Shown here: piece after piece, positions 1 through 34,455 of the stretch
How the letters are laid out: every line of letters begins with the position of its first letter
Position numbering within the stretch: position 1 is the first letter of the stretch
Virus record (IMG/VR): IMGVR_UViG_3300012667_000182
Coordinates: 1 to 34,455 of that record
DNA length: 34,455 nucleotides
From: a virus
Taxonomy: Duplodnaviria > Caudoviricetes
Reading direction: 5' to 3' (one strand)
Made by a program: the position numbers and the translations under genes
The notes under the pieces: generated by a model
Databases searched by the model: none
Told to the model about the DNA's origin: nothing
The model's input: the letters and a program-made list of their open reading frames with translations, nothing else

Positions 1-143
1 CACGGTTTTCCGTCAAAGGTTTGTACGTCATCCCAAATCGGGAAAGGCGGGAGAATTTTGTCATTTTGTCGGGCGCACAATACGCTACTTGGGTATTGTT
101 CCCACTCAACGGCACAGACGGTTCTCCATCCAAGCAAGTGTCC
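1..143. repeat. Terminal overlap, left copy (imperfect direct repeat of 34313-34455)
   Basis: 1-55 is identical to 34313-34367; 56-143 aligns ungapped to 34368-34455 with 18 mismatches. Implies a circular or terminally redundant genome of about 34312 bp. Confidence 0.95.
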
Positions 144-187
144 CCCAAGTATTCCTCCACCAGCGCCTGCGAAAAGAGCCAACTCAT
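1..187 (-). CDS. N-terminal part of the +1-frame ORF overlapping the methyltransferase (continues into 34312..33582; about 305 aa)
   Basis: ATG at 187, 4 nt after the GTG (GTGAATG). MSWLFSQALVEEYLGD...MTYKPLTENR is open and in frame with ORF 33582..34421. Confidence 0.6.
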   Translation of the reverse strand, partial: MSWLFSQALVEEYLGDTCLDGEPSVPLSGNNTQVAYCAPDKMTKFSRLSRFGMTYKPLTENR

Positions 188-191
188 TCAC
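1..191 (-). CDS. C5 DNA cytosine methyltransferase, N-terminal part (continues across the junction into 34312..33577; about 308 aa in total)
   Basis: GTG at 191 after GAGGA. Translates MNELALFAGAGGGILGGHLLGWRTVCAVEWEQY...DDVQTFDGKP, containing motif I (FAGAGG) and motifs II-III. Confidence 0.9.
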   Translation of the reverse strand, partial: MNELALFAGAGGGILGGHLLGWRTVCAVEWEQYPSSVLCARQNDKILPPFPIWDDVQTFDGKP

Positions 192-216
192 GTTTTCCTC
201 ATCCAATATTTAATTA

Positions 217-230
217 TTAAGATAGCTTAA
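217..230. promoter_or_regulatory. Putative operator TTAAG-ATAG-CTTAA upstream of the methyltransferase operon
   Basis: Perfect palindromic half-sites in the AT-rich intergenic gap; related sites occur at 1446, 1821, 1857, 4221 and 29592. Confidence 0.65.
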
Positions 231-233
231 CAG

Positions 234-617
234 TTATGAAATAATTTGTATACCTTTAATTCCTTTAATCATCTCTTTTATTTTTTTTAAGTTTTCCGCA
301 GCAGCTTGGTCATCTACTTCGGTCTTGTTGTAGCCCATACGAACTTCTACCGTAGGTCTTGGGGCAAGTCTGCATATCTCTTTAAACTTAATTGCGTTTG
401 GCACACGTTCTGGAAGGTTTAGCAAGGCAAATCCGATAGCGTCAGGGTTGTATGCAAAGTCGCTTAATTCTTGCGCCCAAACCGTTTTAGCGTTCTCCAT
501 GCCTATGTCATTGCCGTTGTTGTCAATAACGCTGTATTGCCCTGTAAATTCCCTGCCATAAATGCCTTGCAGTCTGGCAAAGATTCGGTCAACCCAAGAG
601 TTTGGTATTGTTTTCAT
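234..617 (-). CDS. Replication protein P-like helicase loader
   Basis: ATG at 617 after GGAGGT. WVDRIFARLQGIYG...W..EL...P.AIKF...CR pattern of lambda P-like proteins; directly follows the initiator gene. Confidence 0.65.
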   Translation of the reverse strand: MKTIPNSWVDRIFARLQGIYGREFTGQYSVIDNNGNDIGMENAKTVWAQELSDFAYNPDAIGFALLNLPERVPNAIKFKEICRLAPRPTVEVRMGYNKTEVDDQAAAENLKKIKEMIKGIKGIQIIS

Positions 618-1305
618 AAAACACCTCCGTAGCAGATTGTTCGCCAAATAAAACTCTAGCTGTAGCATCCTGCCGCATTTGATGCTCTGTTTTCTTAGAT
701 TGGTCTTTTAACACCCATTCAGCTTTAAATCCCGTCCAACCCCTAGCGCAAATTTCTTGTAAAGCGTCATTCAAAGAAATGTTAGCTTTTCTTGCTTCAC
801 GCTCTATGCCTTTCAAAGCGGTTTCCGTTATTGCGGCTTTCTTGGCTTTTCTTTGCTGAACAAAGTCTTCCCAAACTGACTGCAAAACGCCGTCAGGCGT
901 ATGTAGTTTATTTGGTTGTTGGTTAGTGGTTAGTGTTTCTTGTTTAGGGTTATTTTGGGTTAGGCTTGGGTTAGGCTTGGGTATCCCATGGGTTTTTTTA
1001 GGTCTTCCGCCCTTGATTCCATTGAGTTTTTGCTTCTCTATAAACCCGTGATAACTAGCTATTTCTACATCAGCACGTCTGTTTATGTACCCGTTTTCGG
1101 TGTACTCAAAAAACTCATTTAGTATTGATTTAACGATTCCAGACTCTATGCGTAACCTACGGCTAACCCATGGGATATCGGTGGGTATTGGTGCTTCTGT
1201 GTCGTAATACATATCCAAAAGTCTGCGATATGTAATGTCCTCAAGAGGGGACAAGTGCATCGTGTGTTTGTTGTAATCACCGATGTTGAATTGATAATAG
1301 TGCAT
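589..1305 (-). CDS. YdaU/DUF1376 family replication initiator (lambda O-like)
   Basis: N-terminus MHYYQFNIGDY..HT.HLS.LE...YRRLLD.YY is the DUF1376 signature; also a KGGRP motif, internal iterons and a C-terminal W.DF...RKAKKA..T domain. Confidence 0.85.
   Translation of the reverse strand: MHYYQFNIGDYNKHTMHLSPLEDITYRRLLDMYYDTEAPIPTDIPWVSRRLRIESGIVKSILNEFFEYTENGYINRRADVEIASYHGFIEKQKLNGIKGGRPKKTHGIPKPNPSLTQNNPKQETLTTNQQPNKLHTPDGVLQSVWEDFVQQRKAKKAAITETALKGIEREARKANISLNDALQEICARGWTGFKAEWVLKDQSKKTEHQMRQDATARVLFGEQSATEVFYENNTKLLG
905..998. repeat. Putative replication origin: 11-bp-period iterons plus a T/G-rich tract
   Basis: TTGGGTTAGGC (955), TTGGGTTAGGC (966), TTGGGTATCCC (977), ATGGGTTTTTT (988); adjacent TGGTT repeats at about 913-931; located inside the initiator gene like lambda ori. 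Confidence 0.65.
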
Positions 1306-1316
1306 TTGCAAACCCT

Positions 1317-1407
1317 AAAAAAAAGGCTTCACCTGAACACGCAATTCCTTTTTTAAGGGAATCTGGCAGGACGAGCCAACACTCGCTGCGTATTCATGTG
1401 AAGCCTT
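1317..1407 (-). ncRNA. C4/CI-like antisense RNA (three-way junction followed by a U-tract)
   Basis: Long stem 1323-1343/1387-1407 with inner hairpins 1344-1362 and 1372-1385. Junction CCUGCCA and loop UGUUGG are complementary to upstream UGGCAGG (1423-1429) and CCAACA (1407-1412). Confidence 0.7.
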
Positions 1408-1436
1408 GTTGGAATTATCACCCCTGCCAAGGGATG
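1407..1436 (-). promoter_or_regulatory. a1/b1-like target boxes in the leader of the C4-like RNA
   Basis: Hairpin CAUCCC-UUGGCA-GGGGUG (1419-1436) displays one box; CCAACA at 1407-1412 is the second. Confidence 0.65.
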
Positions 1437-1441
1437 TACAA

Positions 1442-1470
1442 ACTATAAAACTATCTTAAAAAAAAGTAAA
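1442..1470 (-). promoter_or_regulatory. Sigma70-type promoter for the C4-like RNA/replication operon, with an operator in its spacer
   Basis: TTTACT (1470-1465)-17 nt-TATAGT (1447-1442); predicted start about 1436, at the first leader hairpin; operator variant at 1446-1459. Confidence 0.65.
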
Positions 1471-1599
1471 GTGAGCCTCGATAAAGCACGATTTCCATAA
1501 GATTATAAAACACTAACGTCTAAGAGTGCAGGTGCTTGCCACAGAACCTTTTTTTAGACGCTTGCGTTAAAAAATTGGGCGGCTAAGACCCAATGCTCA

Positions 1600-1821
1600 C
1601 TATTTCAATTCTACCCAGATATCTTGCCATGTCGAGGGAAACATTGCTTTACGTGTGTATTTACCGTCAGACGCTTTTTCTAAGCTAGCAGCAAGAAATA
1701 TCAGCTTATCTTGCGGAATACCGTTAGTGCGCCATTGAGAAACAGCGGCTAACGTCACGCCGCACAACTTAGCAACCTTTGTTGTGCCACCTAGAATTTG
1801 GATAATTTCGTTGTTTTCCAT
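1600..1821 (-). CDS. Cro-like HTH transcriptional regulator
   Basis: 73 aa; LGGTTKVAKLCGVTLAAVSQWRTNGIP is a classic Cro/YdaS HTH. Confidence 0.85.
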   Translation of the reverse strand: MENNEIIQILGGTTKVAKLCGVTLAAVSQWRTNGIPQDKLIFLAASLEKASDGKYTRKAMFPSTWQDIWVELK

Positions 1822-1873
1822 GTAGACATCTTAACATATTTGACTTGACATACATATTTAGTTGTCTTAATAT
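1821..1873. promoter_or_regulatory. Divergent promoters with two operators
   Basis: + strand TTGACA (1845-1850)-17-TAATAT (1868-1873). - strand extended -10 TG-T-TAAGAT (1836-1828) is 6 nt before the cro ATG. Operators at 1821-1834 and 1857-1870. Confidence 0.7.
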
Positions 1874-1908
1874 CTGTATTAGGCAATCACGCCTACAAAG
1901 GAAACACA

Positions 1909-2103
1909 ATGGACGAACAAAAGCAATTTCAAGACGAATACGAACAACGTTTAGAGGAAGCTCTTAACCAAATCGAGCAAGGCTACATTACAGAAGATTA
2001 CATGGCTATTATTCGCCATGCTTGCAATTTACCTAAAGCAACACCTAAAAAACTATTACCACTTGTTTATAACTTTGATGAAATTTTTGGAGCAACACAA
2101 TGA
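1909..2103 (+). CDS. Hypothetical early protein
   Basis: 64-aa ORF with AAGGA RBS, first gene after the promoter, ATGA overlap with the next gene. Confidence 0.75.
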   Translation: MDEQKQFQDEYEQRLEEALNQIEQGYITEDYMAIIRHACNLPKATPKKLLPLVYNFDEIFGATQ

Positions 2104-2747
2104 TTATTACTGGCTCAAACTCAGAACGTAAACAGTTTCAGATTGCACCCGCTGGCACTCATTTAGCTCGCCTTTACCGCATCATTGACCTTGGTACACA
2201 AATGCGTGAATTTGAAGGTAAGGTCACAATGAACCGTAAAGCCAAGTTTTTCTTTGAGCTACACGGTGAAGACGCTGAAGGCAAAGCATTGACTACAACG
2301 GACGGTAAGCCCCTAATTCAATCCCGTGAGTACACAGTCAGCCTAAATGAAAAAGCCAACCTACGACGTGATTTAGAGGCTTGGAGAGGCAAAGCCTTTA
2401 CTGAGGAAGAACTTAAGGGTTTTGACATTAATAACATCCTTGGACACTTTTGTATGGTTAACATTAGCCATCGTCAAAAGGGTGATATTACGTATGCAGA
2501 CCTTAAAGGCTTGACTGCTGTGCCAAACATCTACAAAAAGCAAGGTTTGCCAGAAGGGATCAACTCGACAATGATGTTTAACCTTGATAAGTTTGACCAA
2601 AATATGTTTGATTCTTTGTCTGACAGCATTAAGGAAACGATTAGAAAGTCACCTGAGTACCGAAGCATAGGTGAGCAATCTAAAGCGCACCAAGAGGCTT
2701 CTAGTGGGTCTGTAACCGATATGGACAATGATATACCTTTTAATTAG
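2100..2747 (+). CDS. Phage single-stranded DNA-binding protein
   Basis: APAGTHLAR...IIDLGTQ, SLNEKANLRRDLEAWRG and an acidic DNDIPF tail typical of phage SSBs. Confidence 0.75.
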   Translation: MIITGSNSERKQFQIAPAGTHLARLYRIIDLGTQMREFEGKVTMNRKAKFFFELHGEDAEGKALTTTDGKPLIQSREYTVSLNEKANLRRDLEAWRGKAFTEEELKGFDINNILGHFCMVNISHRQKGDITYADLKGLTAVPNIYKKQGLPEGINSTMMFNLDKFDQNMFDSLSDSIKETIRKSPEYRSIGEQSKAHQEASSGSVTDMDNDIPFN

Positions 2748-2755
2748 AACGGGTC

Positions 2756-2792
2756 TATAATGGTTGTATTCCAAGCAAAGGAGTGCAACATG
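2756..2792 (+). promoter_or_regulatory. TATAAT box plus a hairpin sequestering the RBS of the HNH gene
   Basis: TATAAT at 2756-2761; GTTGTATTCC (2763-2772) pairs with GGAGTGCAAC (2780-2789), which contains the GGAG RBS. Confidence 0.6.
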
Positions 2793-3224
2793 ATTCGTTC
2801 TAAAACTTGTTTTAAATGCAATACCGTCAGGCTTTTGGATGATTTTTATAAGCACCCTAATATGCCTGACGGTCACGTTAACAAATGCAAAGAATGCAAT
2901 AAGCAAGATGTTACAAATAACCGACATAAAAACATTGACCGCATTCGAGAATACGACAGGATTAGAGCTAAAAATCCTGAACGAGCCAAAGCATCTTATG
3001 AAATTACAAAAGCATGGCGTAGTGAGGATAAACGCCGTTCCGGTTGTCACTTAATGGTGGCAAGAGCCGTCAGAAACGGCAAACTTTTCCGTCAGCCTTG
3101 TGTTAAATGTGGTGAAGTAAAAAGTCTTGCTCACCATGAAGATTACGACAAACCTCTTGAAGTAATGTGGCTTTGCCAACCTTGTCATAAACAACGTCAT
3201 AAAGAAATATTAAATGCGTTTTAA
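2790..3224 (+). CDS. Zn-finger/HNH-type endonuclease (putative free-standing homing endonuclease)
   Basis: CFKC...CKEC N-terminal zinc motif; C-terminal CVKC...AHHEDYDKPLEVMWLCQPCH...H. ATG at 2790 after AAGGAG. Confidence 0.75.
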   Translation: MIRSKTCFKCNTVRLLDDFYKHPNMPDGHVNKCKECNKQDVTNNRHKNIDRIREYDRIRAKNPERAKASYEITKAWRSEDKRRSGCHLMVARAVRNGKLFRQPCVKCGEVKSLAHHEDYDKPLEVMWLCQPCHKQRHKEILNAF

Positions 3225-3234
3225 GGAACTTATC

Positions 3235-3378
3235 TTGAACCAAACTGAAGAAGCTATCCTAATAAGCTGGCGTCTTCAGCAATGGTATGAGGGCATGGTT
3301 CTTGACCAGAGAGCCATGCAAGACGTTCAAGACGCTATTGAGATGCTTAAAACACTAGCTAAACAGGTAAACAAATGA
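3235..3378 (+). CDS. Hypothetical 47-aa protein (not in ORF track)
   Basis: TTG after AAGGA; MNQTEEAILISWRLQQWYEG...KQVNK; fills the gap and has an ATGA overlap with the exonuclease gene. Confidence 0.65.
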   Translation: MNQTEEAILISWRLQQWYEGMVLDQRAMQDVQDAIEMLKTLAKQVNK

Positions 3379-4109
3379 TTGTCAAAACAGCAGATTCGGA
3401 GTCAGGACATTGGTACACGCAAACAGGTGAGCCAGCTTATCGGGTTATTGGTAAAAACGGTGTAGAACGCAATACACGATTAACAGACGCAAGGGAAAGG
3501 GGTTTAGTACCGTCAGTAACAACTATTAGCGGATTGCTTGCGAAGCCTGGTCTAAACAATTGGTTGCAGCAAAACGTCTTGTTAGCTGCGTTGACGTTAC
3601 CTAGAATGGAAAGTGAGTCAGAGGAAAACTGGTTGCAACGGGTTATGTCTGATTCCAAGTCTACAGGACGAGACGCAGCAGACAGAGGAACTCGTTTGCA
3701 TGGAATTCTTGAGGATTTTTACAAAGGTAAATTAGTTCAGTTTCCAAACTTTGTTTATAGAGTCAATTCTGCGCTAGAAAGTCATTTTGGCACATCTACA
3801 TGGGAAGCAGAGCGCAGCTTTAGTTGGGGTGGATACGGTGGAAAAGTTGACCTTATAGCTGAAAATATTGTTGTAGACTTTAAAAGCAAGGAGGGGGATT
3901 TAAGCAAGATTACCCCTTACCATGAGCAAATCATGCAGCTTGCAGCGTATAGGATGGGTCTAGGTAAGCCAACAGCAAGATGTGCAAACGTTTACTTTAC
4001 AGAAGCTGGTGACGTTCGACTGATTGAGCATTCAGAGCAAGATTTATATGATGCTTGGGAGTGTTTTCAGTACCTTCTTGCTTTCTACAAAAAGAAGAAC
4101 AACATATAA
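3375..4109 (+). CDS. PD-(D/E)XK (Cas4/RecB-like) exonuclease
   Basis: PSVTTI...KP.L..W, RGT..H, E...GKVDL...VVDFKS and QLAAY motifs. Confidence 0.85.
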   Translation: MIVKTADSESGHWYTQTGEPAYRVIGKNGVERNTRLTDARERGLVPSVTTISGLLAKPGLNNWLQQNVLLAALTLPRMESESEENWLQRVMSDSKSTGRDAADRGTRLHGILEDFYKGKLVQFPNFVYRVNSALESHFGTSTWEAERSFSWGGYGGKVDLIAENIVVDFKSKEGDLSKITPYHEQIMQLAAYRMGLGKPTARCANVYFTEAGDVRLIEHSEQDLYDAWECFQYLLAFYKKKNNI

Positions 4110-4114
4110 TCAAA

Positions 4115-4167
4115 GGGCGGGGAACGCTGGTGTCCCTCCCTCCTTGTCCAGTTAGTACCCGCACCCC
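4115..4167 (+). ncRNA. Candidate small structured RNA with an E-loop motif and an anti-SD loop
   Basis: TATAAT at 4105-4110; stems GCGGG/CCCGC and GCUGG/CCAGU flank GAAC/UAGUA; loop UGUCCCUCCCUCCUUGU. Confidence 0.55.
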
Positions 4168-4208
4168 ACATAAATACAACACTTAGGGTTTGTCCCTATA
4201 AATAACTG

Positions 4209-4257
4209 TTGCGTTAACTGTTTAGCTAGCTTAATATCTAGTCATGGCAACAACGCC
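4209..4257 (+). promoter_or_regulatory. Second early promoter with operator and a 5' GGC...GCC hairpin
   Basis: TTGCGT (4209-4214)-17-TAATAT (4232-4237); TTTAG-CTAG-CTTAA at 4221-4234; GGCAACAACGCC mirrors GGCAATCACGCC after the 1845 promoter. Confidence 0.7.
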
Positions 4258-4269
4258 ATTAACTCAAGG

Positions 4270-4554
4270 ATGAATCAGATGACACACCCAGAAGCAGGAC
4301 GCAATGACCACATCCACGGTGACGAATACCGTGAGCATTTAGGTGCAGAAAAAGTTGATTTGTTTGACGTAATTTTTGCTATTCGTGACGGTGCTTCTAC
4401 GCACGATGGCATGAGCCATCACGAATGGATTAGAAAAATTTGTGACGGTGACGAAATTACTACGATTATCCGACACATTGTTAAGAACCGTCATAAGCCT
4501 GAGTTTGCTGAACTTATGAACGAAATTGAAATTGCAGTAGAGGGTTGGTTATGA
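4270..4554 (+). CDS. Hypothetical early protein
   Basis: 94-aa ORF after the promoter; ATGA coupling to the next gene. Confidence 0.75.
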   Translation: MNQMTHPEAGRNDHIHGDEYREHLGAEKVDLFDVIFAIRDGASTHDGMSHHEWIRKICDGDEITTIIRHIVKNRHKPEFAELMNEIEIAVEGWL

Positions 4555-4766
4555 AGCGCATAAACCCATTTGTCAGCGAAAACAATAACCTTAACCGTTC
4601 TAATTACGGTTACTTTGCAGACCAATCACACTCCAACTGGACGCTTCGCACTTCTAGTCAGCTTAGATTAGGTGCTTACGAACCAAATAGTGACAAGATT
4701 CCGTTATCAGCTTGGTTTGGTATGACGCTAGTAATTGGTTGTATCCTTCTTGCTATGTTTTTGTGA
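4551..4766 (+). CDS. Small membrane protein (C-terminal transmembrane helix)
   Basis: ATG at 4551; ends in AWFGMTLVIGCILLAMFL. Confidence 0.7.
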   Translation: MKRINPFVSENNNLNRSNYGYFADQSHSNWTLRTSSQLRLGAYEPNSDKIPLSAWFGMTLVIGCILLAMFL

Positions 4767-4773
4767 GGCAAAC

Positions 4774-4974
4774 ATGACAAAAATAGACGCTGTTTACCTG
4801 CACCTTAAAAGACATGGACACATTACAAGTTGGGAGGCTATAAAGCTATATAAAGCAACCCGATTAGCAGACATTATTTACAAATTGAAATTGCAGGGTT
4901 TTAATATTTATACGCTGATGGTCGAGGGTGAAAATACCCGTTTTGCACGTTATTTCTTAAAGGATAGAAAATGA
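4774..4974 (+). CDS. Small winged-helix/HTH DNA-binding protein
   Basis: ATG at 4774 after GAGG; HL...GHITSWEAI..Y..TRLA..IY.L...GF.I pattern. Confidence 0.75.
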   Translation: MTKIDAVYLHLKRHGHITSWEAIKLYKATRLADIIYKLKLQGFNIYTLMVEGENTRFARYFLKDRK

Positions 4975-5120
4975 AAAAGTATATCGTAGCCGTAGTGTTA
5001 GCTTTGTCAGCAGGTGTTGTTTATGCTAATTGCGTAACTAACACTACGTACTCAGGTGGGCGCATGGTTATGTGTACCACCTGCTGTTACGGCAACAATT
5101 GCACAACCACTTGTCTTTAA
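4971..5120 (+). CDS. Small secreted Cys-rich peptide (not in ORF track)
   Basis: MKKYIVAVVLALSAGVVYA-NCVTNTTYSGGRMVMCTTCCYGNNCTTTCL: signal peptide plus a 30-aa mature part with 6 Cys; ATGA overlap upstream. Confidence 0.75.
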   Translation: MKKYIVAVVLALSAGVVYANCVTNTTYSGGRMVMCTTCCYGNNCTTTCL

Positions 5121-5653
5121 GCAAGCATTGAAGTCGATTTAACCTTTACTTGCTCAACACGATTTAACCAGCCTTTGCCGTAGGTTTTGAACGAATCAAG
5201 ACTACGGTAAAAGGCTTCTTTTTCTGCGCTAAACTTTTCAATCAATTCAACAGGGTCAGAAGCTAACACCGCTTTCATGGAGATTGGCCCTAGTCCCCCA
5301 TCAGCAGGTACGCCAACAGCAGACTGCAAGAGCTTAATAGAGCGCCCTGGGCCTGCATTAACACCCATATCAAAAACCATGTAATCAATACCACTTGGAA
5401 GCTCGTCTGCACGTACAGCGTCCCAATATTTTTTCTTATACAACGGTTCTACATCCGCAGGAGTCAGTTTCTTCATCTGCTCATGCGTAACTTGGTGTCC
5501 AATGTGCTGTTCCCAATTAAATTGCGTCACACCAAGCATAGTCGAACCTTTACGACCATCCGGTAGCTTGTTGCCATTGTCACGCTCATCGTCCGTAAAA
5601 CCACCTTCAGAGGCAAGCATCTGCTCAAACGCTTGTTTCCAATTACTTTGCAT
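5117..5653 (-). CDS. Endolysin, glycoside hydrolase family 108 with peptidoglycan-binding domain
   Basis: EGGF..D..D.G...T..GVT, Y...YW, FD.GVNAG and DG..GP...GW.NR motifs. Confidence 0.9.
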   Translation of the reverse strand: MQSNWKQAFEQMLASEGGFTDDERDNGNKLPDGRKGSTMLGVTQFNWEQHIGHQVTHEQMKKLTPADVEPLYKKKYWDAVRADELPSGIDYMVFDMGVNAGPGRSIKLLQSAVGVPADGGLGPISMKAVLASDPVELIEKFSAEKEAFYRSLDSFKTYGKGWLNRVEQVKVKSTSMLA

Positions 5654-6068
5654 TTTTAATCTCCGTTTCTATGACTTTTTCTTTAGACTTCATATCAATA
5701 ATCTTTTCTAGTGTGCGTCCACCAAAGTAAAAGCTCATTATCAACATTCCCCATTGACCAAGCAACTCGACATACGCTTTGTTGGTTTCCATGTCAAAAG
5801 CAGACATCATCGCAAACGTAAAGTATCCCGCTAGAATCGCTATAAGGGTCATAGGACGAATATTTTTAGATAACCAAGAGTCAGACTTCATATCGTTTTC
5901 TTGACGCTTGGTAAGCTCTACCTGCTCTTGCATATCAGCATTAAGTTGTGCAAGTTGACCTGATTGCTGAAGTTCCAATAGCTTTAGCTTGGCCTGTTCT
6001 GCTGCACCCGCATCTGGAAAGATTTTGTCAATAATCTTTGAACCAATATTTAAGATGTCAAGAATCAT
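5643..6068 (-). CDS. Holin-like protein (GTA-type 3TM holin family)
   Basis: KIIDKIFPD, D..SDSWL.KNIRP, two hydrophobic segments, FYFGGRT.EK; directly upstream of the endolysin. Confidence 0.75.
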   Translation of the reverse strand: MILDILNIGSKIIDKIFPDAGAAEQAKLKLLELQQSGQLAQLNADMQEQVELTKRQENDMKSDSWLSKNIRPMTLIAILAGYFTFAMMSAFDMETNKAYVELLGQWGMLIMSFYFGGRTLEKIIDMKSKEKVIETEIKNAK

Positions 6069-6076
6069 AATATTTC

Positions 6077-6685
6077 CTATTGATTGGATAGCATTCGTGC
6101 AGCAATTGTGAGCATAGCTTTGCTTTTATCTAAATCGGTTGGTGCTTCTTTGTACATCACAGTAATTTGCCCGATAAAAGAAGTGTAGTCAGGCGGTACG
6201 CTTGACCTGCAACCAAATGTTGAACCTTGCTCTAAGTACCAAATACCTAGCTCAGATTGTGGCGTAGAGTAAAAACCGCATGGGGTTTGTCCAGCCATTA
6301 GGTCTACAACGTCTGCATTGTTTGTATGGTTAGATGTAAACAATCCTACATTTTGTCCTTCTAATCCCCTTGCTCTTTTTCCGTCACGGTTTTCAGCACG
6401 AACAATGATGCGCTTATTAAAAATAGTATCCACCGACATAATAGCTACAGCTACTACGTTGGTGTCTTTTATTAAAATAGAAATGGCATCATCAAACTTT
6501 GCGCTATTAAGCTTTGGCAACGCTGTAGATTTTTCGTACACGCCAAGTAGAAATGTCTTGTTGTCGTACACGAAATAGCCTACATAGCCGAGTACGGAAA
6601 GCAGCACAACTACAAAAAGCTTAAAAGGTGAATTTATATAGCCAAGTACGCTCATTAGCGTATCTTTAGCTTTATCCTCGTTCAC
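6077..6685 (-). CDS. Single-TM membrane protein resembling T4 holin T
   Basis: One N-terminal TM helix (about aa 22-41) and a large soluble C-terminal domain with 2 Cys ending IGQITVMY...AARML; located in the lysis module. Confidence 0.5.
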   Translation of the reverse strand: MNEDKAKDTLMSVLGYINSPFKLFVVVLLSVLGYVGYFVYDNKTFLLGVYEKSTALPKLNSAKFDDAISILIKDTNVVAVAIMSVDTIFNKRIIVRAENRDGKRARGLEGQNVGLFTSNHTNNADVVDLMAGQTPCGFYSTPQSELGIWYLEQGSTFGCRSSVPPDYTSFIGQITVMYKEAPTDLDKSKAMLTIAARMLSNQ

Positions 6686-6936
6686 TTATCCACCTTGTTA
6701 TCAAGCTTTTCGTACAGCTTATCTAAAAGCATCTCAATACGGTCAAACCGTTTATCCATGTCAGCACGAAATCCCTCAACTTCACTTTTTTTTACATACT
6801 TGTCAGATACGTGCAAACGCATATCAGACATTTCTTTGCGAAGTTCTTTAACGGAATCCCATAGCTGACGGGCAAACCATCCACCCATAGTCAATATACC
6901 ACCCGCACCAATGTTAATGATGATTTGCCAATCCAT
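6682..6936 (-). CDS. Small TM plus coiled-coil protein (lysis module)
   Basis: N-terminal hydrophobic helix followed by a heptad-rich charged region. Confidence 0.7.
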   Translation of the reverse strand: MDWQIIINIGAGGILTMGGWFARQLWDSVKELRKEMSDMRLHVSDKYVKKSEVEGFRADMDKRFDRIEMLLDKLYEKLDNKVDK

Positions 6937-6947
6937 ACTAACCTCAA

Positions 6948-8129
6948 TTATGGTTTAGAAGCCGCAAGCTGCGCTTTGATTTCTTCAAGCTGGTTAGTTA
7001 GATTTTGTATTGAGACTTGCTGACCTTTGGCTATAAACAAACTTAACTGGTCAGGACGCAAACTATAAACATCTCCTTTTTCTTGAGTCTTTTCACCATC
7101 TTCATTTACTATGTCGTCCCACTCATCAAAGCAAACAAGTCCATAAGCAAAAGGATCAAGAGAGTGCTTTTTCATAACCTCAATGACACGCTGGACGGTC
7201 ATACCGATATGTAATCGAGCAGCATCACCTTTTTTCTCAACGGCTTCTAACCACTGGAACGCACCAATCTCTGAGGCAAGCTCTTGCGCCGCTGCAATTT
7301 CTAATTCGTTAAGTGAGCGTACGGGAGATTTATGTCTTGCATCAGATGTGTTAATTGTTCCTGTAGTTGCATAAACAATTGTCCAACGCTTTGATGCACT
7401 ACCACACGAGGTGTAGTTATCTGTTTTAGGGTACATACTAAAACCAAAGGTCGTAGTACCGATGTCAGCATACCCAATTTCCACAATCCCGGTTGATTGA
7501 GACATACTAAGCATATTGGAAGTAACCGCTAAAGCATCGGGTGTTGGTGTGTATAACGACCTAGCAAAAACAAAATTACCACCACCGCTGTAAAAATATC
7601 CCCCAGCCGATGAGCCTGTAAATCTATAATTGCCATCAGTACCGAGGTATAGATTGCTAAAGGTGTACAGAACAGGCAAATTGCCTTGCACAATCGAATG
7701 ATTATTTGGAAACTGTAGAACCGTTGCTCCTGCCACCCAATCCGTTCTTGGCACAACGCCAACGCCAATTCTTCCGCTTGCGTCTTTGTATAGTTGATTT
7801 GTTCCTAAATTAACAACGCCAGTTCCGCCTGTCAGAGTTCCTGTGTAGCCAAGATTACCGACTGTTAGATCATAACCACCAGCAGATAATTGCCCAAAAT
7901 TTACAGCATCACCAGGATTTGTTCCAGCGCCAAGTCCGGTGATTTTAAATCCACCAAGAGGTATGTTAGAAGTGGGAGTTGTTTGACCGTCTTTAGTAAG
8001 AGCAGTGGTCAAACCGTTAGCTAAGTCAAGCGTCAACGCATTGAATGCGGTTGAGCTAATAGTGGAGCCTGGAGTGACTGGCTGACCCGCTGTATTGATG
8101 ATAAAAACACCGCTTCCGTTGTAAGACAT
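6948..8129 (-). CDS. Tail fibre/spike with C-terminal intramolecular chaperone (peptidase S74)
   Basis: N-terminal virion anchor, G/T-rich body, TSDARHK cleavage motif and a C-terminal coiled coil. Confidence 0.85.
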   Translation of the reverse strand: MSYNGSGVFIINTAGQPVTPGSTISSTAFNALTLDLANGLTTALTKDGQTTPTSNIPLGGFKITGLGAGTNPGDAVNFGQLSAGGYDLTVGNLGYTGTLTGGTGVVNLGTNQLYKDASGRIGVGVVPRTDWVAGATVLQFPNNHSIVQGNLPVLYTFSNLYLGTDGNYRFTGSSAGGYFYSGGGNFVFARSLYTPTPDALAVTSNMLSMSQSTGIVEIGYADIGTTTFGFSMYPKTDNYTSCGSASKRWTIVYATTGTINTSDARHKSPVRSLNELEIAAAQELASEIGAFQWLEAVEKKGDAARLHIGMTVQRVIEVMKKHSLDPFAYGLVCFDEWDDIVNEDGEKTQEKGDVYSLRPDQLSLFIAKGQQVSIQNLTNQLEEIKAQLAASKP

Positions 8130-8131
8130 AA

Positions 8132-10951
8132 TTACCTCTGTTCTTCGGTTTGATTTAATCTTTGACCAATCTGCTGCATCAATTGTGGGTTTTGCAACAA
8201 ACTACCGTAAAGGACTGCTGGGCTTACTGTATCGCCTAAAGGTATGCCTGGCACTCTATTTTGTAATGCCTCCGCTATCTTTAAAGCGTCTTTTTGTGCT
8301 GAAGCGCTTGTAACATTACGCAATGCTTTACTTCCAACTGATTTTGCAACAGGCACAGCCAAACTAGCACCAATTCCAATTGGGGAAAGACCAGTTAAAG
8401 TAGCAATGCCATCAATCATAGAGCCAATAACTAAAGCACCAGAATTGCTATTGTTTACAGCCGTTCCAACTGGCTGATTGGTCATATAAGTGCCAACTCG
8501 ACCGATTCTTTTTAATTCGTCTAATTCTTGTTTGTTAAAAAACAATTCTAACTTTTTATCGCCAATATCTGCTAATGCTTTATTAAACGTTCTTGCGCCA
8601 AATTTTCCAACTTCATCTGTTTGTCCTACGCCAAGAGCTTTTTCTTTTAAATGCGACAAAATTGCGTTTTTAGTTGCTGTTGGATTCCCTGCACTTGCTA
8701 CCGCAGCAGCATCCGCAACCGTACCGCTTAATACAAACTTTTTAACAAAGTTATCAGGTTGCATTCCGTTAATGGTAGCTTCAATCGGATTTGATGATTG
8801 CTGCCAATCCATACGAGCTTTGTGTGATGATCTTGCTTGATTAAGCGCATCAAGTAGTTGCTGTGATTCAACGTCCTTACCTTGCAAGTACTTTGCACCA
8901 GATTCAGTTACAAGCTGATTGCCGCCAAATTCTTTTTTAATTGGCTTAATTTCAGTTTCATCAATAGCTTGACGAACTAAACTTAACGCTTGCTTAACGT
9001 TTCCATCTGATGTGCTGCGCTGCGCCTTTGCTATTGTGGTCATTAAGTTGTCTATAGCCATAGTATCAAATGGCACAGGGTAAACTTGCCCGTTAATAGT
9101 GGTTTCGCCTTTGCTGATCGTGTTAAGCATCGTCTTAATTTCTTCTGGCAAAAACGCTGCTTTATTGTTTTTAGCTAAAAGAGTATCAATATTTTGCATC
9201 AAATCAGCACGATTTAACGGCACATTGCCGCCTGGCATATCTTGCGCTTGTTTGTATAAAGCAGACGTTTCGGTTTGCTTGGCTAAGTCTTTAGCTGCTA
9301 TGTTTGCAATGTTTGCTTCCCCAGCCTCAAAAGTGCCAACTTTGCCTGCGCCTGCTTTGTTCAATGCTTGTATCAAGGCTTGATTGTTTGCATTTTGTAC
9401 ATTGCCCAAAGTTTGCAAATCAGGGTTTGTAGAATTCATACCAGTTTTGGCTAAATTCATTTCTTGCGTAATTTGTCTTGGGTCTTGCGTAATCATGCCT
9501 TTTGTTGGCGTAGCACCTTGAACCATTCTAAAATCAAGCAACCTACGCAAAGCATCGCCGCTTAGTTCACCGCCCGTTTGGATTGCGCTTGCTACGTCAT
9601 TTCTTAATGTCCTTTGAATTTGATCATCAAGAGATTTAAAATCTACGCCTGACTTACTAAGCGTTAAAGTAATCATTTGATCAACTTGCGCTGGACTAGC
9701 AGCAGGCGTTAACTTTTGTATTGCAGCGGTAGTTGCTGATTTTCCACCCGCACCAATCATAGGTGCAGCAAGACCGCCCAAAATGCTTGCACCAAGCTCA
9801 AATCCAGGCCCTGCGTTGTACTCCCTAGCAATGCTGCCGCCTGCTCCTGCGCCTGCGCCAGACAAGGTTTGCAAAACAGGATTTGCAGCCAATTGATTTA
9901 GCACGTTAGCACTTGTTGCGCTTGTTGCAACAGGGGCTAATTTACTCGCTGCGCCAGCGCCACCAGCAGCACCCGCCATTGTTTTAGCTACGTCAAATCC
10001 AACACGCTCAAGGTTAACGCCTTGATCCATTACTGAGCTTTCAGCAGGTTTTGGCAAACGCAATAAGTCTGCAAGTTTTGATGATAACTGCTCTGCCGAT
10101 GCGACTTTCGGGCCACCTAAAGACGTAGAAACAGACTCAAGAGCCATTCTTGTTGGTTCTAAAGGCATTCCAACCAAAGAGCCAACACCTTCAATACCTG
10201 CTCTAGCAGTTAAGCCTACAGGACGCAACAATTGATTCATGCTAAATGGCTGATTTTGTTGCGGCGCAGCGCTTACAGGTGCAACCGTACTCTCCACGGG
10301 TCTTAATGCAAACTCTGCGTTTAGCTCATCAAACGGGTTTTTTATTGGTTGCTGCTGCTGAACGGGCGCACCAATTCTAAATTCTTCATTTAATGCGGCA
10401 AAAGGGTTTGCTTTTTGATTAGGCATGATGGGGTTCGCATCAGAGGTTGCTGGCGCACTAGCCAACAGGTTGTTGGGGTTGTTGAGCTTACCCATTACAA
10501 ACGCTTCAGATTGCCTAGGCTGCGGATACGGACTAGAGGGAAGGCTAGCCCAGATAGGGCCAGACTTCTTTACAGCGGTGTCCCAATTGCCTTGCAAAAC
10601 GTCAGGAAGAATTCCACGCTCACGCAATAGATTGACCGCTGCTAAGTCTTGACTGCGCTCACCAAAGTCAGGCAAACCTAGCTTTTTAGCTTGCTCATCC
10701 CAAGTATTAGACAAAAATTGATAGCGACCTGCTGCGCTAGTTTTGTTTGGTCTACCAGTTGTTTCCGTAAAGTCAAACAATTGCCTAGGATGGTCTGCTA
10801 ATGAATCTACTCGTCCGCCACCAAACAAAGTGTTATACCCGTGTTTAGTAGTCCCTTCTGCTGCTGCAATCATGTCTAAAAAGCTACGGACATTTGGATT
10901 GTCTATAACTGGCAACAAATTAGCAACAGCAGGATTGACGGGATTTTCCAT
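8132..10951 (-). CDS. Large ejection/internal virion protein with an N-terminal lambda-R-type lytic transglycosylase domain
   Basis: FLDMIAAAEGT, YNTLFGG, HPR, SAAGRYQF, SQDLAA and WASLP motifs in about aa 20-150; A/G/Q-rich helical body. Confidence 0.8.
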   Translation of the reverse strand: MENPVNPAVANLLPVIDNPNVRSFLDMIAAAEGTTKHGYNTLFGGGRVDSLADHPRQLFDFTETTGRPNKTSAAGRYQFLSNTWDEQAKKLGLPDFGERSQDLAAVNLLRERGILPDVLQGNWDTAVKKSGPIWASLPSSPYPQPRQSEAFVMGKLNNPNNLLASAPATSDANPIMPNQKANPFAALNEEFRIGAPVQQQQPIKNPFDELNAEFALRPVESTVAPVSAAPQQNQPFSMNQLLRPVGLTARAGIEGVGSLVGMPLEPTRMALESVSTSLGGPKVASAEQLSSKLADLLRLPKPAESSVMDQGVNLERVGFDVAKTMAGAAGGAGAASKLAPVATSATSANVLNQLAANPVLQTLSGAGAGAGGSIAREYNAGPGFELGASILGGLAAPMIGAGGKSATTAAIQKLTPAASPAQVDQMITLTLSKSGVDFKSLDDQIQRTLRNDVASAIQTGGELSGDALRRLLDFRMVQGATPTKGMITQDPRQITQEMNLAKTGMNSTNPDLQTLGNVQNANNQALIQALNKAGAGKVGTFEAGEANIANIAAKDLAKQTETSALYKQAQDMPGGNVPLNRADLMQNIDTLLAKNNKAAFLPEEIKTMLNTISKGETTINGQVYPVPFDTMAIDNLMTTIAKAQRSTSDGNVKQALSLVRQAIDETEIKPIKKEFGGNQLVTESGAKYLQGKDVESQQLLDALNQARSSHKARMDWQQSSNPIEATINGMQPDNFVKKFVLSGTVADAAAVASAGNPTATKNAILSHLKEKALGVGQTDEVGKFGARTFNKALADIGDKKLELFFNKQELDELKRIGRVGTYMTNQPVGTAVNNSNSGALVIGSMIDGIATLTGLSPIGIGASLAVPVAKSVGSKALRNVTSASAQKDALKIAEALQNRVPGIPLGDTVSPAVLYGSLLQNPQLMQQIGQRLNQTEEQR

Positions 10952-12468
10952 TATTTAATACCGTATTTTTGAGCCAATGTGTAAGTTGTGCCATCTTTGC
11001 CCTGAATTGGCAAATCAAACATTGAGCCAGAAACCTTGCCCCATTCGTTTGTAATGGCAGACAAATTACTACGCAATTCAGGAATTGATGCCGCTTTCTG
11101 ATAGTAACCAGATTTGCGTTGATCTTGCATAGCTTTTGCTTCAATAACGTCAAGCAAAAATTGATTTGCTTGGGGCGTATTTTTAAGGCTTGCGTACGTT
11201 TTCTGCAGATTGCTAAAGTCTTTGTCGGTTTGTGGCCCTTTCTGTTTTGCTAGGGTATCAACAAGACCTTCATAAACTTTTGATTCAAATACTTGAGCGT
11301 TTGTTGCGAATTTCGCTGCGTCCTTGACGCCAAACGAAGCAAGTACGTTTGCAGCGTTCTTTTGCGCCTCTGTGCCAAATCCGGTTGTCAAATCAATGCT
11401 CTTTAATACTCGGATGTTATCAATCGCACTTTTTGCAGCTTCACCAGCAGCAATAGCAGGTTCAAATTGACCCGTAATCCATTGGTTATTTAGTTGCTCG
11501 CCAGCTTTTACAACAACGGGGTTTTCAGCAGTAATAACAGGTTGACCACCTTGCTGACCGCCCATGCCTTGAGTCGGAAGACCCATATTTGCTGCTTGCG
11601 TAGTTGCTTCAGTTCTTCCTGTATCTGGGTTATATCGTGTATCTGGTCGTGTTTGAGCTTGACCTAAGCCTGTTCCGTATGCTTGTGCTTGATTTACAGC
11701 GCCTGTTGCTTGCGTAAAGCCTGGCTGTAAATAAGTTTGCAATGTGCGAGGGTCTGTAACCATGCCGTCTTTGGGAGCATAAAAGCTAGGTGCTGTTTGA
11801 CCTGCTTGCAAAACGCCTGCGCCTGGAGCAACCGTTGTTGGCGCAATGTAATTTTGTTTAAATAAATTGCTTTGCATCAACGCCTGATATTGCGGCGAAT
11901 TCGGTGCATACCCTGAAGCAGCAGCAATTTTTTGCACTTCCGTTGGGCTGCTATGCGTTCCAAGAGCTGTTGCATACGCTTGTGGGTTAATCATGTATTG
12001 CATCATTGCAGTACGTCTGTCCATTCCCGCAGGAATAGGCATTGCTGACGCTTGACCTGTTTGTACGCCTTCCATGCGCTGTGCATTTGTGTTTGTCGGG
12101 CCAACATCGCCTTGCATTGCGCCACCAGCTAAAGACATATCTCTCGCTTGTGGCTGCGTTGTTCCCCCACCAAGACCAAACATATTTTGAACTTGCTGTT
12201 GTTGTGCAGCAGCAAGAGCTGATTGCTTTTCTGGCACCAAGTCTGATGCTCTGCGACCAATATATGCTTTAAGCAATTGCGCTAAACCCTGCACAGGGCT
12301 TGGCGGCACATAGTGACCAGAAACCATTTGACCTTGAGGCTGTTCTTGCAACGCTTGCTGCATCAAAATGTCAGCATATCGCTGATTCTGCGCTAGTTCA
12401 TATTGTTGCTTAGTTACGTCTGGCCCCATCATCGTAGCCATTGGGTTCATGCTTGCAGCTTGTGCCAT
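10951..12468 (-). CDS. Putative ejection (DNA transfer) protein
   Basis: 505 aa, Q/A/G/M-rich, positioned between two ejection-type genes. Confidence 0.65.
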   Translation of the reverse strand: MAQAASMNPMATMMGPDVTKQQYELAQNQRYADILMQQALQEQPQGQMVSGHYVPPSPVQGLAQLLKAYIGRRASDLVPEKQSALAAAQQQQVQNMFGLGGGTTQPQARDMSLAGGAMQGDVGPTNTNAQRMEGVQTGQASAMPIPAGMDRRTAMMQYMINPQAYATALGTHSSPTEVQKIAAASGYAPNSPQYQALMQSNLFKQNYIAPTTVAPGAGVLQAGQTAPSFYAPKDGMVTDPRTLQTYLQPGFTQATGAVNQAQAYGTGLGQAQTRPDTRYNPDTGRTEATTQAANMGLPTQGMGGQQGGQPVITAENPVVVKAGEQLNNQWITGQFEPAIAAGEAAKSAIDNIRVLKSIDLTTGFGTEAQKNAANVLASFGVKDAAKFATNAQVFESKVYEGLVDTLAKQKGPQTDKDFSNLQKTYASLKNTPQANQFLLDVIEAKAMQDQRKSGYYQKAASIPELRSNLSAITNEWGKVSGSMFDLPIQGKDGTTYTLAQKYGIK

Positions 12469-12469
12469 G

Positions 12470-14023
12470 TTAAATCATCCCGTAATTCACGGTTTTGTAG
12501 CCGTGTGATTCACCAACCGCTTCTGGAATCAGTTTTTCAACTTCATCAGCCATGTAACCAAGTTGTGTTGGCCCACCCCAAACGTAGTTGTAAGAGTAAA
12601 CATTCAATCCATTGTCTGCTGTGCCAATTTGCTTGATATTTGTTTTTAATCTGCGGTCTGAGAACGTTCCTGTAGGAGCCATCAAAGCAGCACCACCCAA
12701 CTGGAACAACCCTTGTGTCAATTGCGAATTAGCAGCGTTTTGAGCGTTTGCAGCACCTAATTGAGCGTTATATCCAGCTTGTGTAGCAGCAAATGTCGGA
12801 GCTGGTGCAACCTGAGAAGGCGTATACCCCGTGAACTGAGGAAGTTGTATCTGCGAACCACTCATTAATGCAGTAATTTCATTGAGAGGCTGCGACCGCA
12901 ATGTTAAATCTTGTGCAAGCTGCTGTTGTTGCGCTTGATTGCCAAACTGCGCTCTCTGCAAACCTTGCGAGAAATCTTGTCCTAACGCTGCGTTGTACAA
13001 ACCTGCACGATTAAAATCTGTTTGATAGTCTTGACCTAGTGCTTGGTTGTAAAGTCCAGCACGATTTAGTTGTGCTTGATTTTCAAATCCGCCAATACCT
13101 AACGCTTCGTTAAGTTGCTGCTGACGTGCAGACATATCCAAATTGATGCCTTGCAAAGCAGCTTGATTGTACAAATCATTTTTGCTCATTTCACGGTTGC
13201 GGAAAGCTGTGTTGTACGCTTCCGTCCCCGGCGCTAGACCTTGGTTAGCTAAGGTTTGTGCAAATGATTTATCGCCAGACTCAATCGTAGGATTTAACCG
13301 CTGCAAGATAAGGTCTTGTGCAGTAGTTCCTGCATTAAGAGGCATATTAGAAAATTTAGATGTGTCAATTTTTGTCGTTAATGGAACTTCGCCCATTGCT
13401 CGACCATAATCTGAAACGGTGTTTTGCGCTCGTCCATAATCAGCAAAATCTTTGTTGATCTGCGTTGATGTTGGCGCAAATGGTGTAGAAAGTATTTGAT
13501 TAGCGTTGCTAATGCCTGTTTCACCTAGACCTGCTAAAGCTAACTGTACTCGCTGTTGAGCTTCTAATGTTTTTTGCGCTTCTGGTGTTAATGTTTGTGT
13601 AATTGTTGGGGTATCTGCATTTTCAATTGTGGTAAACATTTCTTTAGTTGGAGTTTTTCCAACTTTACCTAATGCTTCGTCATACGCTTGTTGGTCAAAC
13701 GTAGTGCCGCCAACTTCGTTGTAATAACCAGAATCTCCAGTATTTATCCATTCACTTTGTGTTGGTGTAGATTTTGTAAATGCTGCTCTATCAGGACTAG
13801 CGTAAGTGCCAGTTTTATTTTGATAATCTTGCAAAGCTTTGTTGTAGCTTTCTTCGTCAAACTTTGAAGTCCCATAGGTAACCGTTTGATTGCCAAATGG
13901 AGTCACCATGTTAGGGTTGCTCAATCTTGACGAAACTCTAGCAGCTTCAAGGTTTTGAACGCCTTGTTCTTTAGCTGCCGCTGTGTAGTCTGGTACTTTT
14001 GGCGTTGAAACTGTCTTACCCAT
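12470..14023 (-). CDS. Putative ejection/pilot protein with C-terminal S74-like domain
   Basis: MGK...P.VPDYTAAA start, Q/A-rich body, then LGGAAL..FSDRRLKTNI...GYMADEV...P.AV...VNY. Confidence 0.7.
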   Translation of the reverse strand: MGKTVSTPKVPDYTAAAKEQGVQNLEAARVSSRLSNPNMVTPFGNQTVTYGTSKFDEESYNKALQDYQNKTGTYASPDRAAFTKSTPTQSEWINTGDSGYYNEVGGTTFDQQAYDEALGKVGKTPTKEMFTTIENADTPTITQTLTPEAQKTLEAQQRVQLALAGLGETGISNANQILSTPFAPTSTQINKDFADYGRAQNTVSDYGRAMGEVPLTTKIDTSKFSNMPLNAGTTAQDLILQRLNPTIESGDKSFAQTLANQGLAPGTEAYNTAFRNREMSKNDLYNQAALQGINLDMSARQQQLNEALGIGGFENQAQLNRAGLYNQALGQDYQTDFNRAGLYNAALGQDFSQGLQRAQFGNQAQQQQLAQDLTLRSQPLNEITALMSGSQIQLPQFTGYTPSQVAPAPTFAATQAGYNAQLGAANAQNAANSQLTQGLFQLGGAALMAPTGTFSDRRLKTNIKQIGTADNGLNVYSYNYVWGGPTQLGYMADEVEKLIPEAVGESHGYKTVNYGMI

Positions 14024-14429
14024 AGCGAACCCCTAAGAATCGGCAATCATTTTTTGCCAATGTCATAAATATAATGTCACCGTCTGGTGATCCGTCTTTT
14101 ATTCGTGCTTCTTCAGCAAAACCCATGTTCTGTACTAATTTTATGCTTTTTTGGTTATTTTCGGATACAGGAACAACAATTTTTTCAACATTAAGCACCT
14201 TAAATGGGTAGTCAAAAATTGCTTTTAAATACGATTTGGTTAGTCTGCCATTTATTGCAATATGACAAAAAACCGTTCGTTTGTTCCAGTTTTCGTAAAT
14301 AACACCCGCAATTGTTTTAGCGTCCTTCTGTAAACCTATGGCGCTAGACTGTTCTGCAAAGTAAGCGCCGTTAATTTGTGTAGCGACCCAATTGCCAATC
14401 TCTGCGCCTTGTACTATATGCCAGCCCAA
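14016..14429 (-). CDS. GNAT-fold protein of the podovirus virion morphogenesis module
   Basis: AIFDYPF..L.VEKI...V.E.N.KS..LV..MGF.EE pattern; start either TTG 14429 or 14462. Confidence 0.75.
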   Translation of the reverse strand: MGWHIVQGAEIGNWVATQINGAYFAEQSSAIGLQKDAKTIAGVIYENWNKRTVFCHIAINGRLTKSYLKAIFDYPFKVLNVEKIVVPVSENNQKSIKLVQNMGFAEEARIKDGSPDGDIIFMTLAKNDCRFLGVRYG

Positions 14430-15958
14430 CCTTGTTGGTACACAATGTCCGTTGACGCCCAAAGTAATGTCACCCCTTGTGATGCGGATTTAAATTGTGT
14501 TGATCCGCAATACCCTATCCCTGTAATTCCCTGCCAATTGTTAGACACAATACTTGCAGCACCCCATAACGCTTCATCCCATAAGCCTATGTCCCACAAG
14601 CCTGAGCCTGTAGGTGCAAACGCTGCGGTTGCTGCATTATCTTGTAAGTCAAAGTCTACATTCATACCAATGTAAACCGTTGGGTTGCCGTTAGTGAATA
14701 TGCTGGGTCTAGCTCTTGTGAAGTACTTTTTTACGCCACGGCTTTCAAAGTAGTTAAATGCCTGAAAAGCATTTGTATCAATGTTAGAACCATCGTCAGA
14801 ATACGATTCATCCCAAGCGTGAGCGACATATCCGTTTGCGCCATAGTACGGCTCGTTTTCAAATATTTCCCAACAATTTGCTTTCCAATTTGTAAAATTG
14901 CACCACGCTTTTGTGATGTTATTCATTACATACTGTTGCTGCAAGCCATCCCCAATAGGAATGTTTACGGTCAAAGCGTTATGTTTTGGGTCAAAACACA
15001 TTTGCCAACCAAAATTAGTTCCGTACGCTTGGGAAGCAGCAGCAAATGCGCCTTGTATCTTATCTGACAACGCAACTCTTGGGTCTAACCGTGATGATTG
15101 CAAGCTAGCAGCAAGAGGATAGACCCCGTTATATGTCAAAGCTACGATGTCACCACCATATTTGATTAAACAACGCTTTCCTACTGGCTTACCCGTTCTC
15201 CAGACGCCAATTAACGCCCACTTTGATACATCGGACGGGTCAGTACCTGCGTACACAATGACTTCGCCATTAGACGTAATAAACACCAAGTTATCGTCTA
15301 CGCCGTAACCTGCGTCAATTGTCCATGTTCCAACAGCAACTAGGTATCCACCAAGTTGTGCTACTGAACTCATGTCTATGTAGTTTGCAGCACCCTGTAT
15401 TGACAAGGTAGGCAAATACCACGCTTTTAACGTGTCATTTTGTGTAAACCATACTTGGTTTTTAAACGTTGTAATGTTGCTAAACGTATTGTCATCAACG
15501 CCGGTAATGACTGGATTAGTCCATGTAGAGCCGTTATATAGCAAAGGGTTGTCTACGCCATTGACAGCGTATAGAAAGCCGCCAGCAGGGGTTGTGACGT
15601 TTACATATTCCCATTTGGAATTACTTAACCCCGTCACTACTGGTGCGCCAGCTACGCCTGCTGTTGTGACATCGTATATGCCAGTACCGACAGCGGCAAA
15701 CAACTCATTTGTTGCGCCGGAAGAATAGCTAAATAAAGTGTTGACCTGCCCAGGCAATCCTGTGACGTGCTTTGAGTAACCGGGTCTAAGTATGACGTTG
15801 TTGACCGACGGAAACAAATTGGTAAGCTGAACAGCGTCCAACAAATCCATGTTTGCAATGGAGTCTCTAGCGTTCCAACCACCCACCGGAGAAGGCAAAG
15901 ACGCAACACGAGCTGCGCTTCCCTGAACTAACGAATTAACACCTCTGCGAGTAGCCAT
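14414..15958 (-). CDS. Tail tubular/nozzle (DNA stabilisation) protein
   Basis: 514 aa rich in W/Y beta-strands (propeller-like), LPSPVGGWN start, follows the adaptor gene. Confidence 0.7.
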   Translation of the reverse strand: MATRRGVNSLVQGSAARVASLPSPVGGWNARDSIANMDLLDAVQLTNLFPSVNNVILRPGYSKHVTGLPGQVNTLFSYSSGATNELFAAVGTGIYDVTTAGVAGAPVVTGLSNSKWEYVNVTTPAGGFLYAVNGVDNPLLYNGSTWTNPVITGVDDNTFSNITTFKNQVWFTQNDTLKAWYLPTLSIQGAANYIDMSSVAQLGGYLVAVGTWTIDAGYGVDDNLVFITSNGEVIVYAGTDPSDVSKWALIGVWRTGKPVGKRCLIKYGGDIVALTYNGVYPLAASLQSSRLDPRVALSDKIQGAFAAASQAYGTNFGWQMCFDPKHNALTVNIPIGDGLQQQYVMNNITKAWCNFTNWKANCWEIFENEPYYGANGYVAHAWDESYSDDGSNIDTNAFQAFNYFESRGVKKYFTRARPSIFTNGNPTVYIGMNVDFDLQDNAATAAFAPTGSGLWDIGLWDEALWGAASIVSNNWQGITGIGYCGSTQFKSASQGVTLLWASTDIVYQQGWAGI

Positions 15959-15960
15959 AG

Positions 15961-16866
15961 TTAGTTGGGGCCATAACCAGTATCAGGGATATTGTCGTAA
16001 CCAATCAGAACCGTACCCGGTCTTGGTGCAAACGACAAGTTAGCAGCACTCATGTCTTGACCCATCACCGTCTCAAGTTCAGTCAGGAAGTTTCTATACA
16101 TTGCTGTGGTATCGAAGCCTTTAGCCTCAAAATACTTCAGTTTTGTCATTAAAACCATTACACGATCAGGATAAATACATCTATCATCATCGCTAGTAAA
16201 TGAGTTTTTGGGTGTGCCGTCAGAGCCTTCTGCCCATGCTTGTGAGCGGTATTCGTAACCTAAAAGCTCATTTGTTGAGACGCCAGGCCAAATCTGAAAG
16301 AAGTTACCAAGCAAACGCCAACGAATTCGGGGGCCAGTCGAGATATATCCCGATAGCAACCATTCCCATTGTTGTGCGTCCGTCGGGCCTAACATCTCCC
16401 AATGCTTAGATTTATCCCATTGCGTCCTTGGAACAGAAGCATCGTAATCAGCGGGTAGCGGATACTTTACTTTCATAAAACACAAGTCAGTACCTAAATA
16501 ATCACCGGTTGAGGGTTGATTAACAGTTACTTGCGTTGGAGAGTCCACGCTAACAATATAAGTAGCGTTCCCAAGACCGTTACCAGTAACTTGATACGTA
16601 GTATCAAATCCTGCGGTGCTTGGGATATTAGTAATTGTGTAGGTATTTAGACCAACATCACCAGTAGTGTTGGTGTATGTCGTTGTAAACAAATGCTGCT
16701 TGGTTATTCGTCTCCAATCATGCTTTTTAAGCAATTCGTAACCTGATGCGTTCATCAGAGCTAAGATTTGAATAACGTCCTGATTGGTGTTTCCCGCTAC
16801 AGAAGCAGGGGTAGACACGCCTAACTCATTTGTCACCTGAGTGACTAATTGCAGCATTGTGGACAT
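15961..16866 (-). CDS. Head-tail adaptor / tail tubular protein A-like
   Basis: MLQLV..V.NELG, Y.LPADY, YEY.S..W and ..AKGFD pattern; synteny after the capsid genes. Confidence 0.7.
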   Translation of the reverse strand: MSTMLQLVTQVTNELGVSTPASVAGNTNQDVIQILALMNASGYELLKKHDWRRITKQHLFTTTYTNTTGDVGLNTYTITNIPSTAGFDTTYQVTGNGLGNATYIVSVDSPTQVTVNQPSTGDYLGTDLCFMKVKYPLPADYDASVPRTQWDKSKHWEMLGPTDAQQWEWLLSGYISTGPRIRWRLLGNFFQIWPGVSTNELLGYEYRSQAWAEGSDGTPKNSFTSDDDRCIYPDRVMVLMTKLKYFEAKGFDTTAMYRNFLTELETVMGQDMSAANLSFAPRPGTVLIGYDNIPDTGYGPN

Positions 16867-17412
16867 TTATTCCTCTTTCTTTGGTCTACCAACCTTCTTT
16901 TCAGCCATGAAAGCAGCAAGTTGCTCTTTTAATTCAGCTAACTCACGCTTGGTATTTTCCATCTCGACTTGGCTGTCAGACTGATTTTTGTTCAACAAAT
17001 ACGCCCTTGCACGTTCACGCAAACCTGCTGCGCCCATGCCAACCTTTTGGAGCTGCATATCCGAAGCTGTTGCCACCTGCTCAACGGTCTGAAACTTCAA
17101 AATGCTTAATTCTTCCATTTGCATCTGGTTAAACTCGCTAGGACGAGCTTCGTGCCATTCTTTAAGCGGAGTACCAATTGCGGCTGCATCGTTGTTCTGC
17201 ATCTGATAGTGCAACCATTGGCGAGGAAATCTCTGCTTATGGCTCTCACGCACAGGTTGCTCAACTACGTTAGTCTTATCGCCTGGCACCACAATCCGCA
17301 CAAATGGCACACCTTGATACGGCTTTTGTACGTCAGTACTTGGGTGTTCAAATGTGTAAAACTCTACAAACAATTGTGAATCTGCATTACGAACATCGCT
17401 ATCTAGTCCCAA
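16867..17412 (-). CDS. Conserved hypothetical protein
   Basis: Likely TTG start at 17412 after GAGAGG, because the longer ORF start lies inside the terminator; HKQRFPRQW and TVEQVA..SD motifs. Confidence 0.75.
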   Translation of the reverse strand: MGLDSDVRNADSQLFVEFYTFEHPSTDVQKPYQGVPFVRIVVPGDKTNVVEQPVRESHKQRFPRQWLHYQMQNNDAAAIGTPLKEWHEARPSEFNQMQMEELSILKFQTVEQVATASDMQLQKVGMGAAGLRERARAYLLNKNQSDSQVEMENTKRELAELKEQLAAFMAEKKVGRPKKEE

Positions 17413-17431
17413 AATCCTCTCCCGTAGATTT

Positions 17432-17460
17432 AAAAAAGGGGGAAGGTTTCCCAACCCCCT
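17432..17460 (-). terminator. Intrinsic terminator after the capsid genes
   Basis: AGGGGG-TT-GG-GAAA-CC-TT-CCCCCT followed by a T-run. Confidence 0.85.
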
Positions 17461-17468
17461 GTACTATT

Positions 17469-17765
17469 TTACACCGATGCTTTGCTAAACCAAGCAACAT
17501 CGCCAGCAGCTAGTGCAACTGGTGGGCTTGTGTAAGCACCGCCTGTAGCAGCTACTTCAAATGTAACTGGGTCAACATCACAAACGGCTGTAGACGCAGC
17601 AATAGTTGCATCTGCAACAGCCAAGACATACAACAAACCATCCGAACCAAACACCTGCAGACCGAGAGGGCCTTCCGTTGGAATCTGAACTCCAGCAGAA
17701 TTAGGGTTGGTAGGAACGGTAGTCGTAAGAGTCGTACCGATAACGTGCGAGACTGAATAAGCCAT
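17469..17765 (-). CDS. Putative capsid decoration/cement protein
   Basis: 98 aa, A/T/V-rich, directly after the major capsid gene with a strong AAGGAG RBS. Confidence 0.6.
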   Translation of the reverse strand: MAYSVSHVIGTTLTTTVPTNPNSAGVQIPTEGPLGLQVFGSDGLLYVLAVADATIAASTAVCDVDPVTFEVAATGGAYTSPPVALAAGDVAWFSKASV

Positions 17766-17778
17766 GGTATCTGCTCCT

Positions 17779-18780
17779 TTAAGCGATCAAAACGCCGTTG
17801 AACTGAGGGCCAGAGGACGTGAGGTTGCCGGCCCAGCCAATCAGCTTAACGATAGCGTCTTGGTTGACAGCTTGACGCTCGCCACCAATTGGCACAAAGT
17901 TACGATCAACGTGTGGACGGAACATCATGTACTTGGTGTTCAAGAACCACATATGGTTTGCAGTCGCATCGCTACCGATACCACCGTCAAGAACCACATC
18001 TGAAGCCATACCAGCACCGTAGTACTTAAGTGACGCAAAGCCCGAACCTGCGGAGCTGTTGCCACCGTCAGTAATACGCTGAATAGCTTGCAGCGACTGA
18101 AGGTACAGACTGTAGTAGTTGTTGTCGCAAACGATCAAGTCAGGCTTGTCTGTTCCACGAATCAACTGAACAGCAACCGAGTCCATGTATTTTTGGATGT
18201 TGGAAGCAGAAACAGCAGCACCACCGTTTGTAGTACCTGAGTAAGCAACAGAGCGCCAGAACGACCAAGTAGCACGGTTAATTCCGCCGTATGTACCGGT
18301 AGAAGGTGCATCAGGGACAGCAGCAGCCAAACCTGTGATGTTTTTTCCGCTGTTACCAGTACCATCCAAATAAATGTCCTGAGAAATGCGGTTAGCCAAC
18401 TGAGCCTCAGCCACTTGCATACGACCATCGAGCAAGTCGATGATTGCTTCTTTGCCGCTGTTCTGGATCATTTCAAGACCAGAAATCGACACGGCAGCAG
18501 CGTACTGAGTGATGGAGAACTGAGCAGCCGAAATTGGGCTGTTCTGGCTAACGTTCAACACTTCGTAACCCGAATATGAGTTAGTGTTGTCTGTAGCTGC
18601 ATCGGTATACATAATTTCTTGCAAAATTACGTTACCGCCAGAAAATGTCTTTACGTTGCCACGTTCTTTAAGGCGGCGCAGCAAAGCGTTGTTGTTTGTT
18701 ACGTTGTCAGCAAGCTCACCACTACGGCTTTGAATGTTAGTCGCAATGATGTCGCTGATCGAGCTATTGGCAAATGCCAT
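17779..18780 (-). CDS. Major capsid protein
   Basis: 333 aa after the scaffold, GGAG RBS; DNV...N.LL, Y.DGTG..GK.I.GL and YGGI.R...W motifs; terminator downstream. Confidence 0.85.
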   Translation of the reverse strand: MAFANSSISDIIATNIQSRSGELADNVTNNNALLRRLKERGNVKTFSGGNVILQEIMYTDAATDNTNSYSGYEVLNVSQNSPISAAQFSITQYAAAVSISGLEMIQNSGKEAIIDLLDGRMQVAEAQLANRISQDIYLDGTGNSGKNITGLAAAVPDAPSTGTYGGINRATWSFWRSVAYSGTTNGGAAVSASNIQKYMDSVAVQLIRGTDKPDLIVCDNNYYSLYLQSLQAIQRITDGGNSSAGSGFASLKYYGAGMASDVVLDGGIGSDATANHMWFLNTKYMMFRPHVDRNFVPIGGERQAVNQDAIVKLIGWAGNLTSSGPQFNGVLIA

Positions 18781-18800
18781 AGTAATCTCCGATTAGGTTG

Positions 18801-19721
18801 TCAAAAGCGTTCGTTAAGACCGTCAAATGCTTCAGTCAATAATGAACGTCTGTCTTGCGCTTTGGCTGCCGTGTTCACTCCGGGTGTAGAGCTTTTTACG
18901 CTGACCGCTGCCGCCCGAGCAGCTTTCGCTGCTTTATTAGCTGATTCTCGTTTCGCTGCTTCAGCTTGAGCTTGTGTGCTTTGCTGTAGCTTGCTAGACA
19001 AAGCTTCATCTAGGCGTAATGCTTTGTTATAAGCATCGTCCAAGTTTTGAGCCATTCCAGAGTTTAGGAGTTGGATCATTGTTGGTCGTGCTTCTTCAAA
19101 AAACTCAGCTTTCTGAGAAAAATTACTAATTTCACTCAAAAGAACTTGGTTTTGTGCTGCCTCTTGCTGCTGTTTCCATGACATTACTTCATTACGGACG
19201 CTATAAAGCTCGTTTTGAAGCATTGACACGGTGGGATCAACAGGCTGTTGTTGCAGATTGTTGATGTCCCCTAAATTTACACCATATTGCTGAGAAAGTG
19301 TAGCAAACATCTGCGCTTTCTCGTGTGCTGATCCGTGACGCAAGACATTATCTGCGTTCATTAAAGCTCTAATCGCTTGCGTAGGTTCGATCCCAAGCGA
19401 TTTAATGTTGTTTTGATAGGGTTCAATAGCTTGCTGAATTTGGTCTGCAAACTGTGCTTTAGAAAGCAAAGGTTCTACACCTTTTTTCATTTCTTCTTCA
19501 CGTTGCCAAGCGTACTCTTTTAGCCTTGGGTCAGCGGTTTGCCAAACTTCGTGATAATCCTTTTTCCACGATGCTGGTGGACGCTCCCATACAGCTGGTT
19601 CTGGGGCAGGCTCTGATTGCACAGTTTCAGCGGGTGTTGCCTCTACTTGCTGCTGGACATCGTCAAACTGCTGTGACAGTAATTCTCGACGGTCGTGTCC
19701 AACGTTTTCAGCTTCGCTCAT
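18801..19721 (-). CDS. Capsid scaffolding protein
   Basis: Acidic, helical, Q/A-rich; PPASWK and L.DAY..A motifs; immediately upstream of the major capsid gene. Confidence 0.75.
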   Translation of the reverse strand: MSEAENVGHDRRELLSQQFDDVQQQVEATPAETVQSEPAPEPAVWERPPASWKKDYHEVWQTADPRLKEYAWQREEEMKKGVEPLLSKAQFADQIQQAIEPYQNNIKSLGIEPTQAIRALMNADNVLRHGSAHEKAQMFATLSQQYGVNLGDINNLQQQPVDPTVSMLQNELYSVRNEVMSWKQQQEAAQNQVLLSEISNFSQKAEFFEEARPTMIQLLNSGMAQNLDDAYNKALRLDEALSSKLQQSTQAQAEAAKRESANKAAKAARAAAVSVKSSTPGVNTAAKAQDRRSLLTEAFDGLNERF

Positions 19722-19731
19722 TTAAACTCCC

Positions 19732-20058
19732 TCAAGTATATTTTCTGCGTAATTGCGTCAAAATTTGCTGCGCTTCTTTGTGTGTCATGTTGCCTAATTG
19801 CTGACGTAACACATCCCTGCGGTTTTCCTGAGAAACGGGCGTATATTTCGTATCCATTTTCTCGTTTCCAACCTCAATACAACCGTTAGCAAGTAAATGC
19901 TCACGATGTCTTGATCTGCTTGTAATCATTGAACCGTCAATCATTGACTTGTACGGTTGAATGTCCGGCATTACAAAAGGGCCATAAAGCTTGTCTAAAT
20001 GCTCGTCCGAACCCTTTTCTACTAATTTTCCATCTACATAAACGTAAGTCTTTCTCAT
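19732..20058 (-). CDS. Conserved hypothetical phage protein
   Basis: PDIQPYKSMIDG..I.SRS.HREHL...GC.EVGNE; translationally coupled to the upstream gene. Confidence 0.75.
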   Translation of the reverse strand: MRKTYVYVDGKLVEKGSDEHLDKLYGPFVMPDIQPYKSMIDGSMITSRSRHREHLLANGCIEVGNEKMDTKYTPVSQENRRDVLRQQLGNMTHKEAQQILTQLRRKYT

Positions 20059-20486
20059 AGCAGAGCTAAAACCTCCTCATCGTCCATTTCAATGTAAGCG
20101 TCATATATTTGTTGCACCCTCACTAAGTCAGCCATGAGCGCATCAAAATCAACGGTATTAATAAAATCTATCGACTTTAGATTGCTTATTGTAGCTTGCT
20201 TAATGAATGGTGCAGCAATTTCTTCTGCAATTAATGGTTTACCCTCAATAATGTGTTCAAAAAGAGCAATTACTTCATCTCTGCGTTTCTTTTTGATTTC
20301 AGCTTCTTTCTTACGTTTCTTTTTGCCGCCATCATGCGTATCAATAATAACAATAGGCACGACTCCGCCAACCGTTCCTGTAAACGATCCAGAATCATTT
20401 TGGTCTGTAGCGTTTAAAACACCAGTAACGACTAATGTTTGAAAAGCATTAGGTTGAAACGCATTTACTTGAAAGGCTGCGGTCAT
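20055..20486 (-). CDS. Hypothetical (probably structural) protein
   Basis: AFQ x3 at the N-terminus, DTHDGG motif, acidic DDEE tail; coupled overlaps on both sides. Confidence 0.7.
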   Translation of the reverse strand: MTAAFQVNAFQPNAFQTLVVTGVLNATDQNDSGSFTGTVGGVVPIVIIDTHDGGKKKRKKEAEIKKKRRDEVIALFEHIIEGKPLIAEEIAAPFIKQATISNLKSIDFINTVDFDALMADLVRVQQIYDAYIEMDDEEVLALL

Positions 20487-21460
20487 TACGCCTCCAATGC
20501 TGCCAGTCTGGTTTCCATCGCTTTAATTGTAGCTTGCTGCTCTTGAATTGCTGCAACAAGTGTAGCAACCAAGAATGATGTATCTACGCCTTGATATTGT
20601 GGTTTGCCATTTTTATCTACAGCGTCTTTAGCGCCAGTCACGCAGTCTGGTACGACAGCTTGCAATTCGTGAGCAATAAAGCCTTGGCCATCGCTTCCGT
20701 CAGCTTTCCAGGTGTAGGTACATGGCTTAAGTTGAGCAACTTTTGCAAGTGCACCAGTCATTGGTTGTATGTTTTCTTTTAGGCGATAGTCTGATGATGT
20801 AGCGTATGTAGTTGCGGAACCCGTTACAGTAATTGCGCCTACAGTAGTGGTAGCTTGCCTAAATTCAATCGCTGTACCATTGCTAGATTGCCTGTTTATA
20901 TACAAAACAGCTAAAGTTCCACCTGCATTAGTGCTTACAAATTCGTTATATCCTAAACCGCTTGCGGATAAACCAAAAGTGTTGCCAAGAGTAGCGCCGT
21001 TTGCTGCTGCTTTTCCCACCAGCAAGTTGCCAGATGCATCAAGCGTCATCGCCTGTGTAAACGATACGGTATTTCCTGCTGTGCCGGAGGGGGCGGTGAA
21101 CCAAGAGTGAGCGCCAGTATTTTGCATATACCGTGATGCAAAAGAGCTTGAAGCGTATTTCCAGCCACCGTTGTAATAAGAATTTTGTGAGACATCAATT
21201 TCTGATACAGCGACTCCCCACAAAGCGTTACCGACATTATTAACTTCTATTGCTTTACCCAAACTCCAAGCACTCGGCGTTACACCCACACCCACATTCC
21301 CCGAAGCATCAGTCGTGACCCTTGCTGTGCCGCCTGTGTTGATCGTGACCGTATCCGTACCGTATGAGATACCTGTATTAGTATCAGTACCTTGCATAGC
21401 TGGTGTAGCGGATGAGCCGTCAACACCGGAAATGCCTGTCGAGCCGTTAATCGTAATCAT
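20486..21460 (-). CDS. Fibre protein with C-terminal S74 chaperone
   Basis: DASGNVGVG and DASGNLLVG repeats, [20 protein letters not shown]-terminal coiled coil. Confidence 0.85.
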
Positions 21461-21624
21461 TCTGCCACCTCATCTGCGGGGGTTGGTGTGTTGCCTTCTG
21501 CAAGCCATGCTAAATATTCAGCGTAGTCGCTGTTTGCATCATCCATTGGAATAAATGCGTTGTCGGATAGGCGCTTTATACAAGAGAGTGCGCCTGTGAT
21601 GCTGTCGTTGATTAGTTTGTACAT
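21457..21624 (-). CDS. Small fibre-associated (chaperone-like) protein, 55 aa (not in ORF track)
   Basis: MYKLINDS...[32 protein letters not shown]; ATGA overlap with the next gene. Confidence 0.75.
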
Positions 21625-21635
21625 GATGTTTTCCA

Positions 21636-22694
21636 TTACAGTTCAGCCGATGCAGTCCAACTTGCTGCTACGTTTCCAGAAGCAGCAGCACTGAAATCAA
21701 TAAATAAATCACTATCGCTAGATGATAATGCCCCCCCGATAGTTCCAAGTGTTGCAACTGCTGTAACTGTTGCGGATGTTCGTTTTGTAACTTTGTAAAA
21801 AACATTAATACCAAACGCAGATGGAAAAGGATCATTTCTGTATCTTGTTCCTCCAACTTCATAATACCGCTGACACAACGCCAACTCAGTCCCGATACTC
21901 CTGAACTCAAACGGTGTAGCAGTCGAGCCTTTCTCTAGCTGTACGCCTGTGATGTAAAAGGTAGCTCCGCTTGTGCCGACTACGGAGGTTGCGCCTGTTA
22001 GACCACCTCTAAAATCGGACGCACCCCATGCGCTTGTAGAACCTAATCTAGTTGACCCAGTTCCAAGGCTCAGGTTGAGGCGTAAGCCGTTGCCGCTATC
22101 TGTTACCCAAGTGCCTGTGGTATCGCCTGGAATAGTGACAGTTTTGTATTCCCATGTGTTTGCCGCAGATATTGTGTAGTTAAATGGATAACATCTAGAT
22201 GTAGCACCGTTTGTAATGGATGCACCAAATGCACCTGTCAATGAGGAACGAATCCAGAACGACAAAGTTACTGTTTGTGCGTTTGCTGTACCCCAGCCTA
22301 GGTCTGCAATATTAAAACCTTCAATAAATTGCTCTAACCAAAAGTAATCGGACGCAGATAAAGAATATGCAGAGGTGCTAGTTAGACCAAGATAATTTGT
22401 AAACCCAACAGGAGGTGTGACTGCCCCTGCGTTTTGTTGCATATTTAATTTTGCAGCAACAGAAGGCTCACATCTCCATCTATCAGTTCCAAAGGTAAAA
22501 GCCGTTCCAACACTTACACTCGCCCCTGCATTCCTCTGGTCAATCGTCATTGACCCATTAATTATCCGATTTTTAAATCCCGTCTGCGGAGAAAGTGTGC
22601 CACCGCTAATCGACACGCTGCCGTCAGTAGCTAGGACAAGGTTATTTGTCGCTGACGCTGCGTTCTTTAAGTTTGTGACCGATAAAGTCGACAT
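21636..22694 (-). CDS. Fibre/receptor-binding protein with a carbohydrate-binding-like jelly-roll domain
   Basis: FKNRIING...IDQR, DRW, TLSFW, GVQLE.G..ATPFE and EL.LCQRYY motifs. Confidence 0.8.
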
Positions 22695-22861
22695 TATGCT
22701 GCTCCTAATTGCTCGTCAGTCGGGCGTGTATGTGTTGGGTGTTCCCAAAACGCTATGTAATCGCCAACCCCGTTGCTGTCATTCTGGAGGCGGATAGTGG
22801 TCATAAAGTCTTGTGTTGTCAGGTCTGGGTACAGAGCCATGATTTTGTCATATAGGGTCAT
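22694..22861 (-). CDS. Small XkdW-like fibre-associated protein, 55 aa (not in ORF track)
   Basis: MTLYDKIMALYPDL...LQNDSNGVGDYIAFWEHPTHTRPTDEQLGAA; coupled at both ends. Confidence 0.75.
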   Translation of the reverse strand: MTLYDKIMALYPDLTTQDFMTTIRLQNDSNGVGDYIAFWEHPTHTRPTDEQLGAA

Positions 22862-23421
22862 GTTGCGCTCCTTACTAAGCAGCCTGAGAAGTAGGTGTAA
22901 GCACTAGATGATACTGTAGTAGAAGAAGAACCTTGAATGTGAATAAAATATAATTCAAAATAGTCAGTAGTTCCGTTTGCATACAATTGCGCTGACCCAT
23001 AACTTCCGCTTCCAAATCCTGTTCCAGAATTCCAATTTAATTGTTTAGCGTTTGCACCATTTTTAAAAATTCTTATTGCTGTTCCTATATTTGCTGGCGA
23101 TAAAGTAACACCAGCATTAAAGACATAATATCCAGCAACATTTGGCGTAAAACGATAATTAGTAGTGTTGTCAAAACAAGAAGCCGTGTCGTATTCTTCT
23201 AACTGAAAAACAACTTTTGTTTCCGTGTTGTTAGAAATAGACTGCCCACCACTTTGATAAGCACTAAACGCTGGCCCACCAATCGGTACACCCGCAGTAG
23301 CAGTAGTCAGCATAGTTCCAGTCGTAGCAGGAACAGTCACCGTAATCGTACTAGCCGTGTTCTCTGGAGTCAGCGCAATGCTGCCGCCGCTTGTGGTGTT
23401 GAGTTTTAGATTTCCTGACAT
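22858..23421 (-). CDS. Fibre protein with C1q/TNF-like head domain
   Basis: PAFSAY, F..EEYDT...FD, YRFTP.VAGYY, NGTTDY.E and FSG.L motifs. Confidence 0.7.
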   Translation of the reverse strand: MSGNLKLNTTSGGSIALTPENTASTITVTVPATTGTMLTTATAGVPIGGPAFSAYQSGGQSISNNTETKVVFQLEEYDTASCFDNTTNYRFTPNVAGYYVFNAGVTLSPANIGTAIRIFKNGANAKQLNWNSGTGFGSGSYGSAQLYANGTTDYFELYFIHIQGSSSTTVSSSAYTYFSGCLVRSAT

Positions 23422-23429
23422 GATTATCC

Positions 23430-25055
23430 TTAAACGATTGTCCAGACGCTACCAGAAGGGACGGTAACGGTTATGCCAGAACTCACGGCAACGGGGCCAG
23501 CACTCATTGCGTTGCTTCCACTTGGAATGCTGTAACTAGCTGCAACCGTTGCGCTGTTTACAACTAATCCGTTAGATGCACTAATTTGTGGTGCTGTCAG
23601 CGTGTTAAGAGATGGGTCATAAGTAAAATCAGCCTCGTTACCTAATGCGCTTGTACCATTACCGTAAGGCACTCTATTTGCGGTCAAGCTAGTTATTCCA
23701 GTACCGCCATTCGCTACAGGCAACGTACCTGTAACTTGAGTGGTCAGGTCTACGCCACTTAGCGTACCACCTAGCGTTAAGTTTCCAGACGTTGTAACTG
23801 TACCCGTAAGCGTAATACCGTTAACTGTACCTGTGCCGCCAACGCTTGTTACACCAGTATTAGCTACGGTTATTGAACCTGCGCCATTAGTGACGGATAT
23901 ACCCGTACCTGCGGTAATGTTTGCGTTTTTCCAAACGTTTGCGGAAGCATCGTAAATTAGCGTATTGCCGCTTGTGGGGCTTGTAATTAAAACATTGTGC
24001 AGCTCATCTAATTCGTAACCGTTGTCAACTTTTACATAAATTGATCCTACAGTAGCGTGTACTCTTTCAACATAACCAAGGGTAACTGTGTGCTGTGGAG
24101 CAACGGGTTTTGTTGTTGTATACGCACCTGCAACCGTTGGTGACAAATAAACTATTGCACCTGCGGTCAAGGTTGCAGTATTTAGTCCGTTTACTGTGCC
24201 TAAGATGGTAATAAAACCTTCACCACCAATAGCAATAGCCTCAGTCACCATTCCTAAAGTGCCTGCTGACGTACCATCAGTAGTAGCTAAAGCAAGTTTT
24301 ACTGCAACACGGTTTCCTTGTGCACCAGAAATATAAACAATTTGTCCGTCAGTTAATGCAACACCTGAATCGTTGTAGCAAAGTGCAACAATTTCTTGTC
24401 CCACTTGCAAATTGACATTGCCGCCCTTTAAGCCAAACTGTAATGTGCCGTTGCCATCATCCCATTGGAGTTTTGCAACAGCTTCAGTTACGCTAACAGT
24501 CGTATCAAATTGCACATAGTCTGGTGAACTGATGCCACCTGTGACGCCTGTCATTGACGTAATGTTGGTGTTTGTAGGTGCGTTTGCTGTGCCTGAGATG
24601 TCAGTTTGTGTAAGTACAACAGTCCCTGTATAACCGTTTACGCTTGTAACTTGATCTGTATTATCGACCTTTTGCCAAATTGTGCCGTTATAAACAGCCC
24701 AATCGCCTACTAGCCAATCTGTTACACCATCAAGGTTTGTAGAACCTGCGACAGATACAACGTAGTAGTAGCCTTTTGTGCCGACACCTGAAGCAAGCGT
24801 AGGAGTGTTTGTAGATGCGTTCCATGTGCCTTGGTAGCTTAACGCCCCCAAAACCGCAGCAGGAAGCTCAGAAACAGGTACTTTACCGCCTGAATCAAGC
24901 GTAGCGACACCGTTTGCGACACCTGCGTTTAGCTCTGCTGCTGTACCTAAACCGATAATTGTGTGGTCTGCGTTCCAATTACTAGGACGAACTAAGCTCG
25001 TATCCGCTGAATCTGGAACAGCACTTACAAATGGATGTTTGACTGTTACGCTCAT
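23430..25055 (-). CDS. Long fibre/adhesin scaffold protein
   Basis: VATLD..GKVP..LP, VTSVNG.TG.V.L and LPVANGGTG motifs; C-terminal AMSAGP...VTVPSGS.W.IV. Confidence 0.75.
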   Translation of the reverse strand: MSVTVKHPFVSAVPDSADTSLVRPSNWNADHTIIGLGTAAELNAGVANGVATLDSGGKVPVSELPAAVLGALSYQGTWNASTNTPTLASGVGTKGYYYVVSVAGSTNLDGVTDWLVGDWAVYNGTIWQKVDNTDQVTSVNGYTGTVVLTQTDISGTANAPTNTNITSMTGVTGGISSPDYVQFDTTVSVTEAVAKLQWDDGNGTLQFGLKGGNVNLQVGQEIVALCYNDSGVALTDGQIVYISGAQGNRVAVKLALATTDGTSAGTLGMVTEAIAIGGEGFITILGTVNGLNTATLTAGAIVYLSPTVAGAYTTTKPVAPQHTVTLGYVERVHATVGSIYVKVDNGYELDELHNVLITSPTSGNTLIYDASANVWKNANITAGTGISVTNGAGSITVANTGVTSVGGTGTVNGITLTGTVTTSGNLTLGGTLSGVDLTTQVTGTLPVANGGTGITSLTANRVPYGNGTSALGNEADFTYDPSLNTLTAPQISASNGLVVNSATVAASYSIPSGSNAMSAGPVAVSSGITVTVPSGSVWTIV

Positions 25056-25447
25056 TGGTTGCCTCTAATAATCGTTCCCGCTGTGATGTCTACACTTTGA
25101 CCAGCAGCAATGTCTACAGTATTTAATATTAAATCTGCACCTGCCAAACCAACAGAACCGTCCATAATGACAGCGTTATCAGCTTTAAAGATACGGAAAA
25201 AGCTAGCTGTCCCTGATGCAACCGCATCTGTCTGTGTGACAGCACCTAGCGTCAAAGTACCGTCTGTATCTGTACCAAACACGCCTGCAATGGGCATACT
25301 GACTAAAAGTACTTGCGTAGTAATAGCCGTATTAGCGTTTGCAGGTTGTGTGCCGCTGTAGAGATTAAATAGCGAATTTGATCCAGCATAGGTGATTAAC
25401 CCCTCGTTTTGAGCGTGACGGGTAGCATTTGAGTATTCGAGTGTCAT
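25052..25447 (-). CDS. Small structural protein
   Basis: LYSGTQPA.A, GTASFFRI and MDGSVG..GADL motifs; follows the portal gene. Confidence 0.65.
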   Translation of the reverse strand: MTLEYSNATRHAQNEGLITYAGSNSLFNLYSGTQPANANTAITTQVLLVSMPIAGVFGTDTDGTLTLGAVTQTDAVASGTASFFRIFKADNAVIMDGSVGLAGADLILNTVDIAAGQSVDITAGTIIRGNQ

Positions 25448-27639
25448 TGGACAACCTCTACTCCAGCTACCTTACCGTCAGGGCCACGAATAATGCGCTT
25501 AGGTGCGGAAACCATGTTTTTAACGCCGTTAATCTGCTCAATTGTCTGAGCTTGCATTTGCATCATTCCCTCATGCAGTTGCGCCATACGGTTAAGAGCG
25601 TCATTTAAGCTCATGCCAAGTTGCTCAACCAATTGCTTAGATTGTAGCTCTTGTGCCTCAAGCAACGGGATGTCAACGCCAGGGTTAGCTTTAATACGCT
25701 CTAAATTAATCTGCTTTTGCGCTTCGTATTGCACCTTCCAAGATTCAAAGTCTTGCTTCTGCTTCTCTAAAGCTGCTTCACTTTGCGCTTTCAGTTGCTC
25801 AATCTGCATATCTGCTTCAACCCTAGCTTGTTCACGTTGCTGATCCGCTTGCGCTTTAAGCATTTCTGGATCAGGCTGCGGAGGCTGCTGCGAAGCTTGT
25901 GCTTGCTTTTGCTTCAATTGCTCCATCGCTTGATCTATAGTGCCTTCAATTGGTGTAGCTTGCTTGTATGCAGAGACTCCAAACTTGACCATATCCACAA
26001 GCATTGGCACTAATTCCGGAGATTGCTGACCCATTGGGAGAGCTTGCGACAAGAATCCACCCATAGCTTGCAAGAACTCAACACGGTCACGCTTGTGCTG
26101 ATTTTCGTCAATCTGCACTAAGCTGTCTGCTGCGACTTCAATGCGGAATGTGCGTAAAACCTTGTCTTTAATCAGCATTAACGCTTCAGGGACAAGTTGC
26201 TTGTCAGCATCACTCATCTGTTCAGCAGCAGCATACTGAATAATCGTCTGTGGCTGAAACTTAGAGCAAATAATCTGTGCTTTAAGCTGAATTAACGCTG
26301 TGGCGAAAAGTGCAACGTCCTCCTGCATGGAGCGAAGTCGTAGACCTGCGTACTGTCCCTTAATTTGTTGAGCTGTCGCTGTTTCGCTTGCCGCTGTTTG
26401 ACCACGAACAATATCCGAAATACCTGTGATTTCATAGATTTGCCCCTTAATCTCGTCCCTTGCTCGATAACATTGGAGCAAAGCGTTAGAAATCTGGTCA
26501 ATAGGAAGAATGTCGATAGAGCCCTTTAAGCCACCCTTTTCAGAGAAGCCCATCCACTTATCTACAGGTATCAACGTGTTGTTGTCACCCTCAGTAAGCA
26601 AACGCTGCAATGCGGGTTGTGACGCATCGTACACACCACGGATACGCAAAGCTTTGACTAAACCGTCAATACGGTCAGTTAGGATATCTAGCTCTTGCGC
26701 TTGGTCTTGATACAACACGAAGTCAGCAACAGGCACTAACGTGTCGCTAGTCATCGTTGCATAGAGCGGTTTAGCACAAGGGAAGAAGTTTTCTAGTCCT
26801 AGCGGGTCATCACGTTCGTCAATAATGCGACCAGATGTCTTGCTAAACCAGTAAACCTTTTCTGTTTCTAAGTCCCAAAGCTCACAAATCTTAGCTCTAG
26901 TGAAGTCACGATTGTTTTGACCGTACTGCTTGTTGGATTCAGGGCCAGCGTCCAAAGGAATCTTGTTGCCAACATCCTCGCCAAATCGCTCAATCAACGA
27001 TTCACGAGTCATGTATACCCAACGCCATACTTGGGTAACTTCTTCCCATGTACGAGCAACAGAGTGCCCAAAGTCTTTCCAATGCACATAATCAGTAGGA
27101 GCGCATTCGTATTCAATTTCTTCTTGCGGTTCAGCATCCATGCCAGCAGAACCGTCAAGCGTAGCACCCTCGTTACCTGTGCCAGTTTCTTTGTCAACGT
27201 CTTCAGTTACCTGATAACCGTCCTCTGGCATATTTTGAGCGATTACGTGCGGTTCATAACGAACCCATGCGACACCACGACCGCCGAGGAATCTATCCTC
27301 GACAGCGTTACGCATTGCGCTACGAAAGTCTGAGTAATGCTCAATCTCAAAGTCTAGCGCACGCTCAATTAGCTGTGATGCAACACGCCCAACAGGATCA
27401 TTGTCACCGTACCTACGACTTACAGAAGATTTTGGCAACCGAGCGTAGACAGCAGGAATAAGGGTCTGCACGTTTGACCACAAAATGTTGAACTTTGCAG
27501 TTTCATTTGTGTTCTGATTGCGGTTATCGTCACGATAACGTTTCACAATCTTTTGTGTGCGAGCTTCCCACTTTTTAAACTCATTATCGTATTGACCAAT
27601 GATGTTTAAATACTTCTGAATGCCTGTTAGAGCTTCCAT
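25444..27639 (-). CDS. Portal protein
   Basis: 731 aa after TerL; NILWSNVQTL.P, GRGVAWV.Y, ITGISDI.RG and ETATAQQIK motifs; Q-rich C-terminal barrel (P22-like). Confidence 0.85.
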   Translation of the reverse strand: MEALTGIQKYLNIIGQYDNEFKKWEARTQKIVKRYRDDNRNQNTNETAKFNILWSNVQTLIPAVYARLPKSSVSRRYGDNDPVGRVASQLIERALDFEIEHYSDFRSAMRNAVEDRFLGGRGVAWVRYEPHVIAQNMPEDGYQVTEDVDKETGTGNEGATLDGSAGMDAEPQEEIEYECAPTDYVHWKDFGHSVARTWEEVTQVWRWVYMTRESLIERFGEDVGNKIPLDAGPESNKQYGQNNRDFTRAKICELWDLETEKVYWFSKTSGRIIDERDDPLGLENFFPCAKPLYATMTSDTLVPVADFVLYQDQAQELDILTDRIDGLVKALRIRGVYDASQPALQRLLTEGDNNTLIPVDKWMGFSEKGGLKGSIDILPIDQISNALLQCYRARDEIKGQIYEITGISDIVRGQTAASETATAQQIKGQYAGLRLRSMQEDVALFATALIQLKAQIICSKFQPQTIIQYAAAEQMSDADKQLVPEALMLIKDKVLRTFRIEVAADSLVQIDENQHKRDRVEFLQAMGGFLSQALPMGQQSPELVPMLVDMVKFGVSAYKQATPIEGTIDQAMEQLKQKQAQASQQPPQPDPEMLKAQADQQREQARVEADMQIEQLKAQSEAALEKQKQDFESWKVQYEAQKQINLERIKANPGVDIPLLEAQELQSKQLVEQLGMSLNDALNRMAQLHEGMMQMQAQTIEQINGVKNMVSAPKRIIRGPDGKVAGVEVVQ

Positions 27640-27649
27640 TTAGAACCTC

Positions 27650-27955
27650 TTAGCTAAATAATCCAACCGCAACGACTGACACACCTGCGCCTGTGGTGAC
27701 TTGCCAACCTGCATAGCCAGAAGCTATATTTAGCTCAATGTCTAGCACGCCGGTAGTTGCTACTGGTGCTGGAACAATTGGAATAACAATCAAGCCATCA
27801 GTCAGCGTAACAGTAGCAGTAGCTGCTGAAGTGACTGTGCAAACTAGACGATGCAGGTAATCGCCTGGTGCGCCTGCTAAACCCAACATTTGCGTTGTTT
27901 GACTAGGTGCAACTGTTTCGTATTGATAACCATAACCACGTTGTACGCCACTCAT
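27650..27955 (-). CDS. Hypothetical beta-rich protein
   Basis: 101-aa ORF with an ATGA overlap to TerL. Confidence 0.7.
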   Translation of the reverse strand: MSGVQRGYGYQYETVAPSQTTQMLGLAGAPGDYLHRLVCTVTSAATATVTLTDGLIVIPIVPAPVATTGVLDIELNIASGYAGWQVTTGAGVSVVAVGLFS

Positions 27956-29289
27956 AATCGACTGCTCCGGTTAGTTTTGTGGGTTGCCCACATATCGTTT
28001 AATGTAACTGTGTTTTCTGGGCCAACCATCAACGGTTTTTCGATGTCTGGGGCTTTTACCTTGGGTTCTAAGCGCCAAGCTACAGCCATCATGCGGAAAG
28101 CGTCAGAGGGGTGTGATGTCCAATCATGTCTTGGACTAGCCCTAAATGACTTCTTGTCCTCATCGTACTCACGTTGATACTGCCTCAGAGCCTCAAGTCC
28201 ATCCGAGCATTTAGTCTTGTCGAACCAACACATAGGAAGGCATTGTCGTACTGCTTGAATCCCATCTTGCACACCAATATCAGGAACAATCGTCAAGTTA
28301 TTGATGCCAAGATACTCAGCTAATTGCTCAATCACCGATTTACCCTGTGCTGCAAGCGTTTTAGCTCTTGCATCATGCGGAAGGTTGTGTTTTCCGTATT
28401 TATAGGGCTTTTCTTTGATTATTTTAGCAATTTCTCCAATATTAGCACCAGAAATCGCATAAAAGTCGATTAAATGTATCTCGTTACGAACGACTTGATA
28501 CCACCAAATTGCGGTGTCATCACGGTAGCCTAAGTCCCATGCTGTATGTACAGGTAAGTGAGGGTCATAAGGTACGTTAGTAACACGCCCCTCGTCCTCT
28601 GCAAGTCTAAGGTCTACACCGTAGTAAGCACCTAAGATAGCTGCTTCAAACGAGCATTCATATTCTTGTAGGTATTGGTCTTCGCTAATCTGTGCTCTTG
28701 CAGCATTCAATTCTGTTGCTGGCAGCAATCCTGACTCAGACGCTGTGAGCTTTAAGCAAAACCATTCACCATCGCTTTTATTAGCTTGGTCATAGATTTG
28801 CCAAAACTGGTTTTTACCCTTTGGTGTGCCAGCGAACACAGCCCAACCCTGCTTGTCTGATAGCGTAGGACGGATGACGTTACCCCATACGCTAGGTCTG
28901 AAGTCACCGTACTCGTCCATAAACACACCAGAGAAACCCAATCCTCGCATAGCGTCCGCATTGTCTGCACCGAATAGACGTATCTTTGCGCCCGTTATTA
29001 GCTCAACGGTCAATTCCGCTTCATTTGAGCTTTTAAGAACGGGTGCAGCAAAGTGCTTAAGGTAATCCCATGCAACAGACTTAGCTTGGCTTCTATAGGG
29101 TGCTATGTAGGCATATAGCGGGTAATCGTCCCTGCTCATTAGCGCAGCACGCACAATGTCGTTAATCGCTGCTACCGTCTTTCCTGCTCGTCTGTGAGCA
29201 ACAAGACACGCCCAACGCTGTGTTCTGTTGTGGAAGGGACTAAAAGCTTTGCGAGGGGAGTACGGAAGCGTTACTTCTCGTCTTGCCAC
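27952..29289 (-). CDS. terL: Terminase large subunit
   Basis: HRRAGKT (Walker A), FMDEY (Walker B), GTPKG, AWDLGY.D and SH.SDAFR motifs. Confidence 0.95.
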   Translation of the reverse strand: MARREVTLPYSPRKAFSPFHNRTQRWACLVAHRRAGKTVAAINDIVRAALMSRDDYPLYAYIAPYRSQAKSVAWDYLKHFAAPVLKSSNEAELTVELITGAKIRLFGADNADAMRGLGFSGVFMDEYGDFRPSVWGNVIRPTLSDKQGWAVFAGTPKGKNQFWQIYDQANKSDGEWFCLKLTASESGLLPATELNAARAQISEDQYLQEYECSFEAAILGAYYGVDLRLAEDEGRVTNVPYDPHLPVHTAWDLGYRDDTAIWWYQVVRNEIHLIDFYAISGANIGEIAKIIKEKPYKYGKHNLPHDARAKTLAAQGKSVIEQLAEYLGINNLTIVPDIGVQDGIQAVRQCLPMCWFDKTKCSDGLEALRQYQREYDEDKKSFRASPRHDWTSHPSDAFRMMAVAWRLEPKVKAPDIEKPLMVGPENTVTLNDMWATHKTNRSSRL

Positions 29290-29567
29290 TTGACCACCAG
29301 TTCGATTGGGCCGTTATCCGCACCAACGTGCTCTTGTCTTGCTAGCTTAGGAACGTGGTACTCAGCGACAGCCATGAAGCAATCAAAAGCTGTCTTTGGC
29401 CCGTACCTATCGTCTATAGCAATCTGCTCGAGCCATTCTTGCAATAGGTGTGCATTACCATCAACAAATGCTGCAATCGCCTCACGAGCCTTTGTAGTGC
29501 TTTTATTCGGCACTCCTTTCGGTCTACCAGCACCCTTAATATTCTTTAATTGTTTTTTACTATCCAT
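29271..29567 (-). CDS. terS: Terminase small subunit
   Basis: GRPKGVPNKST motif and E..G..GPI tail; immediately upstream of TerL; start 29567 or 29579. Confidence 0.75.
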   Translation of the reverse strand: MDSKKQLKNIKGAGRPKGVPNKSTTKAREAIAAFVDGNAHLLQEWLEQIAIDDRYGPKTAFDCFMAVAEYHVPKLARQEHVGADNGPIELVVKWQDEK

Positions 29568-29591
29568 ATCTTTTCTCAATTGTTGTAGAGC

Positions 29592-29632
29592 TTTAGATAG
29601 GTTAATTATATCTTACTTATCTAGCTTATCAA
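29592..29632 (-). promoter_or_regulatory. Putative promoter of the packaging/structural operon with an operator-like site
   Basis: TTGATA (29632-29627)-16-TATAAT (29610-29605); TTTAG-ATAG-GTTAA at 29592-29605 overlaps the predicted start site. Confidence 0.55.
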
Positions 29633-30686
29633 ATTCTTGCTTGAGCAGGTCTTTTCTTGTAACAGGCACATCGTTCTTTTCTAATATCTTTACTGTTTCT
29701 GGTTTAAATACTACAAAATTGCTTGTTCCTTTTTCTGTGCCTCCTCTACTGCCTTCATCTAAATAGCGTATGCCGCTAATTCCAAGTTCAGATAATTTTA
29801 ATGATGCTTTACGGTTTCCTGTTTCAGGGCCTGGATTTTTGATGTTTTCTTTACCAGCAATTCTGTTGTAAATCATTTGACCAAGTTCGTTTGCATCGTA
29901 ATCGTTACCATTTCGATCATACAAATCAGGGTCATATTTTGCTAAAGCAATTTGTACTTCTTGAGTTTGCTTGTTTAATGGCTTATCCCAATCAAGCATT
30001 AAAGGCACTTGTTCATCAGGAATGTCTACTTTATAAAGATAACCTTCTTGTGTTTTATATTTTTTCTCAAAATCAGCACCATATCCATTTCTTTGCATTC
30101 TGTCACGGCGTTCAATTAAATCTGCATATTCTGGTGATTTTTGATCAATTATTTTGCCAGTTTTGGTTTCTAAAAATGTAGGATTTTCAACAAGCATTCT
30201 TTTATATGCTTCTCCTGTTCCCCTAGCTTGACCAAAATACATTCCATCACCATAAGCTTGTGAGCCCTCGCCCGTACCGACTTTAGCTAAATCAAAATTA
30301 CCTTCAATATTATGCGGTGAGCCATGCCAAGCGTTCATTGACAAGTCAACACCACCTTGACCTGTTGGGTTACGCAACGCTTTCCCCGTAGCTATTCCGC
30401 CGCCAAAGGTGTTCAAAGCCATGTTTGCAGCTTCTTCACCTGCGTTAAATGTCGGGTCTAAGCCTGTTCTTGCTCGTTCTGGTGCGCTAAACGCATTCAG
30501 TGCGCCAGCTAAAATGCCAGGTAACGCTACTTCTCGCTGATTAAATACTGACCCTTCCATCGTGTCACGGAATGGCAAAAACGTAGCTCGACCCTCCATT
30601 GGTAATTGCTTTTTGTACCAAGGTTGCTCTGCTTCAATTGCGTTAAATGCGCTAAGTTGAGCAGCTAAGTCTTTTGGGTCAGCCAT
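29613..30686 (-). CDS. Polyvalent-protein-type ADP-ribosyltransferase-like protein
   Basis: AWHGSPH...FD...GTGEG.QAYG.G.YF, LYKVDIP and GI.GIRYLD...N.VVF....KI motifs, as in ART-fold domains of polyvalent proteins. Confidence 0.6.
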   Translation of the reverse strand: MADPKDLAAQLSAFNAIEAEQPWYKKQLPMEGRATFLPFRDTMEGSVFNQREVALPGILAGALNAFSAPERARTGLDPTFNAGEEAANMALNTFGGGIATGKALRNPTGQGGVDLSMNAWHGSPHNIEGNFDLAKVGTGEGSQAYGDGMYFGQARGTGEAYKRMLVENPTFLETKTGKIIDQKSPEYADLIERRDRMQRNGYGADFEKKYKTQEGYLYKVDIPDEQVPLMLDWDKPLNKQTQEVQIALAKYDPDLYDRNGNDYDANELGQMIYNRIAGKENIKNPGPETGNRKASLKLSELGISGIRYLDEGSRGGTEKGTSNFVVFKPETVKILEKNDVPVTRKDLLKQEFDKLDK

Positions 30687-30696
30687 AACTCACCTA

Positions 30697-31077
30697 TCAG
30701 GGTTTACGCATCAATTCTGGGTTAATCATGGTTGCGCCACGCTGTGCCATGCCTTGACCCATGCCTTGAGCGCCAAGACTGTTGATTGCGCCTTGCAACA
30801 TTTGACGGCGATCCATTTGCGGAGGATTCGTAGGCATATTTGCTGAGTAACTTTGCTGAGGCGTTGGCATCCCGTAATCACCTTGCGGTTGCTGGACGGG
30901 CATCTGACCTTGCATTGCGTCTTGCGTTTGCATTGGGCTTTGCGCCATTTGCATTCTGTCCATTTCGGACATTGCGCCAGAACCTTGCATCCCTTGCGTG
31001 CCTTGCATAATCTTTTGCATTTGTTGCTGTTGCAACATTTGTGCTAATTTTTGTGCGTCTAAGTTTTGGCTATCCAT
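30697..31077 (-). CDS. Low-complexity Q/M/G-rich protein
   Basis: 126-aa ORF with AGGA RBS, in operon orientation. Confidence 0.7.
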   Translation of the reverse strand: MDSQNLDAQKLAQMLQQQQMQKIMQGTQGMQGSGAMSEMDRMQMAQSPMQTQDAMQGQMPVQQPQGDYGMPTPQQSYSANMPTNPPQMDRRQMLQGAINSLGAQGMGQGMAQRGATMINPELMRKP

Positions 31078-31085
31078 GATAATTC

Positions 31086-31442
31086 CTATTTAAGAAACCG
31101 CAGTTTATAGAGCGTAGAGTCAATCAGTTGAGCTATTTCGTCAACAATGTTTTGTAATTGACTATCTTTAGGTAACTCTTTGCGGATTTCTTCAACGAAA
31201 TCACACAGACTTTTCAAATATCGTTGCGGATTTTTTGCTAAATGAAAGTCATCCGGATATATTTTAATCTTGTCGTATGCGCCTTGATACGCTTCTGTAA
31301 ACTGGTCTACTAGGTCTACAATTGCGTCATAGTATTCGCCCAGAGCAACGTGTTCTGCATAGCTTTCAGTTTGAAAGTGCATAAAATGCGTATTTGTTGC
31401 AGAGTGCAGCAGGGTTGATACAAAAGTAGCTGGATAGTCCAT
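31086..31442 (-). CDS. Ferritin/Dps-like four-helix protein (DUF5856-like)
   Basis: H..H.QT.SYAEH.AL..YY......D...E.YQG and LQNI.DEI.......YKL motifs. Confidence 0.75.
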   Translation of the reverse strand: MDYPATFVSTLLHSATNTHFMHFQTESYAEHVALGEYYDAIVDLVDQFTEAYQGAYDKIKIYPDDFHLAKNPQRYLKSLCDFVEEIRKELPKDSQLQNIVDEIAQLIDSTLYKLRFLK

Positions 31443-31805
31443 TTACGCCTCGTTTTCAATGGTCGCTACTGTAATTGTACAACCACCTCCCTTTTTAATC
31501 GACCCCCTACATACGTATATGCGGTCAAACTGGCTATCATCCTCAAACAATCCTGCGTCCTGCAAGCTGTCAAACAACGCCTTCAAACGGTTATCTAGGT
31601 CAATGCTGCGTCTATCCCTTGGGAATATGGTTATCGTAGCTCCTAAACGTTCCTGACCAAACTTAGGTAAGTTGTGCGTTGCAACATACTCTTGCACAGC
31701 TACTTTATATTCTCTACCCCCTGCGCTAAGTACGGTGCGCCCCCTAAAATTGCGCCAGTATGTATTGACGCTAGGCGGCAACGGTAGCTCTAAGGTTATT
31801 TGCAT
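31443..31805 (-). CDS. rusA: RusA Holliday junction resolvase
   Basis: LP.PPSVN.YWR and DLDN.LK...D.L..AG...DDSQ motifs. Confidence 0.9.
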   Translation of the reverse strand: MQITLELPLPPSVNTYWRNFRGRTVLSAGGREYKVAVQEYVATHNLPKFGQERLGATITIFPRDRRSIDLDNRLKALFDSLQDAGLFEDDSQFDRIYVCRGSIKKGGGCTITVATIENEA

Positions 31806-32065
31806 AACGCCTCAGTTTGTTCAAGCAAATCTTCTTCTGTTACGCCGTAAAACTCTGCAAACGCTTTTTTGCCTAGCCCATGTACGCCGCTGTTGCCTGT
31901 GTGATGTTCAGGGCATAGCGGTATAACTGGTGCGTTTATACGCTTCATTCCTAGTCTGCGAATATGATGCAAATGGCTAGGCGTTTCCCCATAGCCAAGA
32001 TGTCTGCATAGCGCACAACCTAGCTCGGCTAACTTTTCGTAGTGTTTCTTTTGCGCTTTATTCAC
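31796..32065 (-). CDS. Ref-like HNH nuclease
   Basis: LGCALC...HHIR...VIPLCPEHH.G..GVH motifs. Confidence 0.8.
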   Translation of the reverse strand: MNKAQKKHYEKLAELGCALCRHLGYGETPSHLHHIRRLGMKRINAPVIPLCPEHHTGNSGVHGLGKKAFAEFYGVTEEDLLEQTEALCK

Positions 32066-32388
32066 GTTGTCATCCGTTCTAGGTGTCGGTTGCTTGCTTG
32101 CTCTGTGCGGTACGCTTCAAACCGCATCTTAGCTGCCTCAAGCCTCCATTTAAGGGTTTCTGCGTGTTCTACAGCTTGACCTATAGCTACGCATAGGTTT
32201 TGATAGTCTTGGTGTGCGTATGCCTCACGCTCTTGCGCTCCAATAGCGGTTTCATAGCTTTGCTTCATCAAAATAGCTTTTAAGCTGCTTTTGTAGGTTT
32301 CAAGCTCTGCAACCTTACCTTTTGCTTTACCGTATTCTGGTGCATTTTTATATATGTAATTAATACTTTCATGTGGGTCGAAGTCCAT
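32062..32388 (-). CDS. Conserved helical phage protein (possibly a UvsY-like recombination mediator)
   Basis: 108-aa coiled coil with QEREAYA...Y, next to Ref and RusA; function is inference only. Confidence 0.6.
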   Translation of the reverse strand: MDFDPHESINYIYKNAPEYGKAKGKVAELETYKSSLKAILMKQSYETAIGAQEREAYAHQDYQNLCVAIGQAVEHAETLKWRLEAAKMRFEAYRTEQASNRHLERMTT

Positions 32389-32728
32389 ATTGTCCTTTAA
32401 ATATCTGGCTATGTTTTATAAGCATTTTTTTCTTGTGTGACTTTGCAGCTCGTTGTTTAGGTGTAAATGCAGGTGGTTTAGGTTTGTCTACACGGCTTCC
32501 GGCTTTAAATAATGGTCTGAGGTGGTACTTTTTGCCTATTGCCTCACGTTGCCAATCATAAATATAGATACGCTTGCCAAACTTCTTTGATACTCGTCTA
32601 AGCCTAGTCAGCACACTCGCTACGTCATCATGGGTAAGACCTAATGCGCTGCATATCTCTATTTTGGTCATTTCGTGGTTTTGCAGCAATAACAAAATAC
32701 GGTCTGTTGTATTGCCCCATGCTATCAA
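32369..32728 (-). CDS. Putative winged-HTH DNA-binding protein
   Basis: ILLLL....MTKIEICSALGL....V...L.RL pattern; basic C-terminus. Confidence 0.65.
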   Translation of the reverse strand: MIAWGNTTDRILLLLQNHEMTKIEICSALGLTHDDVASVLTRLRRVSKKFGKRIYIYDWQREAIGKKYHLRPLFKAGSRVDKPKPPAFTPKQRAAKSHKKKMLIKHSQIFKGQYGLRPT

Positions 32729-32934
32729 TCTGTTCTTCCTGTAATTTGGTTGTTAAACGCTTCGTTAAGGCACTTTATGGCGTGTTTTGCGATTGGGTAA
32801 GGTGTTTGCTTGTCTATCTCAACTAATGCGTTGTAGGCGATTTGCATGGCTCTACGTTCTGTCATTGCTTGCGGCTTTTTGTTTTGTTTAGCTTCAAGCT
32901 GTTGCCATGCAAATTCTTCTGGGTCATCAATCAT
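32725..32934 (-). CDS. Hypothetical protein
   Basis: 69-aa ORF overlapping both neighbours. Confidence 0.65.
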   Translation of the reverse strand: MIDDPEEFAWQQLEAKQNKKPQAMTERRAMQIAYNALVEIDKQTPYPIAKHAIKCLNEAFNNQITGRTD

Positions 32935-33124
32935 GTTTCTTCCCCATTGCTAGGTCAATCTGTTGATCTGTTTGTTCTTCAGTCACCATAAGCAACTGAC
33001 TTGTGTACTTGTTTAGCCACTTGTAGCGGTTAGCGTCTATTTCAAGTTGTCTTATGTACTCTTCTAGTTCTTCAATTTCTTGGTGCGTTAACCATGCTGT
33101 TTTAAGTTTTTCAATTAGCTTCAT
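32927..33124 (-). CDS. Hypothetical protein
   Basis: ATG at 33124 (ATGA overlap) after GGAGAGG; DANRYKWL motif common in small phage proteins. Confidence 0.7.
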   Translation of the reverse strand: MKLIEKLKTAWLTHQEIEELEEYIRQLEIDANRYKWLNKYTSQLLMVTEEQTDQQIDLAMGKKHD

Positions 33125-33435
33125 ACCCTCTCCACCTTTTCTTGGTTTGACCAATTAAGCTGCCCCCATATACCCGTGTATTGTTTTGCAAGTGTTAAAG
33201 CGTCCTCAACGTGGGTTTTTTGTTTTGGCATCAGCTTGTAAACAGCAACGTAACGTCCGCCGTTTGGTCTGCCAGTATCAAACATACCCTTTGCAACGTC
33301 TTTAAACGGTACTGTAGCGATTAGCCTGCGTACCTGATTGGGTGACATTTCAATGCGTTCTGCAAGCTCATAGGCGGTCAGCCATTTGTCTACGTTCTTC
33401 AATACGTGCATCAGTTCAATTTGACTTTTCTTCAC
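33121..33435 (-). CDS. Putative HTH DNA-binding protein
   Basis: GTG at 33435 after GGAGG; WLTAYELAERIEMSPNQVRRLI. Confidence 0.7.
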   Translation of the reverse strand: MKKSQIELMHVLKNVDKWLTAYELAERIEMSPNQVRRLIATVPFKDVAKGMFDTGRPNGGRYVAVYKLMPKQKTHVEDALTLAKQYTGIWGQLNWSNQEKVERV

Positions 33436-33580
33436 GTTTAATCCTCCCGTCTGGATAAAACAAAGTGTTTTCAATTCTGCTTGGTGCTTCTAAAACCGTC
33501 ATGCTGCCTTGTCTTGTATGCGTTTTAGGCGTTTTGTATGCGGGTCTGTCAAATTTGTCTATTTTTTCTTTCTTTTTCAT
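33416..33580 (-). CDS. Small basic hypothetical protein
   Basis: ATG at 33580 overlaps the methyltransferase TGA; R.GS...L..PSR motif. Confidence 0.6.
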   Translation of the reverse strand: MKKKEKIDKFDRPAYKTPKTHTRQGSMTVLEAPSRIENTLFYPDGRIKREEKSN

Positions 33581-34455
33581 CTTAATAATTCCCAGGCTGT
33601 TGCTGCACATAAAGGGACTTGTCCATTTCCAATGGCTTTAAGTCTGTCCACCCTAGCGGCCACCCCATCAACCACTCTACCCACGTTGGGTTCAATTGGC
33701 CACTCGTATTGCTTACAGACTGCGATAAGCTGACCTGTTTTCCTATTTCTATTCTGCGTTGTACGCAATTGCTCGATAAATTCCCACGATTTCGGTTGTC
33801 CGATGCTTGCGGAGTAGGCCAATTTTGACGTTCCATCCAAACCGCAGTTGCCAATGGATTTCCCGCAAATCTTCCCCTGCTGTTTTCTAGTTTCATTGCC
33901 CCCCCTGCGCTGGCTATCGGAGTCGGCCATTCCAACCGTTTCTTGAGTGCTTTCCGACTGTTGCTGCCGCCGTCCATGCCAGTTGTGTTTGGCGTGTGAA
34001 AAAAAGTTTTGTTGTTCGGCTCTAATCCAGATTCTTTCACGCTGATGGTTTGCACCAACGTCTGCTGCGGATACAACACCCCATTTTGCATCAAACCCCA
34101 TCGAGGAAAGGTCTGCAAGGACAACTCCAAGTCCTCTAGTAGTGAGCATTGGGCTGTTCTCCACAAATGCGTATTGGGGTCTAACTTCGCCAATGATTCT
34201 CGCCATGTGTTTCCACATACTTGATCGTTCTCCGTCAATTCCTGCTCCTCGTCCTGCTGCGCTGATGTCCTGGCATGGAAATCCGCCAGATACAACGTCA
34301 ACAATTCCTCGCCACGGTTTTCCGTCAAAGGTTTGTACGTCATCCCAAATCGGGAAAGGCGGGAGAAGTCCGTCATTTTGTCGGGCGCACAATACGCTTG
34401 CTGGATAGGGTTCCCATTCAACGGCGCAGACTGTTCGCCATCCGAGAAGTTTTCC
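33577..34455 (-). CDS. C5 DNA cytosine methyltransferase, catalytic chain (motifs II-VIII and X)
   Basis: GGFPCQDIS.AG (IV), FVENSP (VI), HQRERIW (VIII), RLKAIGNGQV (X); motif I lies at 191-1 across the junction; no motif IX in this frame. Confidence 0.9.
   Translation of the reverse strand, partial: GKLLGWRTVCAVEWEPYPASVLCARQNDGLLPPFPIWDDVQTFDGKPWRGIVDVVSGGFPCQDISAAGRGAGIDGERSSMWKHMARIIGEVRPQYAFVENSPMLTTRGLGVVLADLSSMGFDAKWGVVSAADVGANHQRERIWIRAEQQNFFSHAKHNWHGRRQQQSESTQETVGMADSDSQRRGGNETRKQQGKICGKSIGNCGLDGTSKLAYSASIGQPKSWEFIEQLRTTQNRNRKTGQLIAVCKQYEWPIEPNVGRVVDGVAARVDRLKAIGNGQVPLCAATAWELLR
33582..34455 (-). CDS. Overlapping +1-frame methyltransferase partner chain (TRD-like modules and motif IX)
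   Basis: Open over the whole methyltransferase; HTP/WPTP/WPTP modules and LNPTWVEWLMGWPLGWT, which resembles motif IX. Confidence 0.7.
   Translation of the reverse strand, partial: ENFSDGEQSAPLNGNPIQQAYCAPDKMTDFSRLSRFGMTYKPLTENRGEELLTLYLADFHARTSAQQDEEQELTENDQVCGNTWRESLAKLDPNTHLWRTAQCSLLEDLELSLQTFPRWGLMQNGVLYPQQTLVQTISVKESGLEPNNKTFFHTPNTTGMDGGSNSRKALKKRLEWPTPIASAGGAMKLENSRGRFAGNPLATAVWMERQNWPTPQASDNRNRGNLSSNCVQRRIEIGKQVSLSQSVSNTSGQLNPTWVEWLMGWPLGWTDLKPLEMDKSLYVQQQPGNY
34313..34455. repeat. Terminal overlap, right copy (divergent allele of 1-143)
   Basis: See 1-143. Confidence 0.95.

Follow-up and report, generated by a model that had tools for sequence, protein, structure and literature searches.

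The window, that is, the whole stretch of DNA analysed here, is a 34.5-kb phage contig (34,455 nt) rated 100% complete by CheckV. As its two ends (1–143 and 34313–34455) overlap by ∼140 nt, with scattered mismatches, it represents a near-complete circular genome. The features of the locus described in this section all lie on the minus strand. The gene at 589–1305 encodes an O-like replication initiator of the DUF1376/YdaU family (PF07120, E 3.8e-22; PHROG “primosomal protein”). Within this gene lies a repeat with an 11-nt period (955–983), which could be a set of origin iterons as in lambda O. The second gene of the operon (234–620; phrog_1524, E 1.3e-6) belongs to a family without known function; its position suggests a P-like role. 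A Cro-like gene (1821–1600; PF14549, E 1.5e-9) is found upstream of the leader, and a terminator-like hairpin (1594–1574) between this gene and the replication promoter would isolate the promoter. No match to an integrase or a CI-like protein was found among the 29 and 46 window proteins scanned, which left out several small ORFs of the structural region. A C5-methyltransferase region spanning the contig ends (33577–34421 and 1–206) contains two long open frames that overlap, each with a match to PHROG methyltransferases.

The leader of the operon begins with a sigma-70-type promoter-like site, TTTACT-17-TATAGT (1442–1470; TTTACT 1470–1465, TATAGT 1447–1442). It matches the consensus at 9 of 12 positions in our promoter scan, which gave 7 sites in total with 2.8 expected, and the predicted transcript start is near 1435–1436. 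At this point lies the leader hairpin CATCCC/GGGGTG (1419–1436), which displays box1 (TTGGCAG, 1424–1430) in a 6-nt loop starting with UUGG, a loop that we take to fit the YUNR U-turn. Box1 is the counterpart of the C4 target a1 and is complementary to a junction further downstream (1370–1364). Box2 (CCAACA, 1407–1412), the counterpart of b1, adjoins the base of a long closing stem and is complementary to a hairpin loop (1381–1376). The 5′ strand of the closing stem, P1, occupies 1387–1406, and the stem as a whole spans 1407/1406–1324. It encloses the hairpin P2 (GCGAG-UGUUGG-CUCGU, 1371–1386), with a loop that is anti-box2 (b′ in C4), the junction CCUGCCAG (1363–1370), which is anti-box1 (a′ in C4), and a small hairpin P3 (1344–1362), which was assigned by covariation and comparison with C4 and stands in place of the closing stem of C4. 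The 3′ strand of P1 (1324–1343) was assigned by folding and covariation. Directly 3′ of P1 a U8 tract (1317–1324) completes a predicted intrinsic terminator, and the ATG of the initiator gene at 1305 follows 12 nt past the last U.

The initial annotation of this locus had placed the promoter, the hairpin, both boxes, the stem, the U8 tract and the YdaU start at these minus-strand positions, and we found all of them there. Its box1, TGGCAGG (1429–1423), is complementary to the junction as claimed, but the register has to be moved one base in the 5′ direction to agree with the family (TTGGNNG, 1430–1424). The terminator is not an element apart but is formed by the RNA’s own closing stem. The 156-nt leader region folds at z = -4.0, and none of 200 shuffled sequences folded as well. 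The junction had been described as single-stranded. This holds for the cloverleaf of the family but only in part for the window allele, in which the lowest-energy fold pairs the junction part CUGC internally and lies 5.4 kcal/mol below the family cloverleaf; the junction of this allele is ∼30% unpaired at four positions in the fold model. No second copy of the leader RNA was found within the window.

Sampling and Size of the RNA Family

The first set of related leaders was drawn from 80 viral loci retrieved by the initiator protein and 120 further loci found by a pattern scan. It gave 104 distinct cores, and removal of 13 without a foldable closing stem left 91 members. As the pattern used for this set had fixed part of box1, we repeated the collection with a pattern covering the RNA body only. 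This leader-blind set, which overlaps the first, came from viral and metagenome scans yielding 240 matches, of which 3 cut-off ones were removed, and consists of 163 distinct sequences with 162 members as judged by the stems alone. The element was present in 24 of the 80 initiator-retrieved viral loci according to a covariance model built partly from those loci. In 24/24 protein-retrieved loci 6–9 T residues directly follow the stem, although no pattern had required a T tract. The scans estimate ∼500 such stretches in each of the two collections, viral and metagenome. Comparison of these sequences confirms the leader element as a large, conserved and uncatalogued RNA family of uncultured phages. 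None of the 162 leader-blind members is an orphan RNA without boxes.

Outside these collections the element was rare. A pattern that recovers 73/91 known members gave 9 matches in 185,579 species genomes, one of which was a true member (L207) and eight of which were chance matches; this single occurrence would fit rare integration or poorly sampled hosts. L207, a contig of 9.7 kb that resembles a phage, was binned with Betaproteobacteria, and this one bin hints weakly at a host in that class. The covariance model detected no member in 150 genomes of the family to which the bin belongs. One member of the RNA family is classed as a provirus by IMG/VR. Three sequence queries against the phage set matched only 3 uncultured records, from Manatee Spring, and no cultured phage, and a single query against the plasmid collection gave no match. 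A pattern with a base other than C before the AAC of the junction gave 1 chance match only. We found no publication describing the RNA family in a literature search that left most subscription papers out of reach; the accessible parts of an attenuator survey (PMC2965389) and of PMC12360218 hold nothing on the leader element.

Conserved Anatomy and Covariation of Boxes and Anti-Boxes

The arrangement seen in the window recurs throughout the 91 members. A -10-like hexamer ends 10–15 nt 5′ of box1 in 76/91 members, as against 2–13/91 in six shifted windows, a placement that makes the leader hairpin the likely site of transcript initiation; 42/91 satisfy the complete -35/-10 rule. The leader hairpin, of 4–8 bp and with 18 arm types, is present in all 91. 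P1 is 17–20 bp long and carries one mid-stem mismatch, at pair 9 in 45/91 and at pair 10 in 35/91. Among the 88 members with a called ORF, 86 have the first start codon 15–22 nt after the first U. The ribosome site comes after the U tract and has no overlap with any helix or with either box. The CCAC-like tail of canonical C4 stems is absent after the stem of the leader RNA.

An alignment could be made for 67 of the 91 members, in which 95.6% of the cells pair and two-sided changes occur in all six helices. The leader hairpin is 100% paired (two-sided changes in 3/4 pairs), P1 shows two-sided changes at 16/17 pairs, and P3 is 83.7% paired with such changes at 3/5 pairs. The helix formed by box1 and the junction is 100% paired, that formed by box2 and the loop 97%. 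None of 500 shuffles reached the covariation score of this alignment. In the full set of 91, box1 matches the junction exactly at its two free positions in 90 members, the remaining one having a G-U pair, with five alleles represented. Box2 occurs as 28 five-base alleles and forms 5/5 Watson-Crick pairs with the loop in 80/91 (85/91 counting G-U pairs). This degree of box pairing was reached in 0/10,000 permutations.

The leader-blind set gave the same result. All 162 members have an exact complement of the 7-nt junction within 40 nt upstream, where 95 were expected by permutation, and box1 is again represented by 5 alleles. Box2 pairs with the loop over at least 5 bp in 158/162 members, with 34 box2 alleles, and 0/5000 permutations reached the observed box pairing. 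The permutations ignore kinship, but whatever the tree, no fewer than 33 separate changes are required to give 34 box2 alleles. The two-box logic of the initial annotation, with boxes that covary with loop and junction, is thus borne out by the alignment of homologues that it had proposed as a check. Four members (L244, L291, L338/L180 and L459) have an imperfect box2/loop pairing of 3–4 bp and are possibly escape alleles or intermediates.

Relation to C4 and Similar RNAs

The initial annotation had described the element as C4/CI-like and had suggested a search with the Rfam models of C4 (RF01695, threshold 45 bits), c4-a1b1 (RF03163; clan CL00128) and c4-2. This search gave no relevant match in the window. 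Nor did these three models or isrK match any member locus; P1, P4 and N15, used as controls, scored 69–79 bits with the C4 model. We therefore cannot place the element in any of these Rfam families, but kinship with C4 is seen in the core. A core profile of 18 positions, built from 81 family members only, was applied to 24 of 25 C4 loci from bacterial genomes, the weakest being omitted, and ∼6,000 positions were ranked. It puts the true C4 core first in 22/24 loci and 9th and 62nd in the other two. For phage P1 the C4 core likewise came first, at 24.1 bits, and no position among 154,398 control positions reached 16 bits. The core of P4 ranked second at 6.1 bits, and that of N15 fell outside the top 5. 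Three bacterial genomes (G304, G274 and G326) hold 27, 12 and 9 canonical C4 matches, far above what prophage counts suggest.

The likeness to C4 consists in a three-way junction, a hairpin with the b′ loop followed by a 7–8-nt a′ linker, and a core of the form GCYGG..CCRGU-CYGYCAAC. The core consensus of the family is GCUGG-loop-CCAGUCCGCCAAC and that of Rfam C4 is GCCGG-loop-CCGGUuUgCcAAC, and the P2 consensus of the family, GCUGG..CCAGU, has the same arms as the C4 RNA of phage P1. As in P1/P7, an upstream a-box in a hairpin loop is followed by a b-box, the two being complementary to a′ and b′; the RNA comes from the same transcript as its targets, and alleles vary between relatives. The order of the helices differs, however. 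In C4 the closing stem is followed by the small hairpin, the b′ hairpin, a′ and the second strand of the closing stem, whereas in the family the order is closing stem, b′ hairpin, a′, small hairpin and closing stem, so that the C4 order is not found. We read the family as a circular permutation, in which the three-way junction of C4 is opened at a different helix, and we favour common descent with C4 over convergence.

The targets are also laid out differently. Box2 abuts the stem in the family but lies ∼65 nt upstream in C4, and the family has the U tract at the point where canonical C4 RNAs (P1, P4, N15 and the C4 loci) carry another a-box, immediately 3′ of the stem. The downstream target copies of P1/P7 and P4 are lacking, as neither an a2/b2 copy nor a seqC-type copy as in P4 was found in the family. 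Comparison of the loop with the 150 nt downstream gave 4.99 for cognate and 5.11 for non-cognate combinations, and exact 6-mers of box1 and box2 occur downstream in 10/91 and 2/91 members, respectively, with ∼3 expected for each. The C4 system of P1/P7 controls icd/ant; the family has no icd/ant downstream and no separate upstream terminator. RNase P acts in the maturation of C4/CI-type RNAs, according to the available sections of PMC5499578.

The position of the element ahead of replication genes is shared with the CI RNA of P4 (seqA/seqB/seqC). This RNA is cut from its own leader and prematurely stops transcription of the replication genes, as stated in the accessible text of PMC4825925. In both the P4 CI RNA and the N15 CA RNA the helices follow the canonical C4 order, with a separate upstream terminator hairpin and downstream box copies; in the family, RNA and terminator are instead one helix, located ∼17–19 nt ahead of the first start codon. 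The isrK model (RF01394), which represents the upstream part of the P4/N15 system, detected P4 and N15 at 61–62 bits but nothing in the window or the members. The c4-2 motif (RF02944) is called a likely distant C4 homologue in the portion of PMC5737381 available. With this model (threshold 41 bits) 0/5 member records matched at E values up to 10, and none of 20 member loci at E values up to 5. Like the family, c4-2 is a C4-related motif.

Predicted Folding of the Growing Transcript

In simulated folds of the growing transcript, box2 pairs with the loop in 77/91 members just after the loop emerges, and box1 pairs with the junction in 90/91 after P3. Box2 stays paired after P3 in only 59/91 nascent folds, and the lowest-energy nascent fold of the window allele has box1 paired and box2 unpaired. 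The full-length folds of the 91 members contain neither box pairing. The 5′ strand of P1 was enclosed in 91/91 nascent folds with free boxes as compared to 1/91 with blocked boxes. The direct-path barrier to the terminator fold averaged 16.6 kcal/mol with free boxes and 2.7 kcal/mol with the boxes forced unpaired, the former being higher in 91/91 members. Since the barrier is low when the boxes are blocked, pairing in cis would favour read-through and pairing in trans would favour termination. The trapped form is less stable than the finished cloverleaf by ∼20 kcal/mol, and read-through therefore depends wholly on kinetics. These estimates consider nested structures, without the polymerase or a box2 pseudoknot on an intact P2. 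There was no sign of a classical antiterminator, as the leader against the 3′ strand of P1 gave 6.41 for both cognate and non-cognate combinations.

Downstream Genes, Box Alleles and Phage Group

In 44 members scanned, the first downstream gene is of initiator type in 25 (several families), ParB-like in 4, an HNH or other endonuclease in 6 and small or unassigned in 9. Where the first gene is of another type, an initiator-type gene is often second. The position in front of replication genes rather than an antirepressor gene, as given in the initial annotation, thus applies to the family, but it is not new; gating of replication genes by a C4/CI-type RNA has already been described for P4 (PMC4825925, accessible text). 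In five members (L016:2387–2498, L094, L131, L150 and L157) the RNA is separated from the next gene of the replication region by a gene for an HNH or other endonuclease. This gene order would keep the RNA switch ahead of the operon.

Box alleles had been expected to define specificity groups. Among pairs of members with initiators at least 85% identical, which are not mutually independent, the box classes differ in 15/21, including pairs at 99% and 100% identity. In 19 of these 21 pairs, leaving out two cross-subtype pairs, box2 differs at 40% of the sites and P1 at 5%. Such divergence between near-identical phages is what would be expected of specificity groups, but many of the alleles could alternatively stem from compensated drift. 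One member, L007, has box1 TTGGCGG and junction CTGCCAG, with a G-U pair, as compared with the window, L001 and L008. Its initiator is 100% identical to that of L008, whose boxes differ, and the box cassette looks as if it had been exchanged by recombination.

The absence of CI and integrase from the window, in the proteins scanned, is as the initial annotation had it, but we found no special tie to the RNA. A tyrosine integrase is present in 1/21 RNA-bearing records and in 1/15 relatives that share the initiator but lack the RNA; none of these 36 records has an S24 domain. As relatives without the RNA show the same lack, it belongs to the phage group. We have thus rejected as unsupported the idea of the RNA as a specific replacement of CI, in a comparison of integrases and S24 domains that did not extend to serine recombinases and partition systems.

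In sister phages among L014–L080 (for example L052:598–665, L018:1796–1864 and L027:2907–2984) the Rfam int-alpA RNA occupies the same slot before DUF1376 genes, and 3/7 such loci score above threshold. We compared 35 distinct leaders of the int-alpA-like type, which carry 20 different loops; their second loop is complementary to boxes that lie downstream, close to the ribosome site. The mean run between second loop and box is 6.0 for cognate and 4.1 for non-cognate combinations, a difference reached in 0/10,000 permutations. It is likely that these leaders, too, form an RNA switch whose specificity varies.

Discussion

Comparison between members demonstrates the fold, the two box pairings, the U tract, a core like that of C4 and a location ahead of replication genes. 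From these features we consider it probable, though by no means certain, that the leader RNA is a conserved, circularly permuted relative of C4 and that it attenuates transcription of the phage replication operon from which it is itself made. During synthesis, the folding models predict that box2 pairs with the loop and box1 then with the junction, forming a ring around the 5′ strand of P1. This ring would delay the terminator, and the polymerase would read into the initiator gene. By analogy with C4 and CI, each terminated transcript would yield a finished RNA able to pair in trans with the two boxes of later transcripts, freeing the stem and leading to termination. As termination would make more of the RNA, a positive feedback may result; the replication genes would be active in a newly entered cell and silent after the RNA has accumulated. 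The RNA would also be likely to silence an incoming phage whose boxes have the same letters, but not one whose boxes differ. Superinfection immunity and copy-number control, both put forward in the initial annotation, would be possible roles on this account.

The strongest alternative is a purely cis-acting kinetic attenuator, in which the finished RNA is inert in trans and the extent of read-through is determined by how fast the polymerase moves, by pausing or by a protein of phage or host. All covariation lies within one molecule, and the cis trap by itself accounts for read-through. The lack of orphan RNAs among the 162 members and of an RNase P-type tail also agrees with such a device. It leaves unexplained, however, a C4-type junction that displays both anti-boxes in the finished fold, it gives no reason for box1 to sit in a hairpin loop, and it does not account for the difference between box2 (40% of sites) and the stem (5%) in close relatives. 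We regard it as rather unlikely.

We think it less likely again that the pairings are real but serve another output. The RNA could affect processing, stability or translation of the leader, or promote read-through in trans, with the U tract a weak or constitutive stop. There are precedents, in that the C4 RNA of P1 acts on icd/ant translation (PMC12197685, available part) and the related IsrK acts positively in trans (PMC4825925, accessible text). A translational role sits poorly with a ribosome site that lies 3′ of the U tract, outside the helices and clear of both boxes, and the loop shows no preference for its own downstream 150 nt (4.99 cognate, 5.11 non-cognate). Blocking the boxes moreover lowers the barrier to the terminator in 91/91 members.

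An attenuator of the type known from plasmids such as pIP501 and pT181, which use similar attenuation, would involve an antisense RNA from the opposite strand, with the boxes of secondary importance. The available portion of PMC4981023 describes such a design upstream of a rep gene, with the pIP501 antisense RNA, RNAIII, inducing premature termination in the repR leader. In the window a plus-strand promoter-like site (1271–1298) does point into the leader. Such sites are found in 11/90 members and in 4/89 of a control window, in a consensus scan as opposed to a transcript map, and the site falls in initiator codons. In pIP501 the antisense RNA comes from a convergent opposite-strand promoter, whereas the anti-boxes of the family lie on the same strand as the boxes, and an opposite-strand RNA gives no cause for their covariation. 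This explanation is very improbable. Chance complementarity around an ordinary terminator can be dismissed. Any one sequence will contain many matches of six or seven bases, but the leader-blind set (162/162 and 158/162) and the covariation tests refute chance for the family.

If the leader RNA is a self-made attenuator as we propose, circular permutation in nature has turned the stem of a classical antisense RNA into its own terminator and given the RNA a new output. We also put forward, as a speculation that may well be wrong, that a single RNA serves as antisense repressor, target and terminator at once. It would form a protein-free, bistable replication switch across a sizeable group of aquatic phages without repressor and integrase, setting a lytic against a quiet carrier state and dividing the phages into dozens of RNA-coded exclusion groups, with sister phages using int-alpA instead. 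The 34 natural box2 alleles could also be drawn on directly as RNA-controlled terminators of ∼110 nt, which may be orthogonal to one another. The switch would explain, in a way open to testing, how lambdoid-like phages that have neither CI nor integrase limit their replication and exclude their kin.

Follow-up and report, generated by a model that had tools for sequence, protein, structure and literature searches.

The virus record IMGVR_UViG_3300012667_000182 has 34,455 bases, and the stretch analysed here, called the window below, is the entire record. By its PHROG matches the phage is tailed, its head is Mx8-like, and it has a Cro-like gene and a replication gene; neither an integrase nor CI was seen among the 48 proteins scanned. 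The GC content of this phage and its relatives is about 44-46%, and the part held in common with cultured relatives is the Mx8-like head only (≤53%). The early operon is short and rightward, and it ends with a nuclease gene whose TAA stop (4107-4109) overlaps a predicted -10 hexamer. The hairpin studied here follows at 4117-4162. The coordinates of all these features are given in Table 1.

Table 1. Features at the end of the early operon and downstream of it.
Feature	Positions	Strand	Observations
Nuclease gene	3375..4109	+	Last gene of the early recombination-type operon; PHROG 298 exonuclease, E 3e-12
Predicted -10 element TATAAT	4105..4110	+	Conserved over the stop of the nuclease gene
Closing stem, 5' arm GCGGG	4117..4121	+	Compensatory changes; fixed distance from the -10; predicted RNA 5' end
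Internal loop, GAAC strand (sarcin-ricin/E-loop type)	4122..4125	+	GAA invariant in 37 motif-selected copies
Inner stem, 5' arm GCUGG	4126..4130	+	83.4% of cells paired; two-sided changes at 5/5 pairs
Open pyrimidine loop, 17 nt	4131..4147	+	Boxes kept, linker of 1-7 nt across relatives
Box A, GUCCC	4132-4136	+	Kept in relatives
Box B, CUCCU plus U/A	4140-4145	+	Kept in relatives
Inner stem, 3' arm CCAGU	4148..4152	+	Covariation
Internal loop, UAGUA strand	4153..4157	+	AGUA invariant in 37 motif-selected copies
Closing stem, 3' arm CCCGC	4158..4162	+	Outer helix with 94.1% of cells paired
ACCC tail	4163..4166	+	Predicted 3' end of a stable RNA after trimming; conserved in relatives
Palindrome TAGGG-n5-CCCTA	4185..4199	+	Before the second promoter; differs among relatives and lies outside the RNA
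Separate predicted downstream promoter TTGCGT-17-TAATAT	4209..4237	+	Operator-like palindrome at 4221-4234

Several observations concern the surroundings of the hairpin. A palindrome of the type TTAAGATAGCTTAA is repeated at 217-230, 1823-1870 and 4221-4234; it overlaps the promoter that follows the hairpin as well as the divergent promoters next to the Cro-like gene (1600-1821), and is likely an operator. Short hairpins stand directly after both predicted early promoters, ATGGC-AACAAC-GCCAT at 4245-4260, which is kept in most relatives, and AGGC-AATCAC-GCCT at 1880-1893; they are possible 5' stabilisers. The TAGGG-CCCTA palindrome was not enriched in six bacterial genomes. The downstream promoter is separable from the hairpin, as one relative (L306) has a comparable promoter region but no hairpin. 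Elsewhere, a Dps/ferritin-like gene (31086-31442, minus strand; PHROG 858, PF19174) was present in 13/13 genomes compared, and strong mosaicism was seen in G006, G007, G010, G011 and G012, in which virion modules are exchanged and the late genes may have the same orientation as the early operon or the opposite one.

Predicted fold of the hairpin

An earlier note on this DNA had described a TATAAT followed within a few nucleotides by a hairpin with these arms and this loop; all the elements are present, and the predicted fold is the one described. The anti-Shine-Dalgarno (anti-SD) string that it had seen exposed, CCUCCUU, occupies 4139-4145 inside the hairpin loop, and the boxes around it are conserved across relatives. 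Considered alone, the hairpin was not more stable than shuffled sequences (z -0.57 for 4100-4200 and z -0.98 for 4117-4185), and therefore the case for it rests on its relatives. No U-tract follows the stem in the window and no intrinsic terminator was called. ARAGORN found no tRNA or tmRNA at the locus, and Rfam gave no match in the window at E≤5, nor in 12 related loci at E≤1.

The internal loop is of 4x5 size and has AGUA opposite GAA, flanked by Watson-Crick pairs that covary in an alignment selected on the motif itself. By our own count, its size fits the 7x6 class of PMC13085918 if the flanking pairs are included. Such a pairing of AGUA with GAA strands is the ordinary signature of sarcin-ricin motifs and is described from many non-ribosomal RNAs (PMC13085918), so the motif by itself does not imply rRNA mimicry. 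The poor fold of the minus strand and the frequent G-U pairs among the copies point to an RNA of the plus strand; the note had assigned the same strand, and the conservation agrees with it. The minus strand was also considered as an RBS or a CsrA site and discarded, given the poor fold, the absence of a start codon after it, and UAGGAG variants that lose the CsrA consensus.

Conservation of the hairpin and of its two ends

We collected 79 nuclease loci, of which 61 were close relatives (67-95% identity); one of these ends before the stop and was left out, so that 60 had downstream sequence. The loop core was found downstream of the nuclease in 60/60 of them and was absent behind 14 distant loci (45-47%), while 4 further loci of the 79 had no stop inside the locus. 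The E-loop pattern itself was matched in 49/79 loci. In 11/60 relatives the loop boxes sit on stems without the E-loop: L016, L017 and L030 have longer stems with two 2x2 internal loops, and the L035 type (8 loci) has a 7-bp stem and then a terminator-like hairpin with a U-run, the boxes being kept in both designs. This terminator variant (L035, L297) has the full layout of a small gene, with -10, hairpin and terminator. Stem length is not conserved, and there is no GNRA cap beside the E-loop motif.

In some relatives the place of the nuclease is taken by an unrelated PF10108 exonuclease (pairwise E 0.066). Among its loci (44, of which 2 truncated ones were left out), the hairpin was found in 15/15 at ≥83% identity and in 0/27 at ≤69%. 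Three loci have an inserted endonuclease-like gene between the nuclease and the hairpin, with the TATAAT and the hairpin behind the insert, a position that may come partly from duplicated target sequence. Two observations were made at single loci: at L007:2721-2787 an int-alpA RNA (Rfam RF02996), which with 37.8 bits exceeds the gathering score, leads the HNH-like gene that an insertion has placed between nuclease and hairpin, and in L058 the nuclease frame is broken by a premature stop or frameshift, with -10 and hairpin intact.

A strict hairpin pattern matched 80 stretches in IMG/VR and also two GenBank phage records. With a covariance model, a single strong copy was detected in 12/13 near-complete genomes, and the thirteenth has the E-loop-free form; each locus has one motif hairpin and each genome one copy. 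Covariation was analysed in 37 distinct E-loop copies, and two-sided changes were found at 11/11 pairs. Paired cells amounted to 89.3%, against a shuffled mean of 80.0% (0/500 shuffles as high) and 19-53% in slid controls; since these copies are mutually related and were picked by the GAA/AGUA motif, the shuffle count is no probability and the invariance of GAA/AGUA is built in. RNAalifold, unaided, proposed 8 of the same pairs. In the loop, box A reads GUCCC (GUUC in one variant) and box B reads CUCCU followed by U or A. From the comparison of these copies, the hairpin is a genuine family of RNA type and its fold is under selection. The conservation expected by the earlier note is thus borne out, both for the hairpin as a whole and for the E-loop-type stem with its covarying flanks.

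Some matches were examined and set aside. A scan of bacterial genomes gave 6 hairpin matches that could have been prophage copies; they scored 15.9-24.1 bits against 49.7-73.2 for true copies, had no phage-type -10 or flank, and were read as chance. L089, L099 and similar matches belong to a different element before another gene, and a tRNA origin of the AGGAGGGGAC matches was found in 0/10 loci.

Regarding the 5' end, the nuclease gene ends NTA-TAA-T in 50/50 distinct close homologues and only 26% of Ile/Leu codons end in A, which points to a -10 signature beyond coding need. TATAAT over the stop codon was seen in 3/466 other genes. In 31/34 distinct contexts a hexamer of the form TANNNT precedes the stem, its last base being 5-6 nt away; the spacing first noticed in the window is kept. 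Behind the PF10108 exonuclease the hexamer shifts frame (TAAGAT, TAAACT, TAAATT, TAAAAT); its position 6 is T in all four variants, compared with 47/215 in other TAA-ending genes. The -35 region is poor, with a best match of ≤3/6 in 45/46 contexts. Transcription from this hexamer would start at the first base of the stem, near 4116-4117. Sequencing run X1 gave 3 short contigs on the nuclease gene and 0 on the hairpin, which is uninformative either way.

At the 3' end, the stem is followed by A in 59/60, C in 55/60, C in 54/60 and a pyrimidine in 58/60 of the distinct combinations of core plus tail. The same ACC tail was observed on 2 SRP RNAs from betaproteobacterial genomes (2/5 loci shown by pattern). 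RNase T is reported to halt at CC in a duplex overhang and to leave ACCC on 4.5S RNA (PMC3439924), and a conserved SRP-like tail could account for the missing U-tract. By this analogy, the RNA would be a stable one whose ends are paired and whose 3' overhang is trimmed to ACC(C). Its 3' end would be produced as in SRP RNA, or set by the terminator in the one variant, where the ACC tail is absent. Most copies are without the U-tail typical of Hfq-dependent sRNAs. The statement of the note that this is not an ordinary terminator holds, with a separate terminator only in the L035/L297 variant; the conserved ACC tail and the two-box structure of the loop go beyond that first reading.

Possible pairing partners in phage and host

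The scaffold gene had been pointed out in the note as a likely partner. Its RBS, GAGGGAG, lies at 19733-19727 on the minus strand before the ATG at 19721, and it is indeed an exact 7-nt complement of the loop; such a match is not rare, as 14 other 7-nt matches and one of 9 nt were found elsewhere in the window. GAGGGAG occurs in 6/10 genomes with a scaffold gene; CUCCCUC is present in the loop of 5 of these 6. On the scaffold site, pairing averages -12.5 kcal/mol with the own loop and -10.7 with swapped loops. None of the other gene clusters, 26 in all, shows so large a gap in this comparison, whose gene calls came from a simple script of our own, with one start miscalled. The match includes the variable linker of the loop and tracks the clade. 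At least 8 contigs carry the RNA element together with a scaffold RBS reading A(3-4)GGGG, as does G008; these contigs were selected by that very pattern, so that its 47/48 is not a frequency. In G006 and G010, both 100% complete, the RNA element is present and the scaffold gene is absent, another virion module standing instead. The comparison lends no support to the scaffold RBS as a conserved target. The stretch before it, at 19733-19752 (minus strand) and in L412-L459, contains TACGC-m-G-w-AAAT-w-TAC, conserved across head types; the scaffold SD itself varies, being GAGGGAG or AAAGGGGT.

When complements of both boxes were sought in the phage genomes, a single stray match each was obtained in 2/8, and no target with both boxes. 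AGGAG is present in 23/478 conserved phage RBSs (4.8%) and in 107/1549 (6.9%) in G104, the stand-in host genome described below. Phage RBSs thus barely avoid AGGAG, and a blanket effect on the host only is not indicated. AGGTG is found in 29/478 phage RBSs against 28/1549 in G104.

Several host clues were searched for. The operator pattern was found in 0/401 genomes, early-region DNA gave 2/121 genomes with weak matches to the replication gene only, the terminase gave 4/401 at ≤52% identity, and ERF gave 0/150 scored. We consequently refer to G104 as a stand-in and not as an assigned host; it is a 1.71-Mb genome of 46.5% GC from a Burkholderiales sample, chosen because its GC content is near that of the phages. 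We take it to be Polynucleobacter-like. It encodes Hfq, which the phage does not. Box B complements AGGAG and lies inside the 16S 3' tail of G104. No two-box target was found in G104, and no gene was consistently first across 26 loops.

The gene ftsZ was named in advance as a test target, prompted by DicF. Its RBS reads CCTAGGAGGGTAT-ATG in 21/29 loci of the genus of G104. With the L018-type loop, the longest contiguous match (9 nt) in the 1740 genes of this stand-in genome belongs to ftsZ alone, and the same loop matches 21/29 ftsZ sites of the genus at 9 nt. Loops ending in UUGU match the ftsZ site of G014 at 9-10 nt; two other ftsZ sites of the G014 family are without the 9-mer. The sites split into CUAGGAG and CAAGGAG, which resembles the U/A split of the loop. 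By duplex energy, with 26 loops, ftsZ ranks 10-560 of 1740 G104 genes and is never first. At most ftsZ sites of the genus, the match of the two commonest loops is limited to 5-6 nt; the loop of the window reaches 7 nt, with 24 genes as good or better. Among 129 AGGAG genes, 21 reach 9 nt with some loop, and box A pairs on ftsZ only via G-U and a bulge.

When 301 genomes were scanned for both boxes, 44 of them yielded matches, 57 in total, and the recurrent match at a start site was rpsC, in high-GC genomes. Both complements are present at the rpsC start (AGGAG...ATG GGA CA) of 5 high-GC genomes that were verified and of G128; the AGGAG complement is missing from the rpsC site in 30/30 genomes of the genus of G104. 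We regard rpsC as a weak lead.

Proposed function and comparison with known RNAs

Considering that the loop boxes also occur on stems without the E-loop, the loop is likely the working part of the hairpin. The explanation that we prefer, with somewhat more confidence than doubt, is that this conserved phage hairpin is produced as a stable RNA some 50 nt long, which base-pairs with RBS regions of AGGAG type, probably those of host mRNAs, and lowers their translation. The sarcin-ricin-type loop would stiffen the stem, box B would act as the seed on the SD, and box A may lengthen the duplex in the direction of the start codon; a set of mRNAs, most likely of the host, would in this way be translated less. 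In support of this explanation, gene replacement and insertions leave the unit in its place after the last early gene, and the loop boxes are retained in three stem designs. Against it count the poor -35, the failure to find a two-box target in the phage genomes or in G104, the lack of a G104 gene ranked first consistently across the loops, the scant avoidance of AGGAG by phage genes, and the missing U-tail of most copies.

A special case of this explanation would be a DicF-like inhibitor of cell division, with the loop on the ftsZ RBS of the host and U/A variants tracking the ftsZ of the hosts. DicF is a precedent for an anti-ftsZ phage RNA (PMC5069750, PMC12197685), and the 9-nt match of the L018-type loop, the G014 site and the parallel split of sites and loops are in its favour. 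Considering the energy ranks, the short matches of the commonest loops, the number of AGGAG genes that reach 9 nt, the poor pairing of box A and the G014 relatives without the 9-mer, we find it unlikely. We are similarly doubtful of its more elaborate form, in which a minimal RNA with housekeeping-like maturation (paired ends, ACC, no Hfq tail) would block division via the ftsZ RBS, a DicF-like function reached independently. The RNA could instead act as a timing switch on the mRNAs of the phage itself, either scaffold or other late ones, or early ones through the ACCY tail on AGGU. The frequency of GAGGGAG, the advantage of own over swapped loops and the abundance of AGGTG in phage RBSs speak for such a role; the dependence of the scaffold match on linker and clade, the persistence of the RNA beside A(3-4)GGGG scaffolds or another virion module, and the scarcity of two-box complements make it rather improbable.

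A different kind of alternative dispenses with pairing in trans or with a promoter of its own: the hairpin would be a cis element at the 3' end of the early mRNA (a stabiliser or processing signal), or a 3'-UTR RNA cut near the stop codon. It always comes after the final early gene, the -35 match is weak, and the AU-rich sequence at the nuclease stop may be a site for RNase E. DicF and PreS, moreover, arise from operon transcripts (PMC5069750, bioRxiv 2024.10.31.621285). Against this, a stabiliser has no need of two conserved loop boxes, and the T at position 6 of the hexamer is kept in four variants behind an unrelated gene; we give this alternative a small chance. The least probable explanation, to which we attach very little weight, is a protein decoy or a tRNA or rRNA mimic, directed to an rRNA-cleaving defence nuclease, an anti-SD-binding protein, or CCA-adding or aminoacylating enzymes. 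It would bring together the sarcin-ricin-type motif, the anti-SD string and the acceptor-like end (stem, A, CC). However, the E-loop is missing from the relatives mentioned above, which weakens the rRNA decoy suggested by the note, the ACC tail is lost in the terminator variant, no GNRA cap accompanies the motif, stem length varies, and ARAGORN finds nothing.

By comparison with known systems, the preferred RBS-pairing RNA resembles the Cuckoo, ar14 and RSs0680 sRNAs of Alphaproteobacteria, which likewise have an anti-SD motif in a hairpin loop on variable stems and are proposed to occlude RBSs (PMC4615179). Cuckoo and ar14 are bacterial and are described with 2-4 hairpins, each with CCUCCUCCC (PMC4615179), whereas the phage element is a single hairpin whose loop reads UGUCCCUCCCUCCUUGU, with boxes GUCCC and CUCCU-W and without a match to CCUCCUCCC; unlike them, it has a sarcin-ricin-type internal loop and an ACC tail, and matches nothing in Rfam. 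DicF, from the lambdoid Qin prophage, is also of about 50 nt, comes from a lambdoid phage operon and pairs with RBSs including that of ftsZ (PMC5069750). It is reported as cut by RNase E, with a Rho-independent terminator and a need for Hfq (PMC5069750), in contrast with the phage hairpin, which mostly has no U-tail and has no Rfam match, and for which ftsZ is a lead at most. PreS/LPR1 of phage lambda is an sRNA of the early left operon that acts on host mRNAs in the lytic cycle, and the placement in the operon is similar here; PreS is described as ending in a poly-U terminator, binding Hfq and activating dnaN (bioRxiv 2024.10.31.621285). In SRP (4.5S) RNA the 5' end pairs with the 3' end and ACC(C) comes after the duplex (PMC3439924), as in the phage hairpin. 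Only the end is alike; no SRP motif and no RF00169 match were found in the hairpin.

In the literature searched we found no description of this hairpin family. It may sit among the 8,495 unnamed DNA-virus candidates of PMC10690425, whose table and text supplements, the part covered by our search, contained no motif strings, and three contig ids were absent from file 4. The hairpin family and the architecture of its ends are, as far as comparative sequence analysis goes, well supported.

The number of characterised trans-acting phage sRNAs is small, and those considered here come from enterobacterial phages. The family offers a test case of 50 nt with natural mutants: three stem designs, two routes to the 3' end and about 26 versions of the loop. 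It raises the question of whether phages can damp host translation with RNA alone, and that of a regulatory RNA using SRP-like end maturation instead of a terminator and an Hfq tail. Should the RNA act on ftsZ or some other core gene, its loop would indicate which host it comes from; in the case of an RNA that blocks ftsZ, the loop variants would track host ftsZ alleles and could be read as a host-range marker for uncultured phages.
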